From: Tannerella sp.
GTDB lineage: Bacteria > Bacteroidota > Bacteroidia > Bacteroidales > Tannerellaceae
Reading direction: 5' to 3'
DNA length: 64,000 nucleotides
Assembly (NCBI RefSeq): GCF_052170195.1
Contig: NZ_JBQNAZ010000007.1
Span: 21,948 to 85,947, forward strand
Shown here: in pieces, positions 1 to 64,000 of the stretch
Position numbering within the stretch: position 1 is the stretch's first letter
Layout: each line of letters begins with the position of its first letter
Notes under the pieces: model-generated
Told to the model about the DNA's origin: nothing
The model's input: the letters and a program-made list of their open reading frames with translations, nothing else
The model's database searches: none
Made by a program: the position numbers and the translations under genes

Positions 1-282
1 CAGCACAACCCCAGTATCCCCGACCAACTTTCGGGATTAGGCAAAGCATTGGAAGCAATGGCAAAACAGGGTATCACAATGACATACAGCCAAATTCACA
101 AGGTGTTGGGCGAAGGTAATTTCGTGCTCGTGGTTAGCGAGGGGCAAATAGGCGGAGTACACAGTTCGTTTTACGACCTGTTCCGTATCGAAAACGGCAA
201 AATAGCCGAACATTGGGACACCATCGAACCAATCGCGGCAAAAGCGACGTGGAAAAATCAAAACGGCAAATTCGGATTTTAA
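1..282 (+). CDS. SnoaL-like / NTF2-fold family protein, 5'-truncated by the window edge
   Basis: Frame 1 is open from base 1 (QHNPSIPDQLSGLGKALEAMAKQ...) into track ORF 49..282. The C-terminal FVLVVSEGQIGGVHSSFYDLFRIENGKIAEHWDTIEPI resembles small SnoaL-like proteins. Confidence 0.5.
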   Translation, partial: QHNPSIPDQLSGLGKALEAMAKQGITMTYSQIHKVLGEGNFVLVVSEGQIGGVHSSFYDLFRIENGKIAEHWDTIEPIAAKATWKNQNGKFGF

Positions 283-351
283 AAGAACAGTATTAATTTC
301 ATTACACCCTACCCGAAAACGGTGGGGTGTCTTTTCTGAAAAAATAGATTC

Positions 352-762
352 ATGGAAGCTATATTACGTTTTTTGAAAAGCCACCCAGACGTTGCATTGG
401 CAACCGTAGGCGACGATGGATTACCCAAAATTCGTGTTTTTCAAATTATGAAGCAGGAAAGTCATACGCTTTACTTTGCCACAGCTCCGCATAAGGAGGT
501 TTACCAACAACTGCAACGCAGACCGCAGGTAGAGTTGCTTGCCATGAGTGGGGACGTATCGGTACGCTTGGCGGGTACAATCTATTTTGATGTAGCCGAT
601 TCCGTCGGAGAGGAAATTTACAACTCTACGCCGGTACTCAAACGCCTGTATGCCAAGTATTCCGATATGGTATATATGCGTTTTCCCATTGTGCAGGCAA
701 CTTATTTTGACCTTGCCCCAACACCGCCTTTGGTTAAACATTATGATTTACGAAATGAGTGA
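352..762 (+). CDS. pyridoxamine 5'-phosphate oxidase family (FMN-binding split barrel) protein
   Basis: 136 aa. The N-terminus LKSHPDVALATVGDDGLPKIRVFQIM...LYFATAPHKEVYQQL is typical of PNPOx-like proteins. Confidence 0.65.
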   Translation: MEAILRFLKSHPDVALATVGDDGLPKIRVFQIMKQESHTLYFATAPHKEVYQQLQRRPQVELLAMSGDVSVRLAGTIYFDVADSVGEEIYNSTPVLKRLYAKYSDMVYMRFPIVQATYFDLAPTPPLVKHYDLRNE

Positions 763-940
763 TAATATGCAGCCATAGCCGACAAAAAGCCCTTATAGAT
801 ATGGAAAAACAAAAATGCATTTTCGATAATATTAAGCGAAAGGATGGTAAATATGTGTAAAACAGATCTTTGCAAGGATGAAAGGTGATTGTTTTTTGAA
901 TTACCAATATGATATTCAACTGTCCTTCAGGAGATAAAAA

Positions 941-970
941 AATCCTGTAAAATATTGATTTTACAGGATT
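941..970 (-). terminator. hairpin terminator downstream of tRNA-Ser
   Basis: 12-bp perfect stem AATCCTGTAAAA/TTTTACAGGATT with a 6-nt loop. The A-run 935-940 on the plus strand gives a T-run after the hairpin on the minus strand. Confidence 0.55.
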
Positions 971-1007
971 TGTTCACTGTTGACTTTTATAAGTCCTTAT
1001 ATTTCGG

Positions 1008-1094
1008 CGGAAGGAGGGGGATTCGAACCCCCGGTACGGTTACCCGTACGACAGTTTAGCAAACTGTTGGTTTCAGCCACTCACCCATCCTTCC
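1008..1094 (-). tRNA. tRNA-Ser (anticodon GCU)
   Basis: The reverse complement folds as a cloverleaf. Acceptor GGAAGGA/TCCTTCC, anticodon stem ACAGT/ACTGT with loop TTGCTAA, long variable arm GTACGG-GTAA-CCGTAC, T-arm GGGGG-TTCGAAT-CCCCC, discriminator G. CCA is not encoded. Confidence 0.88.
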
Positions 1095-1135
1095 TTCAGA
1101 TATGCTTTTGAACGGCACTTTCTGAAAAAGCGTTG

Positions 1136-1143
1136 CAAAGATA
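1136..1143 (-). promoter_or_regulatory. Bacteroides-type -7 box (TATCTTTG) upstream of tRNA-Ser
   Basis: Plus strand reads CAAAGATA, which is TAtcTTTG on the minus strand, about 42 nt upstream of the tRNA 5' end. Matches the TAnnTTTG consensus. Confidence 0.45.
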
Positions 1144-1391
1144 GACCATTTTTTTGAATCTACAAATTTTTATGTTGGCTTAAAAATGTCTCATGCCAAA
1201 ATTTCAATCAATGCTTGATCCGGAGTAATCACTAAATTGTTTAGCAGAATTCGGTAGTTATAATAACCGTATAACTTTTAAATATTTATAAGACCCATCT
1301 CCTTTTTATTCGGCGTTGCAAAGTCGAATGGCTCATACAGTTTACAATATCAAAGACAGGAAACGGACCTTACCCCACTATTATAACGCGC

Positions 1392-1976
1392 TTATGTTGC
1401 TATGCCAATTTCTTCAAACATTTTCTTATATACGACCGCTTTTTCTTCCAAAGGTTTTGGATAGGCTCTTGATGACGAAGGCATTCGGTATATTCGCAGT
1501 TGGCGAGAGCAAAAGACAGTGCCGGTCGACGAACCGACTTTCGGTTCTTTTGCTCCTGTCAGCATTAATAAGATATCTAATGCTTTCTGACCGGTTGTCA
1601 CGATCGTTCGGCAGTCCGGTAGTTGGGACAAGACTTGTTCCAAATCAATCGGACGAAGCACCTCGAGGTACTTATCCGACGCATTTCCTTTTTGTCGATT
1701 TACCTCCATTGCCGTATCCCAGAGAGCAATGCCTTTTTCAGTCAGAAATTTACGGATTTTCGCTTCATGGAAGGATTTTTGATCTTCCGTCAAGAAATAA
1801 TATTTGTCTTTAAAAAAGACGACCCCGAAAATCCGCCACATATCATTCTGAAAATTCGGGTAGAAAAAATCCATTTTCCAACGTGCTCTGGGTGGAGGAA
1901 AACTGCCAAGCATCAACATCTTTGCACCTTCCGGAGCAAAAGGAGGCAAAGGATGAACTTCTATCAATTGCTCCAT
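1392..1976 (-). CDS. uracil-DNA glycosylase superfamily protein
   Basis: 194 aa. LMLGSFPPPRARWKMDFFYPNFQNDMWRIFG is a UDG-superfamily style N-terminal motif. It sits immediately downstream of the proline dehydrogenase gene (stop 1978). Confidence 0.65.
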   Translation of the reverse strand: MEQLIEVHPLPPFAPEGAKMLMLGSFPPPRARWKMDFFYPNFQNDMWRIFGVVFFKDKYYFLTEDQKSFHEAKIRKFLTEKGIALWDTAMEVNRQKGNASDKYLEVLRPIDLEQVLSQLPDCRTIVTTGQKALDILLMLTGAKEPKVGSSTGTVFCSRQLRIYRMPSSSRAYPKPLEEKAVVYKKMFEEIGIAT

Positions 1977-1977
1977 C

Positions 1978-3147
1978 TTACTTCTTGTTGCGACGTTTCA
2001 TTTCGAGACGAAGCATATTCAATTCACGTGTGGTTTGACCGACAACGGAAGTGTTCTCTTCGGCACGGCGAATAAGGTAAGGGATTACGTCTCTGACGCT
2101 CGCATAAGGTACATATTTAGTAACCCGATAGCCTTTGTGAGCAAGATTAAATGAGATATTGTCACTCATGCCTAATAATTGTGCGAAAAAGATTCGTTGA
2201 TCGTCATGCTTTAAGCCTTTCTCCTCAATCAGCTCAGCCAGCCGATAGTTACTTTTTTCGTTATGTGTTCCCATAAAAAGCTCAAAATGTTCGAGATTAT
2301 CCATAACATACTTTACGCCTGCATCAAAATTGTCGTCTGTTTCCTGCTTCGTTTTGAAAATCGGATCAGGATATCCCATCGCCGCGGCACGAGCACGTTC
2401 GTTTTCCATATAAGCTCCACGCACAAATTTTATTCCGGCAATGTATCCTTTTTCCTTGGCATCGGTAAGGATTCGATGCAGGTAGGGAAGTCGGTCATGA
2501 CGATACATCTGAAGCGTAGCAAATACGATTGCACGCTCTTTATTAAAGAGCCGCATAGCTTCGTCCGTCATGCTGTCTATTGCATCTTGAAAACAATAAT
2601 CCTCAGCGTCCACCAGAATACGTACTCCATTCTCGTACGCCCTTCGGCACAACGTCATAAAGCGCTGTTGAAAAATCTCATAATCGCTGCTTTCCGCATC
2701 AGTCAACTGATCCGGATGTTCGGATGCTTTCGATAACAAAGCATCGGTAGTTATCGTTGATGGTTTGAATACAGCATAAGCGATATCCGGATTATCCTTT
2801 GCATTATCGATTGAGCGTAAGGTTTCTTCCATGGTTGCCTTGATGCCATCGGAGCTCTGTTCTCCCTCTGCCGAAAAATCAAGCGTCGACTTAACACCGA
2901 AACGCTTCAACAGATGGATTGTTTTTTGGCAGTCTTGCAACGTTTCTCCTCCTACAAACTGTTTATATAATGTAGGCTTCACGATCCATCCTAAAGGAAA
3001 ATGTATTTTCAATGCAAGATTGCTTCCCCACTTCGCAAGTTTTACGAGAGAAGGATACTTAATGGTATTAAATAATATGTACGCATTTCTCAATTCTGCG
3101 TCTGTCTTTGCTTCAAAAGCAATCTTTGTGTTATTAAAGTCCAACAT
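1978..3147 (-). CDS. proline dehydrogenase family protein (monofunctional)
   Basis: 389 aa. LYKQFVGGETLQDC..., ILVDAEDYCFQDAID and the C-terminal YVPYASVRDVIPYLIRRAEENTS are characteristic of PRODH. Confidence 0.8.
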   Translation of the reverse strand: MLDFNNTKIAFEAKTDAELRNAYILFNTIKYPSLVKLAKWGSNLALKIHFPLGWIVKPTLYKQFVGGETLQDCQKTIHLLKRFGVKSTLDFSAEGEQSSDGIKATMEETLRSIDNAKDNPDIAYAVFKPSTITTDALLSKASEHPDQLTDAESSDYEIFQQRFMTLCRRAYENGVRILVDAEDYCFQDAIDSMTDEAMRLFNKERAIVFATLQMYRHDRLPYLHRILTDAKEKGYIAGIKFVRGAYMENERARAAAMGYPDPIFKTKQETDDNFDAGVKYVMDNLEHFELFMGTHNEKSNYRLAELIEEKGLKHDDQRIFFAQLLGMSDNISFNLAHKGYRVTKYVPYASVRDVIPYLIRRAEENTSVVGQTTRELNMLRLEMKRRNKK

Positions 3148-3370
3148 ATTGATGTGTATTTTCAGGTAAAAAACGCGCCGAATATATCATATTTTATTCG
3201 GATGAGCAATTTTTTTGTGTTATTTTTTTAGGCAGAAAAGAATGGGTGGATATATGTATTTGAATTTCAGATGTAAAATGTCGTGTTTTTTGGAAATTGC
3301 GCCTATTTATCTCAAGACTCCTATTCTTGTTTTATCTTAACTCATAATGTGGAATTAGATTTTTATATTG

Positions 3371-3412
3371 ATCTTTATGAAACACCCGATCAATAGGATG
3401 TTTCATAAAGAT
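3371..3412 (-). terminator. hairpin just downstream of the fucosidase stop codon
   Basis: Perfect 14-bp inverted repeat ATCTTTATGAAACA (3371-3384) / TGTTTCATAAAGAT (3399-3412), 8 nt beyond the stop at 3420. No clear T-run. Confidence 0.45.
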
Positions 3413-3419
3413 ATTTCTG

Positions 3420-4760
3420 TTAGTTTAAGGGCAATTCATTGGCAAATGTCAGCTCCAGCACATAATCGGGCGAATGGGGTTTATCGTTAAATTTTAGCAA
3501 AATACCATCTTTGTCCTGTGTAAATCGAACGGCATTACGGCTCTCAAACTCTACCGCACTTTTCAGTTTATTGCCCGCATAAGGAAGGAACAGGGCTTTA
3601 TCGTCGAGATTCAGCACATGCACATACAGCGTTTTTCCTTTCTGAGTCGTTACTCCCCAGTCGCGCGGAGTGACTACTCCGCCCCGCGTACCCTGTATGG
3701 TGGGAGCGTAGATTTTCATCCATTCACCCATTTCGCGAAGCCGCTGCACTGCCACGGTCGGTAACTCACCATTTGGTTGAGGACCTACATTCATCAGCAG
3801 ATTCGCATTTTTTCCGGCGGCTTTGACAAGATATTGAATCAATGTTTTCGTCGATTTATAATCTTGGTCGGTAATTTTGTAACCCCACATTCCATTCATT
3901 GTCTCGCATGTCTCAAGTGGCAATCGACTGATATCCTGTCCCGAAAGTCCAGCCTTGTTCTCGCCGGGCAGGTCTCGCTCAAAGATCTGTATATCCTCAC
4001 CTGCGAACGGAGTGATGTGGTGATTATTCCCGATCAAACAAGCCGGTTGCAAACGATGTATTAAAGTATATTGTTCATTGAGATTCCATGTTTTGGCTGT
4101 CATCCCGTCGGGATGGATGTCCTTATCCCACATTCCGTCAAACCATATAGCTCCGATGGGGCCATAGTTAGTAAGCAGTTCCGTCAACTGATTGTTCATG
4201 AATGTACAATAATCTTCCCATTTGCCCTGTGTGGTACGACCGGTTCCTTTTCCTGTGCGTCCCAACGGATAATAATCATCGCGTCGCCAGTCCAAATGTG
4301 AATAATAAAGGTGCAGACGGATGCCCTGCTTACGGCATTCATCGGCCAATTCGTGAATCACGTCACGTTTAAACGGCGTGGCATCCACAATATTATAATC
4401 AGACTGTTTGGTGGCATACATGGAGAAACCGTCGTGATGACGTGAAGTAATCGTGATGTACTTCGCTCCCGAAGCCTTGATAGCAGCAATCCACTCTGCC
4501 GCATTAAACTTGACCGGATAGAAACCCGATGCCAGTTTGGCATATTCTTCCCAATTCAGGTTTTTGTTGTGCATAACCCATTCGCCATCTGCCAGCATAC
4601 TATAAATACCCCAATGGATAAAGATCCCGAACTTATCATCCTGAAAAGTTTCCCGGGCTTTCAGATTGTCTGCCGAAGGAGTGTAGCCGGGCTGTGCCGG
4701 TGCGTGCATCAGGCTTGTGAGAGCCATTGTTGCACAAAGAAATAATGTTCTTGCTTTCAT
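3420..4760 (-). CDS. alpha-L-fucosidase (GH29), secreted
   Basis: FGIFIHWGIYSMLADGEW...YITITSRHHDGFSMY is a GH29 signature. ATG 4760 gives the signal peptide MKARTLFLCATMALTSLMHAPAQ. The track ORF extends to 4799. Confidence 0.85.
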   Translation of the reverse strand: MKARTLFLCATMALTSLMHAPAQPGYTPSADNLKARETFQDDKFGIFIHWGIYSMLADGEWVMHNKNLNWEEYAKLASGFYPVKFNAAEWIAAIKASGAKYITITSRHHDGFSMYATKQSDYNIVDATPFKRDVIHELADECRKQGIRLHLYYSHLDWRRDDYYPLGRTGKGTGRTTQGKWEDYCTFMNNQLTELLTNYGPIGAIWFDGMWDKDIHPDGMTAKTWNLNEQYTLIHRLQPACLIGNNHHITPFAGEDIQIFERDLPGENKAGLSGQDISRLPLETCETMNGMWGYKITDQDYKSTKTLIQYLVKAAGKNANLLMNVGPQPNGELPTVAVQRLREMGEWMKIYAPTIQGTRGGVVTPRDWGVTTQKGKTLYVHVLNLDDKALFLPYAGNKLKSAVEFESRNAVRFTQDKDGILLKFNDKPHSPDYVLELTFANELPLN

Positions 4761-4818
4761 AGAATAGTTTTTGTTGATTATTAAAAAAATAACGGGCACA
4801 TGCTGTCACCCGACCTCA

Positions 4819-4826
4819 CAAAGGTA
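4819..4826 (-). promoter_or_regulatory. -7 box (TACCTTTG) upstream of the fucosidase gene
   Basis: Plus strand CAAAGGTA, which is TAccTTTG on the minus strand. Confidence 0.4.
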
Positions 4827-5064
4827 AGTGTTTTTTCGACAAAAACAAGAATCTCTTTAGTGTATTTATAGGAGATTCATATCCATGTATATAGTTCTTT
4901 GTTGTCCGAATTTAACATCATGCATCGATTGACGGTTATAACGAATGTATTCATCGATTATTTTGGAAAAGTTTCGGTCTATATTGTAATATGTATCGGG
5001 TCGGAAGGCATGTTTTTCGTAAGTCAAAAAAAAGAAAGACATGGACTATCCGAATATTTTTTTG

Positions 5065-5072
5065 TACTTTTG
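5065..5072 (+). promoter_or_regulatory. -7 box (TACTTTTG) upstream of lysS
   Basis: TActTTTG lies 29 nt upstream of ATG 5101. This argues against the longer track start at 5041. Confidence 0.45.
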
Positions 5073-5100
5073 CACGATTATTACCATTTTTGACCAAGTA

Positions 5101-6837
5101 ATGAACGTATTAGATTTAAGTGAACAGGAAATCATCCGGCGTGGCAGTCTCGAACAGTTGCGCAAGATGAATATCAACCCGTATCCGGCTGCCGCATATC
5201 CGGTTAACGGATATGCCGATGAAATAAAAGAAAACTTCAACGACGATGCCCAGCCACGGCAAGTAACGATTGCCGGACGCATCATGAGCCGTCGCATCAT
5301 GGGTAAAGCCTCATTTATGGAATTGCAGGATTCGACCGGACGTATTCAAGTATATATCACTCGCGATGATATCTGCCCGGACGAAAACAACACGGAACTG
5401 TACAACACCGTGTTCAAAAAACTGCTCGACATCGGCGATTTTGTCGGTGTCAAAGGATTCGTTTTCCGCACGCAGATGGGCGAAATATCCGTTCATGCAC
5501 AAGAGTTGACGGTACTCTCGAAGTCGTTACGTCCGTTACCCGTAGTCAAAGAAAAAGACGGTGTGGTGTACGACGGCTTCAATGATCCGGAGTTGCGTTA
5601 TCGGCAGCGCTATGTCGATCTGGTCGTCAATAACGACGTGAAAAATATTTTCATCAAGCGTAACAAAATCTACGCTTCGATGCGTGAATATTTCAATACC
5701 CGGGGCTATCTGGAAGTGGAGACGCCAATTTTACAATCTATTCCGGGAGGAGCTGCAGCACGTCCGTTTATCACGCACCACAATGCTCTTGACATTGACC
5801 TGTATCTTCGTATTGCCAATGAGTTATACTTGAAACGTCTGATTGTCGGCGGATTTGAGGGCGTTTACGAGTTCTCGAAAAACTTCCGTAACGAAGGTAT
5901 GGACCGCACGCATAATCCCGAATTTACCTGCATGGAAATTTATGTAGCGTACAAGGATTACCATTGGATGATGGAGTTTACCGAACAGATGATTGAAAAG
6001 ATCTGTCTCGACGTGAACGGTACGACGGAAATAACGGTTGGCGATAAGACCATCAGTTTCAAGGCTCCGTTCAGGCGAGTAACAATGATCGAGGCGATCC
6101 GTGAATTTACGGGAGTCGACATTACAGGTATGGATGAAGCCCAGTTACGTGAAACGTGTAAACAACTCAACATCGAAGTAGACGAAACGATGGGTAAAGG
6201 CAAACAGATCGACGAAATATTCGGTGAAAAATGCGAAGGAAACTATATCCAACCTACGTTTATCATAGATTATCCGATCGAGATGTCGCCACTCTGCAAA
6301 CGTCATCGGAACAATCCCGACTTAACCGAACGTTTCGAGCTTATCGTCAACGGGAAGGAACTTTGTAACGCATATTCGGAGTTGAATGATCCGATCGACC
6401 AGCTGGAGCGTTTTCAGGAACAGTTGCGCCTGAGTGAAAAAGGAGATGATGAAGCCATGTTTATCGATATGGATTTTGTACGTGCACTCGAATACGGTAT
6501 GCCTCCGACGAGCGGCATGGGAATCGGCATAGACCGGCTTGTGATGTTGATGACCGGACAAACGACGATTCAGGAGGTGTTGTTCTTCCCCCAAATGCGT
6601 CCGGAGAAGACCATCAAGAAAGATGCGCCTGAAAAATATGCTCCTTTAGGGATACCGGCCGAATGGGTACCGGCTATACAGAAAGCAGGCTTTGTAACGG
6701 TCGACATGCTGGAAGGAGCTAATCCGCAATTGTTGAGACAATCGCTGTTTGAACTGAATAAGAAATACAACCTTGGTCTGGAATTACCGGCGTTACAAGC
6801 AGTCGAAGCATGGATCAAGGCTGTTACGTGTCATTAA
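5101..6837 (+). CDS. lysS: lysine--tRNA ligase (class II) with a C-terminal extension
   Basis: [30 protein letters not shown]..., class II motifs ([20 protein letters not shown]; [14 protein letters not shown]), plus about 80 aa beyond FFPQMRPE. Confidence 0.95.
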
Positions 6838-6868
6838 AAACGAATCATCAATTACCAAATTCTACGAC

Positions 6869-7867
6869 ATGAAAGATATTATCGGAAAGGTGGCGATTAT
6901 GGGAGGCGGAAGCTGGGCTACGGCATTGGCTAAAATCGTACTGTCAACTCAGCCGAATATTCACTGGTATATGCGTCGTCCGCAAGCGATCGAAGATTTC
7001 AGGCGGATGAAGCATAATCCCGGTTACCTGTCGGCCGTATCGTTCGATACCGATCGGATCGGTTTTTATTCGGATATCAACGAGGCCGCCGAACATTCCG
7101 ACATCCTGATTTTTGCCACTCCCTCTCCTTTCCTTAAGCAGCATCTGCAAAAATTGGAAACACCGATACGGGACAAGGTCATCGTCTCAGCCATCAAAGG
7201 TATTGTGCCGGACGAGAATATGCTGATTACCGACTATTTCGCGCAGTGTTACCAGGTACCGTTGGAAAATCTTGCGATCGTCGCAGGACCGTGTCATGCC
7301 GAAGAGATCGCGCTCGAACGGCTTTCGTATATTACTTTGGCCTGCAAAGATCTGCAAAAGGCCGAAGATCTTGCCCGAATATTCCGCAACAATTATCTGA
7401 AAACGTCGTGTTGTCAGGATGTAAAAGGAATTGAATACGCTTCTGTGCTAAAAAACGTGTATGCGATTGTAGCGGGTATCTGCCATGGCATGAAGTACGG
7501 TGACAATTTTCAAGCTGTTCTGCTGTCGAACGCGATCAAAGAGATGCAGCGTTTTCTCGACTCGGCGCATATTCTGCCGCGCGACATTACCGCGTCAGCC
7601 TATTTGGGCGATCTGTTAGTGACCGCTTACTCACGTTACAGTCGCAACCGTACCTTCGGAACAATGATCGGGAAAGGCTATTCGGTCAAAACGGCACAAC
7701 TGGAAATGGAGATGATCGCCGAAGGATATTACGGTGCCAAGTGTATTCACGAGATCAACGAGAAGTATCAGGTCGATATGCCCATCTTGAACGCATTGTA
7801 CGATATTCTTTACGAACGGAAATCGCCGATGACGATCATCCGGCAACTGGCCGAAACTTTCACATAA
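6869..7867 (+). CDS. gpsA: NAD(P)H-dependent glycerol-3-phosphate dehydrogenase
   Basis: MKDIIGKVAIMGGGSWATALAKI (Rossmann motif), GPCHAEEIA, EGYYGAKCIHEI. The ATG at 6869 was chosen over the overlapping track start at 6773. Confidence 0.9.
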   Translation: MKDIIGKVAIMGGGSWATALAKIVLSTQPNIHWYMRRPQAIEDFRRMKHNPGYLSAVSFDTDRIGFYSDINEAAEHSDILIFATPSPFLKQHLQKLETPIRDKVIVSAIKGIVPDENMLITDYFAQCYQVPLENLAIVAGPCHAEEIALERLSYITLACKDLQKAEDLARIFRNNYLKTSCCQDVKGIEYASVLKNVYAIVAGICHGMKYGDNFQAVLLSNAIKEMQRFLDSAHILPRDITASAYLGDLLVTAYSRYSRNRTFGTMIGKGYSVKTAQLEMEMIAEGYYGAKCIHEINEKYQVDMPILNALYDILYERKSPMTIIRQLAETFT

Positions 7868-7904
7868 AAACGGAATGTTGAAAATCAATATATAAAACAG
7901 AAAG

Positions 7905-9251
7905 ATGAAAACAATAACATTAGACATTGATAAAGCACTTGGTGCAGTGACTCGCAAACAAATCGACGCACTTGCCCCGAAAGCGACCCAAAGCATGGAG
8001 ATGCTGCACAAAGGTACAGGACCGGGAAACGATTTTCTCGGTTGGTTGAATCTCCCCTCATCGATCACCGATGAGGAGCTGAAAGACATTGAAAAAACGG
8101 CGTCTCAACTGCGCAAATGCAAGGTGGTGGTTATCATCGGTATCGGTGGCAGCTACCTTGGTACGAAAGCAGTCGTTGAGGCGTTGAACAACAGCTTTGA
8201 TTGGCTGCAAACGTCGAAACGCAAAGACCCCGTACTGCTTTACGCCGGAAACAATATCGGTGAAGATTATCTTTTTGAGTTGTGCGCTACGTTGGAAGAT
8301 AAAAAGTTCGGCATCATCAATATCTCCAAATCGGGCACGACGACCGAGCCGGCCATTGCCTTCCGCATCCTGAAAAAACAGCTGGAAAAGAATATCGGTG
8401 TCGAAGAAGCCCGGAAATACATCGTGGCCGTCACCGACCGTTCGCGAGGTGCACTACGTACATTGGCCGACAAGGAAGGGTATAAGACATTCGTGATTCC
8501 CGACGATGTAGGCGGACGCTACTCAGTACTTACTCCGGTGGGTTTGCTTCCGATCGCTGTGGCAGGTATCGATATCCGCGCCCTCGTACAAGGAGCTGTC
8601 GATATGGAAAAGGCTACCGATGTGAAAAAGCTGTTCGACCGGAATATCGCGGCCATTTATGCCGCAACCCGCAATGCCCTTTACGACAAAGGTAAAAAAA
8701 TCGAGATTTTAGCGAATTTTCATCCGAAGCTACACTACATCGGTGAATGGTGGAAACAACTTTACGGCGAAAGTGAAGGAAAAGATCACAAAGGTATTTT
8801 CCCCGCATCAGTCGATTTGACTACCGATCTACATTCGATGGGGCAATGGATACAGGAAGGCGAGCGTACGATCTTTGAAACAGTGATCTCGGTTGCTAAA
8901 CCTGATCATAAAATGACCGTTCCGAGCGATAAAGCCGATCTGGACGGTTTGAATTATCTGGCTGGTAAACGCGTGGATGAGGTCAACAAAATGGCTGAGT
9001 TGGGTACCCAGCTGGCACACGTAGACGGTGGCGTGCCTAACATTAAAATCACCTTGCCCGAACTGAATGCCTACTACATCGGACAGTTATTCTATTTCTT
9101 CGAAAAAGCATGCGGCATCAGCGGTTATATGTTGGGAGTTAATCCGTTCGATCAACCCGGAGTAGAGGCATACAAAAAGAATATGTTCGCTCTGCTCGAC
9201 AAGCCCGGCTACGAAAAAGAAAGTAAAGCGATACGCAAAAAACTCAAATAA
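7905..9251 (+). CDS. pgi: glucose-6-phosphate isomerase
   Basis: 448 aa. [33 protein letters not shown] and [12 protein letters not shown] are PGI motifs. Confidence 0.95.
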
Positions 9252-9275
9252 AGGAGAGTACAAAAAAAATGACGC

Positions 9276-9304
9276 CCCCCTTTCGGTTTTAAACCGAAAG
9301 GGGG
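9276..9304. terminator. GC-rich hairpin between convergent pgi and the 5'-nucleotidase gene
   Basis: CCCCCTTTCGGTTT-T-AAACCGAAAGGGGG is a perfect palindrome. A-runs flank it on the plus strand, so the T-runs lie on the minus strand and the strand assignment is ambiguous. Confidence 0.5.
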
Positions 9305-9463
9305 CTCTCAAAAAAAATGGGTTAGAGACTGTGGTTTAATCTTCCCTATCACCAAACAAATCAACCATTAAACAAACCAAACTTACCAGTTTATTCTTCT
9401 TCATCCGAGGTTTTTGTCCATACACGGGGTAACCTTCCGTCATTTTCTTTTTCTCCTTATATC

Positions 9464-9496
9464 CCCTCACTTCCCGTTTGGAAAAAGAAGTGAGGG
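9464..9496 (-). terminator. hairpin 11 nt downstream of the 5'-nucleotidase stop
   Basis: 10-bp stem CCCTCACTTC / GAAGTGAGGG with a 13-nt loop. No T-run. Confidence 0.4.
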
Positions 9497-9507
9497 AAAG
9501 TAATCCG

Positions 9508-10989
9508 TTATTTCTTCAGCTCTACGCGTTGTTCGTTGCGATAGCTGGGAACGGTTTTCAACGCTTTCAGATAATTAATCATATTTTCAGCCGTAGGCTG
9601 GAAAAGTCCCGTGCCCGGATCTTTATGTTCGTACTTGTAAATCGAAGCCATATAGCTATTCATTGCTACGGTATAGGTGCGATTCATATCGGCCGGTGTG
9701 CCGTCTGTCATAAACAGTTCCACATTGCTGACGGTACCGTTAGGAGCAAAGACATAGCGTGTTTTCAGTCCCGAAGGATAAATCGGTAGTCCTTCGTCGA
9801 GCGGTAAAGCCGCGATGAAAAGAGCGCTCAGTTCGTGTCCGGTAAGTTTGAAGAGGACGGTTTCGTTGCCAAAAGGATCCATGGTGTACACATCACGCAC
9901 GGTGATAGCTCCTTTCGATAGTTGATCAATACGTACCCCTCCGGGATTGATCAGCGCAATTTCAGCCTTCGTTCCTTCGCGCAGTGCGTCAACCATCAGG
10001 TAGCCAACCTGCTCGTAGCTTGTGAATTCGTCCGTCGCTTCGGCAACACGTTCATTCATTGTGGGATTATCGTTGTACTTATCTACCATCGCACGAACGG
10101 TGGCCTTCTCATTGCCTTTTTTCCCCACAGGCATCAGTTTCATGTGACGTTCTTTCGTTCCGTCGGGATTCACCTTGACCGTGATGAGCGTCGCATATTT
10201 GAGTTTGTTTTCAGCCTGAGTAATCAGTACGTCGTGGTGAAACTGCTCATTGTCGACCTTCGTATGCGAATGTCCGCCGATAATCAAGTCGGCAGCATCT
10301 TTCGGCAACTGACCGGCCAGCACGACATCATCTTCGAATCCCAAATGGTTGAGATAAATGAAGACATCGCAACGGTCGCGCATCGCCAGTTGTTTGAGAG
10401 CCGTTTCAAAAGGATTGTAAAAGGTGAATCCGACAGCATTGTTGGGATGAGTATCGGGAATTCCTCCTGCATTGATGGCCAATACCGATGTCAAACCGAC
10501 CGTTAGTCCGTTAGGCATCTTGATTGTTTTGTCCGGAAGAATACGGTATGTTTTTCCTGCCGGGGGAGCAAGGTTAGCGCAGAGAAAATCGAACGACGCT
10601 TTTTCGAGCAAGAGCCGGAAGCCTTCGGGACCGGAGTCGAACTCGTGATTACCGACGGCCGAAACATCGAACTGTACGGCATTCATCAATTCGATCATGG
10701 GTAATCCTTTCGGCGAGTACTGGTCGTTGATCGGATTCCCCGTCTGATTGTCGCCGCCCGAGACAAGCAGCATGTCGGGATACAACGCGCGCAGGCTGTC
10801 GACCATAAAAGCGAAGCGCGGAAAATTATCGATCGCGGCATGCATGTCGTTTACAGCCAAAATATGTAACATTCTCGGCTCTTGCGATGCAGATGCTTGT
10901 TTGCGGCTCGTACCACAACTTGTCCACGAGAGCAGTACGATAACGGACAGCGCGATAGCTGTCCACGGTTTTCTATGTAAGACTTTCAT
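9508..10989 (-). CDS. bifunctional metallophosphatase / 5'-nucleotidase, secreted lipoprotein-like
   Basis: ILAVNDMHAAI, VSGGDNQTGNP, GNHEFD and IIGGHSHT are calcineurin-like metallophosphatase motifs. A C-terminal 5'-nucleotidase domain follows. Signal peptide with SWTSCG. Confidence 0.85.
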   Translation of the reverse strand: MKVLHRKPWTAIALSVIVLLSWTSCGTSRKQASASQEPRMLHILAVNDMHAAIDNFPRFAFMVDSLRALYPDMLLVSGGDNQTGNPINDQYSPKGLPMIELMNAVQFDVSAVGNHEFDSGPEGFRLLLEKASFDFLCANLAPPAGKTYRILPDKTIKMPNGLTVGLTSVLAINAGGIPDTHPNNAVGFTFYNPFETALKQLAMRDRCDVFIYLNHLGFEDDVVLAGQLPKDAADLIIGGHSHTKVDNEQFHHDVLITQAENKLKYATLITVKVNPDGTKERHMKLMPVGKKGNEKATVRAMVDKYNDNPTMNERVAEATDEFTSYEQVGYLMVDALREGTKAEIALINPGGVRIDQLSKGAITVRDVYTMDPFGNETVLFKLTGHELSALFIAALPLDEGLPIYPSGLKTRYVFAPNGTVSNVELFMTDGTPADMNRTYTVAMNSYMASIYKYEHKDPGTGLFQPTAENMINYLKALKTVPSYRNEQRVELKK

Positions 10990-11101
10990 TATGTTTTATT
11001 TTTAGATGATGTTACTGAATTATTTTTCTTCTTGGGTATACCACTTTTGCAAATCGCCCTTGACGAGATAGCCCTTTATTTCGAAATCGGTTGTTTTTGA
11101 G

Positions 11102-11266
11102 CTAGAAAATGTCTTCGATTTCATACACAAACGTGGCCGCTTCTTCTTCACCCTCTGCTTGTTCTTTCTGGGCACCACCACAACCGGTTCCCCATACGAT
11201 TATCAACAACATAAGCAGCATACTTGCCGTTAAGTTACACTTTGCCTTTTTCATTGTTTTGCTCAT
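11102..11266 (-). CDS. small acidic lipoprotein (54 aa), hypothetical
   Basis: MSKTMKKAKCNLTASMLLMLLIIVWGTGCGG has a lipobox, followed by an acidic tail. The start was moved to ATG 11266 because a -7 box at 11316-11323 places the transcription start downstream of the track ATG 11311. Confidence 0.4.
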   Translation of the reverse strand: MSKTMKKAKCNLTASMLLMLLIIVWGTGCGGAQKEQAEGEEEAATFVYEIEDIF

Positions 11267-11315
11267 ATACAGGTTCAACGTTAAATAATAAAAGATATGA
11301 TTCAAAATCATGATG

Positions 11316-11323
11316 CAAAGATA
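11316..11323 (-). promoter_or_regulatory. -7 box (TATCTTTG) for the small lipoprotein gene
   Basis: Plus strand CAAAGATA, which is TAtcTTTG on the minus strand. Confidence 0.4.
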
Positions 11324-11345
11324 AAGGGAGAAGAGGAATATGTCA

Positions 11346-11386
11346 ATGAGTAAAATTACTCATTTTTGCATGAGTAAATTACTCAT
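11346..11386. promoter_or_regulatory. two tandem palindromes ATGAGTAA-N(1-2)-TTACTCAT, candidate operator pair
   Basis: 11346-11363 ATGAGTAAAATTACTCAT and 11370-11386 ATGAGTAAATTACTCAT. Each is followed by TTTTG, and both lie 23-63 bp upstream of the -7 box at 11316-11323. Confidence 0.45.
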
Positions 11387-11683
11387 TTTTGAGGAGGCAT
11401 TCTTCCCCTTCGTTGCGACAAGGATTTGTCTGACAAGCGTTACGAGAATATCTTTCTTTAAGTTTGTTGTTTTTCTGCTCTTACAAATCTAAAGTTGGAT
11501 TCTCCGAACGCAAATAACGCGAACGACGCAAAGGAAAAATAAAAGGAGTGAATAGTGAAAAACGAAAAGTGAAGCCTTTCGGACGTTTAGTCATTTTATT
11601 GTTTAAACAGTAAACATCTACAACAACTAAATATCCGAATGACTGACCGCTGAAAACTGATCGCTGAATGACAGTTTGCCGTA

Positions 11684-12046
11684 TCAATGACTGTATTGTA
11701 TCCGCGAAGAATAAGTGAGGTATTTCACTAACATCACGATGCCCATCACGAACGATGTGCCCATAATAAGCATTCCCACGATGAGCATCCGTATAGTTTC
11801 CCACGAGCCTGTTTCAAACTCGTAATATTCCGAAAGCAACGCAAGGGTCATGTATAAACTGCCCATTACGAAGAGTACCGAGAGAATCGATCCCAGAATA
11901 ACAGTCGGAAGAGGTTGCTTACGAATCAGAAACAACACACCCAACAATACCGCCAGTCCGATTGTGATCGGATTGAATGCCCCGATCAGAAGAAGTGCGA
12001 AAAATGCTTCGGGAATCCATTTCGTCCATGATTTTGTTTTGCTCAT
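11684..12046 (-). CDS. hypothetical small integral membrane protein (about 4 TM segments)
   Basis: 120 aa and strongly hydrophobic (FFALLLIGAFNPITIGLAVLLGVLFLI; ILGSILSVLFVMGSLYMTLALL; MLIVGMLIMGTSFVMGIVMLV). Confidence 0.5.
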   Translation of the reverse strand: MSKTKSWTKWIPEAFFALLLIGAFNPITIGLAVLLGVLFLIRKQPLPTVILGSILSVLFVMGSLYMTLALLSEYYEFETGSWETIRMLIVGMLIMGTSFVMGIVMLVKYLTYSSRIQYSH

Positions 12047-12153
12047 GATTTTCTGTATTTGATTACATCCGATGATAAAACGGACACTGTCTTTTATTAT
12101 TGTAACCCGTTCGGTTTTTTTTCTTGTTCTGCTGACCGACGCTTTTCTTCGCT

Positions 12154-12196
12154 CTAAAAAGAAAACGGCCGCAAGGAATCGTTTCCTTGCAGCCGT
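12154..12196 (-). terminator. rho-independent terminator of the arginine decarboxylase gene
   Basis: Stem ACGGCCGCAAGGAA / TTCCTTGCAGCCGT (one mismatch), loop TCGT. The plus-strand A-run 12154-12164 is a T-tail on the minus strand. Confidence 0.6.
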
Positions 12197-12267
12197 CTCT
12201 TAAACAGTACTTGGTTTATCGCTCCCTTAACGGTTCGGGAGCCAAATACTAACAAATAAAAACGTTT

Positions 12268-12810
12268 TTATTTCTCTTTGATTTCGGGCAAAAGAAAATC
12301 CGTAAAGCATAATGCCGCCAGCGCCGTACCGTAACGGCGTTCGATGGTCATTCCTTCGGTCACGAAATTCAGATCGCCCAGATAATACTTACTGTATGTA
12401 CGTTGATGCAGATCGTTAATGACGCGAATCAGACGCGCTTCCAATTCTTCGATACGGTAACGTCCACTCACTTCGCAGACTAATCCGCCGACTTTCTCGT
12501 CGAAATTCTCGTCTTTATACATCCACGCATATACGAGTCCAGCCGAGATAAACTCATCCTGATAACCGTGCGAAACGGCCATAATCGTTTTCAACTCCGA
12601 CCCGAACGGAGGCAGATCAACCTCGTCCATCGTCACCAAATGTGCCGTAGCCGGAATGACGGATGAATACGTCATGATGTTAAAATCGGCAATTCCCGCA
12701 TCGAACAATGCCATGTGATACGAACCCGCATGCTTTTCCAGGTCGGAATCGCCGCTACCTTTTGCCATAAAAAAGGTATTCGGAATCAGATTTCCTACTT
12801 TCTTTACCAT
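12268..12810 (-). CDS. pdaD: pyruvoyl-dependent arginine decarboxylase
   Basis: 180 aa. FFMAKGSGDSDLEKHAGSYHMALFDAGIADFNIMTYSSVIP carries the self-cleavage Ser-Ser region typical of PvlArgDC. Confidence 0.85.
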   Translation of the reverse strand: MVKKVGNLIPNTFFMAKGSGDSDLEKHAGSYHMALFDAGIADFNIMTYSSVIPATAHLVTMDEVDLPPFGSELKTIMAVSHGYQDEFISAGLVYAWMYKDENFDEKVGGLVCEVSGRYRIEELEARLIRVINDLHQRTYSKYYLGDLNFVTEGMTIERRYGTALAALCFTDFLLPEIKEK

Positions 12811-12907
12811 CTTTCAAATCTGTTTTTTTAATTCAATTAATATTCAATGTATGATTCATCCGCCTGCCGTTAATCATCCTTCGCAGACTTTCAACCCAAA
12901 CGGGCGA

Positions 12908-12915
12908 CAAAAGTA
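12908..12915 (-). promoter_or_regulatory. -7 box (TACTTTTG) upstream of pdaD
   Basis: Plus strand CAAAAGTA, which is TActTTTG on the minus strand, about 100 nt upstream of ATG 12810. Confidence 0.35.
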
Positions 12916-12989
12916 CGAACATCTTTTGTATTTTAGGACGATAGACGCAAATATTTTATGATTTTTTTGGAAAAATGCGTCCGTCTTTC

Positions 12990-13868
12990 TTAAAAGACAT
13001 ACACCACCCCTAATCCGGCCGTGCAGAATCCCAGTTGAGGCATCAGGGCGAATTGTCGTCCGTCTTCGTGTATCCCCAGCAGCCGATGCCAGACAGGCAG
13101 CATCAGGTAACCTGCTTCGGCGCTTAAGATCCCGACACCGGCACCGGTGATCACGTCACTCACCCAATGAGCGTTGTTGATAACCCGCAGCGTACCCACC
13201 GCCGCAGCTGCGGCATAACCGCCTATGCCGATCCATGGCGAATGATCACGATATTCCTTGTACAGGATATGTGCTCCGGTGAAGGCTACCGCCGTATGCC
13301 CTGACGGGAAAGAGTTGTATTCGCCCCATTGACGCGGACGCTCTACGCCGGTCAGGCATTTCGTGGTGTAAACCAACGCGAACATAAGGCTGTACGACGT
13401 AGCCAGAATCAGCGTGCGGTCGCGAAAATTGTGTCGGGCCTTGATGCCCGGCATGAAATCGAGTCCCCATGCGACGGCGGCCGGCATGATTTGAAGTGAG
13501 TTGTCGATGCCGTAATGACGGTCGATATGTTTGTTGACCTGTCCGGCAATGTGTTTGTCGAAACGTCGGACAGGGCTTTCGTTGAAGCGTGCCACCGTGC
13601 CGTAAGCGAGGCATAATGTCGGAACAATGAATCGGGTGATGATGGGCCGACGCTTTTTCCCTTCGGATTCACCCAGCGAAACGGTAGAAAATCTATCCGA
13701 CGAGAACGTTGGAGATATATTCGAATCCATTATCGTGGTGTGCGAATCTTTTTCGAGAAAGTGACGCTCCTCCGAGAAAGGAACAATACCGAGCGTGTCG
13801 CCTTCCGCATGCGTTGCGTGCAGCGAGCTGGCGATGCCGAGCAATAAAAGGAAGTACTTTTTTATCAT
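12990..13868 (-). CDS. PAP2-family phosphatase with N-terminal signal/extracytoplasmic region
   Basis: PAP2 motifs KCLTGVERPR, PSGHTAVAF, VINNAHWVSDV. ATG 13868 (MIKKYFLLLLGIASSLHA) overlaps the upstream stop as ATGA. Confidence 0.7.
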   Translation of the reverse strand: MIKKYFLLLLGIASSLHATHAEGDTLGIVPFSEERHFLEKDSHTTIMDSNISPTFSSDRFSTVSLGESEGKKRRPIITRFIVPTLCLAYGTVARFNESPVRRFDKHIAGQVNKHIDRHYGIDNSLQIMPAAVAWGLDFMPGIKARHNFRDRTLILATSYSLMFALVYTTKCLTGVERPRQWGEYNSFPSGHTAVAFTGAHILYKEYRDHSPWIGIGGYAAAAAVGTLRVINNAHWVSDVITGAGVGILSAEAGYLMLPVWHRLLGIHEDGRQFALMPQLGFCTAGLGVVYVF

Positions 13869-14446
13869 CCTTCGGCGGGTGTATGGGAGATAAAATAACG
13901 TTGGGTTGCCCATCGGTAAAGGAGAAAGACAAGTACTCCGAGCAGACTCCCCGTAATCATTCCCGCCCATACGTCCGATACGAAATGAGCGCCTAAGTAG
14001 ATGCGTGAATACCCCATCACCAATGCCCAGACGAAAACACCGATCGTGTACGGCTGTTTTTTAATCAGCAGCGACGAAAGCATGGCAAAACCGAACGCAT
14101 TTGTCGTATGGCCGGAGATGAATCCGTACAGTCCGTTGGCGGTGTATTCTTTCAATAGCCTGACCTGTTCGAGGTAAAGGGGGTGCGTCGTCGGGCGGAA
14201 GCGCGAAAACAAGGGCTTGAAAACAAGGTCGGAGGCGACGCAGCAAAGCAGAATAATCAGTCCAATCGAAAGGGAAGCCGGTAGCCGGTCAGGTCTCTTA
14301 CGAAAGTAGAACCAAAGCGGTACCAGCACTACCGGACACCAGATGAGCGTACCCGCAAACGGCCACAACAACGCGTCCGTCAGAGGAGTGTGCGTGCTGT
14401 TGATCCACATAAACAGATCATGCTCGTAGGCCAGCAGTTCTTCCAT
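13865..14446 (-). CDS. PAP2-family membrane phosphatase
   Basis: KPLFSRFRPTTHP, SGHTTNAFGFAM, SRIYLGAHFVSDV. Paralogue of 56195..56902. Confidence 0.75.
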   Translation of the reverse strand: MEELLAYEHDLFMWINSTHTPLTDALLWPFAGTLIWCPVVLVPLWFYFRKRPDRLPASLSIGLIILLCCVASDLVFKPLFSRFRPTTHPLYLEQVRLLKEYTANGLYGFISGHTTNAFGFAMLSSLLIKKQPYTIGVFVWALVMGYSRIYLGAHFVSDVWAGMITGSLLGVLVFLLYRWATQRYFISHTPAEG

Positions 14447-14464
14447 TTCAACCGGTTTTTTGGT

Positions 14465-15421
14465 TCATGACGACAAATCTTTTTGTTTCAGTTTTTCGAG
14501 CATGTCGCGGGTCATTGTATCTAAATCATATTGCGGCGCCCAATCCCATTCTTCGCGTGCGCAGGTGTCGTCCATCATGTTCGGCCACGATTCGGCGATG
14601 GCTTGACGCAACGGGTCGATGCGGTATTCCATTTCGAAATCGGGCAGGTATTTCCGGATCTGTGCGCAGATAATTTCGGGGTCGAAGCTCATCGAGGCGA
14701 TGTTGAACGCGTTCCGGTGTTTGAGTCGCGACGGGTCAGCCTCCATAAGTTGGATGGCGGCATGGAGCGCGTCGGGCATGTACATCATATCCATAAAGGT
14801 GCCGGCGGCAATGGGGCAGAAGAACTTTTCCTGCTTCACGGCCGAGTAGAAGATGTCTACGGCATAGTCGGTCGTGCCGCCTCCCGGAGGAGCCACATAC
14901 GAGATCAGTCCCGGAAAACGTACGGCGCGCGTATCTACCCCGAAACGACGGAAATAATAGTCACTCACCAGTTCGCCGGTCACTTTCGTTACTCCATACA
15001 TCGTATGGGGGCTGCGCACCGTGTCCTGAGGCGTCTTATCTTTCGGCGCGTCCGGCCCGAATGCTCCGATCGAACTGGGGGTAAATACGGCGCATTGCTT
15101 CTCGCGCGCTACCTCAAGCACGTTCAACAGTCCGTCCACACCGATCTTCCACGCCAGCTGCGGTTTGGATTCCGCTACAGCCGAGAGTAACGCTGCCAGA
15201 TTGTAAATCGTGTCGATCTGATACCGACTCACCGTGTCAGCAATCTGTTGTCTGTTTGTAATGTCTACCAAAGCCGAAGGTCCTGACTCGGCCAGGATTC
15301 CTTTAGGCTCCGCACCGGAAATATAGCCGGCTACCACATTCCCGTGGTAACGCTTTCTCAATTCCATGGTCAGCTCCGAACCGATTTGTCCGGTCGAGCC
15401 TATCACCAATATGTTCTTCAT
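14465..15421 (-). CDS. NAD-dependent epimerase/dehydratase (extended SDR), likely L-threonine 3-dehydrogenase type
   Basis: MKNILVIGSTGQIGSELTMELR... with the YGVTK catalytic motif. Overall it resembles SDR-type TDH. No kbl gene lies adjacent. Confidence 0.7.
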   Translation of the reverse strand: MKNILVIGSTGQIGSELTMELRKRYHGNVVAGYISGAEPKGILAESGPSALVDITNRQQIADTVSRYQIDTIYNLAALLSAVAESKPQLAWKIGVDGLLNVLEVAREKQCAVFTPSSIGAFGPDAPKDKTPQDTVRSPHTMYGVTKVTGELVSDYYFRRFGVDTRAVRFPGLISYVAPPGGGTTDYAVDIFYSAVKQEKFFCPIAAGTFMDMMYMPDALHAAIQLMEADPSRLKHRNAFNIASMSFDPEIICAQIRKYLPDFEMEYRIDPLRQAIAESWPNMMDDTCAREEWDWAPQYDLDTMTRDMLEKLKQKDLSS

Positions 15422-15634
15422 CTTTTTTGTTAATTTAGTTTAATTAACGAATTGCTTCGAATTTTCGAGGCGCAAATGTACACGATAAATTTTAATTTAT
15501 GTACAGTGACATAAAAAGTTTTTGCGACGTCATGTAATTGGCTCATTTTGCGGTTACCTTTTTTCTCCTCAAACGATCCGATACAGGCGAAAAAATAAAC
15601 GACGACCTTGTTTTACGAACCGATAGATAATTCG

Positions 15635-15642
15635 TATGTTTG
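15635..15642 (+). promoter_or_regulatory. -7 box (TATGTTTG) upstream of the ECF sigma gene
   Basis: TAtgTTTG lies 58 nt upstream of ATG 15700. Confidence 0.4.
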
Positions 15643-15699
15643 CATCCGTTCGGGAAAGTGTATGTTTCCGGATGATAGCAAAAGACATTATACCATGAT

Positions 15700-16269
15700 A
15701 TGGACGACAAATCAATAAATAAGCCGGATATCCGGGAGTTTGAATCGCTGTTTCGCAGGATGCAGCCGCAACTGTTCGCTTTCTGCCGTAAATACGTCGA
15801 TGACGAGGAATGTGCCAGAGATATCGTGCAGGAATGTTTTATCGGCTTGTGGGAGCATTATGATGACTCGATACATTCATACGAATCGTATCTGTTTCGA
15901 TCCGTGCATAATCGCTGTTTGTCGTTTATCCGCTCGCAAAAAGTCGGAGCCACATATTATGAAGATGTTGTCAGATGGCGTATTCGCGAAATCGAATTGC
16001 ATCCTGAGGAGCCCGCCCCCTTAGCCGATCTTTATGTTAAGGAACTGCACGGGATGGTGCACCGTATCGTGGAGAAACTACCCGCAAAATGCCGGCAGAT
16101 ATTTGAAATGAGCCGTTACAGAGGAATGAAAAATCAGGAAATAGCAACGCTGTTAGGGCTTAGCGTCAGAACCGTAGAAGTGCAGATATATAACGCACTG
16201 AAAATTTTTAAAACAGCATTTAACGACTATTTACTGATTCTGTTGATTATTTTTTTCGCTTTTCGCTAA
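15700..16269 (+). CDS. ECF-type RNA polymerase sigma-70 factor (Bacteroides expansion family)
   Basis: 189 aa. Region 2 (FESLFRRMQPQLFAFCRKYV...DIVQECF) and region 4 HTH (MKNQEIATLLGLSVRTVEVQIYNAL). Confidence 0.85.
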   Translation: MDDKSINKPDIREFESLFRRMQPQLFAFCRKYVDDEECARDIVQECFIGLWEHYDDSIHSYESYLFRSVHNRCLSFIRSQKVGATYYEDVVRWRIREIELHPEEPAPLADLYVKELHGMVHRIVEKLPAKCRQIFEMSRYRGMKNQEIATLLGLSVRTVEVQIYNALKIFKTAFNDYLLILLIIFFAFR

Positions 16270-16320
16270 GTACTTTCTGCTTTCTGTGTGTCATACTCTG
16301 AAAAGAATGATCCCAAAAAC

Positions 16321-17301
16321 ATGAAGCAGAACGATACGCTGATCATAAAATATCTGACGGGCAGTGCTTCTTTCGAGGAGCAGGCGGTGTTACTGAAATG
16401 GTTGGAAGATAGCGAAACGAACAGGGGGTATTTCCGTTCGATGAAGGATGCATATGATTCGGGGCGTTTGAAATACGAGCAAAAAAACAGTCGTGTTCAG
16501 TCGCAATGGGATATGTTTCGGAAAAACATTTCCGTCAATCGTCCTGCAGACAAACGACTCCTCAACCGTTTCGCTTGGATGCGTTATGTCGCTGTTCTTA
16601 TATTGGGTATACTATTGGTTTATTGGATTCGTTACATTGTGGGAGAAAAATCGGAGCGTACCGTGGCTCAAACCCGTATAGAGACAGGGGTTGGCGATAA
16701 ATCGAAAACAACACTGCCGGATGGGACCGCTGTGTGGCTAAATGCGTGCAGTTCGCTACGGTATGGCGACTTCTTCGGCAAGAGTGAACGGACCGTGTAT
16801 CTGAAAGGGGAAGCGTATTTTGAGGTAAAAACGGATAAACAACGCCCTTTCTCCGTCTGTACCGAAAGACTGACTTACCGTGTGACAGGGACTTCATTTA
16901 ATGTATACGCATTCGAAGAAGAAGAGACAAATTCGGTGGCCCTGCTTGAAGGAGGAGTTACGGTCGAAAGTGGAAAATGGGTGTATGCCATCAGCCCGGG
17001 AGAGGTGTTTACGTATGATAAGAACGCCGGTACTTTTACGGTCGAGAAGAGAGATGTGGAACATTTATCTTCATGGCGTCGGGGCGAATTTGTTTTCGAT
17101 AAGATGACGTTCGGCGAGTTGATCCATCGTCTCGAACGACTGTATCATGTGAAATTCGTCTGTGACAACCTCGAAGTACAACAGACCGCTTTCGGAGGTA
17201 CACTCAAAGATTATGACTCGCTCGAAACCGTCATGAACGTACTGAAGACAAGCCTCCGTATTAGTTATACCATAGAAGAAAATACAGTATTTATCCGGTG
17301 A
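16321..17301 (+). CDS. FecR-family anti-sigma factor
   Basis: One TM segment (WMRYVAVLILGILLVYW) followed by the FecR domain (LPDGTAVWLNACSSLRY...GEAYFEV). ATG 16321 is preferred to the track GTG at 16288. Confidence 0.85.
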   Translation: MKQNDTLIIKYLTGSASFEEQAVLLKWLEDSETNRGYFRSMKDAYDSGRLKYEQKNSRVQSQWDMFRKNISVNRPADKRLLNRFAWMRYVAVLILGILLVYWIRYIVGEKSERTVAQTRIETGVGDKSKTTLPDGTAVWLNACSSLRYGDFFGKSERTVYLKGEAYFEVKTDKQRPFSVCTERLTYRVTGTSFNVYAFEEEETNSVALLEGGVTVESGKWVYAISPGEVFTYDKNAGTFTVEKRDVEHLSSWRRGEFVFDKMTFGELIHRLERLYHVKFVCDNLEVQQTAFGGTLKDYDSLETVMNVLKTSLRISYTIEENTVFIR

Positions 17302-17503
17302 CGTTCAAATAGATTGAGAAATATATAAACCTTTAAAGATAGGAGGGATGTGTATGATATAGAGAAGAAAATAGGAACCAAATCAGGGGTGTTTCTGCTT
17401 ATTCGGAAATAACCCGACTGACTGTTCGACAGGGACAGTCTGCGTTTTTTTAAATCAAATAATAACAATTGTTCAATTAAAATCGCAATACAACAAATAA
17501 AAT

Positions 17504-20500
17504 ATGGAAAATGCATTGAACTATAAGAAAGGTCATTTTCTTCGGACCTTACGAAAATTATGCTTGAAAATCGGTTTGACAGTCATTGTCATGTTGTCTG
17601 TCTCGCCCGTTTTACAGGCTGATGTAACGCATTCGCAGAATGCAAAAATCAATCTTGCTCTTGAGAACGTAACGCTCCCCGATGTTTTTCGTGAGATCGA
17701 GAAACAGTCGGAGTATCGTTTCTTTTACAATCGTGCAATCGTAGATACGGAATCCAGACTGAATATCCGGACAGGCGAGAAAGAACTGCCGGAGGTGCTT
17801 AATCAGTTGTTCGGAAATACTGATATGAGTTACAAGCTGGTGGATAAGTATATTGTGATCACTCACAAAGAGAAGGCCGGAACAGGCAAATCCGCTTTGC
17901 AGCAGGTTGCCGACAAAAAATCGGTTTCCGGACGGATTACCGATGCACAAGGCGAACCCGTGATAGGCGCTAACGTCGTAGAGGCGGGAACGACTAACGG
18001 TACGGTAACGGATATCGACGGACGTTTTACGCTCGAAATTTCTGCCGGAGCAACCTTGCATGTCTCGTACATCGGTTATGTTGAACAGACTGTCTCTACT
18101 GCAGGAAAAGATGTGATCGATGTGATTCTTCGCGAAGATACAAAGGCGCTCGAAGAAGTGGTAGTGGTCGGTTACGGTGTGCAGAAGAAAGCGAACCTGA
18201 CCGGCTCCGTTTCGACCGTCAAATACAGTCAGGAACTGGAGAACCGGCCGATTACAGATCCTTCGCAGGCCCTTTCCGGAAAAGTATCTGGCGTATGGGC
18301 CAGCCAAAACTCCGGTGCTCCCGGTGCCGACGGTGCAACGATCCGTGTTCGTGGTTACGGCACGCTGAACAATACCGATCCGATGATACTCATTGACGGA
18401 GTGGAAGGACGTATGTCGGACGTGAATCCGAGCGACATCGCTTCGATCACGGTTCTTAAAGATGCGGCATCGGCAGCGATCTACGGTTCTCGTGCGGCGA
18501 ACGGCGTCGTCCTGATCGAGACGAAGAAAGGTGAAGGCGAGCAGGTGCGTATCAATTATAACGGTTACTTCGGATTGCAGCAGCTCGGACGGAAATACGA
18601 TTTGATTACCGACAGTCCGCATTATATGCAGCTATGGAATAAAGCCGTCACAAACGAAGGCGGCGATCCGTTGTTCCCACAGGATGTGATCGATGCTTTT
18701 GCTTCCGGAAACGATTCGTATAAATATCCGAGTACGAACTATTTCGATGAAGTATTTCGCAATGCGTTTACGACACAGCATAACGTGTCCGCAACGTTTG
18801 GCGGAAAAAAATCGAACAGCTATCTTTCGATGGGTTACCTGAAAAACAACGGAACGATTAAAAACACCGATTCGGAACGCTATAACCTCTCAATTAACAG
18901 CGAAGCCAAAGTAGGCGACTGGCTGACCTTCGGCGGGAGAGGACGTGTGATGCGTACCGTATCGAATCAGTCGTTTGTCGATTATGACGGAGGTTACACC
19001 TCAGGGATCGAACGTGCTTTCTACATGATGTCTAACGGACATCCGTTCTCTACCCCCTATTTGCAGGACGGTAAGACATACGGAGGCACGCAGGCGCTCT
19101 ACCTTTCGGGACCGAAAGCCGGGCTGCCGATCGTCGATACCCGTAACCCGTTCCCCGATTTGTATAATGGAAAGAACGAAACGACAACGAACTTCCTCAA
19201 AGGAAATGTGTATGCTACATTACACCTGTTTGAGGGGCTGACACTGAGCGCGCATTACAGCGGGCAGTATTGGCATCGGAATATCGATAATTACAATCAA
19301 CTGGCAACCTGCTATACGGACCTGAACCGGTCGAACCCCACGAAGCCGCTCGATTATCCGTCTACGTTGGAAATATCGCGTATTATGGTCGATGAATATT
19401 ATTCGACATTCTTTACGAATTTGAATTACAATCGCGTGTTCAATAAGATTCATGATGTGAGTCTGTTGCTCGGATATCAGCAGGAGGCTACGACACGCCG
19501 CTATACGAAAGCGAAAAAAACGGATCCATCCAAGCCCGAACTGCATCAGATCGCTTCGGGAACGAAGAATCCTTTTGCCGATGGGAATAAATACATGTGG
19601 CGCATGATGTCGTGGTTCGGTCGGATCAACTACGCCCTGAATGGGAAATACCTGGCCGAGGTCAACCTGCGTGCCGACGCGTCTTCGCGTTTTGCCAAAG
19701 GACATCGCTGGGGTATCTTCCCGTCTTTCTCGGCCGGCTGGCGTCTGGGAGAAGAGCGGTTTATCAAAGACCTCGATCTGTTCAGCAATTTGAAATTGCG
19801 CGCTTCGTGGGGGAAACTCGGGAACCAGAACATCGGGAACATAGCCGATCCGAGCAATGCCGATTATTTCCCTTACCTGACTGTCCTTACACAGGATTAT
19901 CCGAACAGTCATAATTTCAACAATACGTTGGCGCCTGGAGCGGCCATCACCGCGCTTGTCGATCCGAATATTACGTGGGAAACGACGACCTCGACCGACT
20001 TCGGGTTCGATATGGGATTCCTGAATAATCGCCTGAATCTCGAAGCCGATTATTTCCGGCGTCTGACAACCGATATTATCGTACAACTTCCTATTCCGTC
20101 GGTTTTGGGAAATATGGGAGCGCCGTTCGAGAATGTCGGTAAAATGAAGAATACCGGAATGGAGCTGGGGATAACATGGCAAGATCAAGACAAAGGATCA
20201 GGCTTGTCATACAGCATCGGAGCGAATCTGACGTATGTAGACAACGAGGTAACGAAATTCCGCGGAGGCAAATCGCCGGACCAGCTTTTCCTTATCCGCG
20301 AAGGTTATTCGTATAAGACATTGTACGGCTTTATTCAGGAGGGTATCTATCAGACCGACGAAGAAGGTGCAACACACATGAAAAACAATAGCTTTAAGCC
20401 TAAAGCCGGCTATATTCGCTACAAGGACGTAAACGGAGACGGCAAACTGGATTATCGCGATAAAGAGGAAATCGGTAATACAATCCCGAAATTTACGTAT

Positions 20501-20968
20501 GGCATCAACGGAAGTCTGTCGTGGAAAGGTTTTGACCTGAATGTACAGTTCTCGGGAATAGCCGGAGTAAAGGGCTATTTTAGAAATGACTGGACTGTTC
20601 CATTGGGCGTATCCGGAGGAACGATCACGAAGAAGTGGGAAGGTGCATGGACACCGGAAAATAAGAACAATGAAATACCGCTGATTACGCTCGATGCCGA
20701 CTGGCATCGTCAGGAATCATCGTTCTGGTCGGCCAACATGTCGTTTTTTAAGTTGAAAAATATTCAGTTAGGATACAACGTGCCGAGAGATATTACTCGT
20801 AGCCTGTTTTTGCAAAAGCTATACATTTATCTGAATGCAACGGATGTCTTCACGATCGTGAGCAGCAAATACGAAGGCTTTGATCCCGAAAGGGATTCGT
20901 TCGACAGAGGAGGCTATCACTATCCGATTCCTCGTGTTTTCTCTTTAGGACTGAATGTAAGTTTTTGA
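17504..20968 (+). CDS. SusC/RagA-family TonB-dependent outer-membrane transporter with N-terminal STN signalling domain
   Basis: 1154 aa. STN-like INLALENVTLPDVFREIEKQSEYRFFY, a carboxypeptidase-regulatory-like domain (GRITDAQGEPVIGANVVEAGTTNGTVTDIDGRF), a plug (VVVGYGVQKK...) and a C-terminal beta-barrel ending in F. Confidence 0.92.
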   Translation: MENALNYKKGHFLRTLRKLCLKIGLTVIVMLSVSPVLQADVTHSQNAKINLALENVTLPDVFREIEKQSEYRFFYNRAIVDTESRLNIRTGEKELPEVLNQLFGNTDMSYKLVDKYIVITHKEKAGTGKSALQQVADKKSVSGRITDAQGEPVIGANVVEAGTTNGTVTDIDGRFTLEISAGATLHVSYIGYVEQTVSTAGKDVIDVILREDTKALEEVVVVGYGVQKKANLTGSVSTVKYSQELENRPITDPSQALSGKVSGVWASQNSGAPGADGATIRVRGYGTLNNTDPMILIDGVEGRMSDVNPSDIASITVLKDAASAAIYGSRAANGVVLIETKKGEGEQVRINYNGYFGLQQLGRKYDLITDSPHYMQLWNKAVTNEGGDPLFPQDVIDAFASGNDSYKYPSTNYFDEVFRNAFTTQHNVSATFGGKKSNSYLSMGYLKNNGTIKNTDSERYNLSINSEAKVGDWLTFGGRGRVMRTVSNQSFVDYDGGYTSGIERAFYMMSNGHPFSTPYLQDGKTYGGTQALYLSGPKAGLPIVDTRNPFPDLYNGKNETTTNFLKGNVYATLHLFEGLTLSAHYSGQYWHRNIDNYNQLATCYTDLNRSNPTKPLDYPSTLEISRIMVDEYYSTFFTNLNYNRVFNKIHDVSLLLGYQQEATTRRYTKAKKTDPSKPELHQIASGTKNPFADGNKYMWRMMSWFGRINYALNGKYLAEVNLRADASSRFAKGHRWGIFPSFSAGWRLGEERFIKDLDLFSNLKLRASWGKLGNQNIGNIADPSNADYFPYLTVLTQDYPNSHNFNNTLAPGAAITALVDPNITWETTTSTDFGFDMGFLNNRLNLEADYFRRLTTDIIVQLPIPSVLGNMGAPFENVGKMKNTGMELGITWQDQDKGSGLSYSIGANLTYVDNEVTKFRGGKSPDQLFLIREGYSYKTLYGFIQEGIYQTDEEGATHMKNNSFKPKAGYIRYKDVNGDGKLDYRDKEEIGNTIPKFTYGINGSLSWKGFDLNVQFSGIAGVKGYFRNDWTVPLGVSGGTITKKWEGAWTPENKNNEIPLITLDADWHRQESSFWSANMSFFKLKNIQLGYNVPRDITRSLFLQKLYIYLNATDVFTIVSSKYEGFDPERDSFDRGGYHYPIPRVFSLGLNVSF

Positions 20969-20992
20969 TGTTTAACAATTCAAAATGAAAGA

Positions 20993-22528
20993 ATGATGAA
21001 AAAAATAATCTATATGATGCTCACCGTCACATTGACGGGACTCAGCTCATGCGAAAGTTATCTGGATGTATTACCGGATGATAAGATTACGAACGAGATC
21101 TTTTGGACTTCGCCCGACGATGCCCAACTGGCCTTGAACGGGGTGTACAGTGTGTTGAGAAATAATTTTGTGTACGGCTACGGAGGCGGCTATGACGCCT
21201 GTACGCCGAATGCCTATCAGTGGGCGCATTGGGAAGGCAAACAGAAACAGGTCGGTAACGGAACGATTACGTCCGGTATCGGAGGAATCGTTTCCAATCG
21301 CTGGAAATATTGTTACGGGGGAATTTACCGTGCAAATTACTTCCTGGAAAACGTAGATAAGATTCCGAATATGGACGCGGCAGCAAAAGAAGTGATGTTG
21401 GGCGAAGTATATTTCTTACGAGCTTTGTTCTACGATCTGCTGGTACGTTCGTATGGAGGCGTTCCGCTAATTCTCAAAACAATCACGCCGGAGGAAGGAC
21501 GTAAGGTAAGTCGCGCTTCCGCCGAAGATATCTGGAAACAGGTACGTCAAGACTTCGACGAAGCTATCAAGCGTCTGCCCAAAAACTCTCCGGATAATGG
21601 ACGGGCGACATTGGGCGCAGCCTTAGGGATGAAGATGAAAACGTATATGTACACCTCCGAATGGGACAAAGTGCTGGAATATTGCGATAAAATTGACGCG
21701 TTGAATAAATATAAGCTTTTCCCCACGTATTACGGGCTGTTCCAGTATGAAAACGAAGGCAATGCCGAAACGCTCTTTGCCCTGAGTTTTATGGACGGGG
21801 TGTTTCAGCAGGGAAGTATTTTCGACCGTTACTGGCAGCCCCAGAATCTGAAATACGGAATCGACGGCTCCAACTCGGTTGCGCCGACTCAATTGCTGGT
21901 CGATGAGTATGAAACGCTCGACGGTAGTCCGGTCGACAAGAACGATCCTTACAAAAACAGAGATCCTCGTCTGGATTTTACCATCCTGCGTCCGGGCGCT
22001 TATTTTCAGGGGCAGTTGTATCCGACCGAGATCAAGAACCATACGGGGCAGAAGGTCGGTTTCGGTATCCGTAAATATACGATCGAGACTATGCCGGTCG
22101 TAGGGCGTCAATCTCCTCTCGATTTTATGATTCTGCGTTATGGCGACGTGCTGTTGTGTCGCGCCGAAGCGATGATCGAGCTGAATAAGGATATCGACGG
22201 AGCGATTGATCTGATTAACCGTATCCGTACCGAACGCAAAGACGTGAAGATGCCGCCGGTGAAGAAGGGAGTAGGGCAGGCCGAAGCCCGGAAAGCGTTG
22301 CGTCATGAACGGCGCATCGAACTCGCACTCGAGGGGCAATTCTGGGATGATATCAAGCGCTGGAACGCCGGACCGGAATACTATCCGTGTGACGTGTTCG
22401 GAGCCTTGGGCGAAAAACTGGAGACAAAGTTTCCGAACGGATATAATGTAAAGAAAGACAATGTACTTCCGATTCCCGACAGTGAGATTTCACTCAACAA
22501 CAATTTGAAACAGAATGAAGGGTATTGA
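20993..22528 (+). CDS. RagB/SusD-family nutrient-binding outer-membrane lipoprotein
   Basis: Lipoprotein signal MMKKIIYMMLTVTLTGLSSCE. SusD-like motifs (YFLRALFYDLLVRSYGGVP; RHERRIELALEGQFWDDIKRW). Immediately downstream of SusC. Confidence 0.92.
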   Translation: MMKKIIYMMLTVTLTGLSSCESYLDVLPDDKITNEIFWTSPDDAQLALNGVYSVLRNNFVYGYGGGYDACTPNAYQWAHWEGKQKQVGNGTITSGIGGIVSNRWKYCYGGIYRANYFLENVDKIPNMDAAAKEVMLGEVYFLRALFYDLLVRSYGGVPLILKTITPEEGRKVSRASAEDIWKQVRQDFDEAIKRLPKNSPDNGRATLGAALGMKMKTYMYTSEWDKVLEYCDKIDALNKYKLFPTYYGLFQYENEGNAETLFALSFMDGVFQQGSIFDRYWQPQNLKYGIDGSNSVAPTQLLVDEYETLDGSPVDKNDPYKNRDPRLDFTILRPGAYFQGQLYPTEIKNHTGQKVGFGIRKYTIETMPVVGRQSPLDFMILRYGDVLLCRAEAMIELNKDIDGAIDLINRIRTERKDVKMPPVKKGVGQAEARKALRHERRIELALEGQFWDDIKRWNAGPEYYPCDVFGALGEKLETKFPNGYNVKKDNVLPIPDSEISLNNNLKQNEGY

Positions 22529-22547
22529 TAGGAAAGGAGGATCAGTT

Positions 22548-23534
22548 ATGAAATTATCGCGTCGTTCTTTTTTAGCGCAAAGCGCGGCCGGCATTGCGGC
22601 CGGATTGGGAGTACCGACATTTGCAGCAAACGCTGTCCCGGAAATTTCCGGGACAGCGTCCGGCAAGCAACAGATGCAGGGACGCCTCAAACTTGCGGTA
22701 TCAACGTATTCGTATTGGGGCTTCCGTGAACGTAAAGATTCCATCGAATCGTGTATTCTCAAAGCAGCCGATATGGGTATCGAAGGGGTCGATGTACTGC
22801 ATCGTCAGATGGAAAGCGAAGACAACAGTTATTTGCAGAAGCTGAAACGATTGGCCTACGAGAACGGAATCGCTCTGGTGTGCCTCTGCATTCATCAGGG
22901 ATGGGTGAACCCCGATAAGGAATATCGTCAGCGGATGGTAGATCATACAATCCGTTGCATCCAATTGGCTTATAAGATGGGAATTCCTGCGTTGCGTCTG
23001 AATTCGGGCACATGGGGAACCAGCGGATCGTTCGATAACCTGATGAAAGCGCGTGGAATTGAAAAGCCTGTTGAAGGATATACGGATAATGACGCGTTCG
23101 GGTGGGTAGAAGATGCGATCTACAAATGCCTGCCCGTAGCCGAAGAGTGTGGCGTGACGCTCGCTCTGGAGAATCACTGGGGTATCGCCGGTACACCCGA
23201 AGGGATGCTTCGTATCAAGAATGATGTCCGTTCCAACTGGTTGAAATTACTGGTAGATACGGGTAATTTCCTCGAAGAGCCTTATGACAAACTGGCTCAG
23301 GTGCTTCCCGAAGCGATTTTTATCTCGGCCAAGACGTATAACGGAGGAGGAACCTGGTACACGCTCGATCTGGACTATGATCGTATCATCAAACAGATTT
23401 ACGATGTCGGATTCAGAGGATACCTTACACTCGAGTTCGAAGGCAAGGAAAACCCCGATACGGCCGTACCTGCTTCGATAAAGATGCTGAAGGGCTATAT
23501 CGACAAGTATTACACGGACTATATCGCCCGGTAG
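22548..23534 (+). CDS. Tat-exported xylose-isomerase-like TIM-barrel protein (sugar phosphate isomerase/epimerase family)
   Basis: Twin-arginine signal MKLSRRSFLAQSAAGIAAGLGVPTFA. TLALENHWG and DTGNF are motifs typical of the AP-endonuclease-2/XylA-like TIM-barrel family. A GGAAAGGAGG purine run precedes the ATG. Confidence 0.8.
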   Translation: MKLSRRSFLAQSAAGIAAGLGVPTFAANAVPEISGTASGKQQMQGRLKLAVSTYSYWGFRERKDSIESCILKAADMGIEGVDVLHRQMESEDNSYLQKLKRLAYENGIALVCLCIHQGWVNPDKEYRQRMVDHTIRCIQLAYKMGIPALRLNSGTWGTSGSFDNLMKARGIEKPVEGYTDNDAFGWVEDAIYKCLPVAEECGVTLALENHWGIAGTPEGMLRIKNDVRSNWLKLLVDTGNFLEEPYDKLAQVLPEAIFISAKTYNGGGTWYTLDLDYDRIIKQIYDVGFRGYLTLEFEGKENPDTAVPASIKMLKGYIDKYYTDYIAR

Positions 23535-23557
23535 TTACGCTCTCTTCTCATAAAAAG

Positions 23558-23593
23558 AGCCTGCCCCACACGCCGTTGGGGTGGGCTTTTTTT
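23558..23593 (+). terminator. rho-independent terminator of the SusC/D locus
   Basis: Stem AGCC-TG-CCCCA / TGGGG-TG-GGCT followed by a T7 run. Confidence 0.7.
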
Positions 23594-23990
23594 GTAAGAG
23601 CAGTGTTTTTAGAAACTTTCGTTTTCTGTCATTTTTAACATAATGGGATGCAGCGTTCGACCGCTTGGTTTCATCATATACTCGTTATGCGTATAATTTA
23701 TTTGGATATGTTAATAACTGGTTGAACTTATCCGAATCTCTTCGTTTAATACGATGGGTGATTTTTTTTGTATATGGCTGATAAAAAGATTGACAAGGTC
23801 GTTTGGGTTGTTTAATCTCCGCATAAAAATCGGAGAATATGGAAGTGGAAATGTTAGTAACAAGGTGAAAAATAGTAGTCGGTATGCAAGATAAAAAGAA
23901 AGACACAGACGTTAAAGCGGAATGATTATTGCTGATGGCAAACGATTATCTAAAGCAATAACCACGTTTCTAATCAAAAAAAACTATTTG

Positions 23991-23998
23991 TATCTTTG
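23991..23998 (+). promoter_or_regulatory. -7 box (TATCTTTG) upstream of a 23-codon ORF and the lipoprotein gene
   Basis: TAtcTTTG lies 28 nt upstream of ATG 24026. Confidence 0.4.
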
Positions 23999-24149
23999 TC
24001 GTATCATATTTAAAAACAAAAAGCTATGAAAAAAACAACTGACACAGTGTTCTACAAACTGATGCACCTCGCAAACCGCACCGGAGGCGCAGCGTAAAAG
24101 AAATATCCGGAACGCGGAAAGCAAGTATAAACTTTAAAAATAAAAAAAC

Positions 24150-24485
24150 ATGAAAGCAAAAAACATTTTATGGATAGCTTCCCTGCTTCTGTTGATGGCA
24201 GGAACGGGGTGTGAAGTAAATAAATTAGAGAGCTCCGAAGAGCTTGGTGCTCGGACAGCAGAGGGCATAATGGTTTATGAGAATCCTGCGACAGACGGCT
24301 GTGGTTGGCTTGTACAGATCAATAATAAACCTTATTTCCCGGTAAACTTGGCTGATGAATACAAAATCGATAAGTTAAAAGTGTCTGTCGATTATCAGTT
24401 ATTAGATTCGAAATTCACTTGTTGGCCGGGTAGATTAATACCTGAAATTAAAATCGTCTCCATCAAAAAGATTCAACAGCCATAG
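24150..24485 (+). CDS. hypothetical small lipoprotein
   Basis: 111 aa. Lipobox LLLLMAGTGCE. Visibly lower GC than the flanking core genes. I recognise no family. Confidence 0.55.
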   Translation: MKAKNILWIASLLLLMAGTGCEVNKLESSEELGARTAEGIMVYENPATDGCGWLVQINNKPYFPVNLADEYKIDKLKVSVDYQLLDSKFTCWPGRLIPEIKIVSIKKIQQP

Positions 24486-24513
24486 AAAGAATATTTTATG
24501 TATAGTATATACA

Positions 24514-25131
24514 TTCCCGAACATGCCCAAAAGTATTCCCAAGGTCATCGGTGAGTATTTCCGAGCTTGTCAGCGAGTATTTCGGAAATACTTAACGGGT
24601 ATTTCGGAGCTTGTCGGCAGGTAGTTCCATTGCCACCCGACGGATGCCTCCGAGCTACCCGTCGGACGGTTCTTTATTACCCGTCGGGTAGCTCCGAACA
24701 TATCGACGAGTGATTCCGAAATACTCACCGATGACATCGGAACTACTTCGGGTACGTACCCGAACCACCCGACACCTGCTTCGGAACATATTCATGGGTG
24801 GCTCCGAACCGTATTAAATACCCCTCCGAACTATATTTAAGGTATTTCGGAATTATATTCCGGGTATTTCCGAACCTGATTTGGGTACGTTCCGAACCTA
24901 ATTCCGATACGTCTCAAACCACCCGTCGACAAGTTCCAAACCACCCATCGACAGGTTCCAAACTACCCGTCGATACGTTCCGAACGTATCGAAATACCCC
25001 TCCGAACCACCCGAAATCAGGTTCCGAACCGGTCATAATTTATTTCCGAACAGTATTAAATACCCTTCCGGACGTATCGAAATACCCTTCGGAACGTACC
25101 TGAATACCGTTCCGAACCACCCCCAAAGATT
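24514..25131. repeat. 22-bp-periodic array A (28 units) with TTC-N-GAA(C) core
   Basis: Core occurrences start at 24514, 24536, 24559, 24581, 24603, 24625, 24648, 24670, 24692, 24714, 24736, 24758, 24780, 24802, 24824, 24846, 24868, 24890, 24913, 24934, 24956, 24978, 25000, 25022, 25044, 25066, 25088 and 25110. Spacing is 22 bp, with a few compensating 21/23 steps. Confidence 0.9.
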
Positions 25132-25753
25132 ATTGGGAGGTGCTTTGCGTCATGATAAATTCGGGGGGCGCGATGTAGCCGATCGAACAGAGCGTGGCGT
25201 GCGGTGTGAGGGTTTCGCGGATCGACAGCCGTCTGAGTTGCGGATCGAACGAGACGATTTGCAGGTCGTTCCGCCAGTCGACCGCTCTTTTTCTCATCAT
25301 TTTAAATGCCGTTTCTTTCGCGCTCCAGCAAATTAACAACGTTTCGGTATCGGGATATTGGCCGATCAGGCGTTGCTCCGCCTTGCCGAGAAAGCGATCG
25401 TACAGCTTGCGGATACGTTCGGAGCGGTATTCGATATCAATGCCGATGCGGGGTTGCGTATCGAGCAGTACGGCGGCATAGCCTTTCGTGTGCGAGATGC
25501 TGATGTGCAGGTCTGCATCGGGCAGGTAAGGAATGCCGTCGGGATGATAGGCGACGGGTGTTTCACGGCCGAGCATGGTTTTCAACAATGTGCGCACGGC
25601 CAGCCATTCCGTTTGGCGGGTATCGGACTTGCAACCGGCCAGAAACGGCACGTAATCGTCTTTGCGCGTCAGCAGAGCCAGTAATTCATCGCGGCTTTCT
25701 TCGATTTTCCAGATTCCTCGCAGAGGAGTCGTATATTCGGGCAGAACGGGCAT
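25130..25753 (-). CDS. 4'-phosphopantetheinyl transferase superfamily protein (Sfp-type)
   Basis: 207 aa. ISISHTKGYAAVLL, GIDIEY and WSAKETAFK are PPTase motifs. Confidence 0.8.
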   Translation of the reverse strand: MPVLPEYTTPLRGIWKIEESRDELLALLTRKDDYVPFLAGCKSDTRQTEWLAVRTLLKTMLGRETPVAYHPDGIPYLPDADLHISISHTKGYAAVLLDTQPRIGIDIEYRSERIRKLYDRFLGKAEQRLIGQYPDTETLLICWSAKETAFKMMRKRAVDWRNDLQIVSFDPQLRRLSIRETLTPHATLCSIGYIAPPEFIMTQSTSQ

Positions 25754-25755
25754 GG

Positions 25756-26319
25756 CTATTTCCAGTCGAACGATTGAATCAGTTCCATCACATCGTGGCG
25801 AAGGTATTCGGTCACGGGTGCCACCGAATCGGCATCGACACGATGTTGGTAGTAGATCGCCCCGCGGAAGAAGTGCGAAACACTGTCGGTGAGCATAAAC
25901 TGGACAGGCGAGGGCGAGTCGCTATCGATCCGGAAGAGCATGCCGTACACACGGCGCTCGGGAGCTTCGTAAGCCTGTTCGGTAATGGCCTGAGCATCGC
26001 GGGCGCTGCGTGCGACGAGTTCACGACACTCCGCTTCGCAGCGAGGAAGCGTCTCACGGGTGATACTTCGGTAGCTGCAATACATTTTGACGTTGAGCGA
26101 CGGGTAGGTGACGTTCAGCCAGTCTTCCGTCACATCGGCAGGAGGCATTTCGATGGTCACGAGCTGCGATACCCGAAAAGCATAAGCCAGTTCTCCGGCC
26201 GTGAACAACGTGTATTTCGCCTGCGGCAGATCGATGCGCAATACGCCGCGCGGCTTTGGCGTGGGTGTCGAGCAGGCTGCACAGCCTGCCAGTAAGAGAA
26301 TCCATGACAAGATACGCAT
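25756..26319 (-). CDS. gldD: gliding-motility lipoprotein GldD-like
   Basis: Lipobox LLLAGCAAC, PKPRGVLRIDLP, VYGMLFRI and the C-terminal ...SFDWK match my recollection of GldD. It sits directly downstream of gldE, as in the known ssb-gldE-gldD arrangement. Confidence 0.7.
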   Translation of the reverse strand: MRILSWILLLAGCAACSTPTPKPRGVLRIDLPQAKYTLFTAGELAYAFRVSQLVTIEMPPADVTEDWLNVTYPSLNVKMYCSYRSITRETLPRCEAECRELVARSARDAQAITEQAYEAPERRVYGMLFRIDSDSPSPVQFMLTDSVSHFFRGAIYYQHRVDADSVAPVTEYLRHDVMELIQSFDWK

Positions 26320-26321
26320 CG

Positions 26322-27623
26322 TTATTTCTCTTTTCCGGGAGCCGGAGGGATACGGTCGAATTTCACTTTCAATACACGTCGTTCATCTGCTTCGAGCACG
26401 CGAAAACGATAATTGTGATATTCGATAATCTCACGACGACGGGGTAAAGTGCCTTTGATTTTGAGCAGCAATCCCGTAAGTGTTTCGATATCTTCCGTCA
26501 GATCGCCGAACTCCTCCTCGTCGATGTCTGTTTCGCGGAAAAAATCATTCAATTGGATTTTGCCTTCAAAGATATAACTCCCATCCGGAAGTTGGAAATA
26601 CTGTTTCGCGTCCGTGTCGTATTCGTCCGAAATATCTCCTACGATTTCTTCGATAATATCTTCCATCGTTACTAATCCCGAGGTACATCCGAACTCATCT
26701 ACCACGATGGCGATATGCACCCGGTTGGTTCGAAACTCTTCCAGCAGTCCTTCGATCTTTTTTGTCTCAGGTACAAAATATGCCGGACGGATCAGCTTCT
26801 GCCATTCAAAATCGCTCGTGTTTTGAATGTAGGGGAGTAAATCCTTCGCATACAGGACACCCGTGACGTTATCTTCCGTCTCTTCGTAGATGGGGATACG
26901 TGAAAAACCGCTTCGGATGATGATGTCGAGCGCTTCTTTGAAAGTGCATTTCGCATTGATGGCTTTCATGTCGAGGCGTGGCACCATGATCTCATCGGCA
27001 GTCTTATTATAAAAATGTACGATCTCTTCAAGCATCTCTTTCTCGTCGGCCGATTCTTTCGAAATAATGGTAGATTCGGAGGGTTGCGATTCGTGCTTGT
27101 GTTGATTGGCCGGAGGAGCGCAAATCCATCGGCTGACCGGCCGGCAGAGCCAGTCGATCGTTTTGAGGAAAGGTGCCGTCCGACGTGCCGCATCAAGCTG
27201 TCTGCCCTGTGTCAAAAACTTGGGAAACCATCCTTTGAAGATGAACAGCAGCAGTACAAGGACGAGAATCCCGGCCACGCATCCGCCGACCGATTGAATA
27301 GTCGAACATACGGACTGAAGGCCGTACATTCCGGCTATCGTCATTGTAATGATCAGTATTGTCTGTATCATCGCAATAGCGGTACGCGTCTGTTGCGGAC
27401 GGTCTGACAATTGTCTGATGAACTTGTCGCTCGTGCTTTTCTCTTCCCGTATTTCGTTCGTTTCATCGACCGACAAAGAGAACAAGGCGCGTTCTGCTGC
27501 GGCTAACCATCCGGAAATAACCAGCAGCAAAAGTATTACGACCAAAATAATCACAGCATTCCAAACAGGCTCGTGATGCACGGCCTGTAATAACATACTC
27601 GGGTAATAATCGTCTGAATCCAA
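26322..27623 (-). CDS. gldE: GldE / CNNM-family (DUF21-CBS pair-CorC_HlyC) membrane protein
   Basis: 433 aa. N-terminal TM domain, a CBS pair (IMVPRLDMKAI...; FSRIPIYEE), and CorC/HlyC C-terminal motifs (HIAIVVDEFGCTSGLVTMEDIIEEIVGDI). Confidence 0.85.
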   Translation of the reverse strand: MDSDDYYPSMLLQAVHHEPVWNAVIILVVILLLLVISGWLAAAERALFSLSVDETNEIREEKSTSDKFIRQLSDRPQQTRTAIAMIQTILIITMTIAGMYGLQSVCSTIQSVGGCVAGILVLVLLLFIFKGWFPKFLTQGRQLDAARRTAPFLKTIDWLCRPVSRWICAPPANQHKHESQPSESTIISKESADEKEMLEEIVHFYNKTADEIMVPRLDMKAINAKCTFKEALDIIIRSGFSRIPIYEETEDNVTGVLYAKDLLPYIQNTSDFEWQKLIRPAYFVPETKKIEGLLEEFRTNRVHIAIVVDEFGCTSGLVTMEDIIEEIVGDISDEYDTDAKQYFQLPDGSYIFEGKIQLNDFFRETDIDEEEFGDLTEDIETLTGLLLKIKGTLPRRREIIEYHNYRFRVLEADERRVLKVKFDRIPPAPGKEK

Positions 27624-27652
27624 GGTGTAATTTGTGATGTGTTAAGATAAGG

Positions 27653-28117
27653 TTAGAACGGCAGGTCGTCGATCTCGTCCGTTTCTGTATGAACTTCGCC
27701 CGATGGCATGGACGGAACGGACGGCGTTGGTGACGAGGCGGAAGCAGGCGTCTGTACCGGGTTGTCGCCGTCCTGCGGTCTGCGACCGGACGAGAAGAAT
27801 TCGATGCGGTCGGCAAGAATTTCCGTCACATACCGTTTGATGCCGCTTTGGTCGTCGTAGCTTCGTGTCCTGATCTTTCCCTCGACATAAACCATCGAGC
27901 CTTTTTTAACATACCGCTCTACGAATTGCGCACGGTCACGATTGGCTACGATATTGTGCCATTCTGTCCGCTCGGGGATTTCCGTTCCGTTCGCAAGCTT
28001 ATATCCGCGTTCGTTGGTAGCCAATGAAAAGTTGGCGACCGCATTTCCACTGTCGAAATAACGCACATCGGGGTCTTTCCCCACATTTCCAATCAAAATG
28101 ACTTTGTTTAATGACAT
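27653..28117 (-). CDS. ssb: single-stranded DNA-binding protein
   Basis: MSLNKVILIGNVGKDPDVRYF... is an OB fold. The tail is Pro/Ser-rich and ends in the acidic tip DDLPF. Confidence 0.95.
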   Translation of the reverse strand: MSLNKVILIGNVGKDPDVRYFDSGNAVANFSLATNERGYKLANGTEIPERTEWHNIVANRDRAQFVERYVKKGSMVYVEGKIRTRSYDDQSGIKRYVTEILADRIEFFSSGRRPQDGDNPVQTPASASSPTPSVPSMPSGEVHTETDEIDDLPF

Positions 28118-28147
28118 AGGAATTATTCTTTATAAAGGTTTGAGGAA

Positions 28148-28155
28148 CAAATGTA
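28148..28155 (-). promoter_or_regulatory. -7 box (TACATTTG) upstream of ssb
   Basis: Plus strand CAAATGTA, which is TAcaTTTG on the minus strand, 31 nt upstream of ATG 28117. Confidence 0.45.
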
Positions 28156-28211
28156 GGCGTCTTTTATGAACTGTACAAATTTACAGATGGAAAAAAACAG
28201 CTCAGCCCGAA

Positions 28212-29288
28212 TTATTTTTCTTCTATCTTTGATAAAAGATTGATAATCAGTTTTGGAAAAGGATATGCGTCAATCGCTTCCCGCGACGTTCGGACCATCT
28301 TTTTTAGAGCTGCATTTTCTTGCTGAACTTCTACCATATAGCACGTTACATGTAATGTCTGATGTGAAAGGATATGCCGGACGTCGTCGGCGACCATAGT
28401 AAATGTCGGCCGTCCTGTTTTTTGGAAAAGTTTCCCGAAGGCCGGTGTTTCCTGTAAAGCGTTCAAATCGGCTGGTATCTCGGTTTCTACCATCGGCAAT
28501 TCAAACAAGCCTTTCCAAATGTCGTTCCCGATGCGTTGGTGCAGGTAAGTATCCGTGTCGTGTTTGATAAAGAAGTAATGAAAGAAACGATCGCGCGTTT
28601 TAGTTTTATGCTGTTTGACAGGAAAACGATGCGGATCGCCGGAGGCATGTCCGGCACATTGCCCCACCATCGGGCAACTTGTGCAATCGGGGTTTCGGGG
28701 GATGCAATGCAACGCTCCGAACTCCATCAGCGCCTGATTATGCTCGCCGGCATGTCGGGGAGGCATCACAAGCGTTGCCAGCTGACGATACTCGCCTTTA
28801 CCTTTTCCGCTGTCTGCCGGTGTCTCTACGGCGAAGAGCCGTCCCAACACCCGAATCACATTGCCGTCGATGGCGGGATAGGGCAGATTCCATGCGAAAG
28901 AAGCAATAGCCGCCGCCGTATATTCACCGATACCTTTGAGCGAGCGGATCTCTTCGTACGACGAAGGGAAAACTCCGCCGAACCGTTGCCGGATATCTTG
29001 TGCTGCTTCGTGCAGATTGCGTGCGCGGGAGTAATACCCCAACCCCTGCCAGTATTTCAGTACCTCTTCCTGTGGAGCTTCGGCAAGGCTTCGGACATCG
29101 GGGAATCGCTCGATAAAACGATAATAGTAATCCAGCCCTTGGGCTACGCGTGTTTGCTGAAGGATAACTTCGGAGATCCAGATACGATACGGATCGGTCG
29201 TATTTCGCCATGGCAGATCGCGTTTGTTTGCTCTGTACCACGCCCGGATTTGTTCGCTTTCTTTATATATCTCGTTTTTTTGCTTCAT
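28212..29288 (-). CDS. mutY: A/G-specific adenine DNA glycosylase
   Basis: LPWRNTTDPYRIWISEVILQQTRV, the HhH-GPD motif (LKGIGEYTAAAIASFA), a 4Fe-4S cluster loop (CIPRNPDCTSCPMVGQC) and a C-terminal NUDIX-like domain. ATG 29288 was chosen over the track start 29363. Confidence 0.9.
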   Translation of the reverse strand: MKQKNEIYKESEQIRAWYRANKRDLPWRNTTDPYRIWISEVILQQTRVAQGLDYYYRFIERFPDVRSLAEAPQEEVLKYWQGLGYYSRARNLHEAAQDIRQRFGGVFPSSYEEIRSLKGIGEYTAAAIASFAWNLPYPAIDGNVIRVLGRLFAVETPADSGKGKGEYRQLATLVMPPRHAGEHNQALMEFGALHCIPRNPDCTSCPMVGQCAGHASGDPHRFPVKQHKTKTRDRFFHYFFIKHDTDTYLHQRIGNDIWKGLFELPMVETEIPADLNALQETPAFGKLFQKTGRPTFTMVADDVRHILSHQTLHVTCYMVEVQQENAALKKMVRTSREAIDAYPFPKLIINLLSKIEEK

Positions 29289-29307
29289 GTTGCTGCTTTT
29301 TGGCAGG

Positions 29308-29315
29308 CAAAAATA
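29308..29315 (-). promoter_or_regulatory. -7 box (TATTTTTG) upstream of mutY
   Basis: Plus strand CAAAAATA, which is TAttTTTG on the minus strand, 20 nt upstream of ATG 29288. Confidence 0.4.
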
Positions 29316-29475
29316 CGTATTTCCGGGCATTCCAAAAGCAGGCAAATGGCCCGTTGGCCGCATGAAATAACGGATAAAAATATGTTTTTATTCGTTTAAT
29401 CTGTCTTAAGATCAGGAAGTTGGAAAATAAACAATCTTTTTCTTCAAAAAAGTGCATTAATTCGAATAAAACCTA

Positions 29476-29483
29476 TATCTTTG
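29476..29483 (+). promoter_or_regulatory. -7 box (TATCTTTG) upstream of HU
   Basis: TAtcTTTG lies 43 nt upstream of ATG 29526. Confidence 0.5.
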
Positions 29484-29525
29484 CAGTCCAAAAAATTAGA
29501 AATTATTCATTTAATATTTATTGAC

Positions 29526-29804
29526 ATGACAAAAGCAGATATTGTTAGCGAGATCGCAAAGAGCACAGGTATTGACAAAAACACAGTGTTGGCAAGTGTT
29601 GAATCGTTTATGAGCGTAGTAAAGAAATCTTTGTCCGAAGGAGAAAACGTATATCTCCGCGGTTTCGGCAGTTTTGTGGTAAAGAGACGTGCACAGAAAA
29701 CGGCGCGTAACATTTCGAAAAATACCACGATGATTATCCCGGAGCATGACATTCCGTCTTTCAAACCCGCTCGGGTATTCATGAATCAAGTGGCAAACAA
29801 ATAA
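29526..29804 (+). CDS. HU-family DNA-binding protein
   Basis: MTKADIVSEIAKSTGIDKNTVLASVESFMSVVKKSLSEGENVYLRGFGSFVVKRRAQKTARNISKNTTMIIPEHDIPSFKPA is a canonical HU fold sequence. Confidence 0.9.
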   Translation: MTKADIVSEIAKSTGIDKNTVLASVESFMSVVKKSLSEGENVYLRGFGSFVVKRRAQKTARNISKNTTMIIPEHDIPSFKPARVFMNQVANK

Positions 29805-29831
29805 TGATTTAATCACTAATTAATAGGAATT

Positions 29832-29921
29832 ATGCCAAGCGGAAAAAAAAGAAAAAGACATAAAATGTCGACGCATAAGCGTAAGAAAAGACTTAAAAAG
29901 AATCGACACAAGAAGAAATAA
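29832..29921 (+). CDS. 29-aa polybasic micro-protein (not in the ORF track)
   Basis: The ORF from ATG to TAA translates to MPSGKKRKRHKMSTHKRKKRLKKNRHKKK. It lies between HU and a strong terminator. It resembles short Lys/Arg-rich proteins that I recall being annotated in Bacteroidota as AURKAIP1/COX24-like. I could not verify this. Confidence 0.55.
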   Translation: MPSGKKRKRHKMSTHKRKKRLKKNRHKKK

Positions 29922-29940
29922 GTCTTTGAAAGGATTTTGA

Positions 29941-29979
29941 AGAACAAACTTAATCAGATTTTTTAAGTTTGTTCTTTTT
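29941..29979 (+). terminator. rho-independent terminator after HU and the micro-ORF
   Basis: 12-bp stem AGAACAAACTTA / TAAGTTTGTTCT followed by TTTT. Confidence 0.7.
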
Positions 29980-30014
29980 CATAATGAACAAGAACAACGA
30001 GAAATAGCATCATT

Positions 30015-31589
30015 GTGGTAAGCGAATTAGTAGTAGATGTCAAGTCGGACGAAATTTCCATCGCCGTATTGGAAGACAAAAGCCTGGTAGAGCTTCAGAA
30101 GGAGCCCCAGAGCGATTCTTTTGCGGTGGGCAACATTTACCTTGCACGGATAAAAAAGTTGTTGCCGGGCTTGAATGCCGCTTTCGTCGACGTGGGTTGC
30201 AAAAAAGATGCGTTTCTTCATTATCAGGATTTAGGGCCAAATTTCAACACGCAGCAGAAGTTTCTTAAACAATGGCGCGGCGATCCCAAAAAACGGCAGC
30301 CTGTGTCGAAGACTTCGATTCTTCCGGAGATTGAAAAAGACGGAAGTATCGGCAATATATTGACGGTAGGCGATGAGATTTTGGTACAGATTGCCAAGGA
30401 ACCGATCTCAACCAAAGGGCCTCGACTGACGGCCGAATTGTCGTTCGCCGGACGTTTTTTAGTGTTGATACCGTTCTCCGACAAGATTTCTGTTTCAACA
30501 AAAATTAAATCGAACGAGGAACGGGCACGTCTTCGTCAGTTGATGCAAAGCGTAAAGCCCAAGAACTTCAGTGTGATTGTACGCACTTCGGCCGAAGGGA
30601 AACGTGTGGCCGAGTTGGATGGAGAATTGAAGACTTTGCTGAAACGGTGGGAAGATAATATACCCAAAGTCCCCAAATCAAAGGCTCCGACCCTTATATA
30701 TGAAGAAACGGCTCGGACAGTGGCGCTTCTGCGCGATATTTTCAACTCGTCATTCGAGAATATTTATGTAAATAACAAACAGGTATACGAAAACGTATAT
30801 GATTATGTGAGTCTGATTGCTCCTGAGCAGAAGAACATTGTCAAATTATATACGGGCGATGTGCCTATTTTTGATAAATTTGGTGTCACCAGACAGGTCA
30901 AGTCACTGTTTGGACGAACCGTAACCTATAAGAGTGGGGCTTATCTGATTATCGAGCATACGGAAGCGATGCACGTGATTGATGTCAATAGCGGTAATCG
31001 GATGAAAGGCAGCACGGAGCAGGAAAAGACGGCATTCGATGTGAATGTGGCTGCGGCCAATGAGATTGCCAGGCAGTTACGACTGCGCGATATGGGCGGG
31101 ATTATTGTGATCGATTTTATCGATTTGGCAGAGGCGTCAAACCGGCAGCAATTGTACGAGCATATGACAAAAGCTATGGCAAATGACCGGGCTAAACACA
31201 ATATCTTGCCACTTAGCAAATTTTGTCTGATGCAGATCACCCGTCAGCGGGTTCGGCCGATTCTGGATGTGAAGACAACCGAGAAGTGTCCGTCTTGCTT
31301 CGGAACAGGAACCATTAAATCTTCCATCTTGTTTACCGACAATCTGGAAGGAAAGATAGACTGTCTTGTTAACAAACATAATGTTAAAAAAATCACCCTG
31401 CATGTGCATCCTTATGTGGCTGCCTATATTAATAAAGGGTTTCTGTCACTGGCCATGAAATGGAAAATGAAATACTCTTTTCAACTAAAGGTGGTGCCAG
31501 ACGAAAGCATGGCTTTTCTGGAATACCGATTCTACGATCAGGAGAAAAACGAATTGGATATGCAGGAAGAAAAAGAAACAATAAAATAG
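30015..31589 (+). CDS. rng: ribonuclease E/G family protein (RNase G-like)
   Basis: 524 aa. S1 domain (GNIYLARIKKLLPGLNAAFVDVG), catalytic core (HVIDVNSG; GGIIVIDFIDL) and Zn-link CPSCFGTG. GTG start. Confidence 0.9.
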   Translation: MVSELVVDVKSDEISIAVLEDKSLVELQKEPQSDSFAVGNIYLARIKKLLPGLNAAFVDVGCKKDAFLHYQDLGPNFNTQQKFLKQWRGDPKKRQPVSKTSILPEIEKDGSIGNILTVGDEILVQIAKEPISTKGPRLTAELSFAGRFLVLIPFSDKISVSTKIKSNEERARLRQLMQSVKPKNFSVIVRTSAEGKRVAELDGELKTLLKRWEDNIPKVPKSKAPTLIYEETARTVALLRDIFNSSFENIYVNNKQVYENVYDYVSLIAPEQKNIVKLYTGDVPIFDKFGVTRQVKSLFGRTVTYKSGAYLIIEHTEAMHVIDVNSGNRMKGSTEQEKTAFDVNVAAANEIARQLRLRDMGGIIVIDFIDLAEASNRQQLYEHMTKAMANDRAKHNILPLSKFCLMQITRQRVRPILDVKTTEKCPSCFGTGTIKSSILFTDNLEGKIDCLVNKHNVKKITLHVHPYVAAYINKGFLSLAMKWKMKYSFQLKVVPDESMAFLEYRFYDQEKNELDMQEEKETIK

Positions 31590-31618
31590 AGCAAAAGATT
31601 TTTTATCTTTTGCTCTAT
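31586..31618 (+). terminator. rho-independent terminator of rng
   Basis: 14-bp stem ATAGAGCAAAAGAT / ATCTTTTGCTCTAT with a T5 loop, followed by T-rich sequence. It overlaps the stop codon. Confidence 0.7.
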
Positions 31619-31622
31619 TTTA

Positions 31623-31630
31623 TATTTTTG
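31623..31630 (+). promoter_or_regulatory. -7 box (TATTTTTG) upstream of the alpha/beta hydrolase gene
   Basis: TAttTTTG lies 40 nt upstream of ATG 31670. Confidence 0.4.
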
Positions 31631-31669
31631 CTGCCGTTAACGAAACAAATCAAAAACAAAGATTGAAAA

Positions 31670-32554
31670 ATGAGCAAGTTGATATTATCGTATGTCTGTC
31701 TGCTTTTCATGGAGGTTGTCGCGACGGCACAGGAAAAAATTGTTCGGCTTTTTCCGGAAGGAGCTCCCGGAGAAACTGTTCGAATGGCTGAAAAGATTAG
31801 TAAGGAAGGAAATAGAGTGGCCGGAGAAATTGTATGTCGGGTTACGAATGTCAGTGATCCGACGATTGCTATTTATCAACCGTCCGAAGAATTAGCCAGT
31901 GGATCGGCTATGATTGTCTGTCCGGGTGGAGGATACGATATTCTGGCGTATGATCTGGAGGGCGATGAAGTTTGTCTTTGGCTAAACGAATTGGGTATTA
32001 CTGCTGTATTATTAAAATATCGTGTGCCTCGTCGTGAAGGACGACCAAAACATGAAGCTCCATTGCAGGATTTACAACGTGCCATTAGCTACGTACGTGC
32101 GAATGCTTCAGAGTTGAATGTCGATGCAAACCGGATTGGAGTGATGGGTTTTTCGGCAGGAGCACATCTGGCTGTAATGGCTTCTACCTCATTTAATAAA
32201 AGAACGTATCTTGCGAATAACGCGATTGATAAGGTCAGCTGTCGTCCGAATTTCTGCCTGCTGATTTATCCGGCGTATTTGGATGGCGAACACTTCGGAC
32301 TGGCTCCTGAGATTCAAATAGCTCCGAAAACACCGCCGACCATGCTGATTCAGACCGAAGATGATCGTTCGTTTATCAACAGCAGCCTCTTTTATTACTA
32401 TGCGCTGAAGGAAGCAAATATCCCGGTATGGATGCATCTTTACGGAAAAGGAGGCCATGGCTATGGCTTGCGTGATACAGGTGTGATGGTCAACAGTTGG
32501 CCGGATCGTGCCGAAGATTGGTTTCGGGAAATCGGCGTGATCGAGACCGAGTAA
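31670..32554 (+). CDS. secreted alpha/beta-hydrolase fold esterase
   Basis: Signal peptide, oxyanion-type CPGGGY, nucleophile elbow GFSAGAH and a C-terminal GGHGY. Substrate unknown. Confidence 0.75.
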   Translation: MSKLILSYVCLLFMEVVATAQEKIVRLFPEGAPGETVRMAEKISKEGNRVAGEIVCRVTNVSDPTIAIYQPSEELASGSAMIVCPGGGYDILAYDLEGDEVCLWLNELGITAVLLKYRVPRREGRPKHEAPLQDLQRAISYVRANASELNVDANRIGVMGFSAGAHLAVMASTSFNKRTYLANNAIDKVSCRPNFCLLIYPAYLDGEHFGLAPEIQIAPKTPPTMLIQTEDDRSFINSSLFYYYALKEANIPVWMHLYGKGGHGYGLRDTGVMVNSWPDRAEDWFREIGVIETE

Positions 32555-32668
32555 GGGCTTCCTTTCGATCATCTGTCTCCGGTGTCCGTTGTAATTTTTA
32601 TTTTTCGGCATAGATAAAACCACTATTTTTTTGTAGATTTGTCGGTATTATTTCAAAAACGTATCAAT

Positions 32669-33406
32669 ATGGAAAATGTGATTTATATCGTCATCGCCAT
32701 TGTTGCGGCGGGGATTGGTGGATATATGTTGTATTTGAATTTTCAGACGAAGAAGGCTCGAAAAACACAACTGGCCGAGTTTAATACACGCTATTCGGGT
32801 AAACTGTTGGGCGAAAATTATCAACGAGCCATGGGGTATGGGGCTATTTTGGCATGTTACCGTGGCGAACAGATTTTGTCGCTGATACCCAAAGAGCCTA
32901 CGGATGTCTACCGTCAGGGAATGAATAAGCAATGGGAAATTGTAGACGAACAGTCGGCTGTAAACGCCATTAACGGATTATTGAGCCTGCAACGGAGTCA
33001 GCAATACGACGAGTTTATTCGTACACGTCAGACAAATAAAGATCTGAATAAAATCTATGTCCGGATAGCTCAAGAGTTGAACTTACCGGAAGAGGACGTG
33101 AGAGCTATTCAGTCAACGTATGCATGGGACATCGGACGTGCTGTAAGTGTGGCAAAATGGTGCTTCTGGATCGGATATCTCACCGAAGAACAGTTCTACC
33201 GTTGTCTCGATCAATGTATAAACATCGTATTGCAACGTGGAAGAGATTGGACGGAATACACGTGCTCATTCCTTTTGGGACGCTGTATTCACGGGTTTAA
33301 ATTAGACGATGTGATCTCGGCTGCGCAGAGTTTGCTCTCACCTTCCGAAAATATGAAGAAGAAAGATTCTGATATTGCAATATATCAGGATGTTACGTTT
33401 AAATAG
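32669..33406 (+). CDS. DUF1266 domain-containing protein with N-terminal TM anchor
   Basis: MENVIYIVIAIVAAGIGGYMLYL is the TM segment. YAWDIGRAVSVAKWCFWIGYLTEEQ is the DUF1266-type W-D-x-x-R motif. Confidence 0.65.
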   Translation: MENVIYIVIAIVAAGIGGYMLYLNFQTKKARKTQLAEFNTRYSGKLLGENYQRAMGYGAILACYRGEQILSLIPKEPTDVYRQGMNKQWEIVDEQSAVNAINGLLSLQRSQQYDEFIRTRQTNKDLNKIYVRIAQELNLPEEDVRAIQSTYAWDIGRAVSVAKWCFWIGYLTEEQFYRCLDQCINIVLQRGRDWTEYTCSFLLGRCIHGFKLDDVISAAQSLLSPSENMKKKDSDIAIYQDVTFK

Positions 33407-33414
33407 AAGAGAGT

Positions 33415-33447
33415 AGGGGGGACAATGTTTTTTGTCCCTCTTTTTTT
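33415..33447. terminator. hairpin plus T-run between convergent genes
   Basis: Stem of about 10 bp, AGGGGGGACAA / TTGTCCCTCT (with G-U pairs), followed by T7. Confidence 0.55.
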
Positions 33448-33463
33448 ACAAAGTCTGCAATGA

Positions 33464-33925
33464 TTAATCTCTTGCCAATAGTTCGGTATATGAAGGTATC
33501 GCTTTCAGATGGCTGTAAGAATGTGTGTCATAGTCAATACGGCAACAGTAATGTTCCATGCCATTGCTGACAATTAGGTAGTGTACCTTCAACACCAGAT
33601 TATAACGTGCAATCTGCTCAAAGACGTCTTGGGTAATCCGCACGGAAGGAGCCTTGTATTCAACAATAGCCAGAGGCTTCAAGTAAGTGTCGTAAATGAC
33701 GGTGTCACATCGGCGGGAGAGAGTGTTGAGCGTAATAGCCACTTCATTAGCCATTAATTCTTTCGGCACGTTTTTTTCTGTGAGTAGATAGTTTACAAAA
33801 TGTTGCCGTACCCATTCCTCCGGAGTCAGCACCACTTTTTTCCGGCGCAAAAGATCGAAGACGTAATACTTTCCGTTTTTTTCTGTTATTTTTAGCGGAT
33901 ATTTGGGCAGATTTAACGAGTACAT
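33464..33925 (-). CDS. type I restriction enzyme HsdR N-terminal domain-containing protein (stand-alone, PD-(D/E)xK-like)
   Basis: 153 aa. LTPEEWVRQHFVNYLLTEK..., RCDTVIY and AIVEYKAP are typical of this stand-alone family. Confidence 0.7.
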   Translation of the reverse strand: MYSLNLPKYPLKITEKNGKYYVFDLLRRKKVVLTPEEWVRQHFVNYLLTEKNVPKELMANEVAITLNTLSRRCDTVIYDTYLKPLAIVEYKAPSVRITQDVFEQIARYNLVLKVHYLIVSNGMEHYCCRIDYDTHSYSHLKAIPSYTELLARD

Positions 33926-33929
33926 TGCT

Positions 33930-33937
33930 TATATTTG
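33930..33937 (+). promoter_or_regulatory. -7 box (TATATTTG) upstream of the AMP nucleosidase gene
   Basis: TAtaTTTG lies 36 nt upstream of ATG 33973. Confidence 0.45.
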
Positions 33938-33972
33938 CTTGCAAATTTACCAACAAAGATAGAAAAGGATTT

Positions 33973-34749
33973 ATGAAAACGAAACAGGAGATTGTTGAAA
34001 ACTGGCTTCCGCGATACACAGACCGCAAACTGGAAGAATTTTCGGAGTATATATTGTTGACGAATTTCACCAAATACGTCGAACTGTTTGCGGATCATTT
34101 CAAAGTACCGATCCTGGGACTTCGAAATTCCATGCCAAACGCCACCGGAGGAGGAATTACGATTATCAACTTCGGTATGGGAAGTTCGAATGCCGCAACA
34201 ATTATGGATTTATTGTCGGCCGTGATGCCAAAAGCTGTACTTTTTCTGGGTAAATGTGGCGGACTGAAAAGAGCCAACTCGCTCGGTGACTATGTACTGC
34301 CAATAGCGGCCATACGCGGGGAAGGAACCTCGAACGATTATCTTCCGCCCGAAGTACCTTCGCTACCGGCATTTTCGATGCTCCGCGCGATCTCGTCGTC
34401 CATACGCGACAAAGGGCATGACTATTGGACCGGCACGATCTACACGACCAATCGCCGCGTGTGGGAATATGATACGGCATTTAAGGAGTATCTGAAGAAG
34501 ACGCATGCAACAGGCATTGATATGGAAACAGCTACGTTACTGACTGCCGGTTTTGCCAACCAGATACCTACCGGTGCTCTGTTGATGATCTCCGACAAGC
34601 CGCTTGAAGAACATGGAGTAAAGACGCAGGAGAGCGACAAAAGTGTAACACAAAAGTTTGCTCCCGAACATGTTGAGCTGGGTATCAGTGCGCTGGAGAT
34701 GATGATCGGAGGGAAGAAAACCGTGCAGCACATCAAATTCAGCTGGTAA
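33973..34749 (+). CDS. amn: AMP nucleosidase, short (catalytic-domain-only) form
   Basis: MKTKQEIVENWLPRYTDRKLEEF..., PNP_UDP_1 fold (FGMGSSNAATIMDLL; GIDMETATL). Confidence 0.75.
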   Translation: MKTKQEIVENWLPRYTDRKLEEFSEYILLTNFTKYVELFADHFKVPILGLRNSMPNATGGGITIINFGMGSSNAATIMDLLSAVMPKAVLFLGKCGGLKRANSLGDYVLPIAAIRGEGTSNDYLPPEVPSLPAFSMLRAISSSIRDKGHDYWTGTIYTTNRRVWEYDTAFKEYLKKTHATGIDMETATLLTAGFANQIPTGALLMISDKPLEEHGVKTQESDKSVTQKFAPEHVELGISALEMMIGGKKTVQHIKFSW

Positions 34750-34760
34750 ACACCTACAAC

Positions 34761-35786
34761 ATGGCCGGAAAAGAAGCGACGTACGAAGAAATCTGCCGAG
34801 ACATCAAGGCTAAAAAATTCAGCCCCATCTATGTGTTGATGGGGGAAGAACCTTATTTTATCGATCGGATTTCGGAATTACTTCTGCAATGTGTACTCAA
34901 TGAATCGGAGCGCGATTTTAACCAGATTATTCTGTATGGAGCTGATACGAAAGCGGTCGATATCATCAATGCCGCCCGACGCTTCCCGATGATGTCCGAG
35001 TATCAATTAGTCATCGTCCGGGAGGCGCAATTGGTTGCCAATATCGATTTGCTGACCAACTATGCCAAAAATCCGCTTGCTTCGACTATTCTCGTGATCG
35101 AATATAAATATAAAAAGCTGGATGGGCGTAAAAGCCTGAGTGCTGCAGTTGCGAAAACAGGCGTTCTGTTCGACTCGAAAAAGATTCCGGACTATAAAAT
35201 CGAAGATTATATCTCATCGGTGCTTCGTGAACGTGCTTTCGAGGCAGATCGCAAGGCGGCGGCCATGTTATCCGAATATCTGGGAAACGATCTGTCTTTG
35301 CTTCACCAAACCTTGGATAAACTGCGGATTCTTGTGACAGATTCTCCCGAAAAAAAAATCACTCCAGAGCTGATCGAAAAAAACGTAGGCATCAGTAAGG
35401 AATACAATAATTTTGAATTGCAGCGAGCGATCGCCGATAAAGATGTGTTGAAAGCGAATCGTATAGCACGCTATTTTGAACAAAATCCGAACAGTCATCC
35501 TATTCAGGCAACGCTTCCTGTGCTGTTTAACTATTTCTCCAACCTGCTGATCGGTTATTATTCCAAAGATCGCTCGGAAAGAGGACTGATGAATGCCCTG
35601 AATCTGCGTTTCCCCATTCAGGTAAAGGATTATCAGAGCGGTATGAGGAATTATAGCGCAATGAAAGTTTTTCAGGCGATTCATGAAATTCGGATGGCAG
35701 ACGCCCGATCGAAAGGAATTGACGTGACCTCGTCTATGACACAGGGCGAAATCATGAAGGAGTTATTGTATAAGATTATGCATTGA
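34761..35786 (+). CDS. holA: DNA polymerase III subunit delta
   Basis: 341 aa. SPIYVLMGEEPYFIDRISE... and LVIVREAQ fit delta-subunit N-terminal domain architecture. Confidence 0.8.
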   Translation: MAGKEATYEEICRDIKAKKFSPIYVLMGEEPYFIDRISELLLQCVLNESERDFNQIILYGADTKAVDIINAARRFPMMSEYQLVIVREAQLVANIDLLTNYAKNPLASTILVIEYKYKKLDGRKSLSAAVAKTGVLFDSKKIPDYKIEDYISSVLRERAFEADRKAAAMLSEYLGNDLSLLHQTLDKLRILVTDSPEKKITPELIEKNVGISKEYNNFELQRAIADKDVLKANRIARYFEQNPNSHPIQATLPVLFNYFSNLLIGYYSKDRSERGLMNALNLRFPIQVKDYQSGMRNYSAMKVFQAIHEIRMADARSKGIDVTSSMTQGEIMKELLYKIMH

Positions 35787-36030
35787 CACCTTACGGAAAT
35801 ATCAGAACATTTTTCTTCTTTTTTCCTATCACGACCTTTTATCTTCTTTCCCTAATTTGTATAGGGAGCAAATACAAAGTAAAATGCCCTGCCGGCATCG
35901 TATAGTTTCAGTATGCCGGTTTCCCAATTTGTCTGTTCTTCGACTGTCGAGAGATAGTAAAACTCATTATCAGGAACGCCTTGCATCTAAAAAGGTACAA
36001 GGTTATTCTTGAGGAAAAAATCACAACAAT

Positions 36031-36042
36031 ATACAATTGTAT
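36031..36042. promoter_or_regulatory. perfect palindrome ATACAATTGTAT
   Basis: 12-bp perfect dyad. It shares the 10-bp core TACAATTGTA with 36415-36428. Confidence 0.35.
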
Positions 36043-36414
36043 TTTTTATACAGCCAATTATCGGAGTGTATACAACCATAAACCTGTAAAAATGATTATA
36101 AATGTATATTTTGAATGATTTATATATGTTTTTGATCAGATGTAAATTCTTTTCGGTATATAATTATTTCCTATAAACAATCGTATACCCGCAGATAAAC
36201 ACATGAGTTTATAATCCGTTAATATTAATATATCCAGTATTTTAATATGATTAAAAAGAAGTGATACTTTAGATTTAAACTTGCTAATTGTATGGGAAGA
36301 GTTATATTGTAGGAATTTACTTTATATAAGGTATTATATTAATCTTATTATCAATATTTTTATACTTTAATTTGAAGTTTTGATTTAATAGATAAAAGAA
36401 GTTTACATATCCTT

Positions 36415-36428
36415 TTTACAATTGTAAA
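36415..36428. promoter_or_regulatory. perfect palindrome TTTACAATTGTAAA
   Basis: 14-bp perfect dyad about 80 bp upstream of the -7 box at 36509. An imperfect relative, ATACAGTTGTAAAT, starts at 36451. Confidence 0.4.
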
Positions 36429-36508
36429 TACACATCAATATATCAATGATATACAGTTGTAAATTATTAGAAATTACAAATGTTATTTGTCTAACAGAAT
36501 TTATTGTT

Positions 36509-36516
36509 TATCTTTG
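36509..36516 (+). promoter_or_regulatory. -7 box (TATCTTTG) upstream of the HTH gene
   Basis: TAtcTTTG lies 77 nt upstream of ATG 36593. Confidence 0.4.
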
Positions 36517-36592
36517 TATATTCTTTAGATACTAATAATATACAAAACAGAATAAAATAATATACCAATAACGATTAATCATGTAGTAGTTT

Positions 36593-37060
36593 ATGAATGA
36601 AAAAGATCGAATCATGCTGATTATGAATCAAAAGCAGCTTTTGCCATCGCAATTTGCCGAGATAATCGGAATTCAGCGAGCAGCAATGTCGCATATTACA
36701 TCAGGACGAAACAACCCGAGCTTAGATGTATTAAAAAAGATTTTGGAACAGTTTCCCCATATCAGCCCGGATTGGTTGTTATTCGGTACGGGACCGATGA
36801 ACCGTCCCGGATCAGGGCCTGCTTCTGTAAACGAGAAACAGGAAGCTCCGAACTTGTTTACTCATGTATCGGATGTGAAAACAGATGTAAAGAAGGTTCC
36901 GATAAATCCCACCGAAACAAAGTTGCCTGAACCGGTAGAGGTTAAGTCTTCATTAAAAGATATTTATATTCCTCCTCAAACTCCTACAAAGGAAATACAA
37001 CGGATCATGGTCTTCTATTCGGATAATACGTATGAGTCTTTTGGGCCGGAAAAGAAATAA
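36593..37060 (+). CDS. XRE-family helix-turn-helix protein with disordered C-terminal half
   Basis: LLPSQFAEIIGIQRAAMSHITSGRNNPSLDVLKKILEQFPHISPDWLLFGTG is the HTH_3/19-like domain. The tail is Pro/Glu/Lys-rich. Confidence 0.75.
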   Translation: MNEKDRIMLIMNQKQLLPSQFAEIIGIQRAAMSHITSGRNNPSLDVLKKILEQFPHISPDWLLFGTGPMNRPGSGPASVNEKQEAPNLFTHVSDVKTDVKKVPINPTETKLPEPVEVKSSLKDIYIPPQTPTKEIQRIMVFYSDNTYESFGPEKK

Positions 37061-37062
37061 AA

Positions 37063-37102
37063 AGCCGTCTCTTTATGCTGAGATATGAGACGGCTCCTTT
37101 TT
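37063..37102 (+). terminator. rho-independent terminator of the HTH gene
   Basis: Stem AGCCGTCTC / GAGACGGCT followed by a T5 run. Confidence 0.7.
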
Positions 37103-37238
37103 CAAAAAATAATTGTAAATAGACTTGTACCTAAAAATAATAGATTTGTATCATAACTGATTTTCTATTGTTTATGCGAATCTCTATTGCTTTTTAACAG
37201 GGCGTTTACATTTGTAAATTTCCAATATCTATACTATA

Positions 37239-37817
37239 TTATACTTTGGTAGCAATTTCGTATCCGGCTTGCAATGCTTTCAGGTTTACGGATACGATCT
37301 CATCTCCTTTACGTCCGAAAATCGAACGGATCCCGTCGGCAATTTTTTCATAGTCGATACGGAGGAACGGTGTGGCAGCTCCCAGCATAACCATATTCGC
37401 CGTGCGTGGAGAGCTGATTTCCTTGGCGACGGTTTCAACATCAAGCAGTACTTTATGCGGCAACTTATTTAGTTCTGCCATGACCTTTTCCATCTCCGGA
37501 TAGTTCGGGATATTCGTATAAGGCTTGGTGTTGGTGACTAACCAGCCGTCTTTATTCAGATACGGTAAATAGCGCAGCGCTTCCATCGGTTCGAGCGAGA
37601 TGATCAAATCGGCTTGTCCGGTAGGAATCAAGTCGGAGGCTATGGGTTTGTCGGAGAGGCGCAGATTAGACTGCACGTCTCCTCCACGCTGGCTCATACC
37701 GTGTACTTCCGATTGCTTCATGTATAACCCATCTTTCAAAGCGGCTTCGCTGATAATGGCGGCAATAGATAATATGCCTTGTCCGCCTACTCCCGATAAT
37801 ATAATGTCTGTTTTCAT
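37239..37817 (-). CDS. iorB: indolepyruvate:ferredoxin oxidoreductase subunit beta
   Basis: MKTDIILSGVGGQGILSIAAIISEAALKDGLYMKQSEVHGMSQRGG is the gamma-type domain of 2-oxoacid:ferredoxin oxidoreductases. It lies directly downstream of iorA. Confidence 0.88.
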   Translation of the reverse strand: MKTDIILSGVGGQGILSIAAIISEAALKDGLYMKQSEVHGMSQRGGDVQSNLRLSDKPIASDLIPTGQADLIISLEPMEALRYLPYLNKDGWLVTNTKPYTNIPNYPEMEKVMAELNKLPHKVLLDVETVAKEISSPRTANMVMLGAATPFLRIDYEKIADGIRSIFGRKGDEIVSVNLKALQAGYEIATKV

Positions 37818-37818
37818 G

Positions 37819-39411
37819 TTATTTTGCTTTTTTCTTTCTTGCCAATGTCTGAATACATTCCCGGCACGGTATTAATACCGAAACGCCACGATATTCGATT
37901 TCTTCGCGGATGATGTTTTTCATCTCTTCATAGTTCTTTTTCAGCGGTACCATGACGCGAATATGTTCCGGTGCGACGCCGATGCCCGCACAAATAGCCT
38001 GAATGCGTCCCGTGCCGGCCGAATCTTGTCCGCCGGTCATGGCCGTAGTTTCATTGTCGGAGATCACAATCGTTACGTTACTGTTGGCATTGACGCAATC
38101 CAGTAGTCCGGTCATTCCCGAATGGGTGAACGTGGAGTCGCCGATTACGGCAACTGCCGGAAATACTCCCGCATCCGATGCACCTTTGGCCATCGTGATA
38201 GAGGCCCCCATATCGATACAGCTATCGATCGCACGGAAGGGAGGCAATGCCCCCAGCGTGTAACAACCAATATCGCCGAAAACTTTCGGCTCCTGATATT
38301 CTTTCAGCACTTCATTCAGGGCGTTGTACATATCCCGATGTCCGCATCCCTGACATAGTGCCGGAGGACGCTGTTCCACAATATCCGGAATCGTATAATA
38401 GCATTTCACCTTCTTTCCCAGAGCTTTTCCGACTGAGTCCGGTGTCAGTTCCCCGTCGCGCGGAAGGGTGCCATCGAGCCGGCCCCGAACGTTCAGTCCT
38501 TTGCCCGTAAAACCTTTCAGCCACTCTTCGACCACAGGATAGCCTTCTTCGAGCAAGAGCAATTCATCACATTCGGAGGCTATTTTCTCAATCTGTTTCT
38601 TTGGCAGCGGATATTGACAGATTTTCAGTACCGGATGCTCAAATCCATCGGGATAATTTTCCGAAAGATAGTTAAAAGCAATGCCCGTCGTGATGATGCC
38701 CCGTTTTTTATCGGGCCCGTCGAAATAACGGTTATATTTCGACTCTTCCGAAGCAGTCGTCATCAAATCTTGTGCGGCCAGCAGCTGTTTATAACGTTGA
38801 CGCGCCAGAGCCGGCAGCAGGGTAAACCGCAGCCTGCCGTCGGGCAGGCAATGCATTTTGTTCTCCGGACGGGCGGGACGAACCGTAACCCCTGAGCGAG
38901 AATGTGCCATACGTGTTGTGATACGCAGCAGAACAGGGTATCCTAATCGCTCGGATAACTCGAATCCATCGTAAACCATATCATACGCTTCCTGCTGATT
39001 AGACGGTTCCAGCATCGGAATCATCGCGAACCGTCCGTATACACGATTGTCTTGCTCATTCTGTGAGGAGTGCATCGACGGGTCATCGGCCGAAACGATT
39101 ATCATACCTCCGTTGACACCGCTCATGGCGGCATTCATGAAACAATCGGCTGCCACATTCAGACCGACATGTTTCATACAACAAAGCGAACGCTTTCCGG
39201 CGTAACTCATTCCCAAAGCTGCTTCCATAGCTGTCTTTTCGTTCGTACACCAGCGACTGTGTATGTTTCTTTCACGTGCGACGGCCGATTGCTGAATGTA
39301 TTCGGTAATCTCCGTCGAGGGTGTGCCCGGATATGAATATACTCCGGATAGTCCGGCGTCGATAGCAGCCTGAGCAATGGCCTCGTCGCCCAAAAATAAT
39401 TTCTTTTCCAT
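37819..39411 (-). CDS. iorA: indolepyruvate:ferredoxin oxidoreductase subunit alpha
   Basis: 530 aa. LFLGDEAIAQAAIDAGLSGVYSYPGTPSTEI..., a TPP-binding region (GDSTFTHSGMTGL) and Cys motifs (CQGCGH; CRECIQ). Confidence 0.88.
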   Translation of the reverse strand: MEKKLFLGDEAIAQAAIDAGLSGVYSYPGTPSTEITEYIQQSAVARERNIHSRWCTNEKTAMEAALGMSYAGKRSLCCMKHVGLNVAADCFMNAAMSGVNGGMIIVSADDPSMHSSQNEQDNRVYGRFAMIPMLEPSNQQEAYDMVYDGFELSERLGYPVLLRITTRMAHSRSGVTVRPARPENKMHCLPDGRLRFTLLPALARQRYKQLLAAQDLMTTASEESKYNRYFDGPDKKRGIITTGIAFNYLSENYPDGFEHPVLKICQYPLPKKQIEKIASECDELLLLEEGYPVVEEWLKGFTGKGLNVRGRLDGTLPRDGELTPDSVGKALGKKVKCYYTIPDIVEQRPPALCQGCGHRDMYNALNEVLKEYQEPKVFGDIGCYTLGALPPFRAIDSCIDMGASITMAKGASDAGVFPAVAVIGDSTFTHSGMTGLLDCVNANSNVTIVISDNETTAMTGGQDSAGTGRIQAICAGIGVAPEHIRVMVPLKKNYEEMKNIIREEIEYRGVSVLIPCRECIQTLARKKKAK

Positions 39412-39449
39412 GCTATTCTATTTTTTATAACAATGCTTGCAAATTGCGA

Positions 39450-39457
39450 CAAAGGTA
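39450..39457 (-). promoter_or_regulatory. -7 box (TACCTTTG) upstream of iorA
   Basis: Plus strand CAAAGGTA, which is TAccTTTG on the minus strand, 39 nt upstream of ATG 39411. Confidence 0.5.
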
Positions 39458-39482
39458 CGACTTTATGCGACTTGACCAAATT

Positions 39483-40523
39483 TCAGTAAATGCCCCGCCG
39501 ATTTAATTCTTCCTGATAACGTCGGGCATTCTGATTATGCTCCGTGAGGGTCGATGCGAAATTATGTCTGCCTGAAAAATCTTCCTTGGCGCACATATAT
39601 AAATAATGATGTTTCTTGTAATTCAGGACGGCATCCAGCCCCTGAATAGACGGTATCCGCAACGGCGCAGGAGGTAATCCGCCGTACATGTAGGTATTGT
39701 AGGGGGAGTCGATCTCTTTGTGTCTGTTTAAGACCCGTTGGATCGTAAAATCCCCCAGAGCATACTTGACGGTCGGATCGGCCTGAAGATATATTCCTTT
39801 ATATAAGCGGTTAAGATACAGTCCTGCAATTGTCGGATATTCATCGGTTACAGCCGATTCTTCTTCCACAATCGAAGCGAGCACCGCGACTTCGAGCGGC
39901 GAGAGACCGATCCGCGCAGCTTTGTTGCGACGGGCATCCGTCCAGAATGCAGCGTATTCGCGTTTCATCCGTTGCATCAGTTTCTCGGCCGAGATATTCC
40001 AGTATACCTCATACGTATTCGGGATAAACATCGCTTTGATGGTTGGAGGCGTGAACCCCATCGACCGGCAGTAATCGGAATCGTTCATTAGCTTCATCAA
40101 CTCATGGCTTTCGATCATCAACTGTTGAGACAGACGGTCGGTAAGGTCTTGCTTCATCCGGATATTGTTAAACGTAACTCGCACGGGAGTCTGATACCCT
40201 CGCCGCAGGTTTTTCAAGAGGTCGTAGTTACTCATTCCCCGAGTGACGGCGTATCGCCCGGTATTCATCTTTCCCGGATATTTCAGTAAGCGTGCGGCTT
40301 GTCTGAATGTGCGGATATCGCTGCATTCGGCCGAATCTTCCAGTTGCCGGCACAAGTCTTTATAATCCTTGTCGGGGTATATGTAGACGTAAGCCGTTTT
40401 TTCCGGCATGAAGTTGGGCGAAAAAAAGAAATATGCTCCGCAGCCAATCCCCGATAAAATCAGCAGAAGGATACCGGAACATACGATCCATACCACCCGT
40501 TTGAACCATTTTGATTTGCTCAT
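39483..40523 (-). CDS. mltG: endolytic peptidoglycan transglycosylase MltG (YceG-like)
   Basis: N-terminal TM (VVWIVCSGILLLILSGIG). ASIVEEES, LQADPTVKYAL, YNTYMYGGLPPAPLRIPS. ATG 40523 is preferred to the track TTG at 40550. Confidence 0.85.
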   Translation of the reverse strand: MSKSKWFKRVVWIVCSGILLLILSGIGCGAYFFFSPNFMPEKTAYVYIYPDKDYKDLCRQLEDSAECSDIRTFRQAARLLKYPGKMNTGRYAVTRGMSNYDLLKNLRRGYQTPVRVTFNNIRMKQDLTDRLSQQLMIESHELMKLMNDSDYCRSMGFTPPTIKAMFIPNTYEVYWNISAEKLMQRMKREYAAFWTDARRNKAARIGLSPLEVAVLASIVEEESAVTDEYPTIAGLYLNRLYKGIYLQADPTVKYALGDFTIQRVLNRHKEIDSPYNTYMYGGLPPAPLRIPSIQGLDAVLNYKKHHYLYMCAKEDFSGRHNFASTLTEHNQNARRYQEELNRRGIY

Positions 40524-40761
40524 AGATATTTTCCTGTTGTTGTAAAACAACGGTAAAGATACGTCATTCGACAGGAAAAATAAAAAAACAGTTCCTGATC
40601 CTGAATTTTTAACATATCGCCATGCAGCGTTTTCAATCTTTTTTGCATCATCTATTAAAAACTTTTTATCGTAATATCATGTTTAAATCACTAACTTTAC
40701 CGATGAAATCGAAGATTCTTATATTACGATACGAAATAAATAACTTTAAAAACAAAGAAAA

Positions 40762-41337
40762 ATGAAACGAATAGTTTTGATTTTGAGTGTATTTATAGGC
40801 ATAATGGCATGTCAGCAAGAAGATGGTCCTAAAATCAGCGACAAGTATCAGGAGCTGTTTAAGCTCTCCAAGGAAACAGAAGATGGGATTACATCATCCG
40901 ACGAGTACAAATCATTGAAGAAGAGTTTATCCGGATTTGCTCAGTATAAGGAGTATTATGCAGCACATGGCAAAGCATATCAAAAAGGTTACTCTTCGAC
41001 GGTTGATAAAGAAGCGGATCGAATGGCTTGTGTTGAATACCTGATGGGGCAAACGGCCTTTTTATCGGGATTACACTCCAGTCAGCGGAAAGAGCTTCTA
41101 TGTTTGTCGCTGGATAAGCAGAAAATCAAATTTGAGGACAAGGATAGCGCTCCATTTACGACGAGGCAGACGGGACTGCAACTGATTATTCGATTATTAT
41201 CCATAGAAAAAGAAGATACCATATTAAAAGCTCTTTCCGACTATTGCGGCACACACGAATTCCGGTACGGGATCTATAACGACAAAGCGTTCAATGATTT
41301 TTTAATCAGTCAAATCTCAAAGAATTGCAAGAAATAA
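40762..41337 (+). CDS. hypothetical lipoprotein
   Basis: 191 aa. Lipobox VFIGIMACQ. Lower-GC gene. I recognise no family. Confidence 0.5.
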   Translation: MKRIVLILSVFIGIMACQQEDGPKISDKYQELFKLSKETEDGITSSDEYKSLKKSLSGFAQYKEYYAAHGKAYQKGYSSTVDKEADRMACVEYLMGQTAFLSGLHSSQRKELLCLSLDKQKIKFEDKDSAPFTTRQTGLQLIIRLLSIEKEDTILKALSDYCGTHEFRYGIYNDKAFNDFLISQISKNCKK

Positions 41338-41397
41338 GTCCGTTTATTGACTGAATATTGCCGAGGCATACGATATACATCATAAATTTTATATCCG

Positions 41398-41778
41398 ATG
41401 AAAACTTTTGCTTTTAAGTCGTTTGTTACAATGTGGGTTTGCTTGCTTCCGTTTATTTCCGGATGCAAAAAAGACAATGAATCTTCCCTCGATAAGTTAA
41501 ATGTTTCAGTATGTGACGCTAAAAAACCGCAGTGGTTAGAAAAGGAAATCGCTTCCATTATACTCCGATCTTCAATATACAGGCCGACTCGTATTCTCGT
41601 CTATAGAGGCCCGGAAAAGGAAATCATAGCTATCGAAGATTCGACGAATTCGAGTATGGAACAGCAGCTTCGTTTTTTTGACTGTGCCGGAAACAAGGTA
41701 GCATTTAAAAGTGCCGAATATAATTCGTGCGTAGAAAAATGGAAGCGTCGCGAGTTTTCGTTATTATGGACGAATTAG
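41398..41778 (+). CDS. hypothetical lipoprotein
   Basis: 126 aa. Lipobox LLPFISGCK. Lower-GC gene. I recognise no family. Confidence 0.5.
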   Translation: MKTFAFKSFVTMWVCLLPFISGCKKDNESSLDKLNVSVCDAKKPQWLEKEIASIILRSSIYRPTRILVYRGPEKEIIAIEDSTNSSMEQQLRFFDCAGNKVAFKSAEYNSCVEKWKRREFSLLWTN

Positions 41779-41802
41779 GTTTGGGTATTGTAGCAAATAT
41801 CA

Positions 41803-42209
41803 TAAACCACCTATTAAGGATACGTTCCGAACGTATTTTGGGTACGTTTGGAACGTCATTTAGGGTATTTCCGAATTATATTTCGGGTAGTTCGGAACCT
41901 GATTTGGGTACGTTCCGAACCTAATTCAGATACGTTCTGAGCTACCCTGTGATACGTTCGGAACGTATTTCAGGTACGTTCCGAACCACCCGTCGATACG
42001 TTCCGGACGTACCTAAATATCCCTCCGAACCACCCGGAATCAGGTTCCGAACAGGTCATAATCTATTTCCAAACAGTATTAAATACCCCTCGGAACGTAC
42101 CGAAATACCGTTCTGAACGTACCTGAATATCTTTTTGGACGCACCCGAATACCGTTTGGAACGTATCGAAAGATCCTTCCGAACCCGTTAGAACCTGTTA
42201 CCGAACGGA
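41803..42209. repeat. 22-bp-periodic array B (19 units), homologous and collinear with array A
   Basis: Cores start at 41803 (degenerate), 41825, 41847, 41869, 41891, 41913, 41935, 41957, 41979, 42001, 42023, 42045, 42067, 42089, 42111, 42133, 42155, 42177 and 42199, exactly 22 bp apart. Confidence 0.9.
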
Positions 42210-43367
42210 CTATTTCTTTGCTTTATACTTCATGACAACGAGCACGGGATTCGCATCTTCGTCCAATTGTGCGGCAATGTCCTTGAGTGGGCCTTTCAGC
42301 TCATCTTTTTCATACGCTTCAACAAGCTGATCGGCTGTCAGTATATTGAATGCCGCGATTGTGCCGTTTACAGGGTTTGAATTCATATTCACTTCATGCT
42401 TGTCGTAATCGGCATTGAATACGGTCGCGCGGTATAGGGCTTTTTCTTCCGTATCATACATCAAATCGGTTCTTGGAAATCCATTTCCGGTCGTGAAATC
42501 AAATTCTTTCTTAATCGTTTGCAGAAAATAATAACGGTCGGTCATCGTGCCCATCGTAAGGAGTATCTGAGGATCTTCGGAGGCGGTTTTTACTAAAAAC
42601 GGACGGATGGTGTTTCCTTCCGACAAATAAACCGTATCGGTCGATGTTTCGATAAGCAGAAACTTGTCGTGCCAAGGCACTATCGATTGGATGGTATTTA
42701 TAGCAATGCCTTCTTTCTGTATAAGAGGCGCTTTGACAATTTCGAAAGGAATCGGAATCTTCCGTGTCACGCTCCCGTCCTGCTTCGAAATAATGGCGTG
42801 AGAGGACCGGCCTTCCGAAGGCATTCCTTCCTTATAGTATATGGACATGTCATAGCTAATCAGATGTTCCCTGTCATAATTGAAGAGAACCGAATACGAA
42901 GCGCTGTCCGCGTGGTTGAAACTCCGTTTGAAACGACCTTCCAAGTCATACACGAATATTTTCCTCATGGGCATGCAATTGACAAACATTTCGTCATTGG
43001 CTTCGTCCAGTACGATTCGGTAGATGGATGTATATTCTTCGGCTCCTTGTCCTTTTCTGTTTATTTTTCTGATGCCTTTTCCCGTTTGTCGGTCAAAGAG
43101 AAAAATATCGCCGTCGGGTGTTCGGTTTTTGGCTAAAATGTACCGGTCACCGATGTCCAGCACATAGCCTTGGGTGATGAATTCATCGCTCGTTTCGAGC
43201 GGAATATATTCCACTTCCAGAATATCCTGAAGCATCAGTTTTTTCTCCGGATAATCGGCATGCACATCGACTGTGATGATCCCGGTTTCTTTTTCTTGAT
43301 GGCTGTTTCCACATCCGGCACATAAAGCCATTAGAAAGACGGATGCAATGATTTTTTTTCCTTTCAT
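42210..43367 (-). CDS. 6-bladed beta-propeller-type lipoprotein (BF3164-like family), function unknown
   Basis: MKGKKIIASVFLMALCAGCGN has a lipobox. The start ...VDVHADYPEKKLMLQDILEVEYIPLETSDEF resembles the Bacteroides 6-bladed beta-propeller lipoprotein family as I recall it. ATG 43367 was chosen. Confidence 0.6.
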   Translation of the reverse strand: MKGKKIIASVFLMALCAGCGNSHQEKETGIITVDVHADYPEKKLMLQDILEVEYIPLETSDEFITQGYVLDIGDRYILAKNRTPDGDIFLFDRQTGKGIRKINRKGQGAEEYTSIYRIVLDEANDEMFVNCMPMRKIFVYDLEGRFKRSFNHADSASYSVLFNYDREHLISYDMSIYYKEGMPSEGRSSHAIISKQDGSVTRKIPIPFEIVKAPLIQKEGIAINTIQSIVPWHDKFLLIETSTDTVYLSEGNTIRPFLVKTASEDPQILLTMGTMTDRYYFLQTIKKEFDFTTGNGFPRTDLMYDTEEKALYRATVFNADYDKHEVNMNSNPVNGTIAAFNILTADQLVEAYEKDELKGPLKDIAAQLDEDANPVLVVMKYKAKK

Positions 43368-43683
43368 GATATTTCTTGTTTTGATCGTTGTGTGCGCAAA
43401 GATAACAAGTTTTTGCGGAGTCGGCAGTCTTTGTGAATGCATAAATTCAGATTTTCTCAAGATATTTTGCCCACCTCCCAAAGATGAAGTATAAGGTGGA
43501 AATTGAAAGAATTACCGGGCATAAGAAGTATTGAGGGGGGAGCGAATTATAGATATGTAAGGAAATGAGTTCAGAGAGGAATTTTGGTCGCTTTGCAAGG
43601 AATGTTTTTGTCATTTAACAAACACTTGAGAAGAAGTAATAATCACTTAGGCCTAAATGATAGGTTTTAATTAAAAAATCATG

Positions 43684-43691
43684 TACCTTTG
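43684..43691 (+). promoter_or_regulatory. -7 box (TACCTTTG) upstream of ftsY
   Basis: TAccTTTG lies 29 nt upstream of ATG 43720. Confidence 0.5.
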
Positions 43692-43719
43692 TAGCCAGAA
43701 CATATATTATTAGTAAGCA

Positions 43720-44691
43720 ATGGGCTTTTTTGAGTTTTTCAGCAAGGAGAAGAAAGAGACATTAGATAAAGGATTATCCAAAACGAAGGAAAGTGTCTTT
43801 TCGAAAATCACCAAGGCTATCGTCGGGAAGAGTAAAGTAGATGACTCGGTGTTGGATGAGTTGGAAGAAGTATTGATTACGTCGGACGTAGGAGTCAGCA
43901 CCACCCTGAAAATCATCGAACGTATCGAGAAACGTGCTGCAAAAGACAAATATATATCTACAAGCGAATTAACGACGATTTTACGCGAGGAAATCGCTAC
44001 TTTGCTCACGGAGAATAAAACGGAAGATATGGAAGATTTCTTCGTTCCCGAAGGCAAGAAACCTTATGTCATCATGGTGGTTGGTGTCAATGGAGTCGGA
44101 AAGACTACGACGATCGGCAAGTTGGCATATCAGTTTAAAAAGCGGGGAAAGAAGGTCTATCTGGGTGCGGCCGACACGTTTCGGGCGGCCGCTGTGGAAC
44201 AGTTGGTGATCTGGAGTGAGCGCGTGGGTGTGCCGATCGTCAAGCAGAAGATGGGATCCGATCCGGCTTCGGTTGCTTTCGATACGCTTAATTCGGCACA
44301 GGCGAACGATGCCGACGTGGTGATCATCGATACGGCCGGCCGTTTGCATAATAAAATCAACCTGATGAACGAGTTGACGAAGATTAAGAACGTCATGAAG
44401 AAAGTCGTGCCCGATGCTCCGGACGAGGTGCTGCTGGTACTCGACGGTTCGACGGGACAAAACGCTTTCGAGCAGGCCAAACAGTTTACGGCTGCGACCG
44501 AAGTTAATGCGTTGGCCGTCACGAAGCTGGATGGAACGGCCAAGGGCGGTGTCGTGATCAGTATTTCCGATCATTTCCAGATTCCCGTCAAATATATCGG
44601 TTTGGGCGAAGGCATGGAAGATTTGCAAATATTTAACCGGAAAGCATTTGTAGATTCACTGTTCGGAGAACATGAGAAAAAACAAGGTTGA
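43720..44691 (+). CDS. ftsY: signal recognition particle receptor FtsY
   Basis: NG domain: VGVNGVGKTTTIGKLA, DTAGRL, TKLDGTAKGG. Confidence 0.95.
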   Translation: MGFFEFFSKEKKETLDKGLSKTKESVFSKITKAIVGKSKVDDSVLDELEEVLITSDVGVSTTLKIIERIEKRAAKDKYISTSELTTILREEIATLLTENKTEDMEDFFVPEGKKPYVIMVVGVNGVGKTTTIGKLAYQFKKRGKKVYLGAADTFRAAAVEQLVIWSERVGVPIVKQKMGSDPASVAFDTLNSAQANDADVVIIDTAGRLHNKINLMNELTKIKNVMKKVVPDAPDEVLLVLDGSTGQNAFEQAKQFTAATEVNALAVTKLDGTAKGGVVISISDHFQIPVKYIGLGEGMEDLQIFNRKAFVDSLFGEHEKKQG

Positions 44692-45967
44692 CATCATCAC
44701 ATTGGGCTGTTCGAAGAATCTGGTTGATTCCGAGCAGTTGATGCGTCAGTTTCAGCTGAACGGATATACCGTTACGCATGACGCGGAAAAGGTGAATGGT
44801 GAATTTGTCGTTGTTAACACATGCGCTTTTATCGGTGATGCACAGGAAGAATCCATTAACCTTATCTTGGCATTAGGCGAAGAAAAAAACAGAGGCCGCA
44901 TCGGCAAACTTTTTGTGATGGGTTGTCTTTCGGAACGTTTTCTGAAAGAGCTGAAAACAGAACTTCCTTTTGTCGACCGTTTTTACGGAAAGTTCAACTG
45001 GAAAGAGCTGTTGAACGACATCGGAAAGGCTTATCATCCGGAATCATCTACCGATCGTGTCGTGACCACCCCCAAACATTATGCTTATCTGAAAATTGCC
45101 GAAGGGTGTAACCGTACGTGTTCTTACTGTTCTATTCCGATTATTACCGGAAAGTACCAGTCACGTCTGATGGAGGAAATCGTCGAGGAAGCACGGCTGT
45201 TGACTCGGAAAGGAGTCAAAGAAATTCAGCTTATTGCGCAAGACTTAACATATTACGGGCTTGATGTGTACCGTAAGGCCGTTCTTCCCGAATTAGTCGA
45301 GCGCTTGTCGGATATTCCCGGTATCGAATGGATACGGCTTCATTACGGCTACCCGTCACAATTTCCGCATGACTTGCTACGGGTTATGCGCGAACGTGAA
45401 AATGTTTGTAAATATCTCGATATTGCTTTGCAACACATCAGCGATCCGATACTGAAACGGATGCGTCGCCGAATAACCAAGCAGGAAACTTACGAATTAA
45501 TCGACCGTATCCGTGAAGAAGTGCCCGGCATTCATCTGCGAACGACTTTCATGGTCGGTTATCCCGGCGAAACGGATGAAGATTTTGCCGAATTAATGCA
45601 GTTTGCCAAAGACGCCCGTTTCGAGCGCATGGGCGCCTTTGCATACAGCCACGAAGTAGGAACGTATTCGTACAAAAATCATCGGGATGATGTGGAGGAA
45701 GAAGTAAAGCAACAACGTTTGGATACGTTGATGCGGTTGCAGCAGAAAATATCGACGGAAGTGCAGAATGAGAAAGTGGGCAAGGTCTTTAAGGTCGTAC
45801 TCGACAGGGAAGAAGACTTTTACATCGGCCGTACGGAGTATGATTCGCCGGAAGTTGACCCTGAAGTGCTCGTCAGTAAAGAACAAAACCTGCAGTTGGG
45901 AAAGTTTTATGCTGTGCGGATAGAATCGTCGGAAGCGTTTGAGTTGTATGGGAAGATTGTTGGATAA
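44672..45967 (+). CDS. rimO: ribosomal protein S12 methylthiotransferase RimO
   Basis: UPF0004 N-domain (ITLGCSKNLVDSE), radical-SAM CNRTCSYCSIP and a C-terminal TRAM domain. 20-nt overlap with ftsY. Confidence 0.93.
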   Translation: MRKNKVDIITLGCSKNLVDSEQLMRQFQLNGYTVTHDAEKVNGEFVVVNTCAFIGDAQEESINLILALGEEKNRGRIGKLFVMGCLSERFLKELKTELPFVDRFYGKFNWKELLNDIGKAYHPESSTDRVVTTPKHYAYLKIAEGCNRTCSYCSIPIITGKYQSRLMEEIVEEARLLTRKGVKEIQLIAQDLTYYGLDVYRKAVLPELVERLSDIPGIEWIRLHYGYPSQFPHDLLRVMRERENVCKYLDIALQHISDPILKRMRRRITKQETYELIDRIREEVPGIHLRTTFMVGYPGETDEDFAELMQFAKDARFERMGAFAYSHEVGTYSYKNHRDDVEEEVKQQRLDTLMRLQQKISTEVQNEKVGKVFKVVLDREEDFYIGRTEYDSPEVDPEVLVSKEQNLQLGKFYAVRIESSEAFELYGKIVG

Positions 45968-46047
45968 GATTAGAAATGTTAATTTTTTTATTAAATAATA
46001 CAGAAACGGTCAATATATAGATGTCTAAAAAATAATAACGGTTGCGT

Positions 46048-46338
46048 ATGAAAAATATAGAATTGATCAGTGAATTATCGAACCGACTTCGTTGGGAGCA
46101 GGAAGAGACAGAACGAATGCTGGATGCTTTCTGTGAGGTCTTAGGTGATAAACTTGCAAGTAACGATATCGTCAGTTTGCATGGATTGGGACAGTTCGAA
46201 GCGAAGAAAAAAGACGAACGCTTTTTAGCCAATCCGAGCAACAGCAAACGTTATCTTATCCCTCCTAAACTCGTACCTGTTTTTAAACCGGTTGCAACAT
46301 TAAAGTCGTATTTAAAAACATTAGACAGCCATGGATGA
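46048..46338 (+). CDS. HU/IHF-like DNA-binding protein (divergent paralogue)
   Basis: MKNIELISELSNRL...LHGLGQFEAKKKDERFLANPSNSKRYLIPPKLVPVFKP has the HU-fold pattern. Confidence 0.75.
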   Translation: MKNIELISELSNRLRWEQEETERMLDAFCEVLGDKLASNDIVSLHGLGQFEAKKKDERFLANPSNSKRYLIPPKLVPVFKPVATLKSYLKTLDSHG

Positions 46339-47716
46339 AAAATTATCGATCTACGATATCTCCGAAATCCTGACGGCAAAGACCGGCAGAGAGAAGGCAG
46401 ACATTGAGACGTTTGTTGAAACGTTGATTGCGGTAATCAACGAGGCAATTACCCGCAACGGGTTTGTAAGAATAAAAGGAATCGGCAGTTTTAAAGTGAT
46501 TCTGGTTAAAGAACGTGAGAGCGTACATGTCAATACCGGCGAACGGATTGTCATTCCGGCGCATCACAAGCTGTCTTTCCTCCCCGATAAAATACTCAAA
46601 GAAAAGATTAATCGACCGTTTGCTTTTTTCGAAGCCATCGAAGCCAATGAAACGGAGAACAGTGAAATGGACTCAGCCCGTCTCTCCAAAGATGACGAAG
46701 AGGATGAAAACGATGAGCTCATGACCGCGGAAGAACCGGTTCAGGAGCTTGTCGGAGAAGTTACGGAAACAACAGAAGATGTAGCTCCGAAACCCGAAGA
46801 AAATCCGGCCCCGCTTTCAGTACTTCCTTCTGAAGATGAAACAAAAGAAGAACAGAAAACTATGGATAAAGAAATCGACGAAGAATCCGACCGGGAATGG
46901 TCGGAAGAGCGTGCAATCGGGAGCCATCCCGCCTCTGCCACGAACAGGGAAACATTACAAAGTACAATACCCATAAAACAAGAAGCCATGAATGAAGCAA
47001 AAGAACGTAAAGAGCAGCATGTGAACGAAACACCGAAATCTCATCCGGTCGCCAAGCCCGTTGTGAAGAAAAAGAAAAAAGAAACGTCGAATACCTCGCT
47101 GTATGTTATTCTGGCGTTGTTATTGTTGCTGTTAGGGGTGGGAATATTCTATTATTTCTACTATGATCGTTTATCGTACGAGGAGTTTAACAGCACAACA
47201 CAGCATACACAGACGACGGATGATTCGTTTCTTTTGCCCGGCGACTCCGCCGCGGTGCAAGAGTCAGAAAAAAGCGAAAACGTCGATACGTCCGGAGTGA
47301 CTGCTTCCGGAACGAACGAAAGTACCGCAACATCGCCGGTCGCTTCAACTTCGTCTACGCGGAAAGAGCAAACAGCTTCTACAGCATCGACATCATCCAA
47401 GAAAACAACTCCTCAACAGACGAAGCCAACAACAGGCACTTCCACCTCGTCGGATCATAACGTTATGGCACGTGTGAAAGTAGCATCGGGTGAGCGGTTA
47501 ACGTTGCTTGCGCAAAAATATTACGGGAATAAAGTCTTCTGGGTCTATATCTATGATTTCAACAAGGCCAAAATTTCCGACCCCGATCGCGTACCTGCGG
47601 GAATGGAAATTCTGATTCCGGCCAAAGAAGTATATGCGATTAATGCCCAAAGCAGCGCCTCCATTGCACAGGCAAAAGAATTACAGTCGAAGATCATGGC
47701 GAACAAGACAAAATAA
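46331..47716 (+). CDS. HU-like domain - acidic/ST-rich linker - TM helix - C-terminal LysM domain fusion protein
   Basis: N-terminus ...IKGIGSFKVILVKERESVHVNTGERIVIPAHHKLSFLP (HU fold), KKKKKETSNTS followed by the TM segment LYVILALLLLLLGVGIFYYFYY, and C-terminus VKVASGERLTLLAQKYYGNKVFWVYIYDFNK...VPAGMEILIP (LysM). 8-nt overlap with the upstream HU gene. Confidence 0.75.
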   Translation: MDEKLSIYDISEILTAKTGREKADIETFVETLIAVINEAITRNGFVRIKGIGSFKVILVKERESVHVNTGERIVIPAHHKLSFLPDKILKEKINRPFAFFEAIEANETENSEMDSARLSKDDEEDENDELMTAEEPVQELVGEVTETTEDVAPKPEENPAPLSVLPSEDETKEEQKTMDKEIDEESDREWSEERAIGSHPASATNRETLQSTIPIKQEAMNEAKERKEQHVNETPKSHPVAKPVVKKKKKETSNTSLYVILALLLLLLGVGIFYYFYYDRLSYEEFNSTTQHTQTTDDSFLLPGDSAAVQESEKSENVDTSGVTASGTNESTATSPVASTSSTRKEQTASTASTSSKKTTPQQTKPTTGTSTSSDHNVMARVKVASGERLTLLAQKYYGNKVFWVYIYDFNKAKISDPDRVPAGMEILIPAKEVYAINAQSSASIAQAKELQSKIMANKTK

Positions 47717-47809
47717 TCTTTTTAAAAATAAACAAATTAGAGCGTGAAAGCCCATTGTGTGATTAGTATTATTTAACGGCAAAACTTTAATATACCAACC
47801 TGAATTTTC

Positions 47810-47817
47810 TATTTTTG
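47810..47817 (+). promoter_or_regulatory. -7 box (TATTTTTG) upstream of moxR
   Basis: TAttTTTG lies 53 nt upstream of ATG 47870. Confidence 0.45.
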
Positions 47818-47869
47818 TGCGTTCAAAAATGAACATACAGAGATCAGAATTATATAATATATTTAATCT

Positions 47870-48865
47870 ATGGATCAAACAGTAGATATTCGAGAATTGA
47901 ACGAACGGATTGAAAATAACAGTTCGTTCGTAAACATGATTACTATGGGAATGAATCAGGTCATCGTCGGTCAAAAGCATTTGATCGAATCGTTGTTGAT
48001 CGGACTCCTTTCCGATGGACACATCTTGCTGGAAGGTGTTCCGGGACTTGCTAAAACACTGGCAATTAAAACACTTTCTTCACTAATCGACGCCAAATAC
48101 AGTCGTATTCAGTTTACACCGGATTTGTTGCCGGCCGACGTGATCGGGACGATGATATACAGTCAGAAAAGTGAAGAATTTCTCGTCAAGCAAGGACCTG
48201 TATTCGCCAACTTCGTATTGGCAGACGAAATCAACCGTGCTCCCGCCAAGGTGCAGAGTGCGTTGCTCGAAGCCATGCAGGAGCGTCAGGTGACTATCGG
48301 CGAATCGACCTATAAGCTTCCGGAACCGTTTCTCGTAATGGCTACGCAAAATCCGATCGAACAGGAAGGTACGTATCCGCTTCCCGAAGCACAAGTCGAT
48401 CGTTTCATGCTGAAAGTGGTGATCAACTATCCGAAGAAAGAGGAAGAAAAAATGGTGATCCGTCAGAATATCTCGGGTAAAAAGCCGGATATTAAGCCGG
48501 TACTCGATACCCGACAGATTATTGAGGCGCGTAACATCGTGCGCGAGGTGTATCTGGACGAAAAGATTGAACGTTATATTGTCGATATTGTTTTCGCAAC
48601 CCGCTTCCCTGCCGAATATAATCTGGCTAATCTTAAATCAATGATTGCATTTGCGGCTTCACCCCGTGCTTCGATCAATCTGGCGTTGGCCGCACGCGCG
48701 TATGCCTTTATCAAACGTCGCGGCTATGTGATTCCCGAAGACGTACGCGCCGTATGTCATGATGTGATGCGTCACCGCATCGGTCTCAGCTATGAGGCGG
48801 AGGCTAACAACCTCACATCGGAAGAGATTATCAGTGAAATTCTGAATAAAGTCGAAGTGCCCTGA
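47870..48865 (+). CDS. moxR: MoxR-family AAA+ ATPase
   Basis: LLEGVPGLAKT (Walker A), FVLADEINRA (Walker B), VMATQNPIEQEGTYPLPEAQVDRF. Confidence 0.92.
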   Translation: MDQTVDIRELNERIENNSSFVNMITMGMNQVIVGQKHLIESLLIGLLSDGHILLEGVPGLAKTLAIKTLSSLIDAKYSRIQFTPDLLPADVIGTMIYSQKSEEFLVKQGPVFANFVLADEINRAPAKVQSALLEAMQERQVTIGESTYKLPEPFLVMATQNPIEQEGTYPLPEAQVDRFMLKVVINYPKKEEEKMVIRQNISGKKPDIKPVLDTRQIIEARNIVREVYLDEKIERYIVDIVFATRFPAEYNLANLKSMIAFAASPRASINLALAARAYAFIKRRGYVIPEDVRAVCHDVMRHRIGLSYEAEANNLTSEEIISEILNKVEVP

Positions 48866-48894
48866 TGGTATTTTACCGGGCTTGATGGATATAA

Positions 48895-49764
48895 ATGGAG
48901 ACAAGCGAACTTTTAAAGAAAGTCAGGCAGATAGAAATTAAGACACGCGGACTGTCGCGTAACATCTTCGCAGGTCAGTATCATTCGGCATTCAAAGGTC
49001 GGGGTATGGCTTTCAGTGAAGTACGCGAATATCAGTTCGGTGATGATATTCGTGACATCGACTGGAACGTCACGGCGCGTTACATTCGTCCGTATGTGAA
49101 GGTTTTCGAGGAAGAACGCGAATTGACCGTGATGCTATTGATCGATGTATCCGGCAGCAAGGACTTCGGAACAGTAAGTCGGATGAAGAAAGAGGTTATC
49201 ACGGAAATTGCTGCTACACTGGCTTTTTCGGCAATTCAAAACAACGATAAAATCGGAGTCATCTTTTTTTCGGATCAGATCGAAAAATTTATACCGCCTC
49301 AAAAAGGGAAGCGGCATATCCTTTATATTATCCGCGAATTGATCGATTTTCAGCCGGATCATAAACAGACGGATCTTGGTCAAGCGCTCAAATACCTCAC
49401 GAATGCCATCAAAAAGCGGTGTACGGCATTCTTGATTTCCGATTTCATCGATAAGGGCAACTATCAGGATGCCTTGACGATTGCCAATCGCAAACATGAT
49501 GTTGTAGCCATTCAAGTGTACGATCATCGTGAGACGGAACTTCCGAATGTCGGACTCATGAAGATCAAGGATGCGGAAACTGGCAAGGAACGGTGGATAG
49601 ACAGCTCGTCAAAACAGGTGAGGGCACTGTATAAAACATGGTGGGAAGAGCGACAAAGTGATATGAACAAGGCATTTAATAAATGTCGGGTCGATGCCGT
49701 ATCGATTCGAACGGAAGATGATTATGTCAAAGCTTTAATCGCTCTTTTTGACAAACGAAACTAA
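48895..49764 (+). CDS. DUF58 domain-containing protein (VWA-like, MoxR partner)
   Basis: GQYHSAFKGRGMAFSEVREYQFGDDIRDIDWNVTAR is the DUF58 signature. It follows moxR. Confidence 0.85.
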   Translation: METSELLKKVRQIEIKTRGLSRNIFAGQYHSAFKGRGMAFSEVREYQFGDDIRDIDWNVTARYIRPYVKVFEEERELTVMLLIDVSGSKDFGTVSRMKKEVITEIAATLAFSAIQNNDKIGVIFFSDQIEKFIPPQKGKRHILYIIRELIDFQPDHKQTDLGQALKYLTNAIKKRCTAFLISDFIDKGNYQDALTIANRKHDVVAIQVYDHRETELPNVGLMKIKDAETGKERWIDSSSKQVRALYKTWWEERQSDMNKAFNKCRVDAVSIRTEDDYVKALIALFDKRN

Positions 49765-49770
49765 TCCAGC

Positions 49771-50805
49771 ATGAAATTGAGAAAAAATAAATTCCGGTTA
49801 TTATTGTTTGCTTTCACCATAGCATCGAGCATCGGGATACAGGCACAACAGACCTTGATTAGTGTCAAACTTGATACGGCCGATATCCTGATAGGAGAGC
49901 AAACAACATTGAACCTGACAATTACAACCGATAAAGACAGGCAAGTCATTTGTCCGATTCCGACAGATGTCTTAATGCCCGGAGTGGAAGTTTTATCCAC
50001 ATCGCCGGCAGATTCGACTGTTTTGGATAATCGATTGGTGATTAAGCAAAATATCCTGATTACATCGTTCGATTCGGCATTATATCTGTTACCGCCGTTG
50101 ATTGTGATTGATCAGGGGGACACGATTTCATCGAATCAGATCGCGTTAAAAGTATCGACGATACCGGTCGATACGGATAATCCCGAAGAGTTTTACGACA
50201 TCAAAGACGTATGGAAGCCTCCGTTTGTCTTAGCCGATTATTATCCGTGGATATTCGGTATTCTGTTCGGACTTTTTGCGATTTGTGTCATCGGTTATCT
50301 TGTTCAGCGATACAGAAACAGGAAAACGCTGATCCCGTTAAAAAAAGAAGAACCGAAACTCCCGCCGTACGAACAGGCTATTCAGGAATTGAATGAGATT
50401 AAAGGACAGAAATTGTGGCAACAAGGACTGAATAAAGAATACCATACTCTCGTGACGGATACTCTGCGTCGTTATATTTCGAGGCGTTATCAGGTCAATG
50501 CCATGGAAAAAACGTCGGAAGAAATCCTGCATATCATTGAGCAGGAGAATGATGCTCATTCTGTTTATGAGACTTTGAAACAAATTCTTCATTTGGCCGA
50601 TTTTGTAAAGTTTGCCAAGTTACATCCGTTGCCGGACGAGAACGACTTAAGTATGATGAATGCGTATCTGTTCGTTAATCAGACGAAACAGACCGAAGCG
50701 CCGAAACCGGAAGGAGAAAAGATATCCGGAGATCGGTCGTCGGACAATGGGATAGCGTCATCCCCAAAAACGATCGAAGTAACCCCTAACGAAGAAGAGC
50801 AATGA
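49771..50805 (+). CDS. hypothetical membrane protein of the Bat operon
   Basis: Signal peptide, a central TM (YYPWIFGILFGLFAICVIGYLV) and a position between DUF58 and batA, as in the Bacteroides aerotolerance operon. Confidence 0.6.
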   Translation: MKLRKNKFRLLLFAFTIASSIGIQAQQTLISVKLDTADILIGEQTTLNLTITTDKDRQVICPIPTDVLMPGVEVLSTSPADSTVLDNRLVIKQNILITSFDSALYLLPPLIVIDQGDTISSNQIALKVSTIPVDTDNPEEFYDIKDVWKPPFVLADYYPWIFGILFGLFAICVIGYLVQRYRNRKTLIPLKKEEPKLPPYEQAIQELNEIKGQKLWQQGLNKEYHTLVTDTLRRYISRRYQVNAMEKTSEEILHIIEQENDAHSVYETLKQILHLADFVKFAKLHPLPDENDLSMMNAYLFVNQTKQTEAPKPEGEKISGDRSSDNGIASSPKTIEVTPNEEEQ

Positions 50806-51791
50806 TATTCGCAAATCCATCATACATCTATTTATTGTTACTGCTGATTCCTCTAATCGGCTGGTATTTCTGGAAGATGCGTAAGAGTCAGGCCAGCGTG
50901 AAGATGTCGTCTTCGCAGGCTTTCGATGTGCCCAAGGCGGTGACAGCCAAAGTCTATTTGAGACATGTACCGTTCGTGTTACGCATGATTGCCATAGCCC
51001 TTGTTATCATCATCTTGGCTCGTCCGCAGTCGACCAACAGCTGGCAGAACTCATCGACCGAAGGGATTGATATCATGATGGCCATTGATATTTCCAGTAG
51101 TATGCTGGCGCAAGATTTGCGACCGAATCGTCTAGAAGCAGCTAAGAATGTGGCAGCTGCTTTTATCAATGGACGACCGAACGATAACATAGGCCTCGTC
51201 GTTTTCTCGGCCGAGAGCTTTACGCAGTGTCCACTCACTACTGATCATGCTATTTTGCTGAATCTCTTCAAAGATATTCAAAGCGGGATGATTGAGGACG
51301 GAACGGCCATTGGTTTGGGCCTTGCCAATGCTGTCAGCCGTATCAAAGACAGCCAGGCCAGATCGAAAGTCATTATTTTGCTGACCGACGGTTCCAATAA
51401 TCGCGGTGAGATAGCTCCGGTAACAGCTGCCGAGATAGCCAAAACATTCGGCATCCGGGTGTATACCATTGGTGTAGGTACAAAAGGAGCGGCGCCGTAC
51501 CCATTCCGTCTGCCGGGAGGAACGGTTCAGACGCAGATGATCCCTGTGGATATCGATGAGCCTACCTTAAAACAAATTGCAACAACGACCGGCGGACAAT
51601 ATTTCAGAGCCACCGACAATGCCAGTCTGAAGGAGATTTATTCCGAGATTGATCAAATGGAGAAAACCAAAATCAATGTACGGGAATACAGTAAAAAACA
51701 GGAAGAATATAAAAATATTGCCCTGATTTTATTTGCTTTGCTGCTGTTGGAACTTCTCCTGAAGCATACATTATTAAAGAAGATACCATAA
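50802..51791 (+). CDS. batA: VWA domain-containing aerotolerance protein BatA
   Basis: N-terminal TMs, VWA MIDAS (IMMAIDISSSM) and a C-terminal TM. ATGA overlap with the upstream gene. Confidence 0.85.
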   Translation: MIFANPSYIYLLLLLIPLIGWYFWKMRKSQASVKMSSSQAFDVPKAVTAKVYLRHVPFVLRMIAIALVIIILARPQSTNSWQNSSTEGIDIMMAIDISSSMLAQDLRPNRLEAAKNVAAAFINGRPNDNIGLVVFSAESFTQCPLTTDHAILLNLFKDIQSGMIEDGTAIGLGLANAVSRIKDSQARSKVIILLTDGSNNRGEIAPVTAAEIAKTFGIRVYTIGVGTKGAAPYPFRLPGGTVQTQMIPVDIDEPTLKQIATTTGGQYFRATDNASLKEIYSEIDQMEKTKINVREYSKKQEEYKNIALILFALLLLELLLKHTLLKKIP

Positions 51792-51806
51792 GGAAGAAAG
51801 TTGATT

Positions 51807-52826
51807 ATGTTTCGTTTTGCTCATCCTATTTACCTATATTTGTTGGCAATACTTCCCGTATTGACCATATTCTATCTCTATGTGGTGATTACCGGAAAGA
51901 GGGCCATCAAGCGCTTCGGCGATCCTATGCTCGTCTTACAATTGACACCGGAAGTATCACGTAAACGGGAACGATTGAAATTCTGGCTGTTATTCATGTC
52001 TATAGCCGTGACGATTTTTATGATTGCCGGCCCGCAGTTCGGCTCTAAGCTGGAAACCGTCAAAAGGCAAGGGGTAGAAATCATGATATGTCTGGATGTC
52101 TCTAATTCGATGATGGCCGAAGATATTCAACCGAATCGTCTGGAAAAAGCCAAACAAATGCTTTCGAGGATGACCGACAGTTTTACCGACGACAAGGTCG
52201 GTCTGATTGTCTTCGCCGGCGATGCTTTTACACAGTTACCGATTACTTCAGATTATATCTCGGCCAAGATGTTTATGTCGTCCATTACTCCTTCGATGAT
52301 TTCCACGCAAGGAACAGCCATCGGAGCCGCGATAAATCTGGCGATGCGTTCATTCACACCAAACGAAAATTCCGGAAAAACGATCATGTTGATTACGGAT
52401 GGTGAAAATCATGAAGATGACCCGGTAAAAGCGGCCGCCGCTGCAGCCGAGAAAGGAGTGAACGTGAATATTGTAGGTATCGGGCTTCCCAAAGGTGCAC
52501 CGATACCTCTTGACAATGGGAATGATTATATGCGAGACGGCAATGGAAATATTGTCATCACGCAATTGAACGAGCAGATGTGTCAGGAAATTGCTGCGGC
52601 CGGCAAAGGAATCTATGTTCGTGCAGACAACACCAACTCGGCTCTCCGCGCGCTACAGTCCGAAATTAATAAGATGGATAAAGCAGAGCTGGAAAGTAAA
52701 GTGTATTCGGAATATGATGAACGGTTCCAGACATTGGCATGGATTGTTTTGATCTTGTTGATTCTCGAGTATCTGATTCTGGAACGAAAAAATCGGATAT
52801 TCCGAAAAATAAAATTATTTTCTTAA
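51807..52826 (+). CDS. batB: VWA domain-containing aerotolerance protein BatB
   Basis: VWA MIDAS (IMICLDVSNSM), TM segments at both ends. ATG 51807 is preferred over TTG 51801. Confidence 0.85.
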   Translation: MFRFAHPIYLYLLAILPVLTIFYLYVVITGKRAIKRFGDPMLVLQLTPEVSRKRERLKFWLLFMSIAVTIFMIAGPQFGSKLETVKRQGVEIMICLDVSNSMMAEDIQPNRLEKAKQMLSRMTDSFTDDKVGLIVFAGDAFTQLPITSDYISAKMFMSSITPSMISTQGTAIGAAINLAMRSFTPNENSGKTIMLITDGENHEDDPVKAAAAAAEKGVNVNIVGIGLPKGAPIPLDNGNDYMRDGNGNIVITQLNEQMCQEIAAAGKGIYVRADNTNSALRALQSEINKMDKAELESKVYSEYDERFQTLAWIVLILLILEYLILERKNRIFRKIKLFS

Positions 52827-52836
52827 TAAAATAGGA

Positions 52837-53583
52837 ATGAAAGCAATATATCTGATATTCATAAGTATGACAACCGCATTCTGTTGTACGAACGGCATGT
52901 TTGCACAGAAGGCGGAACGATCGCATATCCGAAAAGGGAACAAACTATACAAAGAAGAGAAATATACCGAATCGGAGATTGCTTACCGACAGAGCATCGA
53001 AGTGAATCCGCGCTCTGTCGAAGGCTCATACAATCTGGGTAATGCCTTGTACAAACAGGAGAAATATCCGGAAGCAGCCGAACAATACCAACAAATCGCC
53101 GGTCAGCGAGAGCGTCTGCTGACTGAAAATCCGGCCAATGCCCAACGATTAGCGGAAGTTTTTCACAACCTCGGGAATATTCAGATGAAGAACAAGGATT
53201 ATGCCAAAAGTATCGAGGCTTATAAACAGTCATTGAGGATGAATCCGAAAGACGAAGAGACACGGTATAACTTAGCTTTGGCTCAAAAGCTACTGAATGA
53301 TCAGCAGCAACAAAATCAAGACCAGCAGAATCAGAATCAGGATCAGCAACAGCAAGAACAGAAGGAGCAAAAACAAGAGCAGAATCAGGATCAGCAACAG
53401 CAGCAGAATGAGCAGAAAGAAAATAAGACACAAGAACAGAAGCAGGAGAATGAACAAATGAGCAGAGACAATGCACAACAGATTCTCGATGCTTTCCTGC
53501 AGGACGAAAAAGACACACAGGAGAAAGTTAAAAAGGCTCAGGCCAAACATCAAGAACGTCGTAAAACAGATAAACAATGGTAA
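52837..53583 (+). CDS. batC: TPR protein BatC with Gln-rich C-terminal region
   Basis: TPR repeats (YNLGNALYKQEKYPEAAEQY...) followed by a QQQQNQDQQNQNQDQQQQEQKEQ... low-complexity stretch. Confidence 0.75.
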   Translation: MKAIYLIFISMTTAFCCTNGMFAQKAERSHIRKGNKLYKEEKYTESEIAYRQSIEVNPRSVEGSYNLGNALYKQEKYPEAAEQYQQIAGQRERLLTENPANAQRLAEVFHNLGNIQMKNKDYAKSIEAYKQSLRMNPKDEETRYNLALAQKLLNDQQQQNQDQQNQNQDQQQQEQKEQKQEQNQDQQQQQNEQKENKTQEQKQENEQMSRDNAQQILDAFLQDEKDTQEKVKKAQAKHQERRKTDKQW

Positions 53584-55424
53584 AAATAAGAGCTATGAGA
53601 AAAGTCATTTTTATCGTTACCGGGCTGTTGTTTTTAGCAGGGACATACCTGAAAGCAGACGGAGTGACATTCAAAGCCTCTGCTCCCAATGCTGTGGTAA
53701 TGGGGCAACAATTCCAACTGACGTATACCGTCAATGAGGAAGGTGCCGGTGGACTTCGCACACCGGATTTAACTGATTTCGATGTGTTGATGGGACCAAC
53801 TTCGTCTGTCAGTAGAAGTATGCAATACATCAATGGAAAATCGAGCAGTTCCTATTCTCAAACTTTTACGTATGTGTTAATGCCTAAAAAAGAAGGCACA
53901 TTTAATTTGGGGCCGGCAACGATAAAAATCAAAAATTCGAATTATAGTTCCAACTCATTAGTTATTAAAGTACTTCCTCCGGATAAGACCGCAGAAGCAG
54001 CATCTTCGGGTTCGGGGGGAAGTCAAGCGTCTTCCGGTTCTTCCAATATCGGAGGTGATGAGTTATTCGTTCGGATGAATGTTTCGAAGCGTAGCGTCTA
54101 TGAACAAGAAGGATTTTTAGTGACATTCAAACTCTATTCTCTGTATGATGCAGCATTGAACGATGTAAAGTTTCCTGAATTTGAGGGATTTCTCGCTCAG
54201 GATATTGAGTTGAATCCACAATGGACACTCGAAAATTATAATGGACGTAATTACCGGGCAGTCGTTATTAAACAGACCGTCCTTTATCCGCAACGTTCGG
54301 GTAAAATTACGATAGAAGGAGGGAAATATGACGCCGTCGTACGCATCCGTTCGAAACAACGTGTGCGCAGTATTTTTGACGACTTCTTCGATACTTATCA
54401 AGATGTGAAAAGAGTGCTTACGACTGCACCGGTAACGATCGATGTTAAGCCTCTTCCGAGTGGTAAACCGGCTTCTTTTCAGGGAGCGGTAGGTTCCTAC
54501 ACCATGAAAGCAAGCATCAGTTCCGATCGCATTAAAACGAACGAAGCTGTTACGATCAACGTAACGCTTTCAGGAAATGGAAATATTAAGTTAGCTAAAA
54601 ATCCGGTAATTACTTTCCCGAATGATTTTGAAGTATATGATCCGAAAGTAGATAATAATATCAAGACGACTCCTTCCGGTACAAGCGGAACAAAATCAAT
54701 TGAATACATGGCAATTCCGCGCTATGCGGGCGATTTTGAGATTCCGGCTGTCCAATTTTCGTATTTTGATCCCAAAGACGGTTCGTATAAGACGCTCCCG
54801 TCTCAACCGTTCAAACTACATGTGGAGAAAGGAATCGGAGGAGAGAATAGTTCTGGACCGGTCATTTCAAATTTCGGTACGCAAGAGAGTGTCAAATATT
54901 TGGGGCAAGACATCCGTTATATCAAAGTTTCAAAGCCTCACTTTGTTTCAAATAAAGAAATTTTCTTCGGTTCATTCATGTACATAATGGCGTATGTACT
55001 GATTGCCGTTTTATTTATCGTCTTCTTTGCCATCTATCGCAAGCAAGTGAAAGAAAATGCAAACATTGCGCTTGTACGTACGAAAAAAGCGAACAAAATA
55101 GCGGTTCGAAGGTTGAAGAAGGCTGAAAAATTACTGAAAGAGAGAAAAAAGGAAGAATTCTACGACGAAGTTCTTCGCGCAGTGTGGGGATATCTGAGCG
55201 ACAAGTTGAATATTCCGCAAGCCAATCTGACAAAAGACAATGTAGAGGCAGAATTAATGGTGTTTGGAGTAGATAAAGAGGTAAGTGATGATTTTATAAA
55301 TATCTTGAATACCTGTGAATTCGCTCGTTATGCCCCCAGTCAGGCTTCCGAAGCAATGGAACAGCTCTTTAAGCAAACGGTAAATGCCATTGGGAAAATG
55401 GAAAACATAATTAAAAAGTCATGA
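53577..55424 (+). CDS. batD: BatD (oxygen-tolerance) family protein
   Basis: 615 aa. Signal peptide (alternative start ATG 53595, MRKVIFIV...), a late TM (FMYIMAYVLIAVLFIVFFAIY) and the expected operon position. Overlaps the batC stop. Confidence 0.78.
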   Translation: MVKIRAMRKVIFIVTGLLFLAGTYLKADGVTFKASAPNAVVMGQQFQLTYTVNEEGAGGLRTPDLTDFDVLMGPTSSVSRSMQYINGKSSSSYSQTFTYVLMPKKEGTFNLGPATIKIKNSNYSSNSLVIKVLPPDKTAEAASSGSGGSQASSGSSNIGGDELFVRMNVSKRSVYEQEGFLVTFKLYSLYDAALNDVKFPEFEGFLAQDIELNPQWTLENYNGRNYRAVVIKQTVLYPQRSGKITIEGGKYDAVVRIRSKQRVRSIFDDFFDTYQDVKRVLTTAPVTIDVKPLPSGKPASFQGAVGSYTMKASISSDRIKTNEAVTINVTLSGNGNIKLAKNPVITFPNDFEVYDPKVDNNIKTTPSGTSGTKSIEYMAIPRYAGDFEIPAVQFSYFDPKDGSYKTLPSQPFKLHVEKGIGGENSSGPVISNFGTQESVKYLGQDIRYIKVSKPHFVSNKEIFFGSFMYIMAYVLIAVLFIVFFAIYRKQVKENANIALVRTKKANKIAVRRLKKAEKLLKERKKEEFYDEVLRAVWGYLSDKLNIPQANLTKDNVEAELMVFGVDKEVSDDFINILNTCEFARYAPSQASEAMEQLFKQTVNAIGKMENIIKKS

Positions 55425-56188
55425 TGATGAAGCTAATATCAAAAATACTGTGTTTTGGATTTATGCACCTGATGTGCGGTATATCTTTGATGGCACAGGA
55501 ATCTGCGTTTAAAGAAGCCGAAGTAGCATATAAACAGGAGAACTATGCCAAGGCTATTGAATTATATGAAGAATTGTTGAAGAACAACGGCGAGTCATAT
55601 CAGATTTACTACAATCTGGGAAATGCGTATTACAAAACGAATAAGATTGCACCGGCTATTTTGAATTACGAACGAGCTTTGTTGCTGAATCCCGGTGATG
55701 GAGACATTCGTTTTAATTTAGAAATGTCCAGACTCCGGACAACAGACAAAATAGAACCGATTGGTGAGTTCTTTTTAGTCAAATGGTTTCGCTCTATCCG
55801 GAATTTATTGAGTGTCGATGTATGGGCAAGTATGGGTATCGTGTGCTTCATACTGTTTATCGGTTGTTTGATTTTATTCTTTTTTTCCAAATGGATGCGC
55901 TTGAAAAAAATCGGATTTTACGCCGGAATCTTTTTATTGCTAACGGTTGTCTTGGCTAATATATTCGCTTGGAGCCAAAAGAAAGCGTTAATAACACGCG
56001 ATACCGCGATTATTTTTGCGTCTACGATTACGATTAAAAGTTCGCCGGATACCAGTGGTACTGATTTGTTTGTTCTGCATGAAGGAACGAAAGTGCAGAT
56101 TAAAAGCACATTGGGAGAATGGTATGAGATCCGTTTAGAGGACGGAAAGGAAGGATGGATTCCTCAAAAAGAGCTTAAAAGAATTTAA
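55421..56188 (+). CDS. batE: TPR plus SH3-domain protein BatE
   Basis: N-terminal TPR (YYNLGNAYYKTNKIAPAILNYERALLLNP), two TM segments and a C-terminal SH3-like domain (GTKVQIKSTLGEWYEIRLEDGKEGWIPQKEL). ATGA overlap with batD. Confidence 0.75.
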   Translation: MMMKLISKILCFGFMHLMCGISLMAQESAFKEAEVAYKQENYAKAIELYEELLKNNGESYQIYYNLGNAYYKTNKIAPAILNYERALLLNPGDGDIRFNLEMSRLRTTDKIEPIGEFFLVKWFRSIRNLLSVDVWASMGIVCFILFIGCLILFFFSKWMRLKKIGFYAGIFLLLTVVLANIFAWSQKKALITRDTAIIFASTITIKSSPDTSGTDLFVLHEGTKVQIKSTLGEWYEIRLEDGKEGWIPQKELKRI

Positions 56189-56194
56189 ACTCGT

Positions 56195-56902
56195 ATGTTG
56201 GAGAGTATTTTAGAATATGAACGGAATCTTTTTTTGTGGCTCAATGGCGGGCATACGCTTTATTGGGACCATTTCTTTTGGATGTATTCCGGGAAGATAG
56301 TATGGATACCCTTAGCGCTTTTTGTTTTGTGGATTATTTGCTACAAAAGGCCATGGAAGGAATCTCTTCTGATCTTATTCTTTATTGCATTGACCATTAC
56401 GCTGTGCGATCAATTTGCGTCAAGCGTATGTAAGCCGTTATTTACGCGTTTCCGTCCTACGCGCCATCCGGATTTTATGGATCATGTCCAAACGGTTATC
56501 AATCCGTTGACCGGCAGTCCGTACCTTGGCGGACGTTACGGATTCATATCCAGTCATGCAGCCAATGCATTCGGATTTGCTACATTTACGATACATCTTT
56601 TTCGTTACCGCTGGTACGCCTATGGCATTATATTATGGGGCATCTTGATGTCGTATACCCGCATTTATTTAGGTGTTCATTTTATTTCCGATATTATTCC
56701 GGGCATTTTATCCGGATGCTTCTTTGGGTGGTTTTGTTTTGAAACTTACCGGGTTATTCGTTCTCGAACGATAAAAAGAGTAGGGGAGTCCTCCCTTCTT
56801 TTGTATGAGATATCTCGTGTTCGTTATATTCTTTACGCTATGTTGGCTACAATCGCTTTTATGCTTGTATATAGTGGATTAGGGGTTCCCACATGGAAGT
56901 GA
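56195..56902 (+). CDS. PAP2-family membrane phosphatase
   Basis: KPLFTRFRPTRHP, SSHAANAFGFA, TRIYLGVHFISDI. Paralogue of 13865..14446. Starts 7 nt after the batE stop. Confidence 0.75.
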   Translation: MLESILEYERNLFLWLNGGHTLYWDHFFWMYSGKIVWIPLALFVLWIICYKRPWKESLLILFFIALTITLCDQFASSVCKPLFTRFRPTRHPDFMDHVQTVINPLTGSPYLGGRYGFISSHAANAFGFATFTIHLFRYRWYAYGIILWGILMSYTRIYLGVHFISDIIPGILSGCFFGWFCFETYRVIRSRTIKRVGESSLLLYEISRVRYILYAMLATIAFMLVYSGLGVPTWK

Positions 56903-57037
56903 GCAGATAAACATGTTATAAAACATAACCATCTTATTTGAAAAAAGCTCCGGAAAGTTTGGCTTATTTAATTTTAGTGGCTATATTAGGGCGCGAATAT
57001 TAATAATATTATTAACCCATAAAAATAAACATGAACC

Positions 57038-57304
57038 ATGACGAAAACAATCACTTTTAACGAACTTCGGGATATTAAAGATCGTTTGCCTGATGGTACG
57101 ATTCATCGTATTGCTGCTGAATTAGGGGTATCGGTAGAGACTGTCCGAAATTACTTCGGGGGAGAAAATTACAAGGATGGTAAAAGTTGCGGATTACATA
57201 TTGAATCAGGCCCTAACGGGGGTATTGTGGTTTTAAGTGACACCACCATTCTGGATCGAGCGTTGGACATTTTAGGAGCAAATCCTTTATCAGACGATGT
57301 GTGA
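57038..57304 (+). CDS. small putative DNA-binding (HTH-like) protein
   Basis: 88 aa. IHRIAAELGVSVETVRNYFGG looks like an HTH motif. The stop overlaps the start region of the Usp gene. Confidence 0.45.
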   Translation: MTKTITFNELRDIKDRLPDGTIHRIAAELGVSVETVRNYFGGENYKDGKSCGLHIESGPNGGIVVLSDTTILDRALDILGANPLSDDV

Positions 57305-57306
57305 GT

Positions 57307-58425
57307 ATGGAAAAGCAGTTAGTTACATTAGCTATTCACACGTATGAAAAGGCTCAGATTTTGAAGACGCTTCTTGAATCGGAAGGAATAGAGGCCTATA
57401 TTCATAATGTGAATCAGATCCAACCCGTCATCTCAGCAGGCGTTCGTATACGCATCAAAGAGAGTGACTTGCCACGAGCTTTACGGCTAATTGAGGATAC
57501 TCAATGGCTGGATGAAACAGAAAAAGAAGATGCACCTGAGCAAAACCTGAAAAAGGTTTTAATTCCTGTCGACTTTTCGGATTATTCGATCAAAGCGTGT
57601 GAAATAGGGATAAATTATGCACATCAGATTGGGGCAGAAGTCATGTTATTACATGCTTATTTCAGCACGTATATTCCTTCTGCGTTACCGTTTGCGACTC
57701 GTGATCCCGTGGCAACGGGAGTTCCCAATAATGAAAATATCCATCTCGTCTATAAGCAGGTACAAAAGGATATTGAAAACATTTGTACGCTAATAAATCG
57801 GAAGATGGAATGTGGAGAATGGCCTAGCGTCAAATATAACTATATCCTGAGAGAAGGTTTGCCGGAAGAAGAAATTATGGCTTACGCCAAAGAGTATCAT
57901 CCGACCTTGATCGTCATGGGTACACGCGGGAAAAATCAGAAAAATGCAGATCTGATTGGAAGTGTCACAGGTGAAGTCATTGAACAAACGAATATGCCGC
58001 TTTTGGCTATTCCCGAACATGTTCCTTTCAGTAATCTGAATGAAACCCAAAAGATTGCCTTTGCAATTTCTTTTAACCAGCGTGATATTTTGGCGTTCGA
58101 TAAGTTTGTCGATTTCTTCAAAGAACATCCGGTACAAATTCAGCTATTTAATATCTCGACCAGTCGCAACGAGTGGAATGATATTCGTTTATCGGGATTG
58201 AACGAGTATCTTAAGAAACAATATCCGGAGTTGAAAATAGAATATACCGTATTGAACGACGGAGATTTATTGGAAGCTATTGAGACATTTGTCAAAGAAA
58301 AACAAATCGATATGATTGCATTTAGCACATATCGCCGCAGTATGATCACACGGATATTTAATCCGAGTCTTGCGCGTAAAATGCTTTTCCATAGTAATAC
58401 ACCGCTTTTGGTGATTCCAATTTAA
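57307..58425 (+). CDS. DUF2007-like N-domain plus tandem universal stress protein (UspA) domains
   Basis: N-terminus LVTLAIHTYEKAQILKTLLESEGIEAYIHN, then two Usp halves (KVLIPVDFSDYS...GTRGKN...; KIAFAISF...PLLVIP). Confidence 0.78.
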   Translation: MEKQLVTLAIHTYEKAQILKTLLESEGIEAYIHNVNQIQPVISAGVRIRIKESDLPRALRLIEDTQWLDETEKEDAPEQNLKKVLIPVDFSDYSIKACEIGINYAHQIGAEVMLLHAYFSTYIPSALPFATRDPVATGVPNNENIHLVYKQVQKDIENICTLINRKMECGEWPSVKYNYILREGLPEEEIMAYAKEYHPTLIVMGTRGKNQKNADLIGSVTGEVIEQTNMPLLAIPEHVPFSNLNETQKIAFAISFNQRDILAFDKFVDFFKEHPVQIQLFNISTSRNEWNDIRLSGLNEYLKKQYPELKIEYTVLNDGDLLEAIETFVKEKQIDMIAFSTYRRSMITRIFNPSLARKMLFHSNTPLLVIPI

Positions 58426-58509
58426 TCGTTCGTTTTCACCATAATTACTATTATGTAAAATAGGGATATTCCGATCATACAATTTATAAATATCGTTTAT
58501 GCAAAAAAA

Positions 58510-58536
58510 GAGCTGAACTCAATTTGAGTTCAGCTC
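58510..58536. terminator. bidirectional rho-independent terminator
   Basis: 12-bp stem GAGCTGAACTCA / TGAGTTCAGCTC flanked by an upstream A7 and a downstream T5, between convergent genes. Confidence 0.75.
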
Positions 58537-58558
58537 CTTTTTATTGTTCAACAACACA

Positions 58559-59776
58559 TTACTTATTCATTTCGGCATCTATCTCATTGAATTTTTCGTT
58601 CATATTCAGATTGTAATAGATACCTCTCAGTCCGATTAAAAATTCTTTTTCATCGGGTTTAAGTTCACGTGCCTTTTCAAAAAACGGCAACGCTTTTCTG
58701 AAGAGTTCTTCGGCCTTTGCTTTCTCTTGTTTGTATTGAGTCGCATCCGATATCGAATTCGCTTTATCTAAAGTGCTTACTCCTTGGTTGTAATAAATAC
58801 GCCCCATGCTGAAGTTATTGGCCGCACTATTGGGATCCAATTCAACCGCTTTTTTGTATGCTTCTTCAGCCTGATCATAATCTTTCAAACCGGTTTCGTA
58901 GACGCTTCCTTTAGCATAATACAATTGAGCACTATTCGCATTTTTCGAAATAGCAGTGTTCAATAATTGCAAAGCCTGGTCATTTCTTCCGGTGTAGATG
59001 TACAGATTAATCAGACTATTCAAGAAATAGCTTGAATCGGGAAATAAAGCCATCCCCTCTTCCAGCGTTTTTTCGATGTTCGCTGTATCTTTTGCCTGTT
59101 CGTACTCGTAGCACAGCGACTGATATATATCGTAACGTCGATAGTCCGTATCCTTTGCCCGATTCAGATTCTTAATAGCGAGCTCTACATCATCCAGTTG
59201 CATAGCTGCGATAGCCGAATAGAACTGTACGATCATATAGTTTGAATCTTTCTGGGCTACCTTCTCATCTTTCATAAAAGGCAGGTTTGCAATCTCGATG
59301 TATTGATCAAAGAAATCACAGGATTTCTTGTAATCTTTTTGATCAAAGTAATAGGCTCCACCGTTCAGATAGTAAATATGATTGGCATTGAGCGTACCTT
59401 TGATATGTTTGGTATATTTCGGTTTTACCTTTCCTTTCTCATTCGGGAGCTGATCCAATTCATAGGCTTTTTTGAAGAACGGCAAAATATTCGCAAGAGC
59501 TTCATACATCACCGGTTCATTCGGTTGTTGACCTAAAATCTGCTTGGTACTTTCGGAACTGAATTGAGTGTCTTCGATTTGTCCGGCCACATACCATGTT
59601 TTTGCATCATCCTTTGTTTCCGGATTTTCCAATGCTCCTTTAATCAAGGTCCGTGCTTCGTTAAAGTCAGGCTTCGAATCTTTCGCAATACGCTCAGCCT
59701 CCGTTACCGCTTTTTTTTGCGCAAATACAGTTGTTGCCATCAGGCAGAAACCGATTGTCATTAATACTTGTTTCAT
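58559..59776 (-). CDS. secreted tetratricopeptide-repeat protein
   Basis: 405 aa. Signal peptide MKQVLMTIGFCLMATTVFA and multiple TPR-like repeats. Downstream of gyrA. Confidence 0.75.
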   Translation of the reverse strand: MKQVLMTIGFCLMATTVFAQKKAVTEAERIAKDSKPDFNEARTLIKGALENPETKDDAKTWYVAGQIEDTQFSSESTKQILGQQPNEPVMYEALANILPFFKKAYELDQLPNEKGKVKPKYTKHIKGTLNANHIYYLNGGAYYFDQKDYKKSCDFFDQYIEIANLPFMKDEKVAQKDSNYMIVQFYSAIAAMQLDDVELAIKNLNRAKDTDYRRYDIYQSLCYEYEQAKDTANIEKTLEEGMALFPDSSYFLNSLINLYIYTGRNDQALQLLNTAISKNANSAQLYYAKGSVYETGLKDYDQAEEAYKKAVELDPNSAANNFSMGRIYYNQGVSTLDKANSISDATQYKQEKAKAEELFRKALPFFEKARELKPDEKEFLIGLRGIYYNLNMNEKFNEIDAEMNK

Positions 59777-59803
59777 GTCATTTAAAATTTTGATGTTAAT
59801 ACT

Positions 59804-62371
59804 TTATTCTTTTTCTTCTTCAATCATGTTGTTGTTATCTTCTATGACCTCCGTACTGTTTTCCGGTTTAATTTCGTTCGTAACTTCTTCTGTTTCTTCA
59901 TCGCCGATTTTATTTTCTTCCGATTCCGATACAACTTTGCATACGGATGCGATTTCATCGTTACGTTTTTCTAAATTAATCAGTCGAACACCTTGTGTTG
60001 CACGGCCGATAATATTCAAATCAGCTACTTTCATACGGATCGTAATGCCGGATTTATTGATGATCATCAAGTCGTTTTCTTCTGTTACATTCTTAATTCC
60101 CACCAATTTGCCGGTCTTTTCTGTGACGTTGATCGTTTTGACTCCCTTTCCTCCCCGGTTGGTAATCCGGTAGTCGTCGATCTTCGAACGTTTCCCATAG
60201 CCTTGTTCCGAGACAACGAGAATGGTCTCTTTTTCCGTATCTTTGATACAAACCATGCCGATCGCTTCGTCGTTTTCGTCATCTAAAGTCATTCCGCGTA
60301 CCCCGGCAGCTGTACGTCCCATCACACGCACTTTGCTTTCATGGAAACGGATGGCCCGGCCATTTCGATTGGCAATCAACACGTCGTTGTTTCCATCCGT
60401 CAGTCGTACTTGAATCACTCCATCTCCTTCATGCAGAGTAATGGCATTGACGCCATTTTGGCGTGGGCGTGAATAAGCAGCCAAGAGTGTTTTTTTAATC
60501 ACTCCTTTTTTCGTGCAGAAGAGTAAATAATGTGAGTTGGTAAATTCCGTATCGGTCGTTAAGTTCTTGATCCGGATAAATGCGTTTACGCTATCGTCCG
60601 AATCAATATTTAAGAAGTTCTGGATCGCTCTTCCTTTTGCATTTTTAGCCCCCTCAGGTATTTCGAATACTTTTTTCCAGAAGCATCGTCCTTTAGCGGT
60701 GAAAAACAAAATCGTAGCATGCATCGATGCTGGATAAATATATTCGACGAAGTCTTCTTCGCGTGTTTCGGAACCTTTCGCCCCTACTCCACCTCGCGCT
60801 TGTGCACGGAATTCGCTCAACGGAGTACGTTTAATATATCCCATGTGCGAAACGGTAATAATCATTTCATCATCGGCATAAAAATCTTCCGGATTTAATT
60901 CTTCGGAGGCATACACAATGTCGGTCTTACGTTCATCTCCGTATTTATCAATGATTTCCTGGAATTCGTCCCGAATGACTCCCATCAACCTATCTTCATT
61001 TTCCAGAATTTCTTTTAATCGTGCGATTAATTTTTCTATCTCTTCATATTCGGCACGCAACTTTTCCTGTTCAAGTCCGGTTAATTGGCGTAACCGCATT
61101 TCAACGATAGCCCGGGCTTGTATTTCAGTCAATTCGAAACGCACCATCAAATTACTAATCGCCTCCTGAGGACTTCCTGATTTCTTTATGATGGCGATTA
61201 CTTCGTCGATATTGTCTGAAGCAATAATCAATCCTTCCAGAATATGAGCGCGTTCTTCAGCTTTCTTCAGATCATATTTAGTGCGGCGGATCACTACCTC
61301 CCGCCGATGATCAACAAAATTTCCGATCAATTCTTTCAGATTCATCAGCTTCGGTCGCCCATTGACCAATGCGATATTGTTGACACTGAATGACGACTGC
61401 AAGGCGGTCATCTTATACAGTTTATTAAGTACGACATTCGCATTCGCCTCGCGTTTTACATCGACCACGATACGCATGCCGCTACGGTCTGATTCGTCAT
61501 TTACATTTGAGATACCGTCGATACGCTTCTCGTTTACGAGATCGGCAATCGCTTTGATCAGTTCGGCTTTATTTACAAGGTATGGAATCTCGCTGATGAT
61601 GATTTTGTCATGTGCCTGTGCACTTTCTATTTCCGCTTTTCCACGGAGTACGATACGTCCGCGTCCCGTCTCAAACGCATCTTTGACGCCGGCATACCCG
61701 TAGATAGTAGCACCTGTCGGGAAATCAGGCGCTTTTACATAAGCCATTAGCCCGAGTACATCGATTTCTCCACGAGCATCGATATAAGCTTGACAAGCCT
61801 GAAGAACTTCTTTCATATTGTGCGGAGGCATATTGGTTGCCATTCCTACCGCAATTCCTGAAGCTCCGTTAATCAAGAGGTTCGGTATACGTGTGGGAAG
61901 TACGACAGGTTCTCGTAATGTGTCATCAAAATTCAGTTGGAAATCAACCGTATCCTTATCAATGTCGCGTAGCATCTCTTCAGCCAGTTTGCTCATACGC
62001 GCTTCCGTGTAACGCATAGCCGCAGGGTTGTCTCCGTCTACAGAACCGAAATTCCCCTGTCCGTCTACTAAGGTGTAACGCATCGACCAGTTTTGTGCCA
62101 AACGAACCAATGCGAAATAAACAGAGGAGTCCCCATGTGGGTGATACTTACCCAATACTTCTCCGACGATTCTCGCCGATTTTTTGTACGGCTTATCGGA
62201 GGTATTCCCCAGTTCACTCATACCAAAGAGGATGCGTCGATGAACGGGTTTGAATCCATCTCTTACATCCGGAAGTGCACGCGAAACAATGACCGACATT
62301 GAATAATCAATGTAGGCTGATTTCATTTCATTATTAATGTCAATCTTAATAATTCTATCTTTTTCAGTCAT
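59804..62371 (-). CDS. gyrA: DNA gyrase subunit A
   Basis: [31 protein letters not shown], the [13 protein letters not shown], active-site AAMRYTE, C-terminal beta-pinwheel repeats and an acidic tail. Confidence 0.97.
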
Positions 62372-62635
62372 TTAGTATGTTGTTAATAATTCTTCAACTG
62401 TATATTCGAAAAAAACACGCTAATTTACGGGTTTTTTACCAATGGGCAAATGTTTTACTGTAAAAAAATGCAAGAATACGTTCAATACTCTTTAGTGTGT
62501 CTTGAAAGTGGGTACTGTTTTATTGAAGAATATGTTAACCAAATGATATTCTGTTTGATATTGTGATATGCAGACGAAAAGCGTTTTTTTTAATAATCTT
62601 AATAAGATTCTTTCGTTATTGAATCAATTATCTTT

Positions 62636-62643
62636 TAAATTTG
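62636..62643 (+). promoter_or_regulatory. -7 box (TAAATTTG) upstream of the DUF3298 gene
   Basis: TAaaTTTG lies 32 nt upstream of ATG 62675. Confidence 0.4.
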
Positions 62644-62674
62644 CATCGTAAATATGTTTAATCATGCAATAGAG

Positions 62675-63523
62675 ATGAAGATATATATCGTGAAAACCTT
62701 TTTTGTCTGGTTAGTAGCTGTCGGCCTTTTATCGGCATGCGGTTCGGACGCCAAAAAGGTAAAAGAAAATGATATTCGTTTTGATACGATGACTCTAAAA
62801 GAGAGTTATCATATGAAAAATATAGAGACGAATCCCGGTTGTTCATTGCAAATAAACTTTCTGTATCCGGCCGAATATCAAAATCAACAAGTTTTAAAAG
62901 CTGCACAGCAACAGTTTATCAGAGCTTTTTTAGGCGATGATTATATGCAATGCTCGCCAAGAGAGGCCGTGAGTCTATATGCTGTGAATTATCTGAATGA
63001 TTTTAAGAAACGTGAAACAGACTTTGAGTCGGACGTTGAAGAGCATGGTTCGGAGCCGAACGATGAATGGTACTCAAGCTATGAGATTCTCAGCGACAGC
63101 ATTTATTACAATCAAAATGATTTATTAAGTATGGTGGTCTCGAAGGAATACGATACGGGAGGGGCACATAACGCACACCATTATACGAACCGTGTTATTG
63201 ATCTGAGGACAGGTGAACGAGTGACGGAAGCAGCCGTTTTTATCGAAGATTATCAGGATGATTTGGCTAAAATTATTGTAGATGCCATTGCGCTATATAA
63301 TAATGTAGATAAGGTATCAGAGCTTGAGAATATCGGTTTTTTCAATATCAATGAAATTTATCCGAATAAGAACTTTTATGTGGATGAAATCGGGATTACA
63401 TACACGTTTAATGAATACGAGATCGCAGCGTATGTGGTAGGCGCCACCTCAGTCCGGATTCCATACGAAAAAATACGCCATTTGCTGCGTAAAGAAAGTC
63501 CGATTGCCCATATCGCTTTTTGA
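62675..63523 (+). CDS. DUF3298/DUF4163 domain-containing lipoprotein
   Basis: Lipobox VGLLSACGS. SMVVSKEYDTGGAHNAHHYTNRVIDLRTGE is the DUF3298 signature. Confidence 0.72.
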   Translation: MKIYIVKTFFVWLVAVGLLSACGSDAKKVKENDIRFDTMTLKESYHMKNIETNPGCSLQINFLYPAEYQNQQVLKAAQQQFIRAFLGDDYMQCSPREAVSLYAVNYLNDFKKRETDFESDVEEHGSEPNDEWYSSYEILSDSIYYNQNDLLSMVVSKEYDTGGAHNAHHYTNRVIDLRTGERVTEAAVFIEDYQDDLAKIIVDAIALYNNVDKVSELENIGFFNINEIYPNKNFYVDEIGITYTFNEYEIAAYVVGATSVRIPYEKIRHLLRKESPIAHIAF

Positions 63524-63526
63524 GAC

Positions 63527-64000
63527 ATGGAGGTTATCGAGCATTATTATCCTGGCCTGAGCGAGTTGCAACGCAAGCAATACGCGGCATTGTATGATCT
63601 TTATGCAGAATGGAATGCGAAGATCAATGTCATATCCCGGAAAGATATAGATAATTTGTATATTCACCATGTGCTGCACTCGCTGAGCATTGAAAAATTG
63701 GTTCACTTCAGACCCGGAACGGCAGTCATGGATGTCGGTACAGGGGGAGGATTTCCGGGTATTCCGCTGGCGATTCTTTTTCCGGATGTCTCGTTTCATT
63801 TGATCGACAGTATCGGAAAGAAAATTAAAGTCGTGCAGGCGGTGGCCGAGGCTATCGGGCTGAAAAATATTACGACATGCCACGAACGGGTGGAAAGTGA
63901 AAAGGGGCATTTTGACTTTATAGTAAGCCGTGCGGTAATGCCACTGCAAGATTTAGCAGGGTTGGTCCGTAAGAACATACGAAACACGCAGCAGAATTCG
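63527..64000 (+). CDS. rsmG: 16S rRNA (guanine527-N7)-methyltransferase RsmG, 3'-truncated by the window edge
   Basis: Hand translation from ATG 63527: MEVIEHYYPGLSELQRKQYAALYDLYAEWNAKINVISRKDIDNLYIHHVLHSL...VMDVGTGGGFPGIPLAILFPDVSFHLIDSIGKKIKV... It is absent from the ORF track because no stop falls within the window. Confidence 0.88.
   Translation, partial: MEVIEHYYPGLSELQRKQYAALYDLYAEWNAKINVISRKDIDNLYIHHVLHSLSIEKLVHFRPGTAVMDVGTGGGFPGIPLAILFPDVSFHLIDSIGKKIKVVQAVAEAIGLKNITTCHERVESEKGHFDFIVSRAVMPLQDLAGLVRKNIRNTQQNS

Follow-up and report, generated by a model that had tools for sequence, protein, structure and literature searches.

The REP/BIME elements of Enterobacteria and Pseudomonas form clusters of short palindromes outside genes, frequently at the 3′ ends of genes or between convergent genes. 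They occur in hundreds of dispersed copies with a variable number of units, and mRNA stabilization and the binding of gyrase or IHF have been proposed as their functions. The REPs themselves are imperfect palindromes of 20–40 nt, which usually alternate in orientation and have a cognate Y1 transposase called RAYT, the gene of which is in many cases bordered by REPs. In the Neisseria intergenic mosaic elements (NIME), 20-bp dRS3 repeats, which are also integration sites for mobile elements, flank variable RS segments, with irregular periods of 70–170 bp. Plasmid iteron and centromere arrays, such as the 22-bp iterons of R6K, sopC of F and parC of R1 and pSK41, consist of 4–12 well-conserved units beside rep or par genes, and some of them have dyad cores that are bound cooperatively by dimeric proteins. 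A further system is BrickBuilt, a minisatellite embedded in a MITE of Porphyromonas gingivalis and P. gulae (Klein et al., 2015; PMC4596501). Its 23-nt unit, AGACCATAGTATCCTCTCATATG, is not palindromic; the units are about 95% identical, and about 1–23 of them are present per locus (PMC4596501). The units are accompanied by unique leader and tail segments that end in IS5-type 12-bp terminal inverted repeats (TIRs; GAGACCTTTGCA) with target site duplications (TSDs), although both TIRs are retained in only 4 of 19 copies and many copies lack one or both ends (PMC4596501).

Here we describe a repeat array found in a stretch of 64,000 nucleotides from a Tannerella sp. genome, which is referred to as the window. 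The array, called array A, belongs to a family of non-coding minisatellites with a 22-bp period that has not been described before. Its copies are dispersed and restricted to one sub-lineage of Tannerella, although traces occur in other Bacteroidales. No description of this family was found in Rfam or in the searchable literature on Tannerella repeats, on 22-bp Bacteroides repeats or on the core motif.

Arrays and repeat units

Array A occupies positions 24514–25131 and consists of 28 head-to-tail units of 22 bp, each composed of a TTCSGAAC core and a 14-bp spacer, as delineated by autocorrelation, Tandem Repeats Finder, and core anchors with a sequence logo. Base identity at lag 22 is 0.567 within 24514–25131, with harmonics at 44, 66, 88 and 110, against 0.256 ± 0.023 (maximum, 0.354) in random 618-bp segments of the window, and Tandem Repeats Finder independently gave a period of 22 for six overlapping stretches of the array; the 22-bp period of the original prediction is thus confirmed. 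Anchoring on the core gave exactly the predicted number of 28 phased positions, from 24515 to 25110, with successive steps of 21, 23, 22, 22, 22 and 23 bp followed by 21 steps of 22 bp. Three steps deviate (21, 23 and 23) instead of the five that had been counted before, a number that hinges on the placement of degenerate cores. Twenty-one of the 28 cores have at most one mismatch to TTCNGAAC and three have two mismatches, while the remaining four are degenerate, among them 24625 with four mismatches and 24670 and 24912 with three each. Three YTCSGAA cores at 22-bp spacing occur 10 times in the window and 0 times in 100 shuffles, and within the window this phased pattern is confined to array A and a second array, array B (41822–42209), in which 18 units follow one another at steps of exactly 22 bp throughout.

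Both arrays lie between convergent genes. Array A begins about 30 bp past the stop codon of a plus-strand gene for a small putative lipoprotein (24150–24485; 111 aa, no Pfam family), the orthologous product of which, encoded beside the homologous array L338, has an N-terminal signal peptide and then a cysteine. It ends at the stop codon of a minus-strand 4′-phosphopantetheinyl transferase (PPTase) gene (25130–25753), which abuts the last unit, so that the two genes bracket the array as had been proposed. Array B is flanked by a plus-strand gene (41398–41778) and a minus-strand gene for a DUF5128 six-bladed beta-propeller protein (42210–43481; Pfam). The chromosomal neighbours in the window are housekeeping genes, including those for GldD, a CorC-type transporter, SSB and MutY, and 25069–32036 matches Tannerella forsythia strain OH1426_COT-023 at 88% in BLASTN.

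Array A can be divided into two arms on the basis of alignments, BLASTN and composition. The left arm (24514–24779) comprises about 12 units of the GRGTAKTTCSGA type with a GC skew near zero; it is found in the orthologous arrays L338 and L056 and in another copy, L344, and is missing from array B. The right arm (24780–25131) comprises 16 units that are C-rich on the plus strand and is colinear with array B and with the copy L079. The earlier count of 20 C against 9 G in 25000–25065 is exact, and the skew of the right half falls to −0.48. Within the right arm lies the best-conserved segment, a five-unit module (24973–25085; ATACGTTCCGAAC...GGTTCCGAACCGGTCATAAT...AGTATTAAATACCC) common to all copies of the family.

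In a logo of the units, the information content is 1–1.8 bits at the core positions and about 0.1–0.5 bits in the spacer, with the exception of unit positions 12 and 16, at which every unit has a pyrimidine and a purine, respectively. The description of the unit as a palindromic core with a variable spacer holds in that TTCSGAAC has a dyad core, and needs correction in two respects: the spacer does not vary freely at positions 12 and 16, and the dyad is asymmetric, with C at +4 in 39 of 46 units and G at −4 in only 22 of 46. That the spacers fall into recurring classes, as had been noticed, is borne out by two large clusters, of 18 and 15 members, plus a few small groups among 44 spacers; 70 similarity links were found between them against 0.2 in shuffles, and 16 of the 70 are in reverse complement. 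The cores differ from their consensus by about 13% and the spacers from one another by at most about 27% in pairwise comparisons within a class. That a conserved core lies beside saturated spacers is thus much less of a paradox than it seems: the arrays go back to a handful of unit types with a common core, and cores and spacers have since diverged to a similar extent.

Nine positions from the dyad centre, the base is a purine on the left side and a pyrimidine on the right side in all 46 units of the window (46/46 on each side). Watson–Crick complementarity between these two bases is at chance level (22 of 46 against 23.4 expected), which indicates a symmetry of sequence class and not that of a hairpin; hairpins formed by each single unit were rejected on the ground that complementarity of the flanks is at chance. 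The R(−9)/Y(+9) rule is kept at 94–100% in all homologous arrays and is also followed by several 22-bp satellites of other Bacteroidales with unrelated spacers (L069, UBA4336, KA00251 and RUG14526), whereas it fails or is reversed in actinobacterial arrays and most other controls. Recent changes at ±9 are 16 transitions against 1 transversion (p = 0.04). This rule, noticed post hoc and drawn from few independent lineages, is the best evidence for double-stranded recognition of a dimer type, and it is not obviously predicted by a purely neutral history.

Dispersed copies and length variation

Arrays A and B can be aligned colinearly, unit for unit, over about 330 bp, and it is to the right arm of array A that array B is paralogous. 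They are thus copies of one composite element rather than satellites that have grown independently. BLASTN revealed homologous arrays at the orthologous PPTase locus in two other genomes (L056 and L338), at the array B locus of another strain (L352; flanks 98.6% identical) and at a different locus of the COT-023 genome, directly upstream of a gene for a 996-aa sensor-like protein (L079). A metagenome contig carries a short copy with an internal deletion (L344), and a Proteiniphilum MAG carries an array (L075) that is 85–88% identical over about 100 bp. This identity, which lies in the five-unit module, suggests either horizontal spread between Tannerella and Proteiniphilum or constraint. Looser matches are found in an uncultured Tannerella contig (L105) and in three IMG/VR contigs (L127, L176 and L182), where the related array borders an element that carries two or three tyrosine integrases. 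When metagenomes were scanned with an 18-base module specific to the family, 2 of 14 matches proved real, and a BLAST search of 72,556 plasmids, plus phage, found no match to the arrays.

The family breaks short-read assemblies: three independent contigs (L120, L337 and L339) terminate 90–160 bp into array A, as is expected if near-identical sequence is present elsewhere in the same genomes, and an exact-protein look-up for the PPTase gave one contig besides that of the window, which is broken inside the array.

The original prediction described the array as filling a convergent gap. This applies to both arrays of the window and does not extend to the family, the copies of which are situated between convergent, tandem or divergent genes, upstream of a gene, or after a gene with its own terminator. 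Nor is there a recurrent neighbouring protein family among 368 ORFs flanking 27 arrays in an all-against-all BLASTP comparison; the sole recurrence is one integrase element that was sampled repeatedly.

The number of units is highly variable. Across its orthologous alleles, array A measures about 617 bp in the window, 415 bp in L338 and 325 bp in L056; relative to the window, L338 lacks exactly 154 bp (7 × 22 bp) plus one further unit. Within one species, the alleles of array B have 18, 16 and 4 units. The array B alleles of the window and of the strain with 98.6% identical flanks are distinguished by three substitutions and two separate indels, each of exactly 22 bp. Another two assemblies of this species, in which the flanking protein is 99% identical, have an array B cut to its last four units (88 bp), with the deletion junction at a TGGGTA direct repeat, and a sister species retains array B with two extra units. 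At the PPTase locus of more distant Tannerella (PPTase 62% and 57% identical), only 48 and 87 bp follow the PPTase stop codon and there is no array; the neighbouring gene there differs as well. The family is thus a variable number tandem repeat (VNTR), with tandem units within the range of 10–100 bp and a unit number that is polymorphic between strains at the same locus, and the range from 4 to 18 units within one species makes array B a ready-made marker for high-resolution strain typing.

No reading frame can be kept across indels of 22 and 154 bp, as neither length is divisible by 3. This, together with the lack of a Pfam family for an ORF of 101 aa inside the array, bears out the earlier view that the array is non-coding. 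The arrays mislead gene callers: a 60-aa ORF has been called inside one copy, and in L338 the PPTase ORF (217 aa) runs about 30 bp into the array.

Sequence evolution and candidate functions

Has the core been preserved by selection? In seven orthologous or paralogous comparisons, none of them singly significant, substitutions per site amount to about 0.116 for core positions and 0.117 for spacer positions; as these comparisons are few and partly non-independent, a rate reduction of less than about 25% could escape detection. Transitions and transversions number 49 and 26 in the core and 108 and 47 in the spacer, so that the spectrum is also alike. The divergence of the arrays (0.13–0.16) is comparable to that of the neighbouring PPTase and GldD genes at their four-fold degenerate sites (0.14–0.22). 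Parity between core and spacer, together with divergence at the level of four-fold sites, indicates that recent evolution has been near-neutral; purifying selection on the core was rejected, rates and mutation spectra being equal to those of the spacer. Exchanges between C and G make up 12 of 23 changes at the dyad centre but only 18 of 222 at other positions (odds ratio 12, p = 7e-7), the events being partly shared between comparisons so that perhaps 8–9 are independent. Since an exchange between TTCCGAA and TTCGGAA is what inversion of the palindrome centre would produce, these changes point to template switching at a hairpin or cruciform; the inverted blocks of spacers would have the same explanation.

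Among the four functions that the original prediction put forward, a selfish minisatellite fits the evidence best. The family is probably a dispersed, hypervariable and largely dispensable minisatellite, selfish or structural in nature and evolving near-neutrally, which behaves like BrickBuilt without being a member of it. Comparison of the alleles shows gain and loss of whole units, probably through slippage during replication or unequal crossing between the 8-bp cores and other short direct repeats, alongside larger deletions and point substitution at a roughly neutral rate. Inversion of blocks and flips of the palindrome centre would have arisen by template switching, probably at hairpins or cruciforms, leaving behind the spacer classes in reverse complement and the excess of exchange between C and G; the flips may be read as a natural record of palindrome-mediated template switching. 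Before the divergence of the species sampled, blocks of several units would have been copied into further intergenic regions, by a route lacking the TIRs and TSDs of a classical MITE. The arrays would then be tolerated as selfish or structural DNA and would not act as a sequence-specific regulatory device, and any effect on neighbouring genes, for example as a hairpin-rich spacer at 3′ ends, is likely to be incidental. A counterpoint to this reading is that both arrays of the window fill gaps between two 3′ ends that have no other terminator.

That counterpoint is the starting point of another explanation, in which the arrays are elements for termination or insulation of convergent genes, and hairpin-rich or C-rich (rut-like) RNA halts read-through from both neighbours. 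In keeping with it, array A abuts both stop codons, the right half has more C than G, the potential for foldback is strong on both strands (very low folding energy, z of about −11 relative to shuffles), and canonical terminators are used elsewhere in the same genome, for example a hairpin with a T-tract after the neighbouring AP-endonuclease gene. We nevertheless regard it as quite unlikely. Other copies precede genes, separate tandem genes or follow a gene with a terminator of its own; the orientation relative to the upstream and other neighbouring genes is inconsistent, L344 being inverted; terminator-like and sigma-70-like sites are not enriched within the arrays; long-range pairing is not conserved; and natural alleles in two strains, where array B is almost wholly deleted, retain only 88 bp. 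The rut-like terminator or insulator envisaged earlier thus loses its footing. The same low folding energy is the one point in favour of a structured non-coding RNA gene or cis-regulatory RNA, and it follows trivially from palindromic cores and inverted blocks. No Rfam family was matched at gathering thresholds in the window and eight homologous loci, and at E ≤ 1 only two chance miRNA matches appeared. The consensus fold of the five-unit module has −9.7 kcal/mol with 0 compensatory pairs. In the longest inverted block, 36–41 of 52 positions are paired, and changes between copies in this long-range helix are mostly disruptive, L338 and L344 being without one arm altogether. A conserved RNA fold was accordingly rejected for want of covariation, and, with the number of units also free to vary, the structured RNA suggested before seems highly improbable.

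A phased array of protein-binding sites has more to recommend it, and yet we hold it to be tentative and on balance unlikely. According to this explanation, each unit would offer a dyad site of about 19 bp (R-N5-TTC-S-GAA-N5-Y) to a dimeric DNA-binding protein, and the spacing of 22 bp, about two helical turns, would let the dimers stack into a filament. Comparable arrangements exist in partition centromeres, in iteron arrays and in the REP/BIME sites bound by nucleoid proteins. The rigid 22-bp register with its dyad core and the invariant R(−9)/Y(+9) without Watson–Crick complementarity both favour such a site, as do the recurrence of the ±9 rule in Bacteroidales 22-bp arrays with unrelated spacers and the occurrence of TAT-TTCSGAA-G in L069, UBA4336/RUG14526 and the left arm of the Tannerella array alike. 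There is also a likeness in spacing to the predicted HTCS sites of Bacteroides, which are direct repeats about 21 bp apart on one face of the DNA (PMC3878776). On the other hand, the core evolves as fast as the spacers and with a like spectrum, which speaks against current constraint; 4 of the 28 cores of array A are badly degenerate; some strains retain only four units of array B, and more distant Tannerella lack array A; the genes beside the arrays include no recurrent DNA-binding, par or rep gene; and there is no plasmid or phage match. The Bacteroidales-wide support amounts to about five independent lineages and is post hoc. Moreover, although a genome scan for 22-bp TTCSGAA arrays gave 119 loci in many phyla, the search pattern itself selects for such arrays, and in matched scans of viral contigs a period of 22 is not favoured for this core (at least 120 loci with period 21, 65 with period 22 and 32 with period 23). 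A cross-phylum superfamily of 22-bp TTCSGAA arrays was rejected for this reason and for the opposite R/Y rule obeyed by actinobacterial arrays; these controls leave no universal class to be claimed, only a weak suggestion at the level of Bacteroidales. The phased binding array of the original prediction hence keeps the ±9 rule on its side and has the equal rates of core and spacer against it. We may add a speculation, rather doubtful and based on sequence patterns, that the TTCSGAA core with R(−9)/Y(+9) every 22 bp is the operator of an abundant dimeric DNA-binding protein of Bacteroidales, nucleoid-associated or partition-like. The Tannerella arrays and the satellites L069, UBA4336/RUG14526 and KA00251 would be its chromosomal loading or structuring arrays, and the flips between C and G would mark cruciform extrusion at bound sites. 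If the ±9 rule does reflect protein recognition, the arrays would point to a chromosome-organizing factor in Bacteroidales.

The arrays might instead be remnants of a decayed non-autonomous MITE or BrickBuilt-type transposon, that is, the internal minisatellite of a once TIR-ended element whose transposase or integrase was supplied from another locus. This would explain why copies of several units are colinear at unlinked loci, and the high identity to the Proteiniphilum copy suggests horizontal movement. BrickBuilt composites exist in a related oral genus, many without one or both ends, and a related array sits at the edge of the tyrosine-integrase element in L127, L176 and L182. However, at five copies examined for ends, the best inverted alignments between termini score 9–12 and contain the palindromic core only, which upholds the earlier statement that TIRs are lacking, and the longest flanking direct repeats are 3–5 bp and different at every copy, leaving no consistent TSD. 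The copies share no unique leader or tail segment, their ends being different. No insertion with a clean empty site was found: the 88-bp allele at the array B locus is an internal deletion that leaves four units. As had also been predicted, no recombinase is near: none of the 49 window ORFs scanned with Pfam encodes a transposase, integrase, RAYT or Rep protein, and no homologue of the array-linked integrases is present anywhere in the window. With the BrickBuilt unit and TIR absent as well (see below), we judge an origin from a decayed MITE rather improbable.

Comparison with known repeat elements

BrickBuilt, named in the original prediction as the closest analogue, is indeed the nearest described element in behaviour. 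The Tannerella family resembles it in its oral Bacteroidales host, in its strictly intergenic location, in the gapless head-to-tail arrangement of units of about 22–23 nt, in the expansion and contraction by whole units between strains at many dispersed loci, in long predicted stem-loops without an Rfam match, and in the spurious hypothetical ORFs called inside. Membership is another matter. The Tannerella period is 22 and not 23, the unit sequence is unrelated, and only the core is shared among units. The BrickBuilt unit AGACCATAGTATCCTCTCATATG had 0 matches at up to 3 mismatches, and the TIR motif was found twice at 2 mismatches against 4.3 expected, with neither site near an array; unit, leader and tail, TIRs and TSDs of BrickBuilt are all missing from the family.

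REP/BIME, iteron or centromere arrays and CRISPR each differ from the family in one or more of the defining features that were checked. Like CRISPR, the arrays alternate a constant repeat with variable spacers at a fixed period; unlike CRISPR, they have a repeat of 8 bp, where CRISPR repeats measure at least about 23 nt, and a spacer of 14 bp, which is likewise far too small; their spacers show mutual relatedness instead of being unrelated, and the window is devoid of cas genes, in agreement with the earlier exclusion of this class. With iteron and centromere arrays they share direct repeats phased at about two helical turns, and they differ in having 18–28 diverged units that are chromosomal, dispersed and dispensable, with no rep or par neighbour. 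Like NIME, they lie between genes and interleave variable segments with a short repeat of dyad symmetry that stays constant, and integration at dRS3 has a parallel in the integrase element beside the related arrays L127, L176 and L182; a rigid 22-bp period and an 8-bp core set them apart. Like REP/BIME, they are extragenic clusters of short palindromic units in variable number, whereas the units are head-to-tail, the palindrome spans only 7–9 bp, no RAYT is seen among the 49 scanned window ORFs, and the flanks are not complementary: around the dyad, complementarity outside TTC/GAA is at chance except at k = 5 (p = 0.013), unlike in REP/BIME units, which can form a stem-loop. The arrays thus represent a new repeat family in Tannerella, a genus of periodontal relevance, and one that is kin in kind to BrickBuilt, BIME and NIME.

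Genes and signals around the arrays

A canonical intrinsic terminator, consisting of a GC-rich hairpin and a T-tract, lies 3′ of an AP-endonuclease-family gene in the window (23555-23595), and thus the organism does use such terminators. No hairpin and T-tract of this kind was found within the arrays. Upstream of the lipoprotein gene, the plus strand includes a tiny ORF, MKKTTDTVFYKLMHLANRTGGAA (24027-24097), of which the N-terminus (M-K/E-KTTD) and the C-terminus (NRTGGAA) are kept in the orthologous region of the sister genome L338. This ORF is a candidate for a leader peptide or the gene of a small peptide.

The repeat also affects annotation. The PPTase ORF encodes 207 amino acids in the window (25130-25753) and 217 in L338 (3001-3654), because in the latter the reading frame extends about 30 bp into the array, and in another sister Tannerella genome, L357, the gene caller places a 60-aa ORF wholly within the orthologue of array B. 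Thus, the repeat distorts gene calls. Between ftsY and the DUF5128 gene, L357 has a gene for a 282-aa Bro-N domain protein (1798-2646), where the window has just a 238-bp gap (43482-43719). At a distance of 4 kb from array B, a plus-strand gene (46331-47716) encodes a 461-aa protein in which a Bac_DNA_binding domain of the HU/IHF type at the N-terminus is joined to a long C-terminal extension. After this gene comes the Bat aerotolerance operon (47.8-56.2 kb).

Other short repeats

In another intergenic region of the window (11346-11391), a 23-24-bp unit, ATGAGTAAAATTACTCATTTTTGC, occurs twice in tandem; the unit holds a palindrome of its own, GAGTAAAATTACTC. Several arrays are adjoined by mosaics of further short dispersed motifs (L056, 640-784; L344, 4905-5356; L338, 4420-5480), namely runs of CAGTCAGC, of ATTGATAA and of GTTGATT, together with modules of the GTCATTCAGAGCGRAGCGATGAATCTC type, none of which is present in the corresponding region of the window. 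Such mosaics point to intergenic islands rich in repeats in these genomes.

Arrays beside an integrative element

Three IMG/VR contigs (L127, L176 and L182) have in common an integrative element encoding either two or three integrases of the tyrosine family (Arm-DNA-bind_5 and Phage_integrase domains; 92-95% identity across contigs), the first of which is about 300 bp from a 22-bp TTCSGAAC array (L127, 3135-3430; L176, 530-790; L182, 1230-1400). Both flanks of the array are common to L176, L182 and a further contig, L105 (array at 174-380), whereas L127 shares with them the integrase-side flank alone, diverging inside or past the array. Because of this pattern of flank sharing, the array may mark either the edge of the element or its integration target.

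Arrays in other lineages

Actinobacterial genomes of Actinophytocola and Saccharothrix (L037, L063, L078, L093-L095 and L103) have many 22-bp arrays, in which a GTTCSGAAC core is set within CTCGCGGG...CCCGCGAG, often with higher-order periods of 44 or 66 bp. Unlike in the Tannerella arrays, the dyad is longer and perfect, and the purine/pyrimidine pattern at ±9 from its centre is opposite. These arrays apparently constitute an unrelated family.

L069, a MAG that bears the label Bacteroides fragilis, contains a 22-unit array of GGTATTTCCGAAGTCCCCCTCA between genes (5651-6118), and two of the surrounding genes encode T9SS C-terminal sorting domains. A T9SS is not known from B. fragilis, and thus the bin may be misassigned. 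BrickBuilt, the MITE-embedded minisatellite of Porphyromonas gingivalis, has likewise been reported near PorSS-CTD genes (PMC4596501), as the L069 array is near genes for T9SS sorting domains.

Follow-up and report, generated by a model that had tools for sequence, protein, structure and literature searches.

REP, BIME and REPIN sequences, which are accompanied by RAYT transposases in Enterobacteria and Pseudomonas, are built of hairpins of ~20–40 nt with a conserved GTAG motif; REPs occur singly, as inverted pairs or as alternating clusters with defined linkers. Plasmids carry iterons and partition-site arrays, among them the 22-bp iterons of R6K, RK2 oriV, sopC of F and parC of R1. MIRU units measure 40–100 bp, and many of them overlap the ends of genes, with translational coupling. 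The closest described system to the locus reported here is BrickBuilt of Porphyromonas gingivalis, a MITE-embedded minisatellite with a 23-nt unit of consensus AGAYCATARTATCCTCTCRTRTG (Klein et al. 2015, PMC4596501).

The window (the whole stretch of 64,000 nucleotides analysed here) is from Tannerella forsythia, since the FtsY protein encoded near one of its repeat arrays, array B, is identical in AP013045.1, VFJI01 and FMMN01, which are T. forsythia KS16, ATCC 43037 and UB4, respectively (PMC7014623). Array B and a longer sister copy, array A, sit in ordinary chromosomal intergenic DNA among housekeeping genes, each directly 3' of a + strand lipoprotein gene (Table 1). The neighbours of array B encode FtsY, a MiaB/RimO-like radical-SAM methylthiotransferase, YceG, pyruvate:ferredoxin oxidoreductase subunits and HU-like proteins, and those of array A encode SusC/SusD, GldD, SSB, MutY, RNase G and a phosphopantetheinyl transferase. 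The 126-aa lipoprotein at the left border of array B had no Pfam match. A plasmid or phage origin was considered and rejected, as blastn against plasmid and phage collections gave no match to the 22-bp arrays in either one and the neighbouring genes are housekeeping genes.

Array B comprises 18 cores at a constant 22-bp step (41825, 41847 and so on to 42199) with zero slips. A first-pass annotation of this DNA, made from the sequence alone, had described an unbroken 22-bp spacing from 41825 to 42199, an orientation shared with array A ~16.7 kb away and a convergent gap filled from stop to stop. All three descriptions were borne out: the 18 cores are exactly phased, both arrays align on the same strand, and the gap is bounded by two stops, one of the + strand lipoprotein gene (41778) and one of the − strand DUF5128 gene (42210). 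The outer limits had to be redrawn. The annotation had counted 19 units, beginning with a degenerate core at 41803, ~25 bp past the lipoprotein stop. The sequence at that position (TAAACCAC) matches the core at only 3/8 positions, which is chance level; array B therefore has 18 units and begins 47 bp after the stop. Likewise, its last core reaches only to 42206 and leaves 3 nt to the DUF5128 stop codon, whereas the annotation had placed the end on the adjacent base.

The match to the core TTCSGAAC is 8/8 in 7 units, 7/8 in 9, and 6/8 and 5/8 in one unit each. Self-identity of array B reaches 0.56 at lag 22, compared with 0.18–0.32 at lags 20, 21, 23 and 24. With core-like sites defined at a 6/8 threshold, the longest in-phase run was 17, whereas 300 dinucleotide shuffles of the array B region gave a maximum of 3. 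Against an expectation of 3.7, the exact core octamer was counted 15 times in the window, with all but two of the sites (13 of 15) inside arrays A and B. Tandem Repeats Finder reported periods of 22 and 44 at array B. The array thus has the head-to-tail, constant-length units (~10–100 bp) in non-coding DNA that define a bacterial minisatellite or VNTR. It is not an assembly artefact, since the same long allele is present in two independent assemblies, L146 (100% identity) and L291 (99.3%).

Table 1. Features of arrays A and B and their borders (positions in the window).
Feature	Position	Strand	Remarks
Strain-specific 1.19-kb segment: promoter-like TTTG/TATCTTTG, small lipoprotein ORF (24150–24485) and array A	23935..25122	+	
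Array A, longer sister copy, ~28 units	24516..25117	+	one +1 phase slip
Small predicted lipoprotein gene, 126 aa, left border of array B	41398..41778	+	signal peptide with Cys
Non-repeat leader, lipoprotein stop codon to first true core	41779..41824	+	holds the 41803 site; long-allele strains only
Strain-specific segment, long versus short allele	41788..42127	+	~343 bp; coordinates approximate, junctions not clean
Array B proper, 18 in-phase 22-bp units (core TTCSGAAC plus 14-nt linker)	41825..42206	+	spacing exact
Block of ~12 units homologous unit for unit to array A 24835–25106	41858..42129	+	272 bp, 83%, gap-free
Resident four-unit mini-array, cores 42133, 42155, 42177 and 42199	42128..42209	+	common to both alleles
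Right border of array B, DUF5128 lipoprotein gene (six-bladed beta-propeller; 385 aa as called)	42210..43367	−	

The repeat unit is a near-palindrome in which a 7-nt symmetric core, TTCSGAA, lies between ACG and CGT, often as RRRTACG-TTCSGAA-CGTAYYY, plus about one free base. Split symmetrically, it consists of TTCSGAA (7 nt) and a 15-nt linker that begins with CGTA and ends with TACG, and the palindrome covers at least ACGTTCSGAACGT. In the register of 7-nt core and 15-nt linker, inverted matches between the middle 9 nt of the linkers were as frequent as direct ones, with 9–20 pairs per array as opposed to ~0.3 in shuffles. The left block of array B has linkers of the ATTTnGGGT type and the right block has linkers of the ACCnnAAAT type, the polarity of the units reading ++++??+?--??---??. 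An in-register block inversion and independently varying half-sites of a symmetric unit explain these two polarities equally well. In homogeneous arrays, variation gathers at the two centres of symmetry, that is, at the core centre and in a 3-nt window of the linker. Within arrays, conservation amounted to 1.0–1.7 bits in the core and 0.1–0.5 bits in the linker.

Its sequence relatives make array B a member of a dispersed family of non-coding 22-bp minisatellites that is confined to the genus Tannerella. A pattern scan of one genome per species identified arrays that are homologous unit for unit at non-orthologous loci in T. forsythia COT-023 (L063), a Tannerella sp. MAG (L089) and a metagenome contig (L225). 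In a second group, namely the Tannerella arrays of L143, L033, L073, L210, L224, L250, L251 and L255, core and period recur with other linkers. Core and exact 22-bp period are common to all Tannerella subtypes, in genomes of ~47–58% GC. Old arrays resemble mosaics of linker subtypes, and homogeneous runs were seen of ATTAAATACCC in L004, of linker subtype CACCCATCGATACG in L143 and of GTATCnnnACCACG in L210, L224, L250, L251 and L255. The arrays lie in varied contexts, be it a convergent gap, a co-directional gap or a promoter-proximal position, their copies stop at different units from locus to locus, and five short-read contigs (L001, L151, L152, L156 and L159) break inside them.

Short 22-bp TCSGAAC arrays were also found in Prevotella, strain KA00251 and other Bacteroidales. 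They were not counted as the same family; the search pattern itself favours exactly such repeats. Many of these short arrays lie upstream of promoters, and their flanking genes are mutually unrelated.

Length change in the 22-bp family is overwhelmingly unit-wise. Strain L162 carries array A minus exactly one 22-bp unit, the difference falling within a run of three near-identical units, and the homologous copies in L063 and L089 differ from array A by +22 bp and −88 bp, respectively. At a further locus, termed MT because the array lies beside a methyltransferase gene, four alleles (L020, L022, L073 and L250) differ by 44 and 88 bp, one of them being off by −2. The family therefore has the alleles differing by whole units that characterize a VNTR (−22, +22, −88; 44/88). 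The only small indel between homologous copies is 1 bp long and corresponds to a slip in array A, the phase of which is imperfect: its cores at 24625 and 24648 are separated by 23 bp. The first-pass annotation had offered unit-wise replication or recombination as one origin of the strict phase, and these differences (L162 −22, L063 +22, L089 −88, MT locus 44/88) support that option. It had also raised the question of whether indels are always multiples of 22 bp. Almost all of those between homologous copies are; the 1-bp slip and the −2 allele of the MT locus are not.

To define the alleles of locus B, contigs encoding identical flanking proteins were compared. Two alleles were found. The long allele, with a 431-bp gap and 18 units, is present in three assemblies (the window, L146 and L291) and also in two contigs that are broken within the array (L151 and L152). 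The short allele, with an 88-bp gap that holds the last four units only, is present in 15 contigs, including ATCC 43037, KS16 and UB4. The mini-array formed by these four units has 96–98% identity to the 88-bp gap of L147–L150, L153–L155 and L283–L292, and is found in every examined T. forsythia contig with the gap intact; in L286 an IS1595-family replacement took the whole locus B spot and the mini-array was lost. At the array A locus, the whole 1.19-kb segment that comprises the array and the neighbouring ORF is missing in strain L158. Long array B is accordingly a minority allele of a dispensable locus. The two alleles of locus B differ by 343 bp (15 × 22 + 13), which is not a multiple of 22, but the left junction lies outside the array and is untidy, so that this difference is no fair test of phase. 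The strain comparison that had been proposed revealed changes in unit number at array A and across the family; at locus B itself it gave the two alleles just described.

The first-pass annotation had offered selection on spacing as the other origin of the strict phase and had set both options against simple decay of a duplicated segment. Our results do not sustain this contrast, as array B is in large part such a segment. About 12 of its units are paralogues of the 3' units of array A with their order kept, and the gap-free 83% identity to array A 24835–25106 indicates that array B is largely a duplicated segment in decay. Between homologous copies, pairwise mismatches affected 15.1% of core and 16.6% of linker positions (Fisher P=0.54), and variable columns numbered 39/183 in cores versus 80/317 in linkers (P=0.33). 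Leaving out the free centre base gave 17.5% variable columns in cores and 25% in linkers, a weak trend (P=0.064). These equal rates of change exclude strong purifying selection on single cores since the copies split, and leave room for weak selection on the array as a whole. Starting from a homogeneous array, uniform neutral decay cannot, on the other hand, produce a core that is much better conserved than the linker, and some constraint or drive on the core is therefore needed, at least for the past. Selection on spacing is also at odds with the absence of long array B from most close relatives (15 contigs with the same flanks), an absence that the annotation had named as evidence against it. 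Since cores do not evolve detectably more slowly than linkers, and phase is largely inherited, we do not retain that interpretation.

On balance, and with moderate confidence, we consider array B to be neutral or selfish repeat DNA, a member of a dispersed Tannerella minisatellite with a near-palindromic unit and unit-wise turnover. The four-unit mini-array would be the resident state at locus B in all T. forsythia strains. In a minority lineage, ~15 units were probably added beside it through ectopic recombination, gene conversion or segmental duplication, and the donor may have been a sequence like the 3' part of array A. The strict phase of array B would then have two sources, in-register inheritance and unit-wise slippage or recombination. 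As to the first, the alignment with array A shows a block copied in register and only ~17% diverged. The second, whole-unit length change, is seen in the sister copies and presumably applies to array B as well; it could proceed by replication slippage, or by unequal or in-register recombination between the self-similar cores. The core is common to all unit subtypes, which suggests that the amplifying or dispersing process needs an intact core, and individual old units would thereafter decay near-neutrally. Array B would have no required function at the locus and would be tolerated in a convergent gene gap.

Two observations sit less easily with neutrality. Only one 1-bp indel per ~170 substitutions was found between copies, which seems few for non-coding DNA, although the expectation is uncalibrated. 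Furthermore, weak per-site selection spread over 18–28 redundant sites would resemble the weak trend seen in the cores (P=0.064).

The strongest alternative, which we hold to be unlikely though worth serious consideration, is that the array forms a protein-binding lattice. A dimeric DNA-binding protein would recognize each unit as an operator-like palindrome (ACGTTCSGAACGT, up to ~21 bp), and repeats spaced by two helical turns would nucleate a cooperative filament that acts in a nucleoid-organizing, silencing, centromere-like or roadblock capacity. The target of selection would be the whole array, leaving individual sites free to drift. A palindromic core with an exact 22-bp period in all Tannerella subtypes is consistent with this proposal, as are the two-fold symmetry of the consensus, the equal frequency of inverted and direct linker matches, the focus of variation on both symmetry centres in homogeneous arrays and the trend to fewer changes at non-centre core positions (P=0.064). 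However, most strains are without long array B and L158 is without array A, and substitution rates between copies do not differ significantly between core and linker. Moreover, no par, rep or conserved DNA-binding gene adjoins the arrays, their contexts are heterogeneous, and they have no plasmid or phage homologues.

A wider form of this proposal is that the units are a lattice of symmetric sites (ACGTTCSGAACGT, to ~21 bp) for a putative Tannerella recombinase or DNA-binding protein, which we regard as rather doubtful. That site cutting and rejoining, or filament formation, drives the gain, loss and inversion of units, the dispersal of multi-unit blocks and the use of arrays as safe landing pads by Bacteroidales integrative elements with tandem tyrosine recombinases is a proposition that we view with equal reserve. 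Were the core a recombinase or DNA-binding site, Tannerella would offer a natural example of a repeat lattice in which the remodelling enzyme also maintains the register, and the arrays might serve as a defined integration platform for mobile elements of Bacteroidales. It would also amount to a REP/RAYT-like or attB-array system new for Bacteroidota; to our knowledge, none has been described in that phylum.

Less probable again is an array of recombinase sites, in which a tyrosine recombinase or transposase would use the 7-bp TTCSGAA and its inverted ACG/CGT arms as a core-type site. Whole-unit deletions, duplications and in-register inversions would result from breaking and rejoining of the DNA at cores, and the arrays would be attB landing pads for integrative elements or MITE-like derivatives of the binding-site arrays at transposon ends. 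ACG-TTCSGAA-CGT does have inverted arms around a 6–8-bp overlap as in a core-type site of tyrosine recombinases, a resemblance at the level of sequence. An integrative element with two tandem tyrosine recombinases (domains Arm-DNA-bind_5 and Phage_integrase), metal-efflux genes and a Toprim gene is present in L004, L020, L022, L073 and L250. Its integrase-proximal end (CAACTATTCCCCTCAAAAGCAGAAG) follows directly after a ...TTCSGAAC core in two arrays, that of L004 and that of L020/L022/L073/L250, which are of different subtypes and have different outer flanks. In addition, L108 carries, next to another integrase, four units framed by a perfect inverted repeat of 19 bp, and units occur in both polarities in register, in array B as elsewhere. 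The junctions are, however, only two independent events, for which a shared phase has a chance probability of ~1/22 and is no more than suggestive, and the two-polarity pattern is explained equally well by independently varying half-sites. Close relatives of the element (83–96% integrase identity) abut unrelated array-free sequence, from which it follows that the element does not include the array. The ORFs scanned around arrays A and B contained no gene for a recombinase or transposase, no terminal inverted repeats bracket either array, and the ends of copies vary from locus to locus. The 22-bp arrays may nevertheless be a favoured target of the integrative element. An array belonging to the integrase element was itself a candidate that we rejected: among 70 relatives of the integrase, only three, all already known, have an upstream array. 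A scan of the viral collection with the homogeneous-unit pattern gave nothing new on the other junction of the element.

It is improbable that the array acts as a structured RNA, be it a long 3' UTR or a separate transcript, working as a terminator or stabilizer, as a CsrB-like protein sponge (~18 motifs) or as a long hairpin. In favour of this reading, the folding energy of the whole array lies well below that of shuffles (z = −7.4 and −5.3 for the + and − strands, respectively), arrays A and B directly follow + strand lipoprotein genes, and strains with the long allele have a TAnnTTTG-like box (TAGGTTTG) that overlaps the stop codon. The low folding energy of the whole array is, however, due to its self-complementary repeated units. 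No arm covariation was detected around core or linker centres (permutation P=0.13–0.86), the conserved four-unit allele is unstructured (z ~0), and terminator-like sites are not above expectation; terminator and promoter scans remained at chance level. The array of L089 is preceded by two clear hairpin-plus-T-run terminators. The core is, moreover, equal on both strands, and a 22-nt period suits the DNA helix more than known RNA-binding repeats. Rfam contained no family matching any array (the window and 18 related loci). A hairpin in each unit was tried as a model and rejected, as arm complementarity was no better than that of permuted arms, whether core-centred or linker-centred.

A CRISPR-like or protein-coding repeat, for which one might take the superficial look of conserved repeat plus variable spacer and the spurious ORFs of 55–134 aa through some arrays, is effectively ruled out by a conserved part of just 8 bp, by spacers of just 14 bp that are related to each other and common to several loci, and by a period of 22 that is not a multiple of 3; no frame is open across the array, and a scan of 20 flanking ORFs revealed no cas-like domain.

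Whatever its origin, the repeat has practical consequences. The 22-bp arrays explain contig breaks in short-read assemblies and mark strain-variable spots of the genome, and since their lengths change in 22-bp steps they are ready-made variable-number typing loci. Array B serves better to mark strains than to point to new biology.

Among described repeats, BrickBuilt resembles the Tannerella arrays most closely. In the portions of its description considered here, both are dispersed intergenic direct repeats of ~22–23 nt in oral Bacteroidales, with up to ~18–19 or more units, both are restricted to their species, and both break draft assemblies (PMC4596501). We saw variation in unit number in the Tannerella arrays, and the same portions pose the expansion and contraction of BrickBuilt as a question (PMC4596501). 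BrickBuilt has a leader and a tail with terminal inverted repeats that match IS elements (PMC4596501), whereas the Tannerella arrays are without shared termini. Unlike the 23-nt AGAYCATARTATCCTCTCRTRTG given there, the Tannerella unit is of unrelated sequence, has a TTCSGAAC core and measures 22 nt; it is also near-palindromic, with a conserved core and diverged linkers, which sets it apart from BrickBuilt as so described. Identity with BrickBuilt was therefore rejected, the published consensus differing from the logo of the Tannerella unit and the period being 22 and not 23. A MITE structure was rejected as well, all inverted repeats lying inside arrays A and B and none bracketing them.

Like plasmid iterons and partition sites, the Tannerella arrays are direct repeats at about two helical turns, with units possible in both orientations. 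Iterons and partition sites have a short conserved, sometimes palindromic, protein-binding core; the conserved core of the Tannerella arrays is a candidate site only. Unlike the plasmid arrays, they are chromosomal, have no rep or par gene nearby, comprise 18–28 units and vary between strains. With VNTR and MIRU loci, such as those of Mycobacterium tuberculosis, they share tandem repeats in intergenic DNA, strain alleles that differ by whole units and usefulness in typing, but the Tannerella unit differs from MIRU in being 22 bp long, palindromic and dispersed as multi-unit blocks. If the array is selfish DNA, the likeness to REP/BIME sequences may be the most instructive by analogy: both are palindromic intergenic units, commonly located where genes end or in convergent gaps, with clustered copies, and in both the family would be conserved while single copies decay and serve as insertion targets for mobile elements. 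In contrast to REP/BIME, the Tannerella array is a strict head-to-tail 22-bp lattice without hairpin covariation, and it does not show the combination of hairpin units of 20–40 nt, GTAG-type motif and alternating orientation by which those elements are recognized. The T. forsythia comparative-genome paper (PMC7014623) and full-text literature searches contained no description of the 22-bp family, and a literature search for the motif returned primer sequences only. The 22-bp family of T. forsythia, a periodontal pathogen, and of its relatives is thus an undescribed dispersed bacterial minisatellite. By analogy, the nearest functional counterparts of the array would be selfish palindromic repeats of the REP type, or else a locus of variable-number tandem repeats.

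The first-pass annotation had held that the phase of the 22-bp units never slips. Taken for the whole array family, this was found not to be absolute. Array A contains a single +1 slip, where the cores at window 24625 and 24648 are spaced 23 bp apart, and strict phase therefore does not hold throughout the repeat family. The extra base is missing from the homologous copy in the Tannerella sp. contig L089.

Array A lies in a strain-specific segment that also contains a Bacteroidetes-type promoter near 23988 (TTTG...TATCTTTG) and, at 24150-24485, the ORF of a small lipoprotein. Strain L162 carries this segment, and strain L158 is without it and has 39 unrelated bases in its place. At the locus of array B, an IS1595-family transposase gene takes the place of the 4-unit mini-array in one T. 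forsythia sample (L286), along with the 126-aa lipoprotein gene on one side of it and the 3' part of the DUF5128 gene on the other. The coordinates of these and other features are collected in the table.

Features in the window and in the comparison contigs (L-numbers)
Feature	Position	Remarks
Strain-specific 1.19-kb segment	window 23935-25122	promoter, small lipoprotein ORF, array A
IS1595-family transposase gene	L286:1088-2138	locus of window 41338-42360; one T. forsythia sample
HU (Bac_DNA_binding) domain protein	window 46331-47716	C-terminal extension of roughly 370 aa
21/24-bp tandem repeats, CAG/CAA-rich	window 53299-53409	within ORF 52837-53583
Integrative element	L250:1343-14986	also in L004, L020, L022, L073
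Four 22-bp units inside perfect 19-bp inverted repeat GATTACGTCCGCTGATACG / CGTATCAGCGGACGTAATC	L108:826-940	

The L250-type integrative element carries a pair of tandem tyrosine recombinases together with a Toprim gene, a P-type ATPase and CusA/CusB/OEP efflux genes. In two different arrays the element end, CAACTATTCCCCTC..., immediately follows a TTCSGAAC core. Relatives, L300, L301 and L305 among them, are arranged head-to-head with a separation of 70-118 bp. A 42-bp repeat, present in about 13 copies (L250:6206-6754), occupies the 5' end of the element's ATPase gene and may encode repeated metal-binding motifs. The bracketed four-unit array of L108 is flanked by an integrase on one side and a conjugation-type gene fragment on the other, an arrangement that makes it look MITE-like or attP-like.

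Elsewhere in the window, the CAG/CAA-rich repeats within an ORF suggest a Gln-rich coding repeat. The HU-domain protein varies in length from strain to strain (461, 463 or 464 aa).

Arrays of 22-bp units were also observed in other bacteria. Bacteroidales bacterium KA00251 has a second dispersed family, CTCGGAACTTTTCAGAAAATCT, with 4-8 copies per array at at least 8 loci of one genome (L032, L044, L054, L091, L117, L119, L139), and some of these arrays precede paralogous lipoprotein genes by approximately 90-180 bp. Prevotella and relatives (L029, L030, L071, L079, L136) carry 3+3 inverted units with a conserved centre, TACTTTACCCCCCTAAAGTATC, between them, positioned 60-120 bp upstream of the TTTG/TAnnTTTG promoters that belong to gyrB or HU-like genes; such a structure could fold into a long hairpin or a cruciform. 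Near-perfect 22-bp tandem arrays, with matches to the same core pattern on each strand, are present at many loci in genomes of the actinomycete Actinophytocola (L041, L056, L062, L068-L070, L103). The Actinophytocola arrays are a parallel but unrelated dispersed repeat family.
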